A DNA stretch of 63,086 nt, the filler included, from Octopus bimaculoides (taxonomy: Eukaryota): the NCBI RefSeq assembly GCF_001194135.2. It is 8 parts of 8 records of this genome, joined end to end, with 100 filler letters (N's around TTAATTAATTAA, not from the genome) between each part and the next. Parts side by side here need not be neighbours in the genome. Positions count along the whole stretch, not along the records: positions 23,424 to 41,205 come from NC_068991.1; 7 more parts are not named here. One strand, given 5' to 3'. Shown one piece after another: positions 1 to 63,086 of the stretch (positions are counted from its first letter, which is position 1; every line of letters begins with the position of its first letter). The translations under genes and the position numbers were made by a program. The notes under the pieces are model-generated. The model did no database searches, was not told where the DNA came from, and worked only from the letters and a program-made list of their open reading frames with translations.

Positions 1-3000
1 ATATATATATTTACGACGGTAGTTTCCATCTACCAAATCCACTCACAAGGCTTTGGTCGGCCCGAGGCTATACTAGAGGGTTATTTCCCTGGATGTTTAT
101 AAAATAATATATGTAGCAGATATAAGAATGCCTTCCAGGGGCCCTATTATCGGCTTTTCCTACAATCTAAGTACGTCACTAGTTTTCCAGACATGAATTC
201 TACTCACGTGTCAAGTTTCATCAAAATCGATAAAACGATGTAGAAGGAGTTAGATAACAACGCCACAAACAAACACACCCACAGATTTCCACATATGCAG
301 TAGATAATGGACTCTTCCGTCGAAGTTCAGCTTTTGCCAAACGACCTGTACAAATGATTTGGTTATAGTGATCAAGTGTGTGCCGTACATTGGCTCACTT
401 CTTCCATGAGATCGGCATTGCCTGAACAGGTGCACAGTGTATCACATGTCAGGTGTCAAAGTGATTGCAGAGTAACGTGAGACGAAGTGTTTTGCTCAAG
501 AACACAACGCAGCATCCGGTCTAGGAATTGAAATCACTATCTCTTGATCGTGAGTGCAACACCTTAACCACTCGGCCATGCGCCCCCTCTCTGTCTGTCT
601 GTCTGTCTTTATTTCTTTATGTTCTCTTAACTTACTGGTTTTGCAAAACTAACCAATAGAATACGTAAAAATAAGTACTGAGACGATGCTCCGGCATGGT
701 CGCAGTCCAGTGACTGAAAGAAATAAGTAATAGATAAAAATATAGAAGTCCCTTTCCTTCATTAATAATTTCCATAAAAATTTAACATTGCAGGTGCTAA
801 TCCACCCAAATACCTAAAAAGAGATACATGCTAAATTGATATGTCGCTCGGTTTAACACCAACGCGTGTCGCTTCCGGTGTCTTCACCGGAATTCTATTT
901 ATTGTAGGTATTCAGGCCAGATCTCCGATTGAGCAGAACTTCCTTCAAACACGACATTCTTTTTTTTTTTTCAGAGGTCCCTGTTAAGCGGAGATTCTCA
1001 ACATGGACAGCACCGCCCTTAAGGGTGGACGCTGGGCATTAGGGGGCGGTAAGGTAACATAATTAACATACTACATTTTACCTATAGTGGTAACTATATT
1101 ATACATGATAAAACTAGATCTGGTTATTAAAACAAAATGAGATCTCACCTGGCACAGAGAAGTCTTTAACTTGCAGTGTATCATATAAAGTAAATTTACA
1201 ACGTTTTGCCTTTAATTTTAAAATCATAATACATTTTTAGTGTAAAATTTATAAATTATCATCCATGTTAAGTTAGTTTAGTCGTGGTACCTCACTCGTC
1301 ACTTAGGTAGACGTCAAGCAATAACAACTACATATCCGTTTAGTATTTAATCCGGCCATATCTGGCCCAAATATTCTTTCTGTTTTGTTTAAAGTGGCTA
1401 AATCCAGCCTCTCGCACCTACCCTACAATATCATTATAAAAATAAAGTCACATTATGAAAATCTCAAGGTTAGATGATGATGCGTGATTGATTCAAAACA
1501 ATGTGAATAAATAAGCATTATGGTTGACAGAGTAATCTGAATGTTAGAGGAGCATTAAGCATAACAACTACTTAAAAAGGGTGCGCTACAAGAGGGGGGA
1601 AAAGGGTTAAGAAGTACTGCTGTAAAAGGTCATGGGTACTGTCCCTCTTCTTGACTAAAAAAAGATAGATAAATAAATAAATTAATAAATATTAGCTCCT
1701 GTTTGATTAAAATAATCTACTGTCATCCTACCCACCCCTGCCCTGCCTATTTCTCGATTTCTCAGGACATGCGAATGGGAGCATTTGTAAAGCACCAATT
1801 GGTGAAAAGGGGGCGCCGCGTTATATAAAAGGATGATTAAAAAAATAAAGGAATAAATAAAAAAGATCGTTGGTACAACCATTCAGGTTTTATCATTCAA
1901 CCCCATTACTACCTACCGCTAACCACATCACACCACATTTCGTGTAACTAAAAATAACAGCAGCCATCTTTCCTAATAGAGATAAACAACCAATTTATAG
2001 CCGCTCGACTGCTGGTTGCTAAATTTTCATTAATAATAAAAATAAGTTTTCAATAAGTGTACCGTACCGTTCGTGTATTGTTACTGTTTTTCATATAATG
2101 TGAAGAGCTGTAAAAGTGTAATTACTTCGTTTAGGAGGCGATTAGGACAACAAAAGTGAAAAGAAAGAATAAAAAGGAAAATTCTCCAAAAGAATCATTT
2201 ATAGTATTAAAAGGTAGGATTGTTTTCATACTAGGCGAAGACATGTGTGTATGTAGGTGTGTGTGTGTGTGTGTGTGTGTGCATATATCTATATATATAT
2301 AAAAATGAGTACGTAGATGTATCAGGACCTCTGTATTTAAGTAGTGCCGTGAAACTATGTGTGTTCTTGAATGGCTTACAAACATCTACGCTGCAATTGT
2401 TTTTGTTTCAGCACACGATCTCAGATCAAGTCACTTGCTATGCAAGCATATCTCCATAATTTTAAAAAATCACTGTGGATAAATGCCAACAATGACCTTC
2501 TTAGGATCTCCAATATTTAATTTCTAAACAGAAACAATCGGATGCAGGTAGTGGGGTTGCAAAAAATTCATAATTTCTCGAATTTTCTTTTTTATAGCAT
2601 ATAAATGTATTTATGAGGGGAAAATATTGAAAGAACATCAATACATGCGAGAATGATAAAGAAACGAGGAGAATTGTCTTTGGATATTCTAGAAACAACA
2701 GCCAAATCGTCCTTAAATCACTCACTTTTCCCTCTGAAAACAATTAAAAAAAAAAATTTTTTTTACCGAAAATGATCTTCCCATGGTTTTGAAGTGTAAA
2801 AAAAAAAAAAAAACGGCCAAAATAGGTCCGGAGTGGGATGATGAGGGAGGGGCTGTGACAAAAAGGGGCTCTCCGATGATGGAAGGGATCGTTTCTATTC
2901 ATTTGCATAGAACTGGACCATCTGTGCATCTATTCCTTATCTATTCTTGAAATAGCTTTAAGAGACTATCTGCACACCGTCTAACTTCTTTCTTTATAAC

Positions 3001-3459
3001 CTATATTCTTGTAAACAACTCAACCCTCATGTTTAAATATATAAATGTCATTATCTAACTTGACACCAGTCGTTTGCTTATTTATACTTTTATCCTATTA
3101 CACACACACATAAATACACACACCTGTGTGCGCGCGCATAGTCACACATTCATACGCATATATATGTGTGTGTGTGTGTGTATATATATGAGAAAGAGAG
3201 AAAGGAAAGTGAGAGAGATTAAGAGATGCATGTATTTCTGCATTAGCGGCATATGAGATGCAGCTCTTCGATTGGTTTAAATGATGTTTCCTAGCCGGGC
3301 AAATAATAACTGCCCCAACAAGTTTATTGATAAGCAGATACATAACATTCGTCAATCGCGCTACATTACACTCCAATTTATAATAAAAACTCGACACCTC
3401 TTTAAAAAAGACCCAAAACTCTGGCTAGTGAATTAACTTTCAGACAGACAGACAGACAG

Positions 3460-3490
<31 letters not shown>

Positions 3491-4669
3491 TAAGAGAGAG
3501 AGAGAGACACACTTGCATAGCAAGTGACCTGATCTGAGATCGTGTGCTGGAACGCAAACAATTGCAGTGTGGAAGGTGTTTATAAGCCATTTAAAATAAC
3601 ACACAAAATCCGTTAGATTCACTTCAACATTTAAATTTAATTTGTCAAAATATTTTCGTCGCTTTGAGACCGCGACCTGTTCACTGACAAAATTCTGTTA
3701 CTGAATAGAGTTATTGTTAGGATCCACCCGTTCGTCATTGTTTTTTTTTTTGTGTATCAAAGCTACGGCGACCTTTTCACACCTCCGCAAAACGCACACA
3801 GCCCATACGCAGATGACATTACAGGAACGTCTTTTGTACATAGCTATTCAACGACTTCCAATCCTAGAAAGCTAACAGACTGAAAGAAGCACCTTCTAAA
3901 TACATATTTGCTTTTAACAAATCATCATTACAAACTTTCGGCTTTTAAAAAAAAAAAAATGACCATCGGAACAATGCGTCTAGTCTGATCCTCAACCCAT
4001 ACACCCAATTGTCGTCCCATTACATTCGATCTGTGACAAAACAGAGTTCGGGCAGTTAACGAAGTAACTCTGTTGTCATCCATTGGTTCTCACTGCAGAC
4101 GTTGCAAGTCCTAATGTTTTGACAATGTGGCTGATTATTTTTCGCTCGCATGAAAGCTTTTTAAAACATCAAGTTTTATATCCAGAGTAATCTTTTTACA
4201 TTTCATTTTCGCACCACTGCATTCAGTTCTAGCTGATGGCTTCTTTCCAGACATCTTGAATTGTAGGTAAATCCATCAGAGGTAGCGTTCAACAAATATC
4301 CACAACATATGTGTGGCAATAAATAAATAAATAACACCAGTGAAGAACTATTTTGTGAGAGTATAAAAATTGTTGTCTTACAGACGTAAGAACGGAAGTA
4401 AGAAGATGAAAAAAAAACAAAGAAACAAAACAAAAAGAAAGGAGTGAAATGGGTGGACGTACTGTATGAATATAGTTAGTTGAAGGGTTAATCAGTTCGT
4501 GGGCACTTTACCCTCGCACCTCTGACTTGATCTATAAGGACTAAACAATCTATTTTATCTCACTATCTTTATCTCCCCCCCCCCTCTCTCATACATACAT
4601 ACATACATACACACACACACCGTTGTGTTGACATAGAACATATGTGGCTACAAATACTGTTTTTATACC

Positions 4670-5165
4670 TTTGATTTGGGGCGTTCAAATAAGAAGGCAT
4701 GGATGACAAAAAGATGTTTTTGAGGTGTGGTACAGTCCAGAATAATGTATCCAACAAAACATTGCTCCTTTAATACAATGCATCAGCCAAGCTAGTGAAG
4801 CTAAATGAGTGTACTGATAATGTGAGAATAGGATATATCGTCAAAAATACAATTTCTTTGTTCCAGCCAATGGACCAAGGTGTGATAGCTAACTTTAAGG
4901 TATACTATCTGTGAAGAACTTTCAAACAACTTATAAAAGAATTGAAGGGAGGTTGGACCTACAGACAGAGACTTTTGCAAGAAGTTCAACATAACGGATG
5001 CTGTGCATAACTTAGCTGAATCGTGGGATGAAGTGAAATTTTCGGCTTTGAATGGTACTTGGAAAAATATACGGTCAGACTCTATTCGTGACTTTACAAG
5101 TTTTTCACAAGTAGAAAGTTTACATCAAATTCGGAAAGATATTGTGACACTAGTGTGGAAAAAAT
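4670..5165 (+). mobile_element. Tigger/pogo (DDE_1) transposase remnant
   Basis: Broken frame encodes SNKKAWMT, FQPMDQGVIANFKVYYL and DAVHNLAESWDEVKFSALNGTWKNI. Confidence 0.85.
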
Positions 5166-5689
5166 CATGCTTGTATATTTGCATTGATATGATTAATATG
5201 TAATACGCATTATACAATACAATTGTATATTAACAAATCAAAACAAATAAAGAAAGAAAGCTCATCAGATGACCAGAACATGGTAGTTACCAGCGAGTCA
5301 ACTCCCTTGGTTATATGATGAGCTTGCTTTCTTTATTTCCATTGATTTATGAATATACAATTGAATTGTGTAATGCGTAGCATGCCTATTAATGCAGTCA
5401 TCTCTCATACCTCGCGACTAATTATGGTTTATATATTCATCATTAAGTAATTTCAGCGACTGGATCTTCTGGTTTTCAGCTGCATGGAGACTCTGCATTA
5501 CACTTCTCTGTATTGGATTACTAAGTAGTCTGATAGCCGAGTCCGTTAGAAGAGTTTTCTTGGATCTTTTCTATTTCGCTGCCACTTTTCAACCTCTTCA
5601 GTCTTTGTTCGAATTGATTTCATATTTGATGTGTTATAGCTTTGTATAATAATTATTGAAGGTCGCAGAAGAAAATGTAGTTTAGTTGC

Positions 5690-6295
5690 TAGCGTTCCAT
5701 AGAGAAAATATATCTAACAAGGAGTTGATACTGTTGGGGCCAGACGAAGATGAGAATACGGAAATTCCATCAACTCCTCTAAAATCGACTACAAAGAATT
5801 TTACAATTAACATTGCAAAAGGATTGGCACTTATAGAGGCAGTCTGCAAGAGATTTTGCTGATTGCAGGAGGAGTTTTACGATGATCTTAGTGCCGATAC
5901 TGAGCTGCACAAAGAGATGATGTGCTAAAAACACCAAACAAATTTTGGACGAGTTCTTCGTCCCCCAAGCAGAAGTTAATCATGATCTATAAAAAAGAAG
6001 ACATTGTCCTTCACCTTCCCAGTAAGTCCCATTGTATCACTCCCACTACTACTCCTCATACAGTTATCAACATCCTTTGTGGTAAGAAAGTAGTCTGTCG
6101 TGGTGTTACGATTCTTATTTATTCTCAAACGTATTTCTCTTCAAATATTTTTACGTAAACGTATTGTGTATGCTTAGAAATTGTTAGTTTTATGTACAAA
6201 AGTGATCGTGTTACTCGTTTTTGTTGCTTTTCTCTCTCTCTAAAAATTCTCTGGAACGCATTACTACTTTATAATATGCAAATTAATGGGAAAAT
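5690..6295 (+). mobile_element. Tigger/pogo 3' remnant
   Basis: Aligns by eye with 15160-15700. Follows the DDE piece at 4670-5165 after a ~500-bp interruption. Confidence 0.7.
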
Positions 6296-6339
6296 TAACT
6301 ATGTAGGTTAGTAGACGGAAGTTGTGTAGAAGCCTGTCG

Positions 6340-6770
6340 TATATATATATTCTTTTATTCTTTTACTTGTTCCAGTCATTTGACTGCGGCCACACTGGAG
6401 CATGCGTGTGTATGTGTGTGCATTTTTGTATCTGTGTTTGTATCACAGCCACCACATGACAAGCGGTGTTGGTTTGTTCACGTCCCGGTAAGTTAGCGGT
6501 TCGAGCAAGACAGGCCGAGAGATTAAGTATCTCTTACCTTAAAAATAAGGGTCAATGTCTTCAACTAAAACCCTTCAAGATGGTACCTCCGCTTGACAAC
6601 TGGTGTTGGTTTGTTTACCACCCAGTAATTTACCATTTGGACAAAAAAGAAAATGAACAAAAAAGCAAGTACAGGGGTCGATTTGTTCGACTAAACTCTT
6701 CGAGGCGGTGCTTCAGCATGGCTGCAATCAAATGATTGAAACAAGTAAAAAAAAAAAAAAAATAAATAAA
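6340..6770. repeat. Dispersed repeat family D (CATTTGACTGCGGCCATGCTGGAGCA / ACACCGGTTGTCAAG)
   Basis: Recurs at about 690-740, 23765-23960, 26220-26400, 41410-41610, 44300-44480 and 52360-52545. Probably SINE-related; class not established. Confidence 0.65.
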
Positions 6771-6784
6771 TAAAAGATATCTTT

Positions 6785-7088
6785 CTTCTTTACGCCCTTT
6801 CAAAGCCTAGCCAGACTCATGGGCCCGGTTTCCCGGTTTCTATGGCGTATGTGCCCCCCCCCCAGCTGGACGGGACGCCAGTCCATCGCAGCGTTACTCA
6901 AGAAACAGGAAGAAAGAGTGAGAGAAAGTTGGGGCGAAAGAGTACAACAGGGGTCGCCACCACCCCCTGCCGGAGCCTCGTGGAACTTTAGGTGCTTTCG
7001 CTCAATAAACACACACAACGCCCGGTCTGGGAATCGAAACCGCGATCCTCCGACCGCGAGTCCGCTGCCCTAACCACTGGGCCATTGT
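6785..7088 (-). mobile_element. tRNA-derived SINE, family A head with a different 3' part
   Basis: Head and first ~170 bp match 26821, then diverge into GCGATGGACTGGCGTCCCGTCCAG. Confidence 0.85.
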
Positions 7089-7709
7089 GACTCCACATAA
7101 GATATAATACCATCGACAAACAAGTGATAAATTGGTTTCCAATTTTGGCACAAGGACAACAATTTCGGGGTCAGGGGTTAGTATATTATATCGAACTAAG
7201 TGCTCAACTAGTACTTGTTTTATCGACCCCCAAAAGATGAAAGTCGAAGTTGAAATATCGAAAACAAAATGAAGTAAAATATAACAATAGAATAGATATC
7301 TGATTTGTGTTACTTTTTTTGTTTTCAACCTACGTTTGCCAAGCACCCTATCGTATTTATCATCTGTTTAACGCTACGAAATGTGTATTTGTGTATGTGT
7401 GTGTGAGTGGGTAAATGTCGGTTGTATACAGCTGTGCAACTGGAAGGAAAAGTTAATGACCTTTATTTAATATCTCCAGGATAACGATTCATTTTTTTGT
7501 TTTCTAGTTTAAACCACAGTATAGTCGATAATTATCTGAAAGAATCTTGGCAAATATTTAGATTTGATGATAATTAATTAATAATAGGTAATTCTAGTAG
7601 TATACATTGTTATTAAAACCCGGCTCTCCTACAAAATATATGTCTAAGTCGTACTGTAATGTGTGAGGTGTAACAATATACTAGAACAAACGCTCAATGG
7701 TCCCAGAAT

Positions 7710-8166
7710 ACCGTATATGCCGCCCTATAAGATGCACTTTTTTATTCTTAAACGTAACAAAATGCTGGCTTAAAATTTTGGTACAAGGTCAGCATTGAAG
7801 GGGGAGGGGTTCTGTCGATTATAGCGACTCCGGTGTTCAACTGGTACTTATTTCGTCGACACCGAAAGGATGAAAAGTAAAGTCGACCTCGACGGAATTT
7901 GAACTCAAAATGTAAAGACAGACGAAATGCCGCTCAGCACTTTGCTCGGTGTGCTAACGACTCAGCCAGCTCACCGTCTTAAATGTAACACTCCGGACGG
8001 TACACACTCTAGTTACGCTAGTGGTCACACATTTCCCCTAAAGAAACCCACTTTAAAATATCTATAAGAGTATGATGAAACATTAAATCCCCCACTCCCT
8101 ACAAAATATACTTTTAATAGGTGCATCTTATATGAGAATGCATCTTATACGCCAGCAAACGCAGTA
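7710..8166. mobile_element. pogo/Tigger-type MITE with a nested SINE
   Basis: TACCGTATATGCCGCCCTATAAGATGCAC versus GTGCATCTTAT...GCATCTTATACGCC at the right end; SINE at 7765-7983 lies inside. Confidence 0.55.
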
Positions 8167-9171
8167 ATTTCCACGAAGAGAGTATGAAATTTAATGATCA
8201 GCTGTGTTGTATGCGTGAAGACTGGAAGACTGTTTTAATTTGGTTTCCTGAAATTGCACAAAATAACCGCATTCTACTATGTTAATCCAAACAAAGCAAC
8301 TATTGACTGCTAGGATGGTGTTTTTATATACAATGAAACTTTGACAATTATTTGAAGTAGACAATAAAGTGGCAATAGACTAGATTATTAATTAAATCAT
8401 TTAAAAAATTGCGTGACACCGTTTCGAAGTTAGTACTGGCATACTTAATGCTTGAAACATTAGAAAGCAAACAAGAAATAAATATGAGGGGAGGGAACAG
8501 TAACAAACAAAAAAACTATACAATAAAAACAATTTTAGTTCAGGATATAAACGATAACAATTGCTGTACATTTAAAAATAATTATTCTTCTATTATTGCG
8601 TTAAGGACGTTGAAGACTATGCTTCGCTGGCGAGGTTAGAAATAAGAACCGAAACACGTTCAGATTTGTCCCCCTTTACTGCTGGAAAAGGAAAATAAGA
8701 TTCAACAATGATCCTTGATCTATCTATTNNNNNNNNNNNNNNNNNNNNNNNNNNNNNNNNNNNNNNNNNNNATATATATATATATATACACACATAGGCC
8801 TTCGACTTTTTCTAGTCAAAAGAGTTTTTTAACCCAATATTTGCGCATACTATAATTTATAGCTTTGTGTGTGTGCTTTGAGATATACCAATTTCAAGAA
8901 AAGTATATATATGTTGTTGACACTCCGTCGCTCACGACGTCGAGGGTTCCAGTTGATCCGATCAACGGAACAGCCTGCTCGTGAAATTAACGTGCAAGTG
9001 GCTGAGCACTCCACAGACAAGTTTTGGCGTTCTTTGTACGTAAATTCTAAAATTTATTCAAAAGGGGTTTTATACATATTAGTATAGCATTAACTATAAA
9101 GTAATATATAGATAAGAATACAGAAAAATTGCATGTACTTACCCTTTATTCAATTATAGGAAGCAAAGTTA

Positions 9172-10905
9172 TCAATGAGAAACATACGTTTGATGTTTTT
9201 TGGAAACGTTTTCAATATTGGGACGTATTTGAGAAAGACAAACCCTCATTTCTTCTTCGATGCAACGGAGCCTCTCCCTTTTTTGGGGAGGGGGGGATTT
9301 GATGTTATTGAGGGTTGAAAATCTCAGTTCACATAAATACGATGTAGAAAACTGCATCAAAACGGATAAAGCCATTTTTGCTAATGAGGGGGTATTCTCC
9401 TGTAATAGCAATCCAAAATGTATCAATAGGTAACTCAGCATATTTGATTCTAAGTCCGCGATCACTGGATATAGATGCCAATTCTTCTTCTTTTCATATT
9501 TTCAGACCAATATGAGATAGAATTGTTGTTGAAGGGATTTCGAATCCAATCATACTCTTCTGTGTTCAATGACTGGAAATAAAAGTTTACTTTTTCTTCC
9601 AGATTTGTCAAATGTTCAAATACAATAGGAGTCATTTCTTTTATGCAGCTTTTACGTATTAAAGGAAACATTTCGAAGTTACCATCTTCAGCTCTATTTT
9701 TTTCCAAATTACAACTTTCATTTTAAATGAAACCAGCTTATCTGTCGAAGTGAGAATGTTTTCACCTCCGCCTTGCATGCTTGCGTTGACTCTATTAAGC
9801 TGTGCAAATATCTCTGTTAAATATTCCAGCTCGGAAACCTACAATTCACATTGCAGATATTCCAAGAAGCGTTTATGTTTTTCTTTTTGAAAAAATGTTT
9901 GCAATTCCTTCTGGAGTTCATGTATGCGACGTAGCGCCTTACCTTTTGAGAGTCATCTGACTTTTGTGTGTAAAAGTAAGCGCTTGTGCTGGGAATCCAT
10001 ATCAACACAAATTTGTTCAAATAAGCGACACTTCAACGGCCTACTTTTAATATAATTAATCATTTCAACAATTTGGTTTAATACTTGCTTTAACTCAACT
10101 GGTATTGTTTTTGAAACTAGTACCTCCTTATGTAGGAAGCAATGAGTACGTATGACATTAGGATTTTGCTGTTGTACGAGAGATACAAAACCTTTAACAG
10201 AGCCTATAATAGATAGTGCCCCGTAGATACATATTCCAACACATGAATTCCAGGATAAATCCATTTTTCGAGGTAGGCAGATAAAATATCAAAAATATTT
10301 TCACTGCTTGTTGTGAGTGGCATTTCGTCGTAACAAAAGAACTTATTTCTGATTTGGTTACCATCAATAAAGTGAATAAATCTAAGTAATTGTACTTTGT
10401 TGCTAATTTCAGTGGATTCGTCAACCTGTAGAGCAAATTCTGAGCTCTGAAGCTTGTTGCACACATTTTCCTCTATATCAGCAGATAAATCCATAACCCT
10501 CCTTTGGATTGTATTATTTGAGAGCGGAATCTATGCTTATTTCTTGCTCGGCTTCATTACCTAACATGGTTTTAACCATCCTTCTACAAGCGGGTAAGAT
10601 AATCGACTTGGCTAAAGCATGCAATTTCATTTGTTGTGCAATCGTTTTGGCTATCTCAATAAACGCGACTTGAGCCTTTTCAGAGGCATTAATCCTTTTG
10701 TCGAAATAATTTCTTTGTTTAGATTGCTGTTCAGATCTTTACATTGAAGATGTGAGTGTTTAGTTGTAAAATGTATTTTCAACTTGCTGGACAACATGCC
10801 TTCATTAGATATCTTTTCACCACAAACAACACACACCGGACGAGGTTGATCCTCGTTGTCAATCCAATGAAACCCAAACTTTAAATAGCTATTGCAATAT
10901 TTACG
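9172..10905 (-). mobile_element. Decayed hAT (Buster/Charlie, ZBED5/ZBED8/FAM200-like) transposase
   Basis: Collinear frameshifted fragments: YLKFGF...PVCVVCGEKISNE (BED-like), FALQVDESTE, THCFLHKE (CxxH), HTKVR, FSTSYLCELRFS...MRVCLSQIRPNI. Confidence 0.9.
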
Positions 10906-12200
10906 CTTAGTGAGTTGGCAGAAACGTTAGCACGTCAGGCGAAATGCTCAGCGGTATTTTTTCTGTCTTTACGTTCTGAGTTCAAATTCCGCCGAGGTCG
11001 ACTTTGTCTTTCATCTTTTCGGAGTTGACAAATTAAGTAACTAGTTGCGTACTGAGGTGATCTAATCGACTTGCCTATCCCCAAAACATTCGGGCCTTGT
11101 GTCTAGAGTAAAAAAGAATATTTACACTTCGTTGCTTTTGACGAACGCTCCCTTTCAGATTCGTAATCGTCACGGTTGTGTTTCCTCTTAATAAACTTTT
11201 CCATTTTATGGGTAATTTAATCTGTTAATATGAATTGCATTGCACAAAGAGCACACTTTNNNNNNNNNNNNNNNNNNNNNNNNNNNNNNNNNNNNNNNNN
11301 NNNNNNNNNNNNNNNNNNNNNNNNNNNNNNNNNNNNNNNNNNNNNNNNNNNNNNNNNNNNNNNNNNNNNNNNNNNNNNNNNNNNNNNNNNNNNNNNNNNN
11401 NNNNNNNNNNNNNNNNNNNNNNNNNNNNNNNNNNNNNNNNNNNNNNNNNNNNNNNNNNNNNNNNNNNNNNNNNNNNNNNNNNNNNNNNNNNNNNNNNNNN
11501 NNNNNNNNNNNNNNNNNNNNNNNNNNNNNNNNNNNNNNNNNNNNNNNNNNNNNNNNNNNNNNNNNNNNNNNNNNNNNNNNNNNNNNNNNNNNNNNNNNNN
11601 NNNNNNNNNNNNNNNNNNNNNNNNNNNNNNNNNNNNNNNNNNNNNNNNNNNNNNNNNNNNNNNNNNNNNNNNNNNNNNNNNNNNNNNNNNNNNNNNNNNN
11701 NNNNNNNNNNNNNNNNNNNNNNNNNNNNNNNNNNNNNNNNNNNNNNNNNNNNNNNNNNNNNNNNNNNNNNNNNNNNNNNNNNNNNNNNNNNNNNNNNNNN
11801 NNNNNNNNNNNNNNNNNNNNNNNNNNNNNNNNNNNNNNNNNNNNNNNNNNNNNNNNNNNNNNNNNNNNNNNNNNNNNNNNNNNNNNNNNNNNNNNNNNNN
11901 NNNNNNNNNNNNNNNNNNNNNNNNNNNNNNNNNNNNNNNNNNNNNNNNNNNNNNNNNNNNNNNNNNNNNNNNNNNNNNNNNNNNNNNNNNNNNNNNNNNN
12001 NNNNNNNNNNNNNNNNNNNNNNNNNNNNNNNNNNNNNNNNNNNNNNNNNNNNNNNNNNNNNNNNATATATATATATATGTATGTATGTATGTGTATATAT
12101 ATTTATGTATGTATATATATATATATATATATATTATGTTAGAGGATGGTCTTTTTTGCCAATTAAACACACGCAGTATATATTCGTTATTCACTTCAGC

Positions 12201-12237
<37 letters not shown>

Positions 12238-12495
12238 CATCATCATCATTTTAGTGTCCTTTGTCTGGAGTCTTTCGTCATACCTCCTGTAACCACTTCA
12301 ACGGCTCTCCATCCTAGATGTCTCCACTTGTTCTCTCAGGAGGTGACACTTAGGATGGAGCGTCATAGAAGAGGTCACTGGACGTGTGACGAAATATCTC
12401 GGACAAAGAACGCTAAAATAAGAACAGTAATAAAGTTGAAGTATATAACGGGTATAGACTGCGTGTGGTTAATTAACAAAAGAAAAAAAAGAGAC

Positions 12496-12853
12496 TGTAG
12501 TAACGCCGTGCGCATGCGTAGTCTCATGCATGCGTGGAATTCAACAACCAAGCTTTCCCGCTTTGATCGCTCTCTTTCTTGCTGGCCAGCGATTGAGCAA
12601 GGACGTGTCTAGCTGTCTCTCCATCTTTCGAACTCACGCTAGACAGCTCACATCAATATACCAACGTCCCAACAATCATGTTCTGACACACGGAAGACGT
12701 CTCAACAAACAAGATTAAAGATGTATATTTTCCACCATGAATAAATATTGTTTGTGTTGATAGTCTGGAGTTCAGCGTTCCGTTCAAATTTCTAATTTAA
12801 TATAGGAAAGTCAGGTGTACATCTAATGATGTATAACCCACTTTCCTATAAGA
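12496..12853 (+). mobile_element. LTR (copy 1), preceded by a purine tract, possibly a 3' LTR
   Basis: Starts TGTAGTAACGCC, has an internal AATAAA, ends CTTTCCTATAAGA. AAAAGAAAAAAAAGAG lies just upstream. Homologous to copies 2 and 3. Confidence 0.7.
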
Positions 12854-13369
12854 CCATCCCCAAATATTGTACAATATCTGTTTCAACATACTATTTTCAC
12901 AGGAATCTTGCAAAAAAAGGAAAGAGAAAGAGATAGAGTAGCGTCGGAGGATAAGTTTACGAAAACTACTTCATATATATATATACCTGTACGNNNNNNN
13001 NNNNNNNNNNNNNNNNNNNNNNNNNNNNNNNNNNNNNTTAATTAATTAANNNNNNNNNNNNNNNNNNNNNNNNNNNNNNNNNNNNNNNNNNNNGAAATGG
13101 TGACGAATGGAAAAACAGAGGACTCCTTTTATTTAAACGTGTCACACGGTCGAACACCAAAATATATATCAAAGATGATATACAAGTAATTACGTTATAC
13201 TACGAACATTAGTGAATTTGTAAATACCAGTAATGAGACGATAGAAAAAACAACCGTATGAAATGAATAACAAGAGTTATTGTGTGGCATAAAAGATGTA
13301 TGTGTATGTGAGAGTGTGAATGCGACACATATAAAAACATAATAAAAAACAGGCCGTATTTGTTCTGTA

Positions 13370-13505
13370 GTCGGGTTCACCAGTTATAAGTTGGTAGTCC
13401 AGAATTCATGCTGTGTTTTTTCTTCGTCCGGGGTCACCACTTTAGTAGAATGTGGGTTATTGCAGCTCAGCGGGCTGCGTGTTCAAATCACGTCCGGGGT
13501 CACCA
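13370..13505 (-). other. Three tandem tRNA-Trp primer-binding sites
   Basis: Plus-strand tRNA-like 3' ends at 13473-13505 (GGCTGCGTGTTCAAATCACGTCCGGGGTCACCA), 13425-13439 and 13370-13382. Confidence 0.75.
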
Positions 13506-13886
13506 GTATAGTAAAGTTGGTTATACATCTTTAGATGAATACCTGACTTTCCTACTATAAAATTAAAGAAAATAACGCAACGCTGAACTCCAGACTATCA
13601 ACTTAAACAACACTTTATTCAAATGGTAAATATATAAACATCTTTACTTCTTGTTGTTACAGCTTCTGTTGTTGGGACGTTGTTATGTAGGTGTGAGCGA
13701 GCTGTCGAGCGTAAGTCCGAAAGATATAGAGAGACAGCTTAACACGTAAAGAGGCTGTCTCCAGAGTTCGAATGTTAGAGACACTCTTGACACGTCCATT
13801 GCTCTATGCTGGCCAGCAAGAAAGAGAATGAATTGAGCGGGAACGCTTGGTTGTTTAATTCTACGCATGCGCACGGCGTTACTACA
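13506..13886 (-). mobile_element. LTR (copy 2), 5' LTR followed by tRNA-Trp PBS
   Basis: Starts TGTAGTAACGCC and is immediately followed by TGGTGACCCCGG, complementary to the 3' end of tRNA-Trp, a primer used by Gypsy-type elements. Confidence 0.8.
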
Positions 13887-15049
13887 GTCTTATGAACCAA
13901 AAATTTTTTCGGCCGGCTACAGCCGGGTTAGTAACGAAAGGGTTAAATAAGCTAAGTATGAATTTATAGGAGTACAAAAATTAGGTTTATTTCATAAAGG
14001 CAATTATAAAGTATCAAAATGATCAGGTAGGGTAGAATACCATAGAAAAGGAATAAAATAGCTTAATCACTAAAACATTGATGAAGTATATATACACCTT
14101 AGTGACATCAATAGAGAAGACTTATAGAAAATGTATAATAATTCAAGTAGTTAAACTAAAAATTGTTTATTTACTTATTTAGCTTGTATCTATAAAGACT
14201 AATACCTGGTATTAACTAAAGGAATATTGATGTTATAGGACATGCTAACTATATACTAATTATAAACTAAGAGGTATATTATAGGTTTTAAAAGTTTTCT
14301 GTTTGTTAATCCATACCTGATATTAGGGCTACTTACATACTACGATCAGGAGGGTGGAACACCTTAAGAAAGGGATAAATAAAGTAATTACTAAAACCTT
14401 ATGAAATTTGATCAACTCGACAGGAAAAAAATTTTCTACAGATAGTATACTAACCTTGTTTAGCACACTAACTTACTATACTATATAGCTTTTATTATAT
14501 TGTAATATATGCAATGTGCATTAATTTCAGACTAAAATATTAAAAGTAAGTATCCATCAAAATCAGTACAATCACAAGATCAATAAAGTGCTACTTTTGA
14601 AAATATTTAAAGGTACAGGTGACACTATGTACGCATGATACCCTAAGGTCTAATCTATTATTAATCAGGTTGCCTTTATCTTTATGCTTAAAAAATTCAT
14701 GTTTCCATAGAGCACAGCTCACACCCATATCTACTATTTCTATAAGGCTGTGCTTTTCTTATTATTTCCCATTTGAGGCTAAACCCAATTCTACTTTCCT
14801 TCAGTTCCAAAATTTTATTGGATAATGACGTACAATTCGCTTTATGTTTAAGTTTAAAGGACATGTGGTTGTATAGACGTCATTTCATATTAATCGAACA
14901 ACCAATGTATATAAAAATTATTAGTTGTAGTTATTATTGTACATTTATATATTACGTTCTGGGTAAGACAGCAGAATTTAACTCTACCGTTGCAACTAGG
15001 AGAATTATTACTATTAATATTTGCACTAGACTATGTACATTACTTTACA

Positions 15050-15789
15050 TGTTTTTCCAAAACAGGAAGTCTACATCAAATTTGGAAAGATATGGCAGTT
15101 GCAAATGATAAATGGTTTGAAGAAGTCATAAAGGACTATGTGGTTGAGTTGCTTGTGTCTTATAGAGAAAGTATATCTAATAAGGAAGTGATGCTTTTAG
15201 AACAAAAGCAAGCCGAGAATACAGATGAAAATAAGGAAATTCCACCAATTCCACATAAATTGACCACAAAAACTATTGCTAAAGGTTTGGCACTTGTGGA
15301 GAAAAGTCTGCAGAAAACAACTCTAATTGTGAACATAACAAATATTACAAGAGCTTCGTTCCTACACTGAGCTGTACAAAGAAATGATGTACCATAAATA
15401 TCAACAAGTTCTTTGCCCCTTAAGTAAATGATGATGATGAACTGTAAGATAATGTTCCTTGTCCACCAGTAATTTTCATTCAACTATCACCATCCCTCAT
15501 ACAGTATCTATTGTCGTAAGAATGTACCCTGTTGCCATATCATGATTCTTATTTATTCCCTACAAATTTCTCTTTAATGTTTTTTAAATATAAACATTGT
15601 ATTGTGAATGTTTAGAAATTATTTTTGTACATGAAAGTGGCTGTTGCTTAATTTTGTTGTTTATTCTTTTGAAAACATCTGTCAAAATGTCTTATCCCTT
15701 CATAACATGGAAACCAAAAGTATAATTAATTTCACGTTACAGCAAGTTTTTCAATAATTCATTACTCTCATAGTGCAGGGGATTCCTGT
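15050..15789 (+). mobile_element. Tigger/pogo 3' remnant
   Basis: VELLVSYRESISNKEVMLLE is a typical Tigger C-terminal segment. Homologous to 5690-6295 and ends in CCTG|TA. Confidence 0.7.
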
Positions 15790-17297
15790 ATTTCGTTGGA
15801 ATTTAGACATTATCAACGGGGAAGCTTTGCATGGATGTATATGCATGTGTATGTATGCATATGTGATTCTAATTGTATACTGAACTTCTTAAAAGTTTTA
15901 CATATTATAACAGTAACTTTAATAGCTTGTAGCTGCTATCTTGAGATTAAGTGTATTCTTTCTTTGTAAATTCCAGTTTCTCAAGATTAAAGCAGTTAAT
16001 CATGTAACAAAGTGCTCTAATAATTATTGGTAGAACTCTAAAATCATAGTTCAGATGTAGTACTAACCATTAACATTTATGTTGACATCTAGATTTCAAA
16101 TATTATGCATGGTTTCTTATCTCATTCAAGATCAACGTCTGGTCTTCCATTATACTGAAGTCATGACAAACACATTCCACCAGTATTTTCTCATATTACG
16201 TGGTTATGTGCTCCACATCACTGTAGCTTCCTATTTTTGTCTCAAGATTATCCTTTCTACAGATTTCTTTAGACAATATTCTAGCCACAACATTGTCTTA
16301 TAGGCTGGTAATACTATATTTTCTGATAGCTTATGACGTGATGACACCTCAGCATTAATTCTACAAAATCTGTATTGATTATCCCACCTAGATTGTTTAC
16401 TAGCATCCAAATCCCTTTTCTGCATCAGGTATTTTGTGATTATTTCTTGCTTTTGTACTGAAAGGCATATCCCAGTTGTTAATCAAAGATAGATTACTCT
16501 GGTTGTTAATATTGTTATTTTGAAACCTTCTGAAAATATAACCTGCATGACTGTTAGCTGTATGCATGCAATCCCTCTTTTAGTCACAGAATACCTTCTG
16601 AGAAAACTCCTTTCCAACTCATGATGTTCTCAGCCTCACATATGCAAACCTGATCCATGGATGGACTTTGATAGTGTCAAAGGGATATGATGCAACACCA
16701 AAAGACTGTTTGGATCAATATTAAACCTCTAAACAGAGGTATCTATGTCACTGCTGGTGAGGAAATTTCTGGTATATGTCAACAATTTAACATACATGTG
16801 TGTATTACTGCCATCATGGGAAAACCTGGCACTAGGTTAGCATTGTAAAAATGGTTGCTAGAAACACAGTAAGAAAAAAACAGGACATCCCCTTGTCCTC
16901 TTGACATAGAATATTAGTGAATCTCTGCTTCTCTTAAGTACAACAAATTAAAACTCAATTAATCCGACAATTTTGTGAAAATGTCTGCAACTCAAGCCTG
17001 CTATTAACTACATCATTCCACCATCATCTTTCCTGCGCCAGATAAAACTGCTAAATAACCTAATGCAGGGTCACCCTTAAAAACCCTTCATATCAAGTAA
17101 AGGTAAGTTAGCAATTGCTTAAAAGATAAGTATCAGAGTCGATAAGATCAACAAAAACTTCACGATAGTCTTCCAACATGGCCACAGTGTAATGATTGAA
17201 ATAAGAATAAAATAACAAATTTTAAAAATCTGAAAACAGAATTAAAGAAAGTGAAGTATAAAAATGTTAATTTATTTTATATGAAGTTCTTAAAGCT

Positions 17298-19415
17298 TTA
17301 GGCAAGGATATTAAACCGGTTTTCAGTATCAATATTCACCTCAGAATTATTGTCGGATAAATCTGAGTTTTCATGCTCAGCCATGTGTATTTTCTGAGAT
17401 TTTTTCTTTCGCTTTTTCTGAGACTTTTTTTTCATAGTCCGTTCTGCAATATAGCATGGTTTCAAAATCAAATGAAATGCATTATCACAAGAAATAAAAA
17501 GAGATTCAAACTCACTACCAGGAACCAACAAATTTGATAAGAATTCCTGAGGGTTTGCACGGCCACAAATTTCAAGAAATAAATTGCAAAGAAATGTTCC
17601 AGAAAATATGAAAGAGGGACTTGTTGCATAGAAAGGTTCTTGAAGCAGTTGATTCAGATGTAAGACATAGCGCAATGTAACTTGAAATTGATTGAAGTTA
17701 TGTACAACAGGGGTATTAATTTTAGTTTTCCAATCATATGATGGGTTTCCACAGAATTTTGTAAGATTTTGATTAATTTTACTTAAAATTTCATTACTTG
17801 CACCTTCAATAAGTTTATACATACTTTTCTGATTTCCAGCAGAGCTTTGAAGAAATACTTTTTTTGTCTCTGTTTTATCCTTTGAAATTTTTATCCACAA
17901 ATATATATTGCATACAACCAAAGCTGTCACCATAGCTTTATGAATTTGAGGGTTAGCATTCTTCACCCAATACACAATGGTAATAGCAACTATTTTTAAC
18001 TCTTCAGGAAATTCTTTTAAAAACTCCAAGTTTGAACCTAAGGTTAACAACATAATGTGGCATTTCATATCAAGAGTGGCTGATGAAATGTCACTCACTG
18101 ATGGGAGAGGCCCAAAGTTTGGAATGGTAAAAACTGGATTAATTTTTTTCTTTTTATAGTTACAGTCAACTCTGTCATATTCTTCAATAAATAATTTCTT
18201 AATTGATTCTTTTTCAACATTATCAAGAAGTAAAATACCATATATAACTTGTCTGATATAAGTGGAACATTCGTAGACAGATGGATAACTCATATGTTCA
18301 ATCTGACTCATTAGAATGATTCGCCGTAAGCGCACTAAATTAAGAAATGATACAGAAAGTTGACATCTTTTTAATCTGTGAATGAACCATTCTGGTAGAA
18401 TACAGTTGTGACAAAACTTTTTGAAACCTGGTGATTTAAAAACTAACTTGTCTGTTTCAAAATATTCTTTCATATCAAAAGAAGATTCCACACTAATATA
18501 ACTAGTAACTGATTTACTTATTAATGTTTGCAATTTTTTCCTCTCTGCAATTTTGAAAAAATTCAAAATATTTGTAATAGCTTCTTCAATGGAACTTTGA
18601 TTATGGAGCCAATATAAAAGTGAAAGAAACATAGTATTTTGCTTGCGACGAGCAATATTCAGACCAAAATTATCTGGAGCTTTCTTTATATTGCAAAAAA
18701 ATTTATCAAACACTCCTTTGGAACTAACATAATCATTCCCACAAAGTGTACTAAAAAGTGGCAGTAAACTTTTATCCAGTCCGGGAAACAAATCAATGAA
18801 ATTTTTGCAGAAATAAATTTGACATTCCAAAAACTTGTACATTTTGCCAGAACTTTCTTCTTTGAATGATTTGGGGTTGTAATCTACACTGTCCAACGTT
18901 ATAAATCCTCCAGTTACATCATAAATGTAAAAATCACTGTCGTTGCTAAGCACTGGACAATTCCATTGGTTAGCCAAAAGCATGAGTTGACTATCTGCTT
19001 CAAAATCTCCTACAACACAAGGAATGCCAAGATCTTTTATAACATTGAGAAATGTTTGAGAAGTCAGAGCTGGTGTAACACTTCCAGATCCTCCTCGTGC
19101 CAGAGACTGGGACATATGTATGCGCTGACGAGCTCTAGAGAGACATGTATTTAATTTTCGATTATCGGTTTCATAACCACCATCAAATACAAGATAAGGT
19201 GATATATTGCAAGTTTCAAAGGTCTTAAAATACATTTTGATTTTAGCAACGAATAAATGATAATCTCCACCACATCGGTAAGGTACTTTATGATGATGAT
19301 ATATAAAATGATACAAATTGTTAGCATCAATAACTATCTTGCAATCATGCAACCTATATTTGTTATCAAAACATTGCTGTGATTTAACAAAGGAAGCAAG
19401 TCCTGTGACACCCAT
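17298..19415 (-). CDS. ASTE1: Protein asteroid homolog 1 (XPG/FEN1-type PIN-fold nuclease), 705 aa, single coding exon
   Basis: Long clean ORF with XPG-N/XPG-I motifs: MGVxGL, IVIDANN, VFDGG, FEADSQL, VLSNDSDF, LCGNDY. Lys-rich C-terminus ending in NRFNIL, as recalled for asteroid/ASTE1. Polypyrimidine+AG acceptor at 19496-19515 lies 80 nt upstream of the ATG; AATAAA at 17271-17276 follows the stop. Confidence 0.93.
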   Translation of the reverse strand: MGVTGLASFVKSQQCFDNKYRLHDCKIVIDANNLYHFIYHHHKVPYRCGGDYHLFVAKIKMYFKTFETCNISPYLVFDGGYETDNRKLNTCLSRARQRIHMSQSLARGGSGSVTPALTSQTFLNVIKDLGIPCVVGDFEADSQLMLLANQWNCPVLSNDSDFYIYDVTGGFITLDSVDYNPKSFKEESSGKMYKFLECQIYFCKNFIDLFPGLDKSLLPLFSTLCGNDYVSSKGVFDKFFCNIKKAPDNFGLNIARRKQNTMFLSLLYWLHNQSSIEEAITNILNFFKIAERKKLQTLISKSVTSYISVESSFDMKEYFETDKLVFKSPGFKKFCHNCILPEWFIHRLKRCQLSVSFLNLVRLRRIILMSQIEHMSYPSVYECSTYIRQVIYGILLLDNVEKESIKKLFIEEYDRVDCNYKKKKINPVFTIPNFGPLPSVSDISSATLDMKCHIMLLTLGSNLEFLKEFPEELKIVAITIVYWVKNANPQIHKAMVTALVVCNIYLWIKISKDKTETKKVFLQSSAGNQKSMYKLIEGASNEILSKINQNLTKFCGNPSYDWKTKINTPVVHNFNQFQVTLRYVLHLNQLLQEPFYATSPSFIFSGTFLCNLFLEICGRANPQEFLSNLLVPGSEFESLFISCDNAFHLILKPCYIAERTMKKKSQKKRKKKSQKIHMAEHENSDLSDNNSEVNIDTENRFNILA

Positions 19416-19550
19416 TGTACTACAATTCTGATGTCAAAAATATTGGTCATTCAGCACTGTCATTTGTTTTCTCTGCCACACATACAATGTAAAATCTGTA
19501 AAAGAAAGAAAACTATGCATAAGTATTAATCATAATATTTAATCCTCCTC

Positions 19551-20115
19551 ATCATCATCTTCATTTAATGTCTGCTTTCCAATTGAAGGGCTGTTCAGGC
19601 TCCATGTCTGTTTTGGCATGGTTTCTATGGCTGGATGCCCTTCCTAACACCAAGTACTTTACAGAGTATACTAGGTGCTTTAAATGCAGCACCAGCACAG
19701 GAGTGTTTACATAACACTAGCACTCATGAGCCCAAAAGGTTAGGAATGCTTAGCTGGAGAGCAATGCAGGGAACAGCCTGTATGCAAAGACAACCATGCT
19801 TTTACTTAGCTTGACATGTCATTTCAAGCACAGCAAACCACTGGGAGACTTAGTCCCCTGTCATCAGGTATGTGAGTCTCAACATCTGTAGATCCTTTTT
19901 CACCACTTCGTCCCATGTCTTCCTGGGTCTACCCCTTCCACATGTTCTTTCAACAATTTGAGATTGGCACCTCTTGATGCAGCTGTCTTCATTCATATGC
20001 ATTACATGGCCATACCAGTGCAATAATCTCTCTTGTATACTACATCTGATGCTATGTGTACCCAGTTTTCCTCTTAAGTTACTTACATTCTGTTGTATAT
20101 GCACATTGACATTAT
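19551..20115 (-). mobile_element. RTE LINE 3' end in the ASTE1 5' intron
   Basis: ERLLHWYGHVMHM...GRGRPRKTWDEVVKKDL followed by a diverged 3' UTR and (GAT)n tail. Confidence 0.85.
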
Positions 20116-21000
20116 GCATAATAAATAAGGGAATGTAAATAAGTACAGACAGTAGTGTGGAAGGTATTAATGTAAAAATATAAATTGAAAAAATACAATA
20201 TGACTAAAAAGAGAAAGGTTCACACAGACTTCCATTTGGACATGTTGCAAAGTAAACAAAAATATCTAATTCAAGACTGGAGTTCATTTTCATGCCAAAC
20301 TCAAAATCAAAACTGTGCTGAAACTGAGGATATCTTTTTATTTTTCTCAAATCTATCTAGAAGGGAACATAGAAATGTAGTAAATTTGTATTTCAATGAA
20401 ACAGAATGGAGAAAGAAACAAGGTGTTAAGAGAGGCAATCATTTATAATTAATCCGTATTATCATGAATATATTTGAGATAAATCAACCTGATTAGTATT
20501 TAACTAGAAAGTTTTTCAATAATGTACAATTTGTTAAAGGCAGAAACCATGAGGAANNNNNNNNNNNNNNNNNNNNNNNNNNNNNNNNNNNNNNNNNNNN
20601 NNNNNNNNNNNNNNNNNNNNNNNNNNNNNNNNNNNNNNNNNNNNNNNNNNNNNNNNNNNNNNNNATGGAGTTATCACATTAATTTACATCCCAAATAGAA
20701 ATTGTGTATTTGTATTATGATAAGACATGATTTTGTCAGAGGTTACCTGGATGCTATATAACTGCCACTCTTTTTTAATTTAGCTAACGAGAAGTTTAGC
20801 ACAAGGCTACAGAAAAAAACCCACTGTGATGAATAAAAGATTAATTTCAACACTCAGAATAGAAGTATGATAGTTACATATAAGTATTAACATCAGTGTA
20901 AGACTTGAGTAAAAAGTGTTATTTCAAATTTAGAGCTGAGTGTTTTTTCATCAAAAGAAGAAGCTCAGATATTGTGATGTCATTTTGACCATACTACAGT

Positions 21001-21935
21001 TCATCATCATCATCATCGTTTAATGTCCGCTTTCCATGCTATCATGGGATGGACGATTTGACTAAGGACTGGCGAACTAGAGTTTCTACAACTGGATGCC
21101 CTTCCTAACGCTAACCACTCTGAGAGTGTAGTGGGTGCTTTTACATGCCATCGGCACGAAGGCCAGTCAGGCAGTACTGGCAACGGCCATGCTTAAATGG
21201 TGTTATTTACGTGCCACCTGCACAGGAGCCAGTTCAGTGGCACTGGCAACGACCTTGCTTGAATGTTTTTCCGTGCCAGTAAGGCAACGCTGGTAACGAT
21301 CACACTCAAATGGTGCTTTTCATGTGCCACAGGAACAAGACAGCTGCTCTAGCAATGATCACGCTCAGATGGTGTTGTTAGTGCACTACTGGCATGGGTG
21401 CCAGTCATCGAGTTTGGTTCGATTTCGATTTCACTTGTCTCAACACGTCTTCGCAAGTGTAGTTTTAGTGTCCAATGAAGGAGAGGTACGCATAAGTGGG
21501 CTGGCTACACCCCTGGCAAAGGCCACGGGTTATGGTCTCACTTGGCTTGCCGGGTCTTCTCACACACAGCATATTTCCAAAGGTCTCGGTCACTAGTCAT
21601 TGCCTCGGTGAGGCCTAATGTTCGAAGGTTGTGCTTCATCACCTCATCCCAGGTGTTCCTCTTCCACAGGTTCCCTCAACGGTGTCACACTTTTTCACAC
21701 AGCTATCCTTATCCATTCTCGCTACATGACCATACTTGCACACCACAACTGATGCTTCTTAGGTCCAACTTTTCTCTCAAGGTACTTACACTCTGTCAAG
21801 TATGCACACTGACATTACACATCCATCGGAGCTTACTGGCTTCATTCCTTGCAAGCTTGCGCATGTCCTCAGCAGTCACGGCCCATGTTTCACTGCCATG
21901 TAGCATGGCTATAGAATATTATATTACAAGATTTT
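21001..21935 (-). mobile_element. RTE LINE 3' end (ORF end, 3' UTR with internal repeats, (GAT)n tail)
   Basis: Antisense frame resembles the WYGHV...GRPRKTWDEV region. Continues into the GGAAAGCGGACATTAAACGATGATG tail shared by many copies. Confidence 0.85.
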
Positions 21936-23059
21936 AAGCCTCACCCTCACTGAGGAGCTTTCCTGAACACAATCTTCTACTTAGCCATGACTGAGTTATA
22001 AAGTACTTTAGCACCCAACAAATACTCACCTAACACAAAGCTAATCTTGCCCGTTACCAATTTTATCTTCTCACACACACACTATTAAATTAAATTAGGT
22101 TGTCATCTTGCCATTGAAGGATGTTTTCATGGTCTCAACATGTAGAAAATAACTGTAACGTAGGAAATTAGGAGTCCATATTGGTGATCATCATGTAGAT
22201 ACAGGAACTAAAGTTGGTGAGGTTTTTTTACTTCTTGCTGACACTAGTTATGATTGTTTAGCCATAGTTTAGCACAGACTGAATAAACCTATGATCAAAA
22301 CCGTTCTGACCATGACTATTCCATCTCGTTCTCTTGCTTTGCTTATCCAAGTTTACGTTTGGCGATGTATCCCCAGTGATCCCTGCATATTATAGGCGTA
22401 AAATACAAGTAGAAACCAAAATGACAATACAATTACAAACGTCATTAAACACAATAATGCTTCAAATTTGTATACTTAACTATATGTGCATTAAACTACA
22501 AGTAGGAAAGTAACGTTTGATCGGCAGAATTCTGGCTTAATTACCCCATGCAACACCTCATAAACGAGAATTCCAATGTTTGATCTAATAGAGGAGAGAC
22601 TCCACTAAATTGTTGTTGTATAGGCGATAAAACAAGAAACCCTGTCTATAACTCTCAAAGAGAATTTAGTGGTACAACCACTACATAAGATCAATTGGTG
22701 AACTCCATAGAGAAATCATTAAAAAACTTTTGAAGTTGAGTACACCTCTGTCAATAAGACACTTACTCATGTTAAGCATATTATTTATGTTTAAAAAAAC
22801 TTGATAATACATATTTGGGGAACCCGAAGCATCATTGCTTGTTTCTTAAAAAATATTGTCCTGAAATTCATTTTTGTATTGTATTCTGTTATACTTGCTA
22901 CTGTTTGTATTTTTGGTTCTGGCATAACTACAGATTCCTGCCCGCCCCCACGACATTCGATGATCATAACTTTCAGAAAAATGACTTGTTCCGAAACACC
23001 CTCGAGTGGGGAACGGTCCTCAAAAGTAACACCCAATTGTTTTCTCCCAAAATTCCTAT

Positions 23060-23323
23060 GTTCTCGGAATCTTCATAGTTCGAGGTATATTTGTAGAAAA
23101 TTTCATAAAAAAATATCTATTTTCTTGAAAGTTAAGACGAATTGAAGTGGAGGCCAGTGAATTTTCCGAAATTCTCCACCCCACCCCTCCTAAAACACTT
23201 TTCCCCAAAAGTTTTGTATATTCGGAATCTACATGATATAACACATATTCGTAGAAAATTTCATAAAAAAATATCTATTTTCTTGAAAGTTAAGACGAAT
23301 TGAAGTGGAGGCCAGTGAATTTT
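23060..23323 (+). repeat. ~157-bp tandem repeat running into a gap
   Basis: A 72-bp block at 23093 recurs at 23251. Confidence 0.75.
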
Positions 23324-23423
23324 NNNNNNNNNNNNNNNNNNNNNNNNNNNNNNNNNNNNNNNNNNNNTTAATTAATTAANNNNNNNNNNNNNNNNNNNNN
23401 NNNNNNNNNNNNNNNNNNNNNNN

Positions 23424-23530
<107 letters not shown>

Positions 23531-23965
23531 GACAGATGTGTGTGGCTATGTGGTAAGAAGTCTGCTTTCCAACAACATAGTTCTGAGTTCATTCCCACTG
23601 CTTGCACCTCAGTCAAGTGTCTTCTGCTAAAGCCTTGTGAGTGCATTTGTCGGACGGAAACTGAAAGAAGCCTATCGATATATAAATACATATATATTCT
23701 TGTGTGTATACCTTTGTGTCTGTGTTTGTCAGCTCCCCACCCCCACCCCACTACCACCACTACCACCACTTGACAACTGGTGTTGGTGCATTTACATATC
23801 TGTAACTTAGCAGTTCAGCAAAAGAGAATGATAGACTAAGTACGAGGGTTTAAAAAAAAAAAAAAAATAATAATAAATACTAACGTTGATTTGCAAGACT
23901 GAAATTTTTCAAGGTGGTACCCCAGCATGGTTGTAGTCTAATGACTAAAACAAGAATAACAGATA

Positions 23966-24652
23966 CCAAAAAGAAGATGAGAAGAGTTTCTTACAATGCA
24001 AAGAGGAAAGTTGAGTAGCCTTTGTATAGCACAAAGGCCTACTCATCATCATCATCATCGTTTAACGTCCGCTTTCCATGCTAGCATGGGTTGGACGATT
24101 TGACTGAGGACTGGTGAAACCGGATGGCATCACCAGGCCCCAATCTGATTTGGTAGAGTTTCTACAGCTGGATGCCCTTCCTAACACCAACCACTCAGAG
24201 AGTGTAGTGGGTGCTTTTTACGTGCCACCAGCACGAAGGCCAGTCAGGCGGTACTGGCAACGGCAACGGCCACGCTCAAAATGGTGTATTTTATGTGCCA
24301 CCCGCACAAGAGCCAGTCCAGTGGCACTGGCAACGATCTCGCTCGAAAATCCTTACACATGTGACGGGCACAAGTGCCAGAAAGGCGACGCTGGGCACAG
24401 GTGCTATCCCGATTTCGCTTTCTCGATCCTCTTGCGAAGACTTGTTGAGGCAAGTGAAATCGAGCCTACTATGAGAAGATATACACAAATTCATGCAGAT
24501 CTTGTCATTTAGATTGCCCAACGGCAAGATCTACTTAAATTCACATTTCTTAACCATGTTCTTCTGATGATGGGCCTTTGTGCCTGAAATACATAAAGGG
24601 CACCCAACTTTCCTCTTTGCATTGTAAGAAACTCTCCTCGTTTCCTTTTTGG
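23966..24652. repeat. ~85-bp inverted repeat pair (23966-24047 / 24563-24652) enclosing an RTE insertion
   Basis: 30-nt perfect inverted core GAGTTTCTTACAATGCAAAGAGGAAAGTTG. Confidence 0.8.
24043..24465 (-). mobile_element. 5'-truncated RTE 3' end with a short terminal inversion
   Basis: Same tail family as 21001. 24431-24463 is the reverse complement of 21425-21457. Confidence 0.8.
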
Positions 24653-25613
24653 TTTGTTATCCTACTTCTGTATCACAATGCTTCAAGCTAACTATAAAGC
24701 TTCTCTTTCATATATGTGAATATTTATGTATTAGCTATTGATTGATGTACAAATAAAACTGCATTTGATGCCTTTATGTGGTGCTTGGGTGTGGCTTGAA
24801 ACAGATTACCCCCTATTTATATGAATGGTAAGCGAGAAAATAATGCAATTTTTATTTGTATCACTTTGTGATCAATTCTCATATATGACGACCCAAGGAG
24901 AACGAAGTCTGACTGACCAGCTACAACCTTGGCCAGAGGGAGAAAGAAGTTTACTGTCAGCCACTGTGAGACAACATCGCACACATTATAACTAATACGA
25001 GCTCGCATCCTCTTCTCTATAACCCTACCATCTCTCTCTATATATAAACACTACTATGAAAAAGTATACATACAGATACAGGCCGAAATTCTTAACCTTG
25101 TATGCTTTACGTACAAACTGTTATACTATTACACTAACCTACCCGTCGTGGTATGGCAACATATAAAGTAACGGTAAATAAATATTTCTATAAAAATGTT
25201 GATCATCTTCATCGTTCATCTTATAACCAGTACAATTGGTAATTAATACTTATCATTACAATGGGTGACACATCGACTACACAACACAAAAACATCAACC
25301 GTTATATATGTATTATGATAAAACACGAAAATGCAAAGAAAAATTGCATTATTTACTGACTGAATTTCAAATGTATTTCGGGAGAGAAGCTAAGTCAATT
25401 ACAATGACCACTGTACTTAACTAGTATTTACTTTGGTGACCCAGAAAGGTGAAAGGTAAAGCTGACCATGGTAGAATTTGAACTCAGAACATAAAGATGG
25501 ATGAAACGCTGATAAGTAATGAAAACAAGACATTTGTACTCAGAGCTCGAACCGGTTTCAGCCGGGTTGGTAACAAAAGGGTTAAATGATAATGATGATG
25601 ATGATTGTCTTAC

Positions 25614-25675
25614 CAATTTTGAACAATAAAATTCTGTAGTGGCGCGAAATTATAGCCGCCATTGAGGAAGTACTA
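25614..25675 (-). other. Candidate first exon of ASTE1
   Basis: Minus-strand donor G|GTAAGA at 25613-25608 just downstream of the motif cluster. The next clear minus-strand acceptor is 19496. Intervening exons are not excluded and the TSS is approximate. Confidence 0.5.
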
Positions 25676-25732
25676 TTTTGCGCATGCGCAGGGGACTTCA
25701 CCACCGGAAGCCCCTCGAGTTGCGCATGCGTA
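25652..25732. promoter_or_regulatory. Candidate bidirectional promoter
   Basis: GCCGCCATT (YY1-like, 25655-25663), TGCGCATGCGCA (NRF1 palindrome, 25679-25690), CCGGAAG (ETS, 25704-25710), TGCGCATGCGTA (25721-25732). CpG-rich island in AT-rich DNA with donors on both sides (minus 25613, plus GTGAGT 25771). Confidence 0.6.
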
Positions 25733-26138
25733 GTAAAACTCATACTTAAACGGTTAGTTTCACTTTCTCGGTGAGTTGAGCTCAGACCTTCTCCATGACA
25801 ACACCTCACTCCTCCATGAAGCACTTTTCACCATAATGCCTTCGATGGTGATAGCTACTTGCTTCTCTGGCAGGCATCAAGGAAGACCTTAACCTTCCAT
25901 TACCAAACTACAATTTAATCAGCGGCTGCTAAGCTGAATGACAGAAATTGTATAATCAAGTATCATCTTAAATAAAACCTTTTTATTATATTGTAAATTG
26001 TTCTGATGTCTCTTCATTTATAATGCTGTTAAAAGGTGATAGAGAGAGACTAAAGTCTCTATGACAACTATCAAACTTTTACAATCCTTTTTTCTTCTTT
26101 GAAAATTCTCACCACTGATGTTTTTTTTTATATTCCAG

Positions 26139-26169
26139 GATGATTACAACTGTACCTTTGGTAAACTAG
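26139..26169 (+). CDS. Unnamed type-I membrane protein, coding exon A (DDYNCTFGKL), phase 0 to 1
   Basis: T-tract+TATTCCAG acceptor and GTAAGA donor at 26170. End phase matches exon B. Confidence 0.55.
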
Positions 26170-26404
26170 GTAAGATTTAATTCTTTTACTTTTGAATATC
26201 TTGCAGGAGGGATCTTTTATCTTTTAGTTATTGTTGTCATTTACTCTGTGGCCATGCTGGAGCACTGCCTTCAAGTATTTTAGTGAAATGATTTGACTCC
26301 AGTACTTATTTTTTTTTTAAATCTGTACTTATTCTATCAGTCTCTTTTTGGAGAACCACTAAGTTACAGGAATGTAAACATAGCAACACTGGTTGTCAAG
26401 TATT

Positions 26405-26730
26405 GGCAGACTCCGTCTCTTATGACGACAAGGGTTCCAGTTGATCCGGTAAATGGAATAGCTTGCTCGTGACATCAACATACAAGTGGCTGAGCACTCC
26501 ACAGACACGTGTACCCCTTCACATAGTTCTCAGAGAGATTCAGCATGACACAGAGTATGACAAAGCTGGCCCTTTGAAATCCAGGTCCTACTCATTTTTG
26601 CCAGCTGAGTGAACTGGAGCAATGTGAAATAAAGTGTCTCGTCCAAGGACACAACATACCACCAGGAATTGAACTCGTGACCCTATGGTCATGAGCCAAA
26701 TACCCTAACCACTAAGCTACATGCCTTCAC
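26405..26730 (-). mobile_element. tRNA-derived SINE, second head type with the family-A tail
   Basis: Head AGCTTAGTGGTTAGG...GAGTTCAATTCC...TTGTGTCCTTGG. The same head type occurs at 250-585 (minus) and 32985-33190 (plus). Confidence 0.75.
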
Positions 26731-26820
26731 GTTGTCAAGTACGGGGTGGGGATACAGACACAAATATATACTCTCAAAGATATATATATATATATATAAT
26801 GTGTCTACATTACCACCATG

Positions 26821-27212
26821 GAGGCGCAATGGCCCAGTGGTTAGGGCAGCAGACTCGCGGTCATAGGATCGCGGTTTCGATTCCCAGACCGGGCGCTGTG
26901 AGTGTTTATTGAGCGAAAACAGCTAAAGCTCCACGAGGCTCCGGCAGGGGATGGTGGCAAACCCTGCTGTACTCTTTCACCACAACTTTCTCTCACTCTT
27001 TCTTCTTGTTTCTGTTGTGCCTGTAATTCAAAGGGTCAGCCTTGTCATACTCTGTGTCACGCTGAATATCCCCGAGAACTACGTTAAGGGTACACATGTC
27101 TGTGGAGTGCTCAGCCACTTGCACATTAATTTCACGAGCAGGCTGTTCCATTGATCGGATCAACTGGAACCCTCAACATCGTAAGCGACGGAGTGCCAAC
27201 AACAACAACAAC
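26821..27212 (+). mobile_element. tRNA-derived SINE, family A (full length)
   Basis: Head with A box TGGCCCAGTGG and B-box-like GTTTCGATTCC, ending in a (CAA)n tail. Related copies at 6785-7088 (minus), 28876-29195 (minus) and tail-only 8912-9020. Confidence 0.85.
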
Positions 27213-27948
27213 ATTACCACCACCACCACGACCATCACTGTCCCCCCCCACCATTATCCTCATCGTATTGATATTCATCACCATCTTTGTTATTGTTATG
27301 GTCATTGTCATCATCGTCATCATCACTACCATCAAAGGCATGTGTTTTTCCAGCTAGTCCATGAGAATTTGCAAAGATAGTGGGCCTTAATCTTCTCTGT
27401 GTTAAATTCTCCTCTGCTACCACCACCACCACCACCCCTACCACTCCTACCACCACCACCACCACCAGCCACTGCTGCCACTACCATCATCTTCATCCTC
27501 ATCGCCATTTCAGTCAATCACATCATCTTCAACATTATCGTGTTGACTCATTCTCATTATCACCATCATCGTTACCCACCACCACCACCATCATCATCAT
27601 TATCACTTCACTATTGCTACTACTATTGTCATGTCATCATCATTATCATCATAACCAACACCAACATCACCACCATCGACATCATAATCACCATCAACAT
27701 CACCATTATCATAATGAGGCTTATCTAACAAAATTTTAATTTAGTTCTGATTAGATTATTTTTTTAAGAGTTTATACATAAACATACCCAACTTTAAATG
27801 GAACTGTACAAATTTAGCTGGTCTAAACTTCCTGATCAATTTGGAGAAAATATTTAACTCCCACACTTGAAAGGTAAAGAATACATGCTTTCTTCCTCAA
27901 AGAGAGGTGATATTTGGAATCTAAAAATGAATTTTCTCCCTTTTACAG

Positions 27949-28062
27949 AAAACGTCTATGCCCTTGCTGGCCAGTACAATTCCTTTCAAGACGGTCAGTT
28001 CTCAGAGAAGTTGAATGGCAACATGATTTGGAGCCAACTTAAATGGAAAGCACCATCACAGG
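27949..28062 (+). CDS. Membrane protein exon B (ENVYALAGQYNSFQDGQFSEKLNGNMIWSQLKWKAPSQ), phase 1 to 1
   Basis: TTTTCTCCCTTTTACAG acceptor and GTTAGT donor. Only the phase-1 frame is open. Confidence 0.7.
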
Positions 28063-28582
28063 GTTAGTAAAATTTTAACAATATTTTAATTATCTATATT
28101 ATTTACATTTGACGGATATTTGTCTTCATCTTCTTTGTTGTTAACACAACATTTCAGCTGTTATACTCTCCAGCCTTTTTCAGGTGTCCTAGGGTAATTT
28201 TGAACCTGGATTCCTAAGGTATTTTTCAATGTTATTATTATTATTATTCAAGTCACTGCCTGCAATCGAACTTGGAATCTTGGGGTTAGTAGCCTACCTA
28301 TAGTAGCAGTAGTCTTCTCTGAGGCAGGTCCTATGCATGTGAACCTGTCTCCAAGACTCTCTATATAACATGGGAGGGCTCATACCCTCCCCTTCTGTCA
28401 TTAAGTAGATTACAGGAACTTCGGTTGCTATGATTGGATGAATACTGGAGTGGTTTCCCATTGCTTTCTCCTGGCCAATGAAGTGGTCATGAGAAAATTT
28501 TGTGTAATTAATTAACAAATAATTACTTATCAGACTTACTACAAAGTACTTAGATAACAAACTGAATAATAAGTAACTTTAA

Positions 28583-28801
28583 CCCTTCAGCATTTAAACT
28601 GGCCATATTCAGCCAAAATATTTTACTTGCTTTATGTTCAAACCAGCCAGATCTGGCTTCTCACACATACCCTGCAATGTCATTAAAAAAATATGCAATC
28701 ACATCATCAAATCTCGAAGCAATGAGATATTGCAGGATTAATTCAAACCAGTGTGAATAAATAAGCATTACATTTGACAGAGTAATCTGAGTGCTAAAGG
28801 G
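28583..28801. mobile_element. TTAA-flanked MITE (piggyBac-like ends), family 1
   Basis: TTAA|CCCTT...AAAGGG|TTAA. Homologs at 30290-30509, 54558-54745 (truncated) and about 1330-1550 (degenerate). Confidence 0.8.
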
Positions 28802-29514
28802 TTAAATGTAATTTGAATGAATAATTGTTCAACTTCTAATTCCAGGGTTACCTGCCTTACATGACATATGATTTGTTGTTGGCACTCCGTCGCTTACGAC
28901 GTCAAGGGTTCCAGTTGATCCGATCAACGGAACAGCTTGCTCGTGAAATTAACGTGCAAGTGGCTGAGCACTCCACAGACACGTGTACCCTTAACGTAGT
29001 TCTTGGGGATATTCAGCATGACACAGTGTGACAAGGCTGGCCCTTTGAATTACAGGCACAACGGAAACAGGAAGTAATAGTGAGAGAAAGTTGTGGTGAA
29101 AGAGTACAGCAGGGTTCACCACCATCCCCTGCCGGGATGGTGGCGATCCTTTGACCGCGAATCCGCTGCTCTAACCACTGGGCCATTGCGCTTCCACTCA
29201 TGACATATGATATATATGAGATAAATGTATTTTTATCCCCAAAAATGTAGATACACATTGAATGATTATAAAGTTAGTGTTTATTATAACACATTTTCAT
29301 TGTCAGAATTTACTTTTTTATGAATGTCTGTTTTCTAACTAATTACTGCTCTGGTTCAAGCATTGTCAATAATGGTTTCAAATTCTGGCAAATTCAGGGG
29401 ATGGGGTAAGTTGATTACATTGACCCCAATGCTCAACTAGTACTTATTTTATTGACCCTGAAAGGATGAAAGACAATGTTGATCTAAGTGGAATTTGAAC
29501 TCAGAATGTAAAAA

Positions 29515-29822
29515 CTTTTGAGCGAGATCGTTGCCAGTGCCGCTGGACTGGCTCCTGTGCAGGTGGCATGTAAAATACACTATTTTGAGTGTGGCTGTTG
29601 CCAGTACCGTCTGACTGGCCTTTGTGCCGGTGGCACGTAAAAGCACCCACTGCATTCTCAGAATGGTCGGCGTTATGAAGGACATCCAGCTGTAGAAACT
29701 CTGCCAAATCAGATTGGAGCCTGGTGTAGCTATCTGGTTTCACCAGGCCTCAGTCAAATCGTCCAACCCATGCTAGCATGGAAAGCGGACGTTAAACGAT
29801 GATGATAATGATGATGATGAAT
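29515..29822 (+). mobile_element. RTE 3' UTR/tail copy
   Basis: Ends CATGCTAGCATGGAAAGCGGACGTTAAACGATGAT. Confidence 0.85.
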
Positions 29823-30289
29823 GCAAAGATGGAGAAAACGCTTCTAAGCACTTTGTCTGGCATACTAATGGTGGTTTATCAAGCAGTTTAATTTAAATGT
29901 AACTTCATTCCTCCAAACGATCTTTGTTGGAAAGTGCGTCTTCTACACATCTTGCAAAACTCCACTCTTCTGTCCAGATAATCTTCATAGAGAGCATGGA
30001 TATTGAATGTAACTTTTCCAATGACTACACTTCAAAATGTGATGGATGCTTATTTCTGAAATTCCTATCAAATAATTCATTTGTTACAGATTTTCTTGAA
30101 CTCTGGCAATATGTTTCTAGTACCCTTTCTTGCTTTGTGGGGCTTGTTGATGTCTGTGGTCTTGTGAAACATTTTTTATGGGTATTCTGAAGAGTTCCTG
30201 CTGCTTCATATCTATCGCTATTTCAAGTGATGGCAAACCATACTGACGGATTTGCTTGAAACTCCCTCCTAAACTGCCTTAGCATTTAA

Positions 30290-30509
30290 CCCTTTAGTGT
30301 TTAAACCGGCTATATCCGGCCCAAATATTCTCCTCATTTTATGCTCAAACTGGCCAGAACCAGCATCTCACACCTACCCTGCAATGTCGTTCTAAAAATA
30401 AACAATTACATCTTTCAACTCTTGAAGCTACAAGATAATACCAGATTAATTTTTTTAAATGTAAATGAATAAGGATTACTTTTGACATATTAATTTGAAC
30501 ACTAAAGGG
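30290..30509. mobile_element. TTAA-flanked MITE, family 1
   Basis: TTAA|CCCTTTAG...CTAAAGGG|TTAA; body aligns with the 28583 copy. Confidence 0.8.
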
Positions 30510-31261
30510 TTAAACTGCATTTTCAAACTTCTAATTGGACTTTAGGACAAATTTCTTTCGAATACAGTTTAGCCTGGCTCCTTTCACCATTTCTAATGTG
30601 TAAATTCTAGAAAAAATTGAAAATCGAGCAAGTTATCAACTGATGCATTGTGGATACATTTTGTTGCGGACAACTCTTATTATTGTTGTACAGTCATAAA
30701 AAGACAATGTCTAGATTCGTAATCTGTATCTTAATCTTCTCATGGCAAAGAAAAAATTTGAACTTGCGTAAATACATTGAAATATCGTTGTTATTCGGGA
30801 GTGTGTGACTGGCTTTTTTTTTTTTCTTTTCCCTTCTAAATAAGTTTGAATGTAGCTCAAAGAAACAAAAGCAAAAGGTTTATACATTTATGTCCTACTT
30901 GAGATTTCAGAACCACCTACTGAAATTGCATACAATATATTTGTATGAATGCATTTAAGATAACTTCAAACATAACTTTTACCTTTCATTTTCACCTTTT
31001 TGTAAACATACATTTTCCTTTCACTTTTTCACTTTTTTCTAATATTTTTCTTTCTTTTTGCTTTTCATTTTTTCGCTTTTCTTTACTTTTCTTTCCCTTT
31101 CTTTTACTACCCCCACCTTTTAATTGAATTATACATTAATTGAGGTGGAATGACTCATAACCTATTCAACCATAACAGACTCTTTAATGTTTTATCTTTT
31201 TACAAAAAGTTTTTTTAAATCACTCGTTTGAAGGTGTCACTCATGCAAAGACATCCTAACC

Positions 31262-32442
31262 CAGTGGTTCTCAACCAGGTTGCATATAAGACTAAAAATC
31301 CTCAAGGTCGTACTCCAGCATGGTCACGGTCTAGTGACTGAAACAAGTAAAAATAAAAGATAAAACATAAGAAATTGGTTGTACTTCTACAAAGCACAAA
31401 ATATTTTAGCATGGGTAATCATGTATCTCCTTTACAGCAACACACCTATTTCTGTCTCTCTGTCTCGTTCTAACCTTTCACCACTTGGCCCCAAGGTCAC
31501 CTCCTCCAATTCCCCCTCCACTCTCAAAGATTCTTTGTCTTGCAAGTTACCTGAAGACCCTGCCAGTGCTCGGCAAGTAAAAAGTGGCTAGTGTTTGGAA
31601 GGGCATCCAGTTGTAAAAACTATACCAAAACTGACCTCGTCTGTGCTGGTGCCATGTAAAAATCACTCAGTTCCCTCTGTGGGGTCATTGGTGTTAGGAA
31701 GGGCACCTAGCCATAAAAAGCCATGCCAAAACAGACATTGTCTTCGACCTGGCCACCTCCTGTCAAACCATCCATGCCAGCATGGAAAACGGACATTAAA
31801 TGATGATGATGAGGAGGAGGATGATGATCAAGATGATGATGATGAGGAGGATGATCAAGATGATGATGATGATAATGATGATGAATTTCTAATAATCATC
31901 ATCATTATCATCATCATCGTTTAACGTCCGCTTTCCATGCTAGTATGGGTTGGACGATTTGACTGAGGACTGGTGAACCAGATGGCTACACCAGGCTCCA
32001 ATCTGATTTGGCAGAGTTTCTACAGCTGGATGCCCTTCCTAACGCCAACCACTCTGAGAGTGTAGTGGGTGCTGTTACATGCCACCGGCACAGAGGCCAG
32101 TCAGGAGGTACTGGCAACGGCCACGCTCAAAATGGTGTATTTTACGTGCACAGGAGCCAGTCCAGCGGCACTGGCAACGAACTTGCTCGAATGTCTTTTC
32201 ACGTGCCACTGGCACAAGTGCTAGGAAGGCGACGTTGGTAACAATCACACTCAAATGGTGCTATTTACGTGCCACCAGCACGGAAGCCAGACAGCTGGTG
32301 CTCTGGCAACGATCACGCTCGGACGGTGCTCTTAGTGAAAAAAATGCAAGATTTTTTTAAACGTCAAAATGGTTAGGAGAGTCCATCTGAGTAAAATAGG
32401 AATGAAAAGGATCCATAGGTAAAAAATGGTTGGGAAACACTG
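31262..32442. mobile_element. hAT/Charlie-like MITE shell containing nested insertions
   Basis: Ends CAGTGGTTCTCAACC and GGTTGGGAAACACTG. The 8-bp flanks TCCTAACC/TCCTGGAC match at 5 of 8 positions. Confidence 0.6.
31555..32340. mobile_element. Two RTE 3' ends tail-to-tail (31555-31880 plus; 31905-32340 minus)
   Basis: Each carries the CATGGAAA..CGGAC.TTAAA.GATGAT terminus, and the two face each other. Confidence 0.8.
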
Positions 32443-34082
32443 TCCTGGACAGCATTCGGAGTAAGGTTGTCTGCATAAAAAGCAGATGAAAAATGATGAT
32501 CATCATCATGATCATGATCATCATGTTTTCAGTTTCTTTATATCTGACGATCATGAGGTAGAGAGGCATGCCCTCAAGTGGCTATGTAAACTGATCCTTC
32601 ACTGCAGAGCTTTTCTTCTTGCCTGCACTTTGTGGTTTCGAAGTGAGAGTCAGTCTACACCATCCAGTCCTACTCTTTAGACATGAAGATCTGAATACAT
32701 TGGCTCAGCAAACCAAGACAACTGTGGTGAACTGCGAGCTGTACATTTCACAGTTTTACGTTGGAGTGACCTTCCCTTTGGTGAATTGCCTTACTGGACT
32801 GGCAAGCTTCACCTCCCTCCTGGAGTTGCTGGATGGGCGTCAAAAAGAACACCAAATTGCCTGAGGGACTCTATCTTTTGATTTGCTATTTAGGTTGACT
32901 CCCGTAGTCTTTTACTTTCCCAAGTTGCTCACAAGGCAGTGAAGGTTTGTGCTTGGATTTTCTTCCATAGCATGCTGATTAACTCAGAGGAAGTGCATGG
33001 CTTAGTGGTTATTGGTGTTGGACTCATGATTGTAAGATTGTGGTTTCGATTCCTAGACCGGGCGACGCGTTGTGTCCTTGAACAAAACACTTCATTTCAT
33101 GTTGCTCCAGTCCACTCAGCTGGCAAAAATGAGTTATCTTGTGATGGACTGGTCTCCCATCCAGGTGGGGAATATGTCCACATGACTCAAGAAGGTTTCT
33201 TTTTTAATTAACCCAGAGCAGGGACCCTGAAAGATAGCACTTCTCCAGGTCAGAGAAGACCTGGGAACAATGATGGTGAAGAGGTGGGTCCATACTCCTC
33301 AAAATCCTGGAAATCCCAATCAAGGGCCACACTTCTGGATTATGTGTGTGTGTGTGTGTGTATACAGGTGCTGGCATGTCAGTTTGGTTAAGAAATTTGC
33401 TTCCCAACTGATGTGATACCTTGGGCAAGTGTCTTCTATCTTCTACTAAAACTGCTGATAAAACAAAACCTTGAGTTGATTTGATTGACAGAAATTGAAA
33501 GGAGGCCATTCTATGTATGTGTGTATGTGTGTGAGAGAGAGAGAGAGTATGCGTGTGTGTTATTTCTTTACTACCCACAAGGGGCTACACACGGGGGACA
33601 AACAAGGACAGACAAATGGATTAAGTCGATTATATCAACCCCAGTGCGTAACTGGTACTTAATTTATCGACCCCGAAAAGATGAAAGGCTAAGTCGACCA
33701 CGGCGGAATTTGAACTCAGAACGTAGTGGCGGACGAAATACTGTTAAGCATTTCACCCGGCGTGCTAACGTTTCTGCCAGCTCGCTGCCTTTTAAGAGTA
33801 TGCATGTGTGTGTGCATGTATATACATATGTGTGTGTGTGTTATTGTGTATGTGTGTTTGTGTTACCTTGTCTTAACATCGCACAATAGTAGTAAACGAA
33901 TATCACCTTCATACAAGTGATATTGTTCGATTCCAATCTTCTGTGAGAACATGTCTAACCATAAAGAAAGAAAAAAACATCTTGCTTGAAAACAGGTGAG
34001 GTTTGCCAGCAGGAAGAGCACCTCACCGAAGAAAATTTGCCTCATTTTTCCATGCATTCATGGAAAAGTAGACTTTAAAACT

Positions 34083-34119
<37 letters not shown>

Positions 34120-34194
34120 GATAGACTACATAACTTTAAACCATCACTCACCTACTCTTTTTTTTTTCTGTTTTTTTCTTTTCTTTGTCCACAG

Positions 34195-34295
34195 AGAAAG
34201 TCCAAGGCTTCTTAATAATTCTTGTGAACAGCACCTGGAACGAATATTTCGTTTTTAACTTGACTCAAGATGAATTTCTCCAGGATAATTCTGAG
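34195..34295 (+). CDS. Membrane protein exon C (EKVQGFLIILVNSTWNEYFVFNLTQDEFLQDNSE), phase 1 to 0
   Basis: Very strong pyrimidine tract+CACAG acceptor and GTATGT donor. One open frame; NST and NLT sequons. Confidence 0.75.
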
Positions 34296-35028
34296 GTATG
34301 TTTTCTTGTAGAATTCCTTATTTTATCAATATTCTTATGATGTTTTTTAATTAATTAATTTTTTTTNNNNNNNNNNNNNNNNNNNNNNNNNNNNNNNNNN
34401 NNNNNNNNNNNNNNNNNNNNNNNNNNNNNNNNNNNNNNNNNNNNNNNNNNNNNNNNNNNNNNNNNNNNNNNNNNNNNNNNNNNNNNNNNNNNNNNNNNNN
34501 NNNNNNNNNNNNNNNNNNNNNNNNNNNNNNNNNNNNNNNNNNNNNNNNNNNNNNNNNNNNNNNNNNNNNNNNNNNNNNNNNNNNNNNNNNNNNNNNNNNN
34601 NNNNNNNNNNNNNNNNNNNNNNNNNNNNNNNNNNNNNNNNNNNNNNNNNNNNNNNNNNNNNNNNNNNNNNNNNNNNNNNNNNNNNNNNNNNNNNNNNNNN
34701 NNNNNNNNNNNNNNNNNNNNNNNNNNNNNNNNNNNNNNNNNNNNNNNNNNNNNNNNNNNNNNNNNNNNNNNNNNNNNNNNNNNNNNNNNNNNNNNNNNNN
34801 NNNNNNNNNNNNNNNNNNNNNNNNNNNNNNNNNNNNNNNNNNNNNNNNNNNNNNNNNNNNNNNNNNNNNNNNNNNNNNNNNNNNNNNNNNNNNNNNNNNN
34901 NNNNNNNNNNNNNNNNNNNNNNNNNNNNNNNNNNNNNNNNNNNNNNNNNNNNNNNNNNNNNNNNNNNNNNNNNNNNNNNNNNNNNNNNNNNNNNNNNNNN
35001 NNNNNNNNNNNNNNNNNNNNNNNNNNNG

Positions 35029-35107
35029 GAGATAAGAGATTTCTCTGAGCTCACGTTAAGCAAGAAGCTGAAAATTTTTTTGGCCCATGACACTGCATGG
35101 ACTCTAA
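35029..35107 (+). CDS. Membrane protein exon D (EIRDFSELTLSKKLKIFLAHDTAWTL), phase 0 to 1
   Basis: Open frame beginning at the gap edge, so only the G of the acceptor AG is visible. GTAGGG donor. Its phases bridge exons C and E exactly. Confidence 0.5.
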
Positions 35108-35994
35108 GTAGGGAATGCAATTCGAATTTATATCAGAAATGCTAATATTATTGTTATTATCGTTCAAAGAATAGTTAGTGTTAATAATATCAATGTTATT
35201 ATTTTCATTAAGTGGATTTGTATCTAACAACTTAGTGTTATGTGAAGAGATGATTTGTGAAAGGTTTTTGGTGTTTGAAAACCCTATTCTAATTCGGTCT
35301 GAATTGATAATGGAATGGTGTCTTAAATTTTTGGAAAAGTCTTATCTATAGCTTCACGAAACTGGTAAGGAAGGTTGGATTTGATCTGCTTACCATATAG
35401 AATTATCAACGAAACAGCTTTACTAGGACATACCTTATTATTAGGGTAATTATCTTAAAAAAATCTTAGATTTACCCTCATAATGTAAAGTGTCTTAAAG
35501 AACGGTTATCTCCCTTACACTGTAAAACTAAATCAAAATGTGTTGTTGAGGCCAATGACTATTTTCTTGAATAAAATTGCTCTTTAGTATTTCAAGATAT
35601 TTTTATGTAATTTTGGTAAATATTTGTTAAAATAAGATGTCAGTGTAATTTTCATTTTTGCATAATTTAGACAATTTATTTGCCACATCCTGTACCCTTA
35701 TGAAGAGTCGGTCCCAAGGCTATTTATATATATATATATATATTTCCTGCACCTTGATTGAACATCAGCAAAATTTGTCCGTGACTCTTACANNNNNNNN
35801 NNNNNNNNNNNNNNNNNNNNNNNNNNNNNNNNNNNNNNNNNNNNNNNNNNNNNNNNNNNNNNNNNNNNNNNNNNNNNNNNNNNNNNNNNNNNATGTAAAT
35901 AATTCCTCATCTCTTAAATATAGAACTGTACCTTATTTTGTATTATTCATGTATTTTCTTGCTTTATTTTTCTTCTTGTCCTCCAATGTTTTAG

Positions 35995-36111
35995 CATTCA
36001 CAAATAATGTGAATTTACCAAAAAACAAGGAGGCTTCTTATGATTGGATGATTATTTTGGGAGGAGTCCTTCTCATTATCCTGATCCTTGTTTTACTGGT
36101 TGTCATAAGAT
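35995..36111 (+). CDS. Membrane protein exon E with TM helix (TFTNNVNLPKNKEASYDWMIILGGVLLIILILVLLVVIR), phase 1 to 1
   Basis: Pyrimidine tract+TTTTAG acceptor and canonical GTAAGT donor. Encodes a 21-aa hydrophobic helix followed by Arg. Confidence 0.8.
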
Positions 36112-36292
36112 GTAAGTAAAAACCCATTTTATTGATACAGTTTGCTACAAAATCCTGATAATATATCTTTTATCTTCATCTTTTAATCATTTCACCCATT
36201 GAACTGTAAATCGCTGGCCTTGTACCAACATTTGAAATCAGTATTTAGCACTCATGTTATTTAAATATCTTCAAAACCATGCCAAGGATACA

Positions 36293-37257
36293 CAGGGTGT
36301 CCAGAAAGTTTGGGTACATGGAGTAAATAAAATCATAACATAAACAATTAAATATAAGAAATAATAATTTCTTAAAGTATGTGTTAATCCCCATGTGGGT
36401 ACATGGAGTAAATAAAATCATAACATAAACAATTAAATATAAGAAATAATTTCTTAAAGTATGTGTTAATCCCCGTGTAGGTACATGGAGTAAATAAAAT
36501 CATAACATAAACAATTAAATATAAGAAATAACAGTTTCTTAAAGTATGTGTTAATCCCCATGTGGGTACATGGAGTAAATAAAATCATAACATAAACAAT
36601 TAAATANNNNNNNNNNNNNNNNNNNNNNNNNNNNNNNNNNNNNNNNNNNNNNNNNNNNNNNNNNNNNNNNNNNNNNNNNNNNNNNNNNNNNNNNNNNNNN
36701 NNNNNNNNNNNNNNNNNNNNNNNNNNNNNNNNNNNNNNNNNNNNNNNNNNNNNNNNNNNNNNNNNNNNNNNNNNNNNNNNNNNNNNNNNNNNNNNNNNNN
36801 NNNNNNNNNNNNNNNNNNNNNNNNNNNNNNNNNNNNNNNNNNNNNNNNNNNNNNNNNNNNNNNNNNNNNNNNNNNNNNNNNNNNNNNNNNNNNNNNNNNN
36901 NNNNNNNNNNNNNNNNNNNNNNNNNNNNNNNNNNNNNNNNNNNNNNNNNNNNNNNNNNNNNNNNNNNNNNNNNNNNNNNNNNNNNNNNNNNNNNNNNNNN
37001 NNNNNNNNNNNNNNNNNNNNNNNNNNNNNNNNNNNNNNNNNNNNNNNNNNNNNNNNNNNNNNNNNNNNNNNNNNNNNNNNNNNNNNNNNNNNNNNNNNNN
37101 NNNNNNNNNNNNNNNNNNNNNNNNNNNNNNNNNNNNNNNNNNNNNNNNTGGGTACATGGAGTAAATAAAATCATAACATAAACAATTAAATATAAGAAAT
37201 AATAATTTCTTAAAGTATGTGTTAAACCCCATGTACCCAGATTTTGTGGACACCCTG
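36293..37257. repeat. Tc1/mariner-like MITE with an internal 82-85 bp tandem array
   Basis: TIRs CAGGGTGTCCAGAAAGTTTGGGTACATGG / CCATGTACCCAGATTTTGTGGACACCCTG|TA. Monomers start at 36312, 36397, 36479, 36564 and 37150, with a gap in between. Confidence 0.85.
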
Positions 37258-37534
37258 TAGAATAAAATATTTCCTCAAATTATGAAAATGTAACACTGGT
37301 GGTGCAGATGGTAGTTGTGTGAAGTTTGTGATGAACCACCAGGGATATATGTGGTGGTTAGCATTTAAAAAACAGTGGATTAGCAGAATACAGAGCAGTG
37401 GGTAGAACATCTCATTGTATTTATTCTAACTCTCTGCATCCCAAGTTATATTTCCACCATGGTCAGCATTGCCTTTCACCTTCAGTGGTTGATGAAAAAA
37501 AGGTACCAATACAAGCTGGTACTTACTTACTTAA

Positions 37535-38020
37535 CCCTTTTGTTACCATATTTCTGTTGAGATACTCTTTTACTCATTTGTGTTTCTTTCAATTAATTTT
37601 AAATATAACAAAGAATTTAGTAAAATAACTTACTTATCATTAAGCTAGTGTTAGGAACATAAATTGTGACTAAGGTTTGGTGGAAAATTTTAATTCAGAA
37701 CTAATGAAAACAGGACATTTGTTCTACAGAGCCAGAGGCAGTTTCAGCTGGGTTGATATCAAAAAGGTTAAGAATTGTTTCTCTATTACATATTTTAACC
37801 CTTTCGTCACCTTATTTCTGTTGAGATGTTCTGTGTTTCTTTCAATTAATTTTAAATATAACAAAGAATTTAGTAAAACAACTTAGTTATCATTAAGCTA
37901 GTGTTAGGAACATAAATTGTGACTAAGGTTTGGTGGAAAACTTCAATTCAGAATTTTTGAAAATAAAACATTTGTATTACAGAGCCAGAGGTAGTTTCAG
38001 GAAGGTTGGTATCAAAAGGG
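37535..38020. mobile_element. Two adjacent TTAA-flanked MITEs, family 2 (37535-37767, 37799-38020)
   Basis: Each starts TTAA|CCCTTT and ends AAAAGG(G)|T(T/C)AA. The bodies are highly similar to each other. Confidence 0.8.
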
Positions 38021-38957
38021 TCAACAGTGGACTTTTCTCCACTGTTTTCAACTTTAGACTGTCTCATCTGCTTCTCACTTGTTGGATCCCTGTTTTTCTC
38101 TTGCAGCTTACTTTCAGATTTTGCTACACAACATCATATGTTTCTTTGAGAAAAGCCCTTCCTCTCCCAAGCCTTGTTGGTTTTGAATTGTCATCAGTAC
38201 TTCAGTAACTTGGCTTTTTTCTTTTCAGGTAAGAGTGTTGGCTCTATGCAAACTAGTTTTTACCTCTGGGAAGAGGTGGTCCATATTAGCCTGGCTTCTA
38301 TCCTTTGATCTGTCTAGCATAAGAGTCCATACCAAGAGCTTGCACTCCACTGACATAGCTCTCAAAGTCATTGAAGCAGACAAGCCACCACATGGCAACA
38401 AGGACTGGACCTTGTGAGGGAATCCAGGGTGATTAGATTGGTGGAAATGTTAGGAGGTCATGTAAGACCCTGTGTAGGATCTGTTCTGGCTCTTTAGATT
38501 TTGACAACAACACCTGCAATAGCATTGCTGCGAAGGTATATCACACCTGAGTTGGCAACCTTTCCTTTGAATAAAAATTTATTGCATGGGAAACTTCCAG
38601 TGTTCCTCAGTAAATCATGTCCAGAGCTGCATACACAAGTACAGATTCATAATCAACTCCTTGACAGAAATATCGTAATTGACTACATATAATCATGTTT
38701 GTATAATTGATCTTACAACACCCAGTGCATTGTGCTCCTGGTTGAGAACAAATTCCAATGAGCTTCATAGTTGAATGGTAAGATTGAAAGTCGAATGAAA
38801 TCCAATTCTGAAAACCACATGCTCCAATGATTTGTAAATATATAAATTTTCATGAAAGCCCTCATCTATGTTGAGATGGGGAAAAAAATCAGATGCATAA
38901 CTGAACTTCTTACCAAAGTTTCATGACTGACTTAACAAAACTTTCTTTTTATTCCAG

Positions 38958-39232
38958 GTCATGTTTCTAGTAAAAAACAAAATTGTGATTATGATCCAGT
39001 GAATAAGACTCTTGACCAGGAAAACTGTACTAAATCTAATACTGCTGAAGAACCCCCTGAAGATGATGGCTTCAGCAATTGCATGGCTAAGATAAATACT
39101 AATAATAAAACTTCACTTGCAAAACTACCTGAAGAAGAAAACATTAGTTATTACTTGGCTAAGATCAATGCCAGTGACCATGATGAAAAATCTAATATTT
39201 TTGGCAACAGTTATCAGAATATAGATTTGTAA
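38958..39232 (+). CDS. Membrane protein terminal exon F, cytoplasmic tail (CHVSSKKQNCDYDPV...NSYQNIDL*)
   Basis: CTTTCTTTTTATTCCAG acceptor in phase 1 matches exon E. Open for 91 codons to TAA; AATAAA near 39465. Confidence 0.7.
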
Positions 39233-39490
39233 AGCTGATTTCTCTTCCACATAGCCACATTCTTGATTAACACACAAGCAGCAGCTTATTTGCTGCATTA
39301 GTAAATCCACATTCAGTATGATTCAATGATCATTAGATCACTATCAAGCAGTGTTCCCTCTATTTCACTACAACCATCATCACCATCACCATTACCAACA
39401 CCACTGTCACTACAATCATAGTCACTTATGTTCTTCTCCAAGCTTGCTAACAATATAATGCATCAATAAAAACTCAAATCATTACATATA

Positions 39491-40727
39491 CAGGGGTTGG
39501 ACAAAATAATGGAAACACTTTAAGATTTCAAACAAATTTATTTTAATATCGGGTAGGACCGCCTTTGGCAGTAATTACAGTTTGAATTCTACAAGGTATG
39601 GACTCGTATAAAGTTTGAATTGTTTCCAAAGGAATTTTTGTCCATTCTTCAGCTAAAACAGTCTCCAGTTCTTGTAGTGATGATGGTGGAGGATATCGAC
39701 TCCTTACTTGTTTTTCTAAAATGCACCATAAATGTTCAATAATATTGAGATCTAGGGACTGTGGTGGCCAGATAAGATGTTCAACTTCACTAGAATGTTC
39801 CTCGTGCCATTCAGTTACAACTTTAGCTGTGTGAATTGCTGCATTGTCATCCTGAAAGATTGCGTTTCCCTCCAGAAACAGTTCCACAACCATAGAATGA
39901 ATTTGATCAGATAAAATGCTTAAATAGTCTTGACTATTAATTCTGCCATGAAAGGAAACCATTGGGCTGGTGGATTTCCAAGGTAAAGCCCCCCAGATCA
40001 TCACAGATCCTCCTCTATGTTTAACAGTTGGAAGATGGCAGCCTGGGTCAAATACTTCTTTTGGCTGTCTCCACATGTATACTCGGTCGATGGTCAGAAA
40101 TAAGGTAAAAGATGACTCGTCCGAGAAAATAACATTCTTCCACTGCCCTAGGGACTAATCCTGTAGGTTTTTACTCCACTCTAAATGCTTTGCAACGTTT
40201 GTTTTTGAAAGCAGTGGTTTTCTCATTGTAGCTCTCCTGTGAAATTCGGCTTTGTGCAGCTCCTGGCAAACAGTTTTTGTGGAAACTGGGTGCTCAAGGT
40301 GGTCGTTAAGTTCTGCAGTAATTTTGGGAGATGTACTTCTGTGATCCTTTCTAACAATTTGCGTAAGAGTTTGACAGTCCCTATCTGAAAGTTTTGGTTC
40401 TCTTCTGGAGTTTTGTTTTGACGAGGAGGTTTTTTCCTCTTTCTTAAAAGCTGTCATTACTTCTTGATACACCAAACATTTCGTTACACTAGCACCTGCC
40501 ATACGAGCACCAACAATTTGACCTCTTTGAAAGTCCAATAGATCTGTCGTTTTAATGAATTTTAATTACCTTTTTCTGATGATATCTGAAAAGAAAGATC
40601 AATTTTAGCAAAACACTAATAATTAATCAAAAAACATAAAAATAGACAAGCTTTCAACGGTTTTATAGATGTTTCAAAATTATGATGCTATGATGCTAGG
40701 CGTTTCCATTATTTTGTCCAACCCCTG
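39491..40727 (-). mobile_element. Tc1-like (DD34E) DNA transposon, full length 1237 bp, transposase disrupted
   Basis: 26-bp TIRs CAGGGGTTGGACAAAATAATGGAAAC with TA on both sides. Transposase pieces DFQRGQIVGARMAGASV, FQDDNAAIH, WPPQSLDLNIIEHLW. Apparent start codon is ACG and frameshifts split the ORF. Confidence 0.95.
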
Positions 40728-40897
40728 TATCTTTGAGCACAGATCTCTAACCATCACCAAGACCCTATAACAAAACACTTCATCATATCCTTCTTCCTCA
40801 GAACCTTATCCCTGTTTGGGTATTATGTATCTGCCTTAATCTCTCCATCCTCAGCTCAGTTATATTAAATCCTCAGTGTAAGATGGCTTAAAAACAC

Positions 40898-41205
40898 TGT
40901 AGTAACGCCTTGTCTCGTGCGCATGCGTAGTCATCAATATCCAAGTTTGGCGCCCTGATTCTTTCTCTTTCTCGGTCGGCCGGCCATGAGCATGGACGGG
41001 TCAAGCTGTCTCTCCAGCATTCCAGCTCTGGGGACAGCTCATTCCAACATTCCGGCGTCTCAGCAACCAGTTTAAGGCTGCCTATTTCCTCCATAAATAA
41101 ATATTGCTGTGTTGATAGTTCAGAGTTCTGCGTTCCGTTATTATTTAGAATTTAATATAGGAAAGCGGGTGTACACCTAATGGTGCATAACCACTTTCCT
41201 ATAAC
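40898..41205 (+). mobile_element. LTR (copy 3), runs into a gap
   Basis: Same TGTAGTAACGCC start, GCGCATGCGTAGT, AATAAATATTG and CACTTTCCTATAAC end as copy 1. Confidence 0.75.
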
Positions 41206-41819
41206 NNNNNNNNNNNNNNNNNNNNNNNNNNNNNNNNNNNNNNNNNNNNTTAATTAATTAANNNNNNNNNNNNNNNNNNNNNNNNNNNNNNNNNNNNNNN
41301 NNNNNGACACGTAAAAGCACCCACTACACTCTCGGAGTGGTTGGTGTTAGGAAGGGCATCCAGCTGTAGAAACTCTGCCAAATCAGATTGGAATCTGGTG
41401 TAGCTCCACCACTGCTCGACAACTACTGTTGGTTTGTTTACATCCCTGTAACTTAGCAGTTCAGCTAAAAGATATCGATAAAACAAGTACCAGGTTTAAA
41501 CAGAAAATAAGGACTGGGGAGTCGATTCGTTCAACTAAAAGTTCTTCAAAACGATGCCCCATCATGGCCACAGTCTAATGACCGAAACTTATAAAAGATA
41601 AAAGATATAAGATAAAAGGCAGGGTATTTCCACAGAAATATGATAATGGAAGGGTTAAGGATGGAAATATTCAATCCACACATTCTTTCATATATATTGT
41701 AAATCAATCAACTCCAAATCTAATATGATCTTTCTCTTCCACAAATTATCATATTCTAAATTACTACAACTCAAATGGCTTGAAGGCTTTTCAACACCAG
41801 GCTTCAGGTAAAAACCTAC

Positions 41820-42093
41820 TACAATAATTATGATAATAATGATAATAATAATGATAATAATGATAATAATAATGATAATAATGATAATAATAATAATAAT
41901 AATGATAATAATGATAATAATAATAATAATAATGATAATAATAATAATAATAATAATATGTAGACACATTTTAAAGTCTCCATCAATGGTGTCTAAAGAA
42001 CTTTGACATTAAATAGATATTTCACCTTATTCCTGTAAGGAGAATGTAAATATCTTTTCCCCCCCCTTCTCCTTTGTGTATTTATTGTTATTT

Positions 42094-42124
<31 letters not shown>

Positions 42125-42234
42125 GTTGTAGTGGTCGTGGTTGTGATAGAAGTAGTTCTGGCTGTAGTGATGGTGGTTAATAGACATAGTGGTGGTCGTC
42201 GTTGTCGTCATCATTGTAATAGTAGTGATGGTGT

Positions 42235-42276
<42 letters not shown>

Positions 42277-42376
42277 CCATGGTGGCAGTTGTGGTGGTAG
42301 TAGTCGTGTTGGTAGTAGTCATGGTGGTAGTAGTCGTTGTGATAGTGGTGGTGGTGGTGGCGACGGCAGCAGTATG

Positions 42377-42450
<74 letters not shown>
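41820..42450. repeat. Compound trinucleotide microsatellites (AAT/GAT, CAT, GTA/GTG)
   Basis: Directly visible. Similar tracts at 27200-27720, 58980-59400 and 60530-61060. Confidence 0.95.
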
Positions 42451-42453
<3 letters not shown>

Positions 42454-43161
42454 CTTCATTTGAATTTTTGATTCAGACTTTTTTTCTTTTATTTTAAACA
42501 TTCCACCCCCATCCACCCTCCACCCCACTCTTTCTCCTGTCTGCTTCTGACTATTTATGGAGACACCAGATGATTGAGAGGAGAAAATGTGATAGGAAAT
42601 AGCTGGCATGTACAGGGGAGAGTATAAGAGGAAGGGAGGGAGGTAATATAAGAGGGAACAGGTTAGAGAGGAGATCATGGTGGGAGGGATTGATATGAAG
42701 GTTAAGAGGAGAAGGAAGAGGAGGAGGAGGAGGAAGAAGAAGTAGAAAAAGAAGTAGAAAAAGAAGTAGAAAAAGAAGGAAAAGCAACAGCAGTGGGGAA
42801 AGAGATAATAGGAATTATATGAAGATGGTAGAAGCAAAAGTGGTGATGGGAAAGATTGATGGTGGTGCAGAGCAAAGATAAGATGTGGAAGGCAGGTTGT
42901 GATTCACATATGCACATGCATGTGTGCACGTACATACATACATACATGCATACATGCATACACAGTTGCAAATGCACAACGTTACACACATACATGTAAG
43001 CCGGGTTTTTTAACGTATTCTTGCTTCATATAACACTTTGCTAATGCGAAACCTTTGTCAGCTGAAAGTTCAGAAGAATCAAATTTTTCATATACTTACA
43101 GGTGAAAAACAAGATATCTCATGAAATAATAACGATGATTATGATAATAATAATAATAGTA

Positions 43162-43194
<33 letters not shown>

Positions 43195-43195
<1 letters not shown>

Positions 43196-43401
43196 CAAAT
43201 TTATGCCACAAGCGCAGCTTGGGGGAGGGGTTTAAGTTGATTACATCGACCCCTGTGCGTAACTGGTACTTATTTAATAGATCGCGAAAGGATGAAAGGC
43301 AAAGTCGACCTGGGCAGAATTTGAACTCAGAACATAGTGATGGGCAAAATACCACTAAGCATATCACCCGGTATGCAAACGATTCTGCCAGCTCACCACC
43401 T

Positions 43402-43472
<71 letters not shown>

Positions 43473-43892
43473 TAATAATAAGCCTATTATAGGCACAGGG
43501 CCTGAAATTTGGGGGAGGGAATAAGTCAATTACATCAGCCCCAGTACTCAATTGGTTCTTATTTTACTGACCCCGAAAGGATGAAAGGCAAAGTCAACTC
43601 CAGTGGCATTTGAACTCAGAACATAACGACAGACAGAATACTGCTAAGCATTTCGCCCGGTGTGCTAATGACTCTTTTCTTTCTACTCTAGGCACAAGGC
43701 CAGAAATTTTGGAGGAAGGGGCCAGTTGATTAGACTGACCCCAGTATGCAACTGGTACTTAATTTATCGACCCCGAAAGGATGAAAGGCAAAGTCGACCA
43801 CGGCGGAATTTAAACTCAGAATGTAAAGAGAGACGAAATACTGCTAAGGATTTCACCCGGCATCCTAATGTTTCTGCCAGTTCGCCACCTTA
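43195..43892 (-). mobile_element. Three tandem copies of tRNA-SINE family C among (AAT)n tracts
   Basis: Each has GGCGAGCTGGCAGAA...GAGTTCAAATTCCGCCGAGGTCGAC on the minus strand. Other copies near 7130, 7765, 10913, 25420, 29365, 33620, 49790, 58090, 61995 and 62550. Confidence 0.85.
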
Positions 43893-43898
43893 ATAATA

Positions 43899-43961
<63 letters not shown>

Positions 43962-45743
43962 GAATAATAATAATAATGTGTTCAAACTCTGCTGAGGTTG
44001 ACTTCGCCATTCATCCTTTCAAAGTACCAGTCAAATACTGGAGGTTAATTGTACTCAGCTGCTCTCTCTCTCCTCAAAAATGCTAGCCTTGTGTCTAAAC
44101 TAGAAACAATTATCAAGAAAAATGGATTGGCAAAATCATAAGAGTGCCAAAATGCCTTGAGGTATTTCCTCCAGCTCTCTCTCTCTCTTTCCCTCTCACT
44201 CTCCCTCCACTCTCTCTTTTTCGTTTTCACTCTCCTTCTCTCTCCCTCTCTCTCCCTCCCTCCCTCCTTCCCCCTCTCTGTCTTTGTGTCAACATTTTAA
44301 CAACCAATGTCGGTTTGTTTACATCCCCATAACTTAACAGTTTGGAAAAAGAAACCAGCAGAATAAATTTTTCTTTTTTTTAAATAAGTACTGGGGCTGA
44401 TTTATTCAACTAAATACCCTTCAATGTGGTGCCCCAGCATGGCTGCAATCCAATGACTAAAATGAGTGAAAGATAAAAGAAAAATGCAAAGAGTACTTAG
44501 AATAATTATGCCTCTATCATAGTAATTACTGAGTTAATGATACTCACTGGAATTTATAGCTGCACATACACAAACATTGTGGTTATATAATAAAAGCACA
44601 GAGTAATGAGAAGACTTAAATACTTTTTCTTAGAATAATTTAGTCAGCATAGGATAGTCAGCTGTTGCTGTTAATTAGCTTTGGGTCTGGCCTGATTCAG
44701 TAAAAGTAATCAAATGCATGTTTTGTTTTTTTTTTCAGACATAGTATATCCAAGACTGAAACTGTTCAATGTAACCTGTAATCTTGAAGACAACATGGTG
44801 TGATCTGGGGAGAATCTGCCTGCTATTTTTAGCAGATTGAGCAATGACAAAGTGGCTGTATTGGTCAGTTGCATCTGTAAAGTGTGATCTGTTGTTGTTG
44901 TTGTTGTTTAACCCTAGGGGTGGCCTAATCAAATGATTTTAAATTTGATTTCTTTTAGCTTGAACTTGAATATGTATTTGGCTTGGGATATGAACAACCA
45001 AAGCCTGATGTTGGTAATGAAATGTAGGAGGGCAGAAATCCTTCTCTTCATGAGGCCAGCAGGATCCAATATAGTACCTAATGGCATTAAGCGTTACCAC
45101 TGTGCACTTATAGACCACATTTTACCTCACACATTTCCTGTTCAGTGAGCAGGTTCTAGAGTCACTACAGTTACATGTGTACAAGCCTAAATTGGCAGGA
45201 CTTACAGGCTCACACCTCATTAGAGGATGGTCAGTTGGGTGTGGATGGATCCCAGCTTGTGATAGAGCTCTGAAGAATGGTGCTAGGTGGTGGTGCCACA
45301 AGCCCAGTGGGGTGACATATATTAAGGGTGGAGGTATCTCTGACAGGGTTGCTCCAGTTATCAGGGAGAGGTGTCATCAATACCCTTATGCTCAAGGGGA
45401 CTACTACAGTGTTGGATACTCCATTTGAATGTGGAGGCCCGTTTATCTGGCCTATTAGTTTTAGTCTGTTAAGTAGGGATTATGTCTGTTAGAAGAGGTG
45501 GAGTATGACAACTTAACCATGTTCTGATTAAATATTTGGTAGTTTCTGCTGGCTGGGGTTGGAAGTTTCCACTAAGGCTCTCAAAAAGCTCCTTGGCCAG
45601 TGAGTTTTTCACTGTAATAATAAATGGGGGCTTATACCAAATAACTTTCCTATATATAAGTTTGGTAATACAAACAGGAAACAGAACTCCAAATATGAAT
45701 GTGTGTGTGTGCGTGTAGATATATATATACACACACACACACA

Positions 45744-46045
45744 TCATCATCATCATCGTTTAACGTCCGCTTTCCATGCTAGCATGGGTTGGACGATTTG
45801 ACTGAGGACTGGTGAAACCGGATGGCAACACCAGGCTCCAATCTAATTTGGCAGAGTTTCTACAGCTGGATGCCCTTCCTAACGCTAACCACTCAGAGAG
45901 TGTAGTGGGTGCTTTTACGTGTCACCCGCACGAAAACGGACATGCTCGAAATGGTGTTTTTTATGTGCCACCCGCACAAGAGCCAGTCCAGGGGCACTGG
46001 CAACGATCTCGCTCGAAAACCCTACAAAGGCCAGTCAGGCGGTAC
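45744..46045 (-). mobile_element. RTE 3' UTR/tail copy
   Basis: Near-identical to the 24043 copy. Confidence 0.85.
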
Positions 46046-46530
46046 NNNNNNNNNNNNNNNNNNNNNNNNNNNNNNNNNNNNNNNNNNNNNNNNNNNNNNN
46101 NNNNNNNNNNNNNNNNNNNNNNNNNNNNNNNNNNNNNNNNNNNNNNNNNNNNNNNNNNNNNNNNNNNNNNNNNNNNNNNNNNNNNNNNNNNNNNNNNNNN
46201 NNNNNNNNNNNNNNNNNNNNNNNNNNNNNNNNNNNNNNNNNNNNNNNNNNNNNNNNNNNNNNNNNNNNNNNNNNNNNNNNNNNNNNNNNNNNNNNNNNNN
46301 NNNNNNNNNNNNNNNNNNNNNNNNNNNNNNNNNNNNNNNNNNNNNNNNNNNNNNNNNNNNNNNNNNNNNNNNNNNNNNNNNNNNNNNNNNNNNNNNNNNN
46401 NNNNNNNNNNNNNNNNNNNNNNNNNNNNNNNNNNNNNNNNNNNNNNNNNNNNNNNNNNNNNNNNNNNNNNNNNNNNNNNNNNNNNNNNNNNNNNNNNNNN
46501 NNNNNNNNNNNNNNNNNNNNNNNNNNNNNN

Positions 46531-46700
46531 ACTAACTTGGTCACCCAGATAGTGGAAGCTATCGACTACCTCTAGTTTTTCACCCTGGAATGAGATAGAA
46601 GTTGTTTCCTGTTTGTTTACAGTGTTTATTGCACCTGAACATCTGCCACATACAAAAACTAACTTCGTAGTTAATCTGCCTTTGATATTGCTGCACCTAT
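46531..46700 (-). mobile_element. RTE LINE RT C-terminal fragment
   Basis: RCSNIKGRL...FVCGRCSG...EKLEVVDSFHYLGDQVS. The matching RTE 3' UTR lies across the gap at 45744-46045 in the same orientation. Confidence 0.85.
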
Positions 46701-46856
46701 ATACACATATATATATATATATATATACACATATATATATAGATTTATGTAATTGGCAGAAATTACAAAGTAATTCAAAACCAGGAGTTTCATGCATAGG
46801 CACTAATTAAATTTTTCTGCTTTTGAGTCACTTTATAACTTCTGTTGGTTAAATAA

Positions 46857-46903
<47 letters not shown>

Positions 46904-49900
46904 ATATGTGGGAATACATTTATATACACATACATAAGTATATACTTACATACAGATGTATATGACAGGCTTCCAGACAGTTTCCAGCTGACTACCAAAT
47001 TCACTCACAAGTAATTGATCAGCTCAAGGCTATAACACTTATCCAAGGCATTGCATAGCGGGACTGAACCGGAAACCACGTGATTGCAAAGTGAGCTTCT
47101 TAACCACATTGCCATGCCTATCATGATTAATGTTCCTCTTAAACTATGGCTGTAGTAAAAAACATGGATAAGAAAAGAATTCCAGTGGGATCTGAGGAAG
47201 AAGGATTGGATATGGTAGCAACTACAGAGCTTGGGGGTAGCTGTGTACACAATATGGTTGATGATAAGAAGAGGAGACATGAATTAATCAAATCTGTAGT
47301 ACTTAAGCAGTAGTAGAATAAGACCAACCAGATCTGAGGAGCAGAGGCCAGAATAGTAGCAGTAGAAAAAACGCAGAGAGAGAAACCAGCATGTTTGTTG
47401 GACAGTGGTTGGAGTGAGTTGGAAGGTAACTTCATGCCAATCAGTCTATAAACATTGGCCTTGTGCCCATTCAAAAGAAATCAATATTTCTAAAGACAAT
47501 TCTAGACATTATTGCTCCACTTACACCTCTCTCTCCCTCTCTCTCTCTATCTCTATCTCTTTCCTTTTTGTACAATCTATCTGGCTATGTGTCTTCATTG
47601 CTGTAATGTCATACTAATCGATGAACCTAATATAGATTTGGCAGTAAGGTGACAGACAATGACTAAACATATCACAACAGAGACACACAGTCTTTGTTAA
47701 TTCTATTTATATCAAAAACTTAGGCAAAGGAAAGACAAAAAATAAAACATTATCAGTGTTTTACATGTTGTTACTTTCTCTTGTACTTGTATGTATAGTC
47801 TTAGAAACACTATAACAACACATTATGTGTATGTATATATATANNNNNNNNNNNNNNNNNNNNNNNNNNNNNNNNNNNNNNNNNNNNTTAATTAATTAAN
47901 NNNNNNNNNNNNNNNNNNNNNNNNNNNNNNNNNNNNNNNNNNNACTTCCGGGGGTGATAATATATATATATTTTTTCTACTCTACAGGCACAAAAGATGA
48001 AATTTACAGGCAAACAGTAAATTGATTACCTGGAGCGCATACACCGATATATATAGACTATGGAAACATGCGTAAAAGAATTACACACTGAATTCTTTAT
48101 TCTTCCTTAGCAAACTACTTCACTGGGTAGGTGAGTGCGTGGAGGGCTATCCATCATTCCAACTCTGCGATAGAAAACACTTGTTTGAAATATATAAATT
48201 CCGCGCAACGAAATCGAACCCAGATTCATGAGGTTGCAGAGGGAACCGTTTTAATACCTACGTACACGCATTCACAACGCTTGCATCCAAACACAAATAC
48301 TTCCATCCACATCCAAGCACACCCAAAATATCTAAATCCAAAACTGAAACTTTCCATGCACAAAACAGAAAAAACAAAACGAACAATATTCTAAAACCTA
48401 TGCATGGAATCTGATCCGATTGGTAACATTTATTGAAACGAACGTTAAAATGGCATTTTAATTAAAACAGGAATAAAAATAAAGGAAAGCCTTTTCGGTA
48501 ACTCTATGCAATTTTGCTTTATAATAGCTCCTATGTTAGGCCGGAGTGCAAAATATCAAAAACTGTATATCATATAGATATATCACGTATTTCTTTGTTC
48601 GGTACCCTCTCTCATGTTTCTTCTGCATATCAAACTACATCTTCCTAACTATATTTAGTTTTTCAATTTTTATTTTGAATGTCAGAATTTATTTATGTAT
48701 TTATTTGTTTATTTATGTATTTAGGTTTCGACGAATGACTAATCAGAGAAACGATAAAATTCCTATGTGTGAAATATATAAGACTTCTTCGCAAGATGTG
48801 CAACGTAATAAAGAGATTTATTTCTTCATGAAAACATTTAGAATATACGAGAATATAGGAGAATATATCTATCTGTGTAAAAGTAGAAGGCAACGGAAAA
48901 ATAAAGCATTGAATATACGGTCATATCTATGACCTTTGAGATCTCTTGGAGTGAAGAAGAAAAATGGTTTTTACTTGTTACATTATAAGCAGCATATCAG
49001 ATAAAAGTACAAATCGAATTTATTGTCATATTTTAGCAATTCTTCTGCCTTGACATTGTAAAAGAACATAGAAGGAACCGATTGTCTATGAAGCAGAGAA
49101 TGTAATTTATACGGAATTGGAAATATATTTCAGTTCTGCAACATGAAATATATTTAAAAAGTTTAAAACATATTTGTCCTTAAAGTTATAAGAATGGTCA
49201 TAAAAAATAACAAAGATACAAAATGGCTGACTTTAGGCCCATTATACTTCATCAGCTTTTGCTGTTCAACTTCGTTAATCTACCGAGAGAATAATAGCTT
49301 CTAGCTATATTCACAGAGAATTCTGCTTAGCTCGCAAGTGGATAAGCTAAATGTCATCTTGGTATTACTTGTATAACCTTTAAACTTTCACTTTGGTTAA
49401 AGTCAGGGTATGGCTTCTAAAAACACAAGGTAGTTTGTAGCTGTGGGACACGCATGTTTTAGACGCAAGTAACTAGGATTGCACCAAACACATTTATTAC
49501 AAATAAATTTTGAATATTACGAATAAAATGTGTCCTATGCTTCTAAGACCTACTTTTACGTTTGTGAGTATATACACATGTGTGTGTGTGTGGAAAGAGA
49601 GAGAAAGAGAGAAAGAGAGAGAGGGGTGAGAGGGGGATATACAGACACAGTGTATCTCTTAATAGAAGGTCACATTTTAAGCGCAGGAAACTAGGACTGG
49701 GAGAACATTTATTAAGGAATGTTTATGATACGGGGCTATTTATTATAAGACTATACACACACACATACACATATATACATTCTTTTCTACTCTAGGCACA
49801 AGGCCCGAAATTTGGGAAAAGGAAGGCCAGTCGATTAGATCTACCCCAGCACGCAACTGGTACTAAATTTATCGACCCCGAAAGGATGACAGGCACAGGT

Positions 49901-50503
49901 GACCTCGGCGGAATTTGAACTCAGAACGTAAAGATAGACGAAATACCAATAAGCATTTCACCCGGCGCGCTAATACACATACATGCACACACACACACAC
50001 ACACATATGTAAGTATGTAAACATTATCGACTGCACATATTCAATGTACGTATCTTGTTTGTTCGCCGAATTCGCTGCAGTCGTAGCGCCTGGTAAAAGA
50101 TTCCCTGATAGCGCTGAACTTTAAAGCACCGGAATGTCACAGACAGGCGAAACAAACACGTAACTTCTCACTATATATATAACATACATATATGAGGGAT
50201 GACCACTAAGTGGACATCCATTATGCTAGAAGAAGGCCACCACCTATGGTCTGACCACTTAGAAGAGATTGTTTTCAAGTAAATTCAGCAAACGCCAGAA
50301 CGTACACGAGGAAGACAAATGAAAAGATACAAAATATAAAGATTAAACACAGAGCGGTTTCGTTGTTACCACTTACGTAATTACTTACGTAATTGTCCGC
50401 AACTCTTCAAAGTTATCACCATAGCAATATAATATGCAGAACTATACACGAGATGTCCGCATATAGATAGATAGATAGATTGATAGATAGATAGATAGAT
50501 ACA

Positions 50504-50534
<31 letters not shown>

Positions 50535-51608
50535 TCATATATATGGAGATATGTATATGCGTACACACTCAGACGCACATATACTTATCGACCCTTATGT
50601 ATTTGTAAAAGTATATATTTATATGGGGGTTTTGACTCTTAATACGAGAGTGAAATGAACCCTTATTGTATCTCACCATGCTAGTTACATAACTATATAG
50701 TATATTTTGACAGTTACTAATAATTCAGCATGGTGGTGATCTACCGGAATATTTGGCACGTCGGACAAAATGCTTCGCTGCATTTCGTCCGTCTCTTTAC
50801 GTTTAGAGTCCAAATATACCGTGGAGATTATCTTCGCTTTTTATTTTATTTTATCGGATTTGATAAAATAAAATACTTTTCAAGTACATGGGTCGAAATA
50901 ATCAACTTGTCCATAGATTGTTGTAATTTCGGTAACTTGTGCACCTTGGAAAGCAGGTAACAGGTTTGTAAGTCTTGTGTTTGAGAGAGAGACAGAGAGA
51001 GACACAGTGAGAGAGAAAGAGAGACAGGCAGACAGACAGACAGACAGACAGAGACAGATAGACAGACAGACAGAGACAGACAGACAGACAGACAGACAGA
51101 GATAGACAGAGAGAGTGAGAAAGAGAAAAAACATTCATTTTTACCGGAGGCTTTTCTGGACCATTTTAAGAGTATATTATTTACATTATTTACATTTAAC
51201 AGATATTTGTCCTCATCTTGTTCCTTGTGAGCGCTGATGTTTGTGTGTGTGTGTATGTATGTATATATATATATATATTTATACGACAGGCTTCTTTAAG
51301 TTTCTGTCTACGAAATCCTTCATAAGACTTTGGTCGGCCTGACGCTATGGTTAAAAACACTTCCCTAAGGTGCCAGGTTGTGGGACTGAACCTGGAACCA
51401 TGTGATTGGGCAGCAACTTCTTACCACACAGCCACTCCTGCGCCTATATATGATATATAATTAATATATTATATATACATAAATCATGCACACACACACA
51501 CGTACAAGCACACACATACACCGACAAACACACACACTCATGCACAAGCACATACATACAGAACCACACACACACACGCAGAAGCACACATACACACAGA
51601 TACGCACA

Positions 51609-51651
<43 letters not shown>

Positions 51652-52981
51652 AAAGATATACACTCTGTTGGTCAATAATCAAATATTAACACACGTATAT
51701 ATCTCATATTGTCACAAGTGATCACATGTTATCACGAAGTTCATATGTACTTTTCAATGATCACACTACACTAGTCGTATTATTACGTTTAAAATATGCG
51801 AAGCCAGTCATATATATATATATCAATATGTGTGTATGTATGTGAATGTATAGAATTATGTATAGATAAATGAACATATATNNNNNNNNNNNNNNNNNNN
51901 NNNNNNNNNNNNNNNNNNNNNNNNNNNNNNNNNNNNNNNNNNNNNNNNNNNNNNNNNNNNNNNNNNNNNNNNNNNNNNNNNNNNNNNNNNNNNNNNNNNN
52001 NNNNNNNNNNNNNNNNNNNNNNNNNNNNNNNNNNNNNNNNNNNNNNNNNNNNNNNNNNNNNNNNNNNNNNNNNNNNNNNNNNNNNNNNNNNNNNNNNNNN
52101 NNNNNNNNNNNNNNNNNNNNNNNNNNNNNNNNNNNNNNNNNNNNNNNNNNNNNNNNNNNNNNNNNNNNNNNNNNNNNNNNNNNNNNNNNNNNNNNNNNNN
52201 NNNNNNNNNNNNNNNNNNNNNNNNNNNNNNNNNNNNNNNNNNNNNNNNNNNNNNNNNNNNNNNNNNNNNNNNNNNNNNNNNNNNNNNNNNNNNNNNNNNN
52301 NNNNNNNTATATGTGTGTGTATGCATGCATGCATGTATTTCTGTACCTGTGTTTTTCCACCGCCCCACCATCGCTTGACACCGATGTTGGTGTGCTTACG
52401 TCATAGTAACCTAGAGGTACGACAAGAAGGAACGATAAAATACGTACTAGGCTTACCAAGAATAAGTCCTAGGAGCGACTTGATCGACTAAAGGGCGGTG
52501 CTCCAGCGTGGCCGCAGTCAAATGACTGAAACAAATAAAAGAATATACATCCACATACATATATGTGTGTGTTTATGCGTGTGTGTGTGTGTGTGTGTGT
52601 TGTTTTCTAAGAAATGGCGGCTGCACGAAACAGCCGTCGCTCCATTTTGATAGCAACGCCGATTAATGGTTGAAGTTTGAGAGAAATGGAATTGTAATAA
52701 TCTTATGAGTAACAATAAACACGCTAACTCATATAATAATATTAATAACGACACTAAAAAGCCACAGAGCCAATATAATCGTAGAAAGAATAAAATAATA
52801 TATAATATAGGCACACGCACGCACACATATTTGCACAGTTAATTGCGAACGTAAATATATAACAAGCTATTCTGCTGATCGGCACAAACAGAACCCTAGT
52901 CACAACCGACGGAGTGCCATGTTCCTTTCTCCTTGTCTGTCTCTCTGTCTCTCTGTATGTATGTATGTATGTATGTCTGTA

Positions 52982-53013
<32 letters not shown>

Positions 53014-53819
53014 NNNNNNNNNNNNNNNNNNNNNNNNNNNNNNNNNNNNNNNNNNNNNNNNNNNNNNNNNNNNNNNNNNNNNNNNNNNNNNNNNNNNNNN
53101 NNNNNNNNNNNNNNNNNNNNNNNNNNNNNNNNNNNNNNNNNNNNNNNNNNNNNNNNNNNNNNNNNNNNNNNNNNNNNNNNNNNNNNNNNNNNNNNNNNNN
53201 NNNNNNNNNNNNNNNNNNNNNNNNNNNNNNNNNNNNNNNNNNNNNNNNNNNNNNNNNNNNNNNNNNNNNNNNNNNNNNNNNNNNNNNNNNNNNNNNNNNN
53301 NNNNNNNNNNNNNNNNNNNNNNNNNNNNNNNNNNNNNNNNNNNNNNNNNNNNNNNNNNNNNNNNNNNNNNNNNNNNNNNNNNNNNNNNNNNNNNNNNNNN
53401 NNNNNNNNNNNNNNNNNNNNNNNNNNNNNNNNNNNNNNNNNNNNNNNNNNNNNNNNNNNNNNNNNNNNNNNNNNNNNNNNNNNNNNNNNNNNNNNNNNNN
53501 NNNNNNNNNNNNNNNNNNNNNNNNNNNNNNNNNNNNNNNNNNNNNNNNNNNNNNNNNNNNNNNNNNNNNNNNNNNNNNNNNNNNNNNNNNNNNNNNNNNN
53601 NNNNNNNNNNNNNNNNNNNNNNNNNNNNNNNNNNNNNNNNNNNNNNNNNNNNNNNNNNNNNNNNNNNNNNNNNNNNNNNNNNNNNNNNNNNNNNNNNNNN
53701 NNNNNNNNNNNNNNNNNNNNNNNNNNNNNNNNNNNNNNNNNNNNNNNNNNNNNNNNNNNNNNNNNNNNNNNNNNNNNNNNNNNNNNNNNNNNNNNNNNNN
53801 NNNNNNNNNNNNNNNNNNN

Positions 53820-53856
<37 letters not shown>

Positions 53857-54744
53857 GCGTCAGTGTATGTGTGTGAGTGAGTTTCAGTGTGTTTCTGCGT
53901 GTGCGTGTGTGTGTGTCACTGCGTGTTCTTTTGTTTCTATGTGTATACGCAAGTATGTATGTGTATGTATGTATACATTGACAGTGAGGTAACACAATTC
54001 AAACTGAAGTCGATGCCGGAATGACGTGACACAAACATAATTTTATGCCTATGATGGATGGCTGTCTTCAAACAATGTGAGTTGATTGGTCTCTGTAGAT
54101 TGACTTGCTAATAAAGTCTCTAAAATTCCTTCTGTTTAGACAACGTTTATATGGCGGACGGCAGAATTTCAACTTCCCAGAGAGTAATATGTCAATGCTC
54201 TAATGAGGTCAGTCATATAATCGTGTATGTATGTGTGCATGTATGTATGTATGTATGTATGTATGTATGTATGTATGTATGTACGTATGCATGTATGTAT
54301 GTATGTATGTACGTACGTACGTATGTATGTATGTATGTATGTATGTATGTATTTCTGTGTATATATNNNNNNNNNNNNNNNNNNNNNNNNNNNNNNNNNN
54401 NNNNNNNNNNTTAATTAATTAANNNNNNNNNNNNNNNNNNNNNNNNNNNNNNNNNNNNNNNNNNNNTTTTAAAACAGGTATAACATTGTTCTTCTGGAAC
54501 CTTCTATCATTTATCTTGGACTGGGGCTATTCTGGAGCACTGCCTTGTTGAATTTAACCCTTTAGCATTTAAACCCACCATATCTGGCCAAAATAACCTA
54601 CTTGTATTATCTTCAGACTTGCCAGATCCAGCCTCTCTCACCTACCCTACACTGTCATTCTAAAAATAGACAATCACATCACTGAAATCTCAAAGCTATG
54701 AGATAATACAGGATTATTCAAGACAATATGAATAAATAAGGATT

Positions 54745-55140
54745 GCATGGGATGAAGTGGTGAGAAAGGATCTACAGACATTGGGACTCACAGAGGGGAG
54801 AACAGGGGACCATGACACCTGACAGTTTGCTGTGCTTGGAAATACACGTCAAGTAAAAGTGAGGTTGTCCTTGCATACAGGCATGTCTCCTGCGTCCCTC
54901 TTCAGCTGAGCCATTCCTTATCATGTGGACTCGTGGGTGCTGGTGCCACATAAACAGCACCCATGCCAGTGCTGCATAAAAGCACCCGGTACACTCTGTA
55001 AAGTGGTTAGTGTTAGGAAGGGCTTCCAGCTGTTGAAACCATGTCAAAACAGACTGGAGCCTGGTGCAGCTCGCTAGCTCCTGTCAAACTGTCCAACCCA
55101 TGCCAGCATGGAAAAAGGATGTTAAATAATGATGATGATA
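54745..55140 (+). mobile_element. Older RTE 3' end
   Basis: WDEVVRKDLQTLGLTE-like coding end followed by a diverged 3' UTR and GAT tail. Confidence 0.75.
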
Positions 55141-55449
55141 CACACATACATACACATATGCAACAGGCTTCTTTCAGTTTCTACCAAATCCACTCAGGGG
55201 GCTTTGGTTGGCCAAGGGCTATAGTAGAAGACACATGCCCGAGGTGCCATGCAGTGAGACTGAACTTGGAACCTTGTGGTTGGGAAATAAGCTTCTTACC
55301 ACACATCCAAGCCTTTCCAGATTACTGATCATTCCAAAGCAGAGGTGGCCACCTTAATTAACACACTTTAAGCGAATTTTAAATTTACTTCAATAATTAA
55401 ATGAAATAAAGGGACACTTGTGCCCGTGGCATGTGTAAGGACTTTCGAG

Positions 55450-56069
55450 TGAGGTCATTGCCAGTGCCCCTGGACTGGCTCTTGTGCAGGTGGCACGTAA
55501 AATACACCATTTTGAGCGTGGCTGTTGCTAGTACCGCCTGACTGGCCTTCATGCGGGTGGCACGTAAAAGCACCCACTACACTCTCTGTGTGCTTGGCGT
55601 TAGGAAGGGCATCCAGCTGTAGAAACTCTGCCAAATCAGACTGGAGCCTGGTGTAGCCATCTGGTTTCACCAGTCCTCAGTCAAACCGTCCAACCTATGC
55701 TAGCATGGAAAGCGGACGTTAAACGACGATGATGATGATGATGATGAAAGGNNNNNNNNNNNNNNNNTGAGGTCATTGCCAGTGCCCCTGGACTGGCTCT
55801 TGTGCAGGTGGCACGTAAAATACACCATTTTGAGCGTGGCTGTTGCTAGTACCGCCTGACTGGCCTTCATGCGGGTGGCACGTAAAAGCACCCACTACAC
55901 TCTCTGTGTGCTTGGCGTTAGGAAGGGCATCCAGCTGTAGAAACTCTGCCAAATCAGACTGGAGCCTGGTGTAGCCATCTGGTTTCACCAGTCCTCAGTC
56001 AAACCGTCCAACCTATGCTAGCATGGAAAGCGGACGTTAAACGACGATGATGATGATGATGATGAAAGG
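55450..56069 (+). mobile_element. RTE 3' UTR/tail, present twice around a 16-N gap
   Basis: Two essentially identical ~300-bp copies, probably one locus assembled twice. Confidence 0.8.
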
Positions 56070-56219
56070 GACCTGTACATCTTTGTGTGAATCGAGTCAT
56101 AAGAATTTTATGACCTTTCAAGAGAACAGAAGATAGTTCTGTTTTGGAATGGTGGGTCTTGAAGTGAATTTCCTGTAATGTCGGTGTACATGTTCAACAG
56201 AGAGTTGAACTAGCATTCT

Positions 56220-56470
56220 GAGAGAGAAGTTGGACATCAGAGGAATTAGATGCTGTGTGAAAGAAAGAAAGAAGGCTCTGATGGTTTGGCCATGTGATGT
56301 GGAAGGATGCCGAGAGCTCCATAAAGAAGTGGCAATCTCTCAAAGTGGATGGAACACATGGAAGTGAGAGACCCAGGAAGACATGGCGCAGAGTACTGAA
56401 GGACGACCTCAGAACACTGAACCTTTCAGGTGGGATGACAAAGGACTGAGATGCCTGGTGCCTTGCTGTA
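56220..56470 (+). mobile_element. RTE ORF 3' end remnant
   Basis: EKLDIRGIRC...WFGHVM...GRPRKTW-like sequence with frameshifts. Confidence 0.75.
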
Positions 56471-56478
56471 CTCAAGAA

Positions 56479-56560
56479 CAGTGGTTCCCAAACTATGAGT
56501 CGCGACCCACTGATGAGTCGCAAACGGAATCCTAGTGGGTCGCAAAAAGTTATAAAATTA
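56479..56560 (+). mobile_element. hAT/Charlie-like left end
   Basis: CAGTGGTTCCCAAACT followed by GGTCGCGACCCA-type subterminal repeats. Confidence 0.6.
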
Positions 56561-59070
56561 CGCATTGGCTTTGATTAACTGCTGTCTATCGAGACAGTTC
56601 AAGACTCATGTTTTCAATACCAGACTGGTTGTTTTATCAAGCAGTAGGCTTTTTTTCACAAACTTAACAAATCAGAGGTGGTCATTTTCTCAAATTATTT
56701 ATTCGTACGTAATCGTAAAAAGGAAAAGTCTGTTTTTACCTATTTCTAGAGAACTTTAACTAGGCGCAGTACAACACTGATTGAGCCGATAACAGTTACT
56801 GCTTCGGGGTTTTGTATTAGAGTTAATACCTGCCCATAGGGTATGGAGACGTTGAAACAGTTATAAAACGTTTTGTTTCACATTTAATATAAATAGTAAA
56901 AAATTNNNNNNNNNNNNNNNNNNNNNNNNNNNNNNNNNNNNNNNNNNNNTTAATTAATTAANNNNNNNNNNNNNNNNNNNNNNNNNNNNNNNNNNNNNNN
57001 NNNNNTATATAAATCATATGAACGTTTGTTGAGCACTTTTGTCAAAGGAGAAAATATTTCACTACGTCTATTTATGATATATTCTTTGAAGTATATAAAT
57101 ATCTTAATACCATGTGTATATACACAAACACACACACACACATATATATACATATACACATATATACATATACACACACACACACATATATATATACATG
57201 TATCATATATATACATACACACACACACACACACATATAGATATATATACGTATACTTATACATATATAGATACATAAATATACACATATACATGTATAT
57301 ATACAAATACACATGCATACATATATACATATACATATATATACAGATACATACATATATATACATGCATATATATATATATATATAGACATATACATAT
57401 ATATAGACATATACATATATACACATATATATGTGTGTGTGTTTGTACATGTGTGTGTGTGGGTGGGTGTGTTGGTGTGTGTCTATTGATAAAAAGACAT
57501 AAAAGCCGGTGGATAGAAGTCACCAGTCCATCAATGGTAGATCAGAGAAAGGGGAGAGCGAGTGGAATTTATTCAGGCCAGGACGCCCAGGCACTCCTTC
57601 GTTTCTTTCACCGTATGGGAAGTGCGGTGAACCAGGGATCGTTGGCTTATTGGAAGCCAATAGCCAATAACCAATCAGGCTGTCTTCTCTAAGAGACATG
57701 ATATTAACGGAAGGAGGAAAGAGAAAAAAATTGGGCTGGAGAGAGAAGACGACGAAGTACGTCTGTTAAGTGCATAAAATGGTTATGGAATTTATTAGAA
57801 TTATGCCAGAGACCATCACAAACACACACACACACGCACATACGCTCTCACATACACACGCACACACAGAAGATGAGTGAAGAGCCCAGAATGTACCGGG
57901 TATAATAATGACGATGATGATGATGCAGCATAGCTAGTGGTGGAGGCGGTAAAGGCGGTCCGCCCCAGGAGGCACTTTTGGGTCTGCTGCAGGCAATATG
58001 TGTTTGGGGGTGTTACCGGGGGCGGCAAAACGGGAGGGCTGCCCCGGCTGCACACACTCTAGCTACGCAGGTGTGATGATGATAATCCTTTCTAATATAG
58101 GCACAAGGTCTGAAATTTGGAGGATGGGGGACTAATCGATTACATCGACCCCAGTGCGTAACTGGTACTTAATTTTATCGACCCCTGAAAGGATGAAAGG
58201 CAAAGTCGACCTCGGCGGAATTTGAATTCGGAACAGATGAAATAATATCACTAAGCTGTTTTGTCTGATGCTCCAGCGATTCTACCAGCTTGCTGCTTTC
58301 AGAATCTAATCCAATGCATCCTTCGTTAAGACACATGGAATGTGATTTAAGGAGGGTATGGCTGCTATTTCTGGCAGATCAATCCAATCGACCACATAGA
58401 AGATATGAGAATGGTGGTGGTGAGGAGGGAGAGATGGTTATGATTGGGGTGGGGTTGCTACACGGTGGTGGAGGCAGCTTTGGTTTCTGCTTTTGTTCTT
58501 ATTAGTGGTGGCGAGGGAGTAGGTGGTTGTGGACACGGTTGTAGGAAGATGGTGACTGATTAGTNNNNNNNNNNNNNNNNNNNNNNNNNNNNNNNNNNNN
58601 NNNNNNNNNNNNNNNNNNNNNNNNNNNNNNNNNNNNNNNNNNNNNNNNNNNNNNNNNNNNNNNNNNNNNNNNNNNNNNNNNNNNNNNNNNNNNNNNNNNN
58701 NNNNNNNNNNNNNNNNNNNNNNNNNNNNNNNNNNNNNNNNNNNNNNNNNNNNNNNNNNNNNNNNNNNNNNNNNNNNNNNNNNNNNNNNNNNNNNNNNNNN
58801 NNNNNNNNNNNNNNNNNNNNNNNNNNNNNNNNNNNNNNNNNNNNNNNNNNNNNNNNNNNNNNNNNNNNNNNNNNNNNNNNNNNNNNNNNNNNNNNNNNNN
58901 NNNNNNNNNNNNNNNNNNNNNNNNNNNNNNNNNNNNNNNNNNNNNNNNNNNNNNNNNNNNNNNNNNNNNNNNNNNNNNNNNNNNNGCACAACAACAACAA
59001 CAACGACAGCAACACGATGACGATGACGATGATGATGATGATGATGGTGAGATGGAAAATACTGATAAAG

Positions 59071-59106
<36 letters not shown>

Positions 59107-59135
59107 CAACAACAACAACAATAATAATAATGATG

Positions 59136-59188
<53 letters not shown>

Positions 59189-60707
59189 CCTTTCAGTACA
59201 GGCACAGAGCTGAAATATGATGATGATGATGACGATGATAATGATGGTGATGATGATGAAGATGATTACAATGACGATGATGATGATAGTGAAGATGACA
59301 ACAACAATGAGGATGATTACATGGAAAACAACACCAATGGTGATGATGATGATGAAGACGATGATGATGATGATGAAGACGATGATAGCATACATAAGGC
59401 TTTCACCCCCATCCTCCCCTCCATTGTTGGTGTTTAGTCACAGATCTGCCTTCCCCCAAACCAGACTTAGAAAGATCAAATGCATTCCAAATGTGGCCAT
59501 CCCATTGTTTTTTTTTTTGTTTACATGTTATCTTTTTTTTATTCTTTGTACTTCCCACCCCCNNNNNNNNNNNNNNNNNNNNNNNNNNNNNNNNNNNNNN
59601 NNNNNNNNNNNNNNNNNNNNNNNNNNNNNNNNNNNNNNNNNNNNNNNNNNNNNNNNNNNNNNNNNNNNNNNNNNNNNNNNNNNNNNNNNNNNNNNNNNNN
59701 NNNNNNNNNNNNNNNNNNNNNNNNNNNNNNNNNNNNNNNNNNNNNNNNNNNNNNNNNNNNNNNNNNNNNNNNNNNNNNNNNNNNNNNNNNNNNNNNNNNN
59801 NNNNNNNNNNNNNNNNNNNNNNNNNNNNNNNNNNNNNNNNNNNNNNNNNNNNNNNNNNNNNNNNNNNNNNNNNNNNNNNNNNNNNNNNNNNNNNNNNNNN
59901 NNNNNNNNNNNNNNNNNNNNNNNNNNNNNNNNNNNNNNNNNNNNNNNNNNNNNNNNNNNNNNNNNNNNNNNNNNNNNNNNNNNNNNNNNNNNNNNNNNNN
60001 NNNNNNNNNNNNNNNNNNNNNNNNNNNNNNNNNNNNNNNNNNNNNNNNNNNNNNNNNNNNNNNNNNNNNNNNNNNNNNNNNNNNNNNNNNNNNNNNNNNN
60101 NNNNNNNNNNNNNNNNNNNNNNNNNNNNNNNNNNNNNNNNNNNNNNNNNNNNNNNNNNNNNNNNNNNNNNNNNNNNNNNNNNNNNNNNNNNNNNNNNNNN
60201 NNNNNNNNNNNNNNNNNNNNNNNNNNNNNNNNNNNNNNNNNNNNNNNNNNNNNNNNNNNNNNNNNNNNNNNNNNNNNNNNNNNNNNNNNNNNNNNNNNNN
60301 NNNNNNNNNNNNNNNNNNNNNNNNNNNNNNNNNNNNNNNNNNNNNNNNNNNNNNNNNNNNNNNNNNNNNNNNNNNNNNNNNNNNNNNNNNNNNNNNNNNN
60401 NNNNNNNNNNNNNNNNNNNNNNNNNNNNNNNNNNNNNNNNNNNNNNNNNNNNNNNNNNNNNNNNNNNNNNNNNNNNNNNNNNNNNNNNNNNNNNNNNNNN
60501 NNNNNNNNNNNNNNNNNNNNNNNNNNNCTATAGTAGTAGTAGTAGTGATGATGGTGGTAGTAGTAGTAGTAGTATGGTGCTGTTGGTGGTGGTTATAGTA
60601 GTAGTAATAGTGGTGGTGGTGGTGGTGGTTTTAGTAGTAGTAGTGGTCATGGTGGTAGCAGTAGTAGCAGCAGTAGTGATGGTGGTGGTAGTAGGTGGGT
60701 GTGGAGG

Positions 60708-60780
<73 letters not shown>

Positions 60781-60781
60781 C

Positions 60782-60813
<32 letters not shown>

Positions 60814-61299
60814 ATAATTTTTATATATGTGAGCATGTGTATGTACAGACGCATATGTATGTAGAGATGGATGTATTTACATACACTCACACACATACAG
60901 ATATGTATGAATGAATGTATGTATGTGTGTGTCTATGCATGTATGTATATACGTGTGTGTGTGTGTGTATGTAGTCATGTACGTGAGTCTATGTATGTAT
61001 GTATATATGTATGTATATTTCTATGTAAACAGGTGCGTGTATGTATCTGTCGATGTATGTAGGCATAAGTTACAAGGGTTAAGAAACTGGTTGGACAAGC
61101 TTTCAAACACAAAAATGTCTGTGTCCCCACCTTAAATTTTATCCATTTGAGAATTTCATTGTCAACTTTTCATTGTAATACGGAGTGGGCTTTTCCCAGG
61201 TGAGGGCCACTGACAAGTATAAGTCACTTCAATGGTGATTGATCAACTGGCCGCAAATAAATACATCACACACACACACATACATATATATATTTTATA

Positions 61300-61649
61300 T
61301 AAAATAGGAGTCATACCCAATGACTGGTGTAGCAGCATCATAGTCAACTGCTACAAAGGTAAAGGTGACGCTTTAGATACAAATAATTACAGAGGCATCA
61401 AGCTGTTAGATCAGGTTATGAAAGTTACAGAGAGGGTCATAGCCCAACTAATTAGGGAGCGAATCAATTTAGATGAGATGCAGTTTGGGTTCGTGCCAGG
61501 TAAAAGCACTACTGATGCCTTATTTCTAGTGAGACAGTTGCAGGAGAAATACCTAGCTAAGGATAAACCTCTGTACCTGGCTTTCGTTGACATGGAGAAA
61601 GCCTTTGACAGGGTCCCCCGATCCCTTATCTGGTGGTCAATGAGGAAAC
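61300..61649 (+). mobile_element. RTE-clade LINE reverse transcriptase fragment
   Basis: Stop-free GVIPNDWCSSIIVNCYKGKGDALDTNNYRGIKLL...QFGFVPGKSTTDA...LAFVDMEKAFDRVPR; truncated by a gap. Confidence 0.93.
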
Positions 61650-61754
61650 NNNNNNNNNNNNNNNNNNNNNNNNNNNNNNNNNNNNNNNNNNNNTTAATTA
61701 ATTAANNNNNNNNNNNNNNNNNNNNNNNNNNNNNNNNNNNNNNNNNNNNATATA

Positions 61755-61925
61755 TATATACGACGAGCTTTCAGTTTTCGCCTACCGAATCCACTCACAA
61801 GGCTTTGGTCAATCTGAGGCTATAGTAGAAGATACTTACCCAAGGTGCCAGCCACACAGTGGGACTGAACTCGGAACCATGTGGTTGAGAAGCAAGCTGC
61901 TTACCACGCAGCCACTCCTGCGACT
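61755..61925 (-). mobile_element. tRNA-SINE family B ending in (AT)n/(GT)n microsatellites
   Basis: Head GGAGTGGCTG.GTGGTAAG.AGCTTGCTT...GTTC.GAGTTCAGTCCC. Copies at 1-75, 23535-23700, 33365-33520, 46960-47120, 51280-51445 and 55160-55310. Confidence 0.8.
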
Positions 61926-62211
61926 TGAGGATTTTCCCAGGCAGGACTTCTCTGCTGTGATAGATTCTCCAAGGTCCAGGATTCAGTCCTTTCTACAATA
62001 GACACAAGCCCTTAAATTTGAAGAGAAAGGGCAAGTCGATTGCATGGATCCCAATACTTGACTGATACTTAATTTATCGACCCCCGAAAGGATGGAAGGC
62101 AAAGCCGACCTCGGCGGAATTTGAACTCAGAACGTTAACGTGGACGAAATGCCACTCAGCATTTTTGTCCAACGGGCTACAAGCTCACGGCCTTACTACT
62201 ACTACTACTAC

Positions 62212-62267
<56 letters not shown>

Positions 62268-62495
62268 GACCTTTTGAGCGGAATGGGTTACTCGACATGG
62301 AAAAATCTCTAACTGGGCCCCACCTGCAAGGTCATGCGCTGTTTATCTTGATATGAGATCACCATGTCGTATATATATGGCTGTAATTCATGTGCCTGGT
62401 GTACCCTTATCAGACGGGTAGTCATGATGAGTACATTGGACTTTATATATTTGTACCCCAGTGTGACTTTGATATTATGTGTTGCTCTCTCACTC

Positions 62496-62552
<57 letters not shown>

Positions 62553-63086
62553 CCTTTCTGTTAAGGCACAAAACCTGAAATTTTGGAGAAAGGGGCTGGT
62601 CGATAAGATCGATCCCACTGCTTAACTGGCATTCATTTTATCGACCCCCGAAAGGGATGAAACGCAAATCTGATCTCAGCGGTTCTTGATCATAGAACAT
62701 AAAGATCGATGAAATGACTCTAAGCATTTTATCGTGCATGCTAACGATTCTGGCAGCCTAGAGCCTAAGGATCAAACAAGTGATAACAAATTCTTCAATT
62801 TGCTGACCAACAAACTGAACAGAATATTCTTTCGGTTCATTTTTAGTTTTGGGAAACTTTTTATGTCCCATCCGAAGTCATCAGTTGGTTTATAGAATAA
62901 GTTTCTTTGTTTTTTTTGCCGTATATCGTAATGCCATCAAGACTTGGATAATTTTCGTTGCCCTTAAAAAAGAACAGAGAAGACTACAAGTAGTAAGTAC
63001 AGTCCTTAATATTGTAGTTGTTATTATTATTGTTGTTGCTGTTATTATTATTATTATTATTATTGTTCAGTAGTTTTATTTTTATA

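What the first reader, a model, noticed from the sequence alone, without database searches (positions are those of the whole stretch)
26139..39232. Hidden six-exon gene for a single-pass receptor-like protein head-to-head with ASTE1
Six exons with GT-AG sites splice with intron phases 1,1,0,1,1 into one stop-free 717-nt frame (238 aa plus stop). The ectodomain is N-glycosylation-rich with an FN3-like LKWKAP...VQGFLI signature, followed by a 21-aa TM helix and a 91-aa tail. I do not recognise it as a known gene, and it is not NEK11, the vertebrate ASTE1 neighbour. It may be a lineage-specific cytokine- or immune-receptor-like protein.
Basis: partly seen in the sequence, partly recalled or inferred. 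Interest (0 to 1): 0.8.

Follow-up and report, generated by a model that had tools for sequence, protein, structure and literature searches.

The report
Octopus orphan membrane-protein gene, split by gaps

Summary
The piece is Octopus bimaculoides chromosome CM046611.1:66996052-67013833. Five of its six exons are real: they match, with identical boundaries and phases, the RefSeq gene LOC115217258 of O. sinensis (295-349 aa, three isoforms) and two O. vulgaris proteins. The fourth exon (35029-35107) is not supported. It abuts gap 1, its acceptor would be N+G, and it lies in a 765-bp island with no counterpart in O. sinensis. At this point O. sinensis has 7.5 kb carrying a 79-nt Cys-rich exon and three tandem 69-nt Thr-rich stalk exons. 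These are lost in gaps 1 and 2. The signal-peptide exon lies about 41 kb upstream, outside the piece, so 26139 is exon 2 and not a gene start facing ASTE1. RefSeq annotates the O. bimaculoides locus as two fragments, LOC106878081 and LOC106876703. The product is a type I glycoprotein: signal peptide, an ectodomain of about 120 aa predicted to be all-beta, a mucin-like stalk, a TM helix, and a 90-aa acidic tail with conserved CDYDxV and C-terminal SYQN[LI]DL. Pfam, PDB, a 1.84-billion-protein HMMER scan and Foldseek found no FN3 or cytokine-receptor signal. It is an Octopus-restricted, fast-evolving orphan.

The parts
26139..26169 (+). Coding exon 2 (31 nt, DDYNCTFGKL, phase 0 in and 1 out).
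   Evidence: ttccag|GATGAT...AACTAG|gtaaga. 100% match to P0003/XP_014782664.2 and 10/10 aa to O. sinensis LOC115217258 exon 2 at L001 56669-56699, with the same AG/GT sites.
27949..28062 (+). Coding exon 3 (114 nt, ENVYALAGQYNSFQDGQFSEKLNGNMIWSQLKWKAPSQ, phase 1/1).
   Evidence: tblastn 100% to P0003 and 89% to O. sinensis. Orthologous exon at L001 58614-58727 has the same length and splice sites.
34195..34295 (+). Coding exon 4 (101 nt, EKVQGFLIILVNSTWNEYFVFNLTQDEFLQDNSE, phase 1 in and 0 out).
   Evidence: tblastn hits to P0003 and P0001. Orthologous exon at L001 59804-59904 has the same length.
34349..35940 (.). Break in collinearity: gap 1 (34367-35027), an unanchored 765-bp island (35028-35792) and gap 2 (35793-35892). 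The true exon 5 (79 nt, Cys-rich) and one to three 69-nt Thr-rich stalk exons are missing here.
   Evidence: O. sinensis L001 59960-67470 (7.5 kb, exons at 63726-63804, ~65151, ~65985, ~66768) matches the piece only through dispersed repeats. The island's only match to L001 is one 65-bp minus-strand hit outside the gene, at L001 71279-71343.
35029..35107 (+). Judged spurious.
   Evidence: The acceptor would be N35027+G35028. No tblastn match to any orthologue. Local alignment to the true O. sinensis exon 5 scores 8, against a shuffled mean of 8.4. RefSeq chose a different exon in the same island, which is equally unsupported.
35995..36111 (+). Coding exon for the membrane-proximal segment plus TM helix (117 nt, (T)FTNNVNLPKNKEASYDWMIILGGVLLIILILVLLVVIR(C), phase 1/1).
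   Evidence: ttttag|CATTCA...TAAGAT|gtaagt. 100% to XP_014780851. Orthologous exon at L001 67525-67668 is 27 nt longer, an in-frame difference. Kyte-Doolittle peak above 2.6.
38958..39232 (+). Last coding exon (275 nt, 90-aa cytoplasmic tail, stop at 39230-39232).
   Evidence: attccag|GTCATG. 100% to XP_014780851 and 80% to O. sinensis, with two in-frame 3-nt indels. Orthologous exon at L001 69442-69716.

Best explanation
Window 26139-39232 holds exons 2-4, the TM exon and the last exon of one real protein-coding gene of Octopus bimaculoides. It is the orthologue of O. sinensis LOC115217258 and O. vulgaris CAI9729687.1. Exon 1 (signal peptide) lies about 41 kb upstream of 26139, outside the piece. 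One 79-nt Cys-containing exon and at least one 69-nt Thr-rich stalk exon are lost in assembly gaps 1 and 2. Because of those gaps, RefSeq splits the locus into two fragment genes, LOC106878081 and LOC106876703. Shown: the encoded protein is a type I membrane protein. It has a cleavable-looking signal peptide and an ectodomain of about 120 aa with 3-4 N-glycosylation sequons and five Cys downstream of the predicted signal peptide. The ectodomain is predicted all-beta at low confidence. A stalk follows, built from 1-3 tandemly duplicated, alternatively used exons (ADNNRKKPVITSTTTEINE-YIV). Then come one TM helix, a basic stop-transfer stretch, and an acidic tail of about 90 aa that was modelled at very low confidence (pLDDT 31-40). 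Inferred: it sits at the cell surface as a receptor or adhesion-type glycoprotein. The Thr-rich repeats form an O-glycosylated spacer of variable length that holds the small beta domain away from the membrane. The two tyrosine motifs conserved between species are juxtamembrane CDYD[SP]V and C-terminal SYQN[LI]DL. The latter fits both pYxN (Grb2-SH2 type) and YxxPhi (AP-2 type). These motifs would mediate phosphotyrosine docking and/or endocytic sorting. The gene is detectable only in the genus Octopus and evolves nearly as fast as its introns, while keeping its reading frame. The confidence given applies to the gene's identity, structure and protein architecture; the functional inference alone would rate about 0.3.
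For: Orthologues: 85-100% identical proteins in three Octopus species. Exon boundaries, lengths and phases are identical in O. sinensis genomic DNA, with all AG/GT sites conserved. The piece is exactly L002 48365-66146 of CM046611.1, with both RefSeq fragment models over it. Collinearity breaks exactly at gaps 1 and 2. Frame retention: no stop in 211 codons (P about 0.10 under 55 random substitutions). All 18 splice-site nucleotides are kept (P about 0.22). Three of three coding indels are multiples of 3, against 6 of 17 in aligned non-coding DNA (P about 0.04). Joint probability is about 1e-3. Ectodomain dN/dS is 0.38. Both AlphaFold models give beta strands over the ectodomain and a long TM helix. 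Three RefSeq isoforms in O. sinensis differ in stalk-exon number.
Against: No transcript data could be examined here, so expression rests on others' gene models. Overall dN/dS is 0.75, not significantly below 1 (p = 0.23), and is 1.1 for TM plus tail. Exon nucleotide divergence (8.7%) equals non-coding divergence (8.1%). No domain or homologue gives a functional anchor. The structure models have pLDDT 45-50. The tail motifs are short and could arise by chance. They do not meet strict ITIM or ITAM patterns.
Confidence: 0.85

Rival explanations
1. One reading: the ectodomain is an FN3 domain, and the protein is a lineage-specific cytokine- or immune-receptor-like molecule.
For: The stretch SQLKWKAPSQEKV[QK]GFLIIL resembles the B-C strand pattern of FN3 domains (l.W..P....i.GY.i.y; my knowledge of the family). 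AlphaFold predicts 8-9 beta strands across residues about 45-145. The domain size of about 100-120 aa fits a beta sandwich.
Against: Pfam fn3 was not reported even at E<=10 for the O. bimaculoides or O. sinensis ectodomain. phmmer against all PDB chains gave no hit at E<=10. Foldseek against PDB gave no FN3/Ig hit: best E was 0.03 and 0.26, with TM below 0.25. There is no WSxWS motif, no second FN3 domain, no proline Box1 in the tail, and no ITIM or ITAM.
Confidence: 0.15
2. The frame is a gene-prediction artefact or a decaying or young gene under no protein-level constraint. The exons are conserved only because the species are close.
For: Exons are no more conserved than introns: 8.7% against 8.1% mismatches. 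Overall dN/dS is 0.75 (p = 0.23), and TM plus tail is 1.1. No homologue was found outside Octopus among 1.84 billion representative proteins. There is no Pfam domain.
Against: The joint probability of keeping an open frame, all splice sites and only 3n indels under neutrality is about 1e-3. Ectodomain dN/dS is 0.38 (p = 0.06). The signal peptide plus TM plus stop-transfer architecture is coherent. The gene was modelled independently in three species, with alternative isoforms in RefSeq.
Confidence: 0.08
3. The current O. bimaculoides RefSeq annotation is right: two separate small genes, LOC106878081 (secreted 143-aa protein) and LOC106876703 (145-aa membrane protein).
For: Both models exist in RefSeq on assembly GCA_001194135.2.
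Against: In O. sinensis and O. vulgaris the two halves are one reading frame with matching phases. The 3' exon of LOC106878081 (CLKERLSPLH...) lies in the unanchored island and has no orthologue. The start of LOC106876703 (MYFLALFFFLSSNVLA) is read from the polypyrimidine tract and acceptor of the TM exon. The split coincides with the gaps.
Confidence: 0.03

Closest known systems
Octopus sinensis LOC115217258 (XP_036363055.1, XP_029642759.1, XP_036363056.1) and O. vulgaris CAI9729687.1 / CAI9729686.1, uncharacterized proteins
   Same: Orthologues with 80-90% amino-acid identity over every shared exon. Exon boundaries and intron phases are identical and the flanking introns are collinear.
   Different: The O. 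bimaculoides copy is incompletely assembled: exon 5 and the stalk exons are missing. Its TM exon is 27 nt shorter (no QPANTVYLP), and its tail has two one-codon indels.
O. bimaculoides RefSeq loci LOC106878081 (XP_014782664.2) and LOC106876703 (XP_014780851.2)
   Same: Same DNA.
   Different: They are annotated as two genes with artefactual ends. The evidence here says they are one gene interrupted by gaps.
Small FN3-containing type I membrane proteins (for example the FNDC4/FNDC5 type) and class I cytokine receptors
   Same: Overall layout: signal peptide, one small beta-rich ectodomain, TM, short tail. There is a W..P....GF.I pattern reminiscent of FN3 strands B-C (sequence; my knowledge of FN3).
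   Different: No detectable sequence or fold match to FN3. No WSxWS, no cytokine-receptor Cys pattern shown, no Box1. A Thr-rich repeat stalk is present.
TMEM154 family (Pfam PF15102), small Ser/Thr-rich type I membrane proteins of vertebrates
   Same: Weak hit over stalk, TM and juxtamembrane region (E 8.5e-4, 19.6 bits). The architecture is similar: a short glycosylated ectodomain and a single TM.
   Different: The score is below the curated cut-off of 30.3 bits. The match covers compositionally biased and hydrophobic segments only, and the beta-rich N-terminal domain has no counterpart.

Membership tests
Orthologous group of O. sinensis LOC115217258 | High sequence identity over the shared coding exons | tested here: met
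   77-91% aa identity per exon by tblastn, E down to 1e-38. phmmer E 2.9e-77.
Orthologous group of O. sinensis LOC115217258 | Same exon-intron structure and conserved synteny of flanking non-coding DNA | tested here: met
   Same exon lengths (31, 114, 101, 275 nt), same phases, AG/GT sites conserved. Introns are collinear at 80-93% identity.
Orthologous group of O. sinensis LOC115217258 | Complete set of exons (signal peptide, Cys-rich exon 5, stalk repeats) | tested here: inconclusive
   Exon 1 is found in the chromosome record 41 kb upstream. Exon 5 and the stalk exons are absent from assembled sequence and fall in gaps 1 and 2.
Fibronectin type III domain (Pfam PF00041) | Significant match to the fn3 profile | tested here: not met
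   fn3 is not among the hits at E<=1 or E<=10. HMMER filters drop most matches above E of about 0.1.
Fibronectin type III domain (Pfam PF00041) | Seven-strand beta-sandwich fold matching solved FN3 structures | tested here: inconclusive
   AlphaFold models are all-beta but have pLDDT 45-50. Foldseek against PDB gave no significant hit and no FN3 among the top 50.
Class I cytokine receptors | WSxWS motif and cytokine-receptor homology module (two FN3 domains) | tested here: not met
   No WSxWS in any of the orthologue sequences, and only one small domain of about 120 aa.
Class I cytokine receptors | Proline-rich Box1 motif in the membrane-proximal tail | tested here: not met
   The tail after the TM reads KCRVSRKKQNCDYDSVNKT..., and the only PP is in EEPPEDD, about 40 aa further in.
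ITIM/ITAM-bearing immune receptors | (S/I/V/L)xYxx(I/V/L), or two YxxL/I motifs spaced 6-8 residues apart | tested here: not met
   The only conserved tail motifs are CDYD[SP]V (position -2 is C) and NSYQN[LI] (position -2 is N), 74 residues apart.
TMEM154 (PF15102) | Score above the Pfam gathering threshold | tested here: not met
   15.3-19.6 bits against a cut-off of 30.3.

The most novel reading that the evidence does not exclude
The gene is a true taxonomically restricted (Octopus- or octopod-only) surface receptor that arose recently and is evolving under relaxed or diversifying selection. Its extracellular reach would be tuned by copy number and alternative use of tandemly duplicated mucin-like stalk exons. 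Such a gene could be a candidate self/non-self, gamete or chemotactile recognition molecule specific to octopuses.
Probability: 0.25. Interest if true: 0.4.

Novelty: already known. Interest (0 to 1): 0.2.

Why it matters
The practical value is modest. The result shows that two RefSeq loci of O. bimaculoides (LOC106878081 and LOC106876703) are halves of one gene broken by assembly gaps, and it gives the exon map needed to merge them once the gaps are closed. Biologically, the gene is one more example of the octopus-restricted, fast-evolving membrane proteins with no recognisable domain that cephalopod genomes contain in number (my knowledge: Albertin et al. 2015, Nature 524:220). Its variable Thr-rich stalk, built by exon duplication, is a neat but not unusual feature. 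Methodologically, it shows that a stop-free GT-AG chain drawn next to an assembly gap can contain a false exon of exactly the right length and phase.

Tried and rejected
- Enumerating the two middle exons from splice sites and frame alone gave 35 stop-free solutions, none containing the true TM exon. This showed the chain test is weak.
- Pfam scans of the model, the orthologues and minus-strand frames upstream gave only sub-threshold hits driven by the TM or composition (Protocadherin, TMEM154, EphA2_TM and others). There was no XPG/ASTE1 domain.
- The look-up of encoding contigs failed for P0001, P0002 and P0003 because only the longest isoform is indexed. It worked for P0004 and P0006.
- The HMMER scan of 1.84 billion representatives gave only the query's own cluster plus P0005. 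P0005 is a bacterial Big_15 repeat protein whose three repeats resemble the tail motif ISYYLAKIN..DH.E..F.NSYQN (E 3.9e-4). I reject this as chance or convergent, because it would align a folded bacterial Ig domain with a tail that AlphaFold modelled only at very low confidence.
- Both AlphaFold runs, full length and ectodomain only, were low-confidence because only two divergent lineages were available. The Foldseek results are therefore not informative.
There is no similarity above shuffled controls.
- I searched the piece for exon 1 by protein and by DNA. It is absent.
- A literature search for the locus names found nothing.
- ARAGORN found no tRNA in the piece.


Full report
**Where the sequence comes from.** The piece (window 23424-41205, 38% G+C, three N runs) is identical to L002 48365-66146. 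That places it at Octopus bimaculoides assembly GCA_001194135.2, chromosome CM046611.1:66996052-67013833, between two further assembly gaps.

**Checking the observation.** I located the two quoted motifs on the + strand, read the splice sites and rebuilt the chain:

| Exon | Coordinates | Length (nt) |
|---|---|---|
| 1 | 26139-26169 | 31 |
| 2 | 27949-28062 | 114 |
| 3 | 34195-34295 | 101 |
| 4 | 35029-35107 | 79 |
| 5 | 35995-36111 | 117 |
| 6 | 38958-39232 | 275 |

- Five exons have canonical AG and GT sites.
- The fourth begins one base after gap 1, so its 'AG' would be N35027+G35028 and cannot be read.
- The chain has no start codon. The ATG at 26140 is out of frame and runs into TAG at 26167.
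- A stop-free GT-AG chain is weak evidence in this AT-rich DNA. With only length and phase fixed, 35 other pairs of 'exons' between 34296 and 38957 also gave open chains.

**Is it a gene?** Yes.
- A protein search with the secure exons returned O. sinensis LOC115217258 isoform X3 (295 aa, E 2.9e-77). It also returned two O. bimaculoides fragments that are 100% identical to the window.
- Cluster look-up added O. sinensis isoforms X1 and X2, two O. vulgaris proteins, and the current O. bimaculoides RefSeq entries XP_014782664.2 (LOC106878081, 143 aa) and XP_014780851.2 (LOC106876703, 145 aa).
- The O. sinensis genomic locus (L001) has exons of the same length (31, 114, 101 and 275 nt) and the same phases, with all AG/GT sites conserved. 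Its TM exon is 144 nt against 117 nt here.

**The gaps.**
- The piece is collinear with L001 in four blocks: 25521-28282, 34083-34348, 35941-36161 and 38420-39733.
- Collinearity stops 18 nt before gap 1 and resumes 48 nt after gap 2.
- Between those points O. sinensis has 7.5 kb. It carries a 79-nt exon (TIFSFTCEKDFTSKFYMCYSGKQCFL, phase 0>1) and three tandem 69-nt exons (ADNNRKKPVITSTTTEINE[DN]YIV, phase 1>1).
- None of this is present in the piece.
- The 765-bp island between the two gaps has no orthologous match.
That is why the chain closes.
- Without an intervening 3n+1 exon the frame breaks, because phase 0 would meet phase 1.
- Gap 3 lies in the last intron, inside an 85-bp tandem array, and is irrelevant to the frame.

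**The 5' end and ASTE1.**
- The signal-peptide exon (MVCSISHLSLLLLLIPLASSCRSLKISPPSCINK) is not in the piece.
- In the chromosome record it lies 40,977 bp upstream of 26139, counting gaps. In O. sinensis intron 1 is 46.5 kb.
- So 26139 is exon 2 and 23424-26138 is intron 1.
- No XPG/ASTE1-type domain is encoded on the minus strand there.
- No gene is called within 10 kb upstream of exon 1 in either species.

**Selection.** I compared O. bimaculoides with O. sinensis over 210 aligned codons.

| Region | dN | dS | dN/dS | Fisher p (dN/dS < 1) |
|---|---|---|---|---|
| All | 0.087 | 0.117 | 0.75 | 0.23 |
| Ectodomain exons | 0.057 | 0.15 | 0.38 | 0.06 |
| TM plus tail | 0.108 | 0.098 | 1.1 | 0.66 |

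- Non-coding aligned DNA differs by 8.1% and coding DNA by 8.7%. The protein therefore evolves almost as fast as the introns.
- The frame is nevertheless kept. The probability of no stop after 55 random substitutions is about 0.10.
- All 18 splice-site nucleotides are unchanged (P about 0.22).
- All three coding indels (27, 3 and 3 nt) are multiples of three, against 6 of 17 in non-coding DNA (P about 0.04).
- Jointly this is about 1e-3.
- I conclude the gene is functional but weakly constrained.

**What the protein is.**
- Sequence features (sequences):
  - an N-terminal hydrophobic signal sequence;
  - an ectodomain of about 120 aa with sequons NCT, N[NS]T and NLT (plus NNS in O. sinensis), and Cys at positions 31, 39, 123, 134 and 140;
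  - a stalk of one to three Thr-rich repeats, numbering 3 in isoform X1, 1 in X2 and X3, and 2 in O. vulgaris;
  - a strongly hydrophobic 21-23-aa helix;
  - a basic stop-transfer stretch, KCRVSRKK in O. sinensis and RCHVSSKK in O. bimaculoides;
  - an acidic, Asn-rich tail of about 90 aa.
- The conserved tail tyrosines are CDYD[SP]V and the C-terminal SYQN[LI]DL.
- Pfam gives nothing above threshold. fn3 is absent, and the weak TMEM154, Protocadherin and EphA2_TM hits lie on the stalk and TM.
- phmmer against all PDB chains found nothing at E<=10.
- A full HMMER scan of 1.84 billion cluster representatives found only the protein's own cluster and a bacterial Big_15 repeat protein at E 3.9e-4. 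I regard that match as chance.
- AlphaFold models (pLDDT 45 and 50) show beta strands across the ectodomain and one long helix. Foldseek against PDB gave no significant match and no FN3/Ig hits.
- The FN3 idea is therefore neither confirmed nor excluded at the fold level. At the sequence level it fails.
- The defining features of cytokine receptors (WSxWS, Box1) and the ITIM/ITAM motifs are absent.

**Most likely mechanism (inference).** The protein is probably a cell-surface glycoprotein. Its small beta-rich head would be held away from the membrane by an O-glycosylated stalk whose length varies through exon duplication and alternative splicing. The tail would couple to phosphotyrosine adaptors (pYxN) and/or to AP-2-dependent endocytosis (YxxPhi). 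Restriction to Octopus and near-neutral evolution of the tail fit a young, lineage-specific recognition or adhesion molecule. No experiment or homologue anchors this.

**Verdict.**
- The gene is not 'hidden'. It is annotated in full in O. sinensis and O. vulgaris, and as two gap-split fragments here.
- One exon is an artefact beside a gap, and the model lacks exon 1 and at least two gap-borne exons.
- The ASTE1 and FN3/cytokine-receptor parts are unsupported.
- Novelty: already known as an uncharacterized locus. Interest is low.

Noticed in passing
window 39488-40730 (minus strand): A 1243-bp Tc1/mariner element with perfect 29-nt terminal inverted repeats (39488-39516 and 40702-40730). Its transposase frames hit HTH_Tnp_Tc3_2 and DDE_3 and are separated by a stop at 40155-40157. 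The first ~250 bp are also present downstream of the orthologous gene in O. sinensis (L001 to 70178), so the insertion may predate the species split.
   Followed up: partly
window 35949-35994 and 35491-35574: The two RefSeq fragment models have artefactual ends. XP_014780851.2 starts at an ATG inside the polypyrimidine tract upstream of the TM exon (MYFLALFFFLSSNVLA). XP_014782664.2 ends in an exon (CLKERLSPLHCKTKSKCVVEANDYFLE) inside the unanchored 765-bp island.
   Followed up: yes
window 36311-36606 and 37149-37277: An 85-bp tandem repeat (3.5 copies, 94% matches) runs into gap 3 and resumes on its far side, which probably explains the gap. O. sinensis lacks this array in the orthologous intron.
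   Followed up: partly
window 37579-37771 and 37832-38024: Two 90% identical direct copies spaced 253 bp apart. They match L001 56341-56568, in intron 1 of the O. sinensis gene, at 84%, so this is a dispersed repeat. Several of the spurious alternative 'exons' fall in these copies.
   Followed up: no
window 24043-24400, 29507-29820, 31896-32250; and 26410-26590, 26941-27205, 28873-29135: Two families of SINE-like dispersed repeats in both orientations, 80-95% identical, fill much of introns 1-3 and recur many times in the O. sinensis locus. ARAGORN finds no intact tRNA in them.
   Followed up: no
window 34083-34119; L001 58961-59730: An (ATG)12 microsatellite just upstream of exon 34195-34295 is expanded to about 750 bp in O. 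sinensis. The intron between exons 28062 and 34195 is 6.1 kb here against 1.1 kb in O. sinensis, owing to repeat insertions.
   Followed up: no
L001 65151-65219, 65985-66053, 66768-66836: The three Thr-rich stalk exons of O. sinensis sit in near-identical tandem genomic units of ~780-835 bp with identical splice-site contexts. Isoforms and species differ in how many they use: 3 in X1, 1 in X2 and X3, 2 in O. vulgaris.
   Followed up: partly
P0005 versus tail (window 39130-39229): A bacterial protein made of three Big_15 Ig-like repeats matches the tail segment ISYYLAKIN..DHDEKS.F.NSYQN once per repeat, at 33-42% identity and a library-wide E of 3.9e-4. This is probably chance but remains unexplained.
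   Followed up: partly
L001 78800-79716 (minus strand): The downstream neighbour of the O. sinensis gene is a 1508-aa protein with a Myb_DNA-bind_7 domain. No such gene is called in the gap-rich 6.3 kb of O. bimaculoides sequence held downstream of the gene.
   Followed up: no
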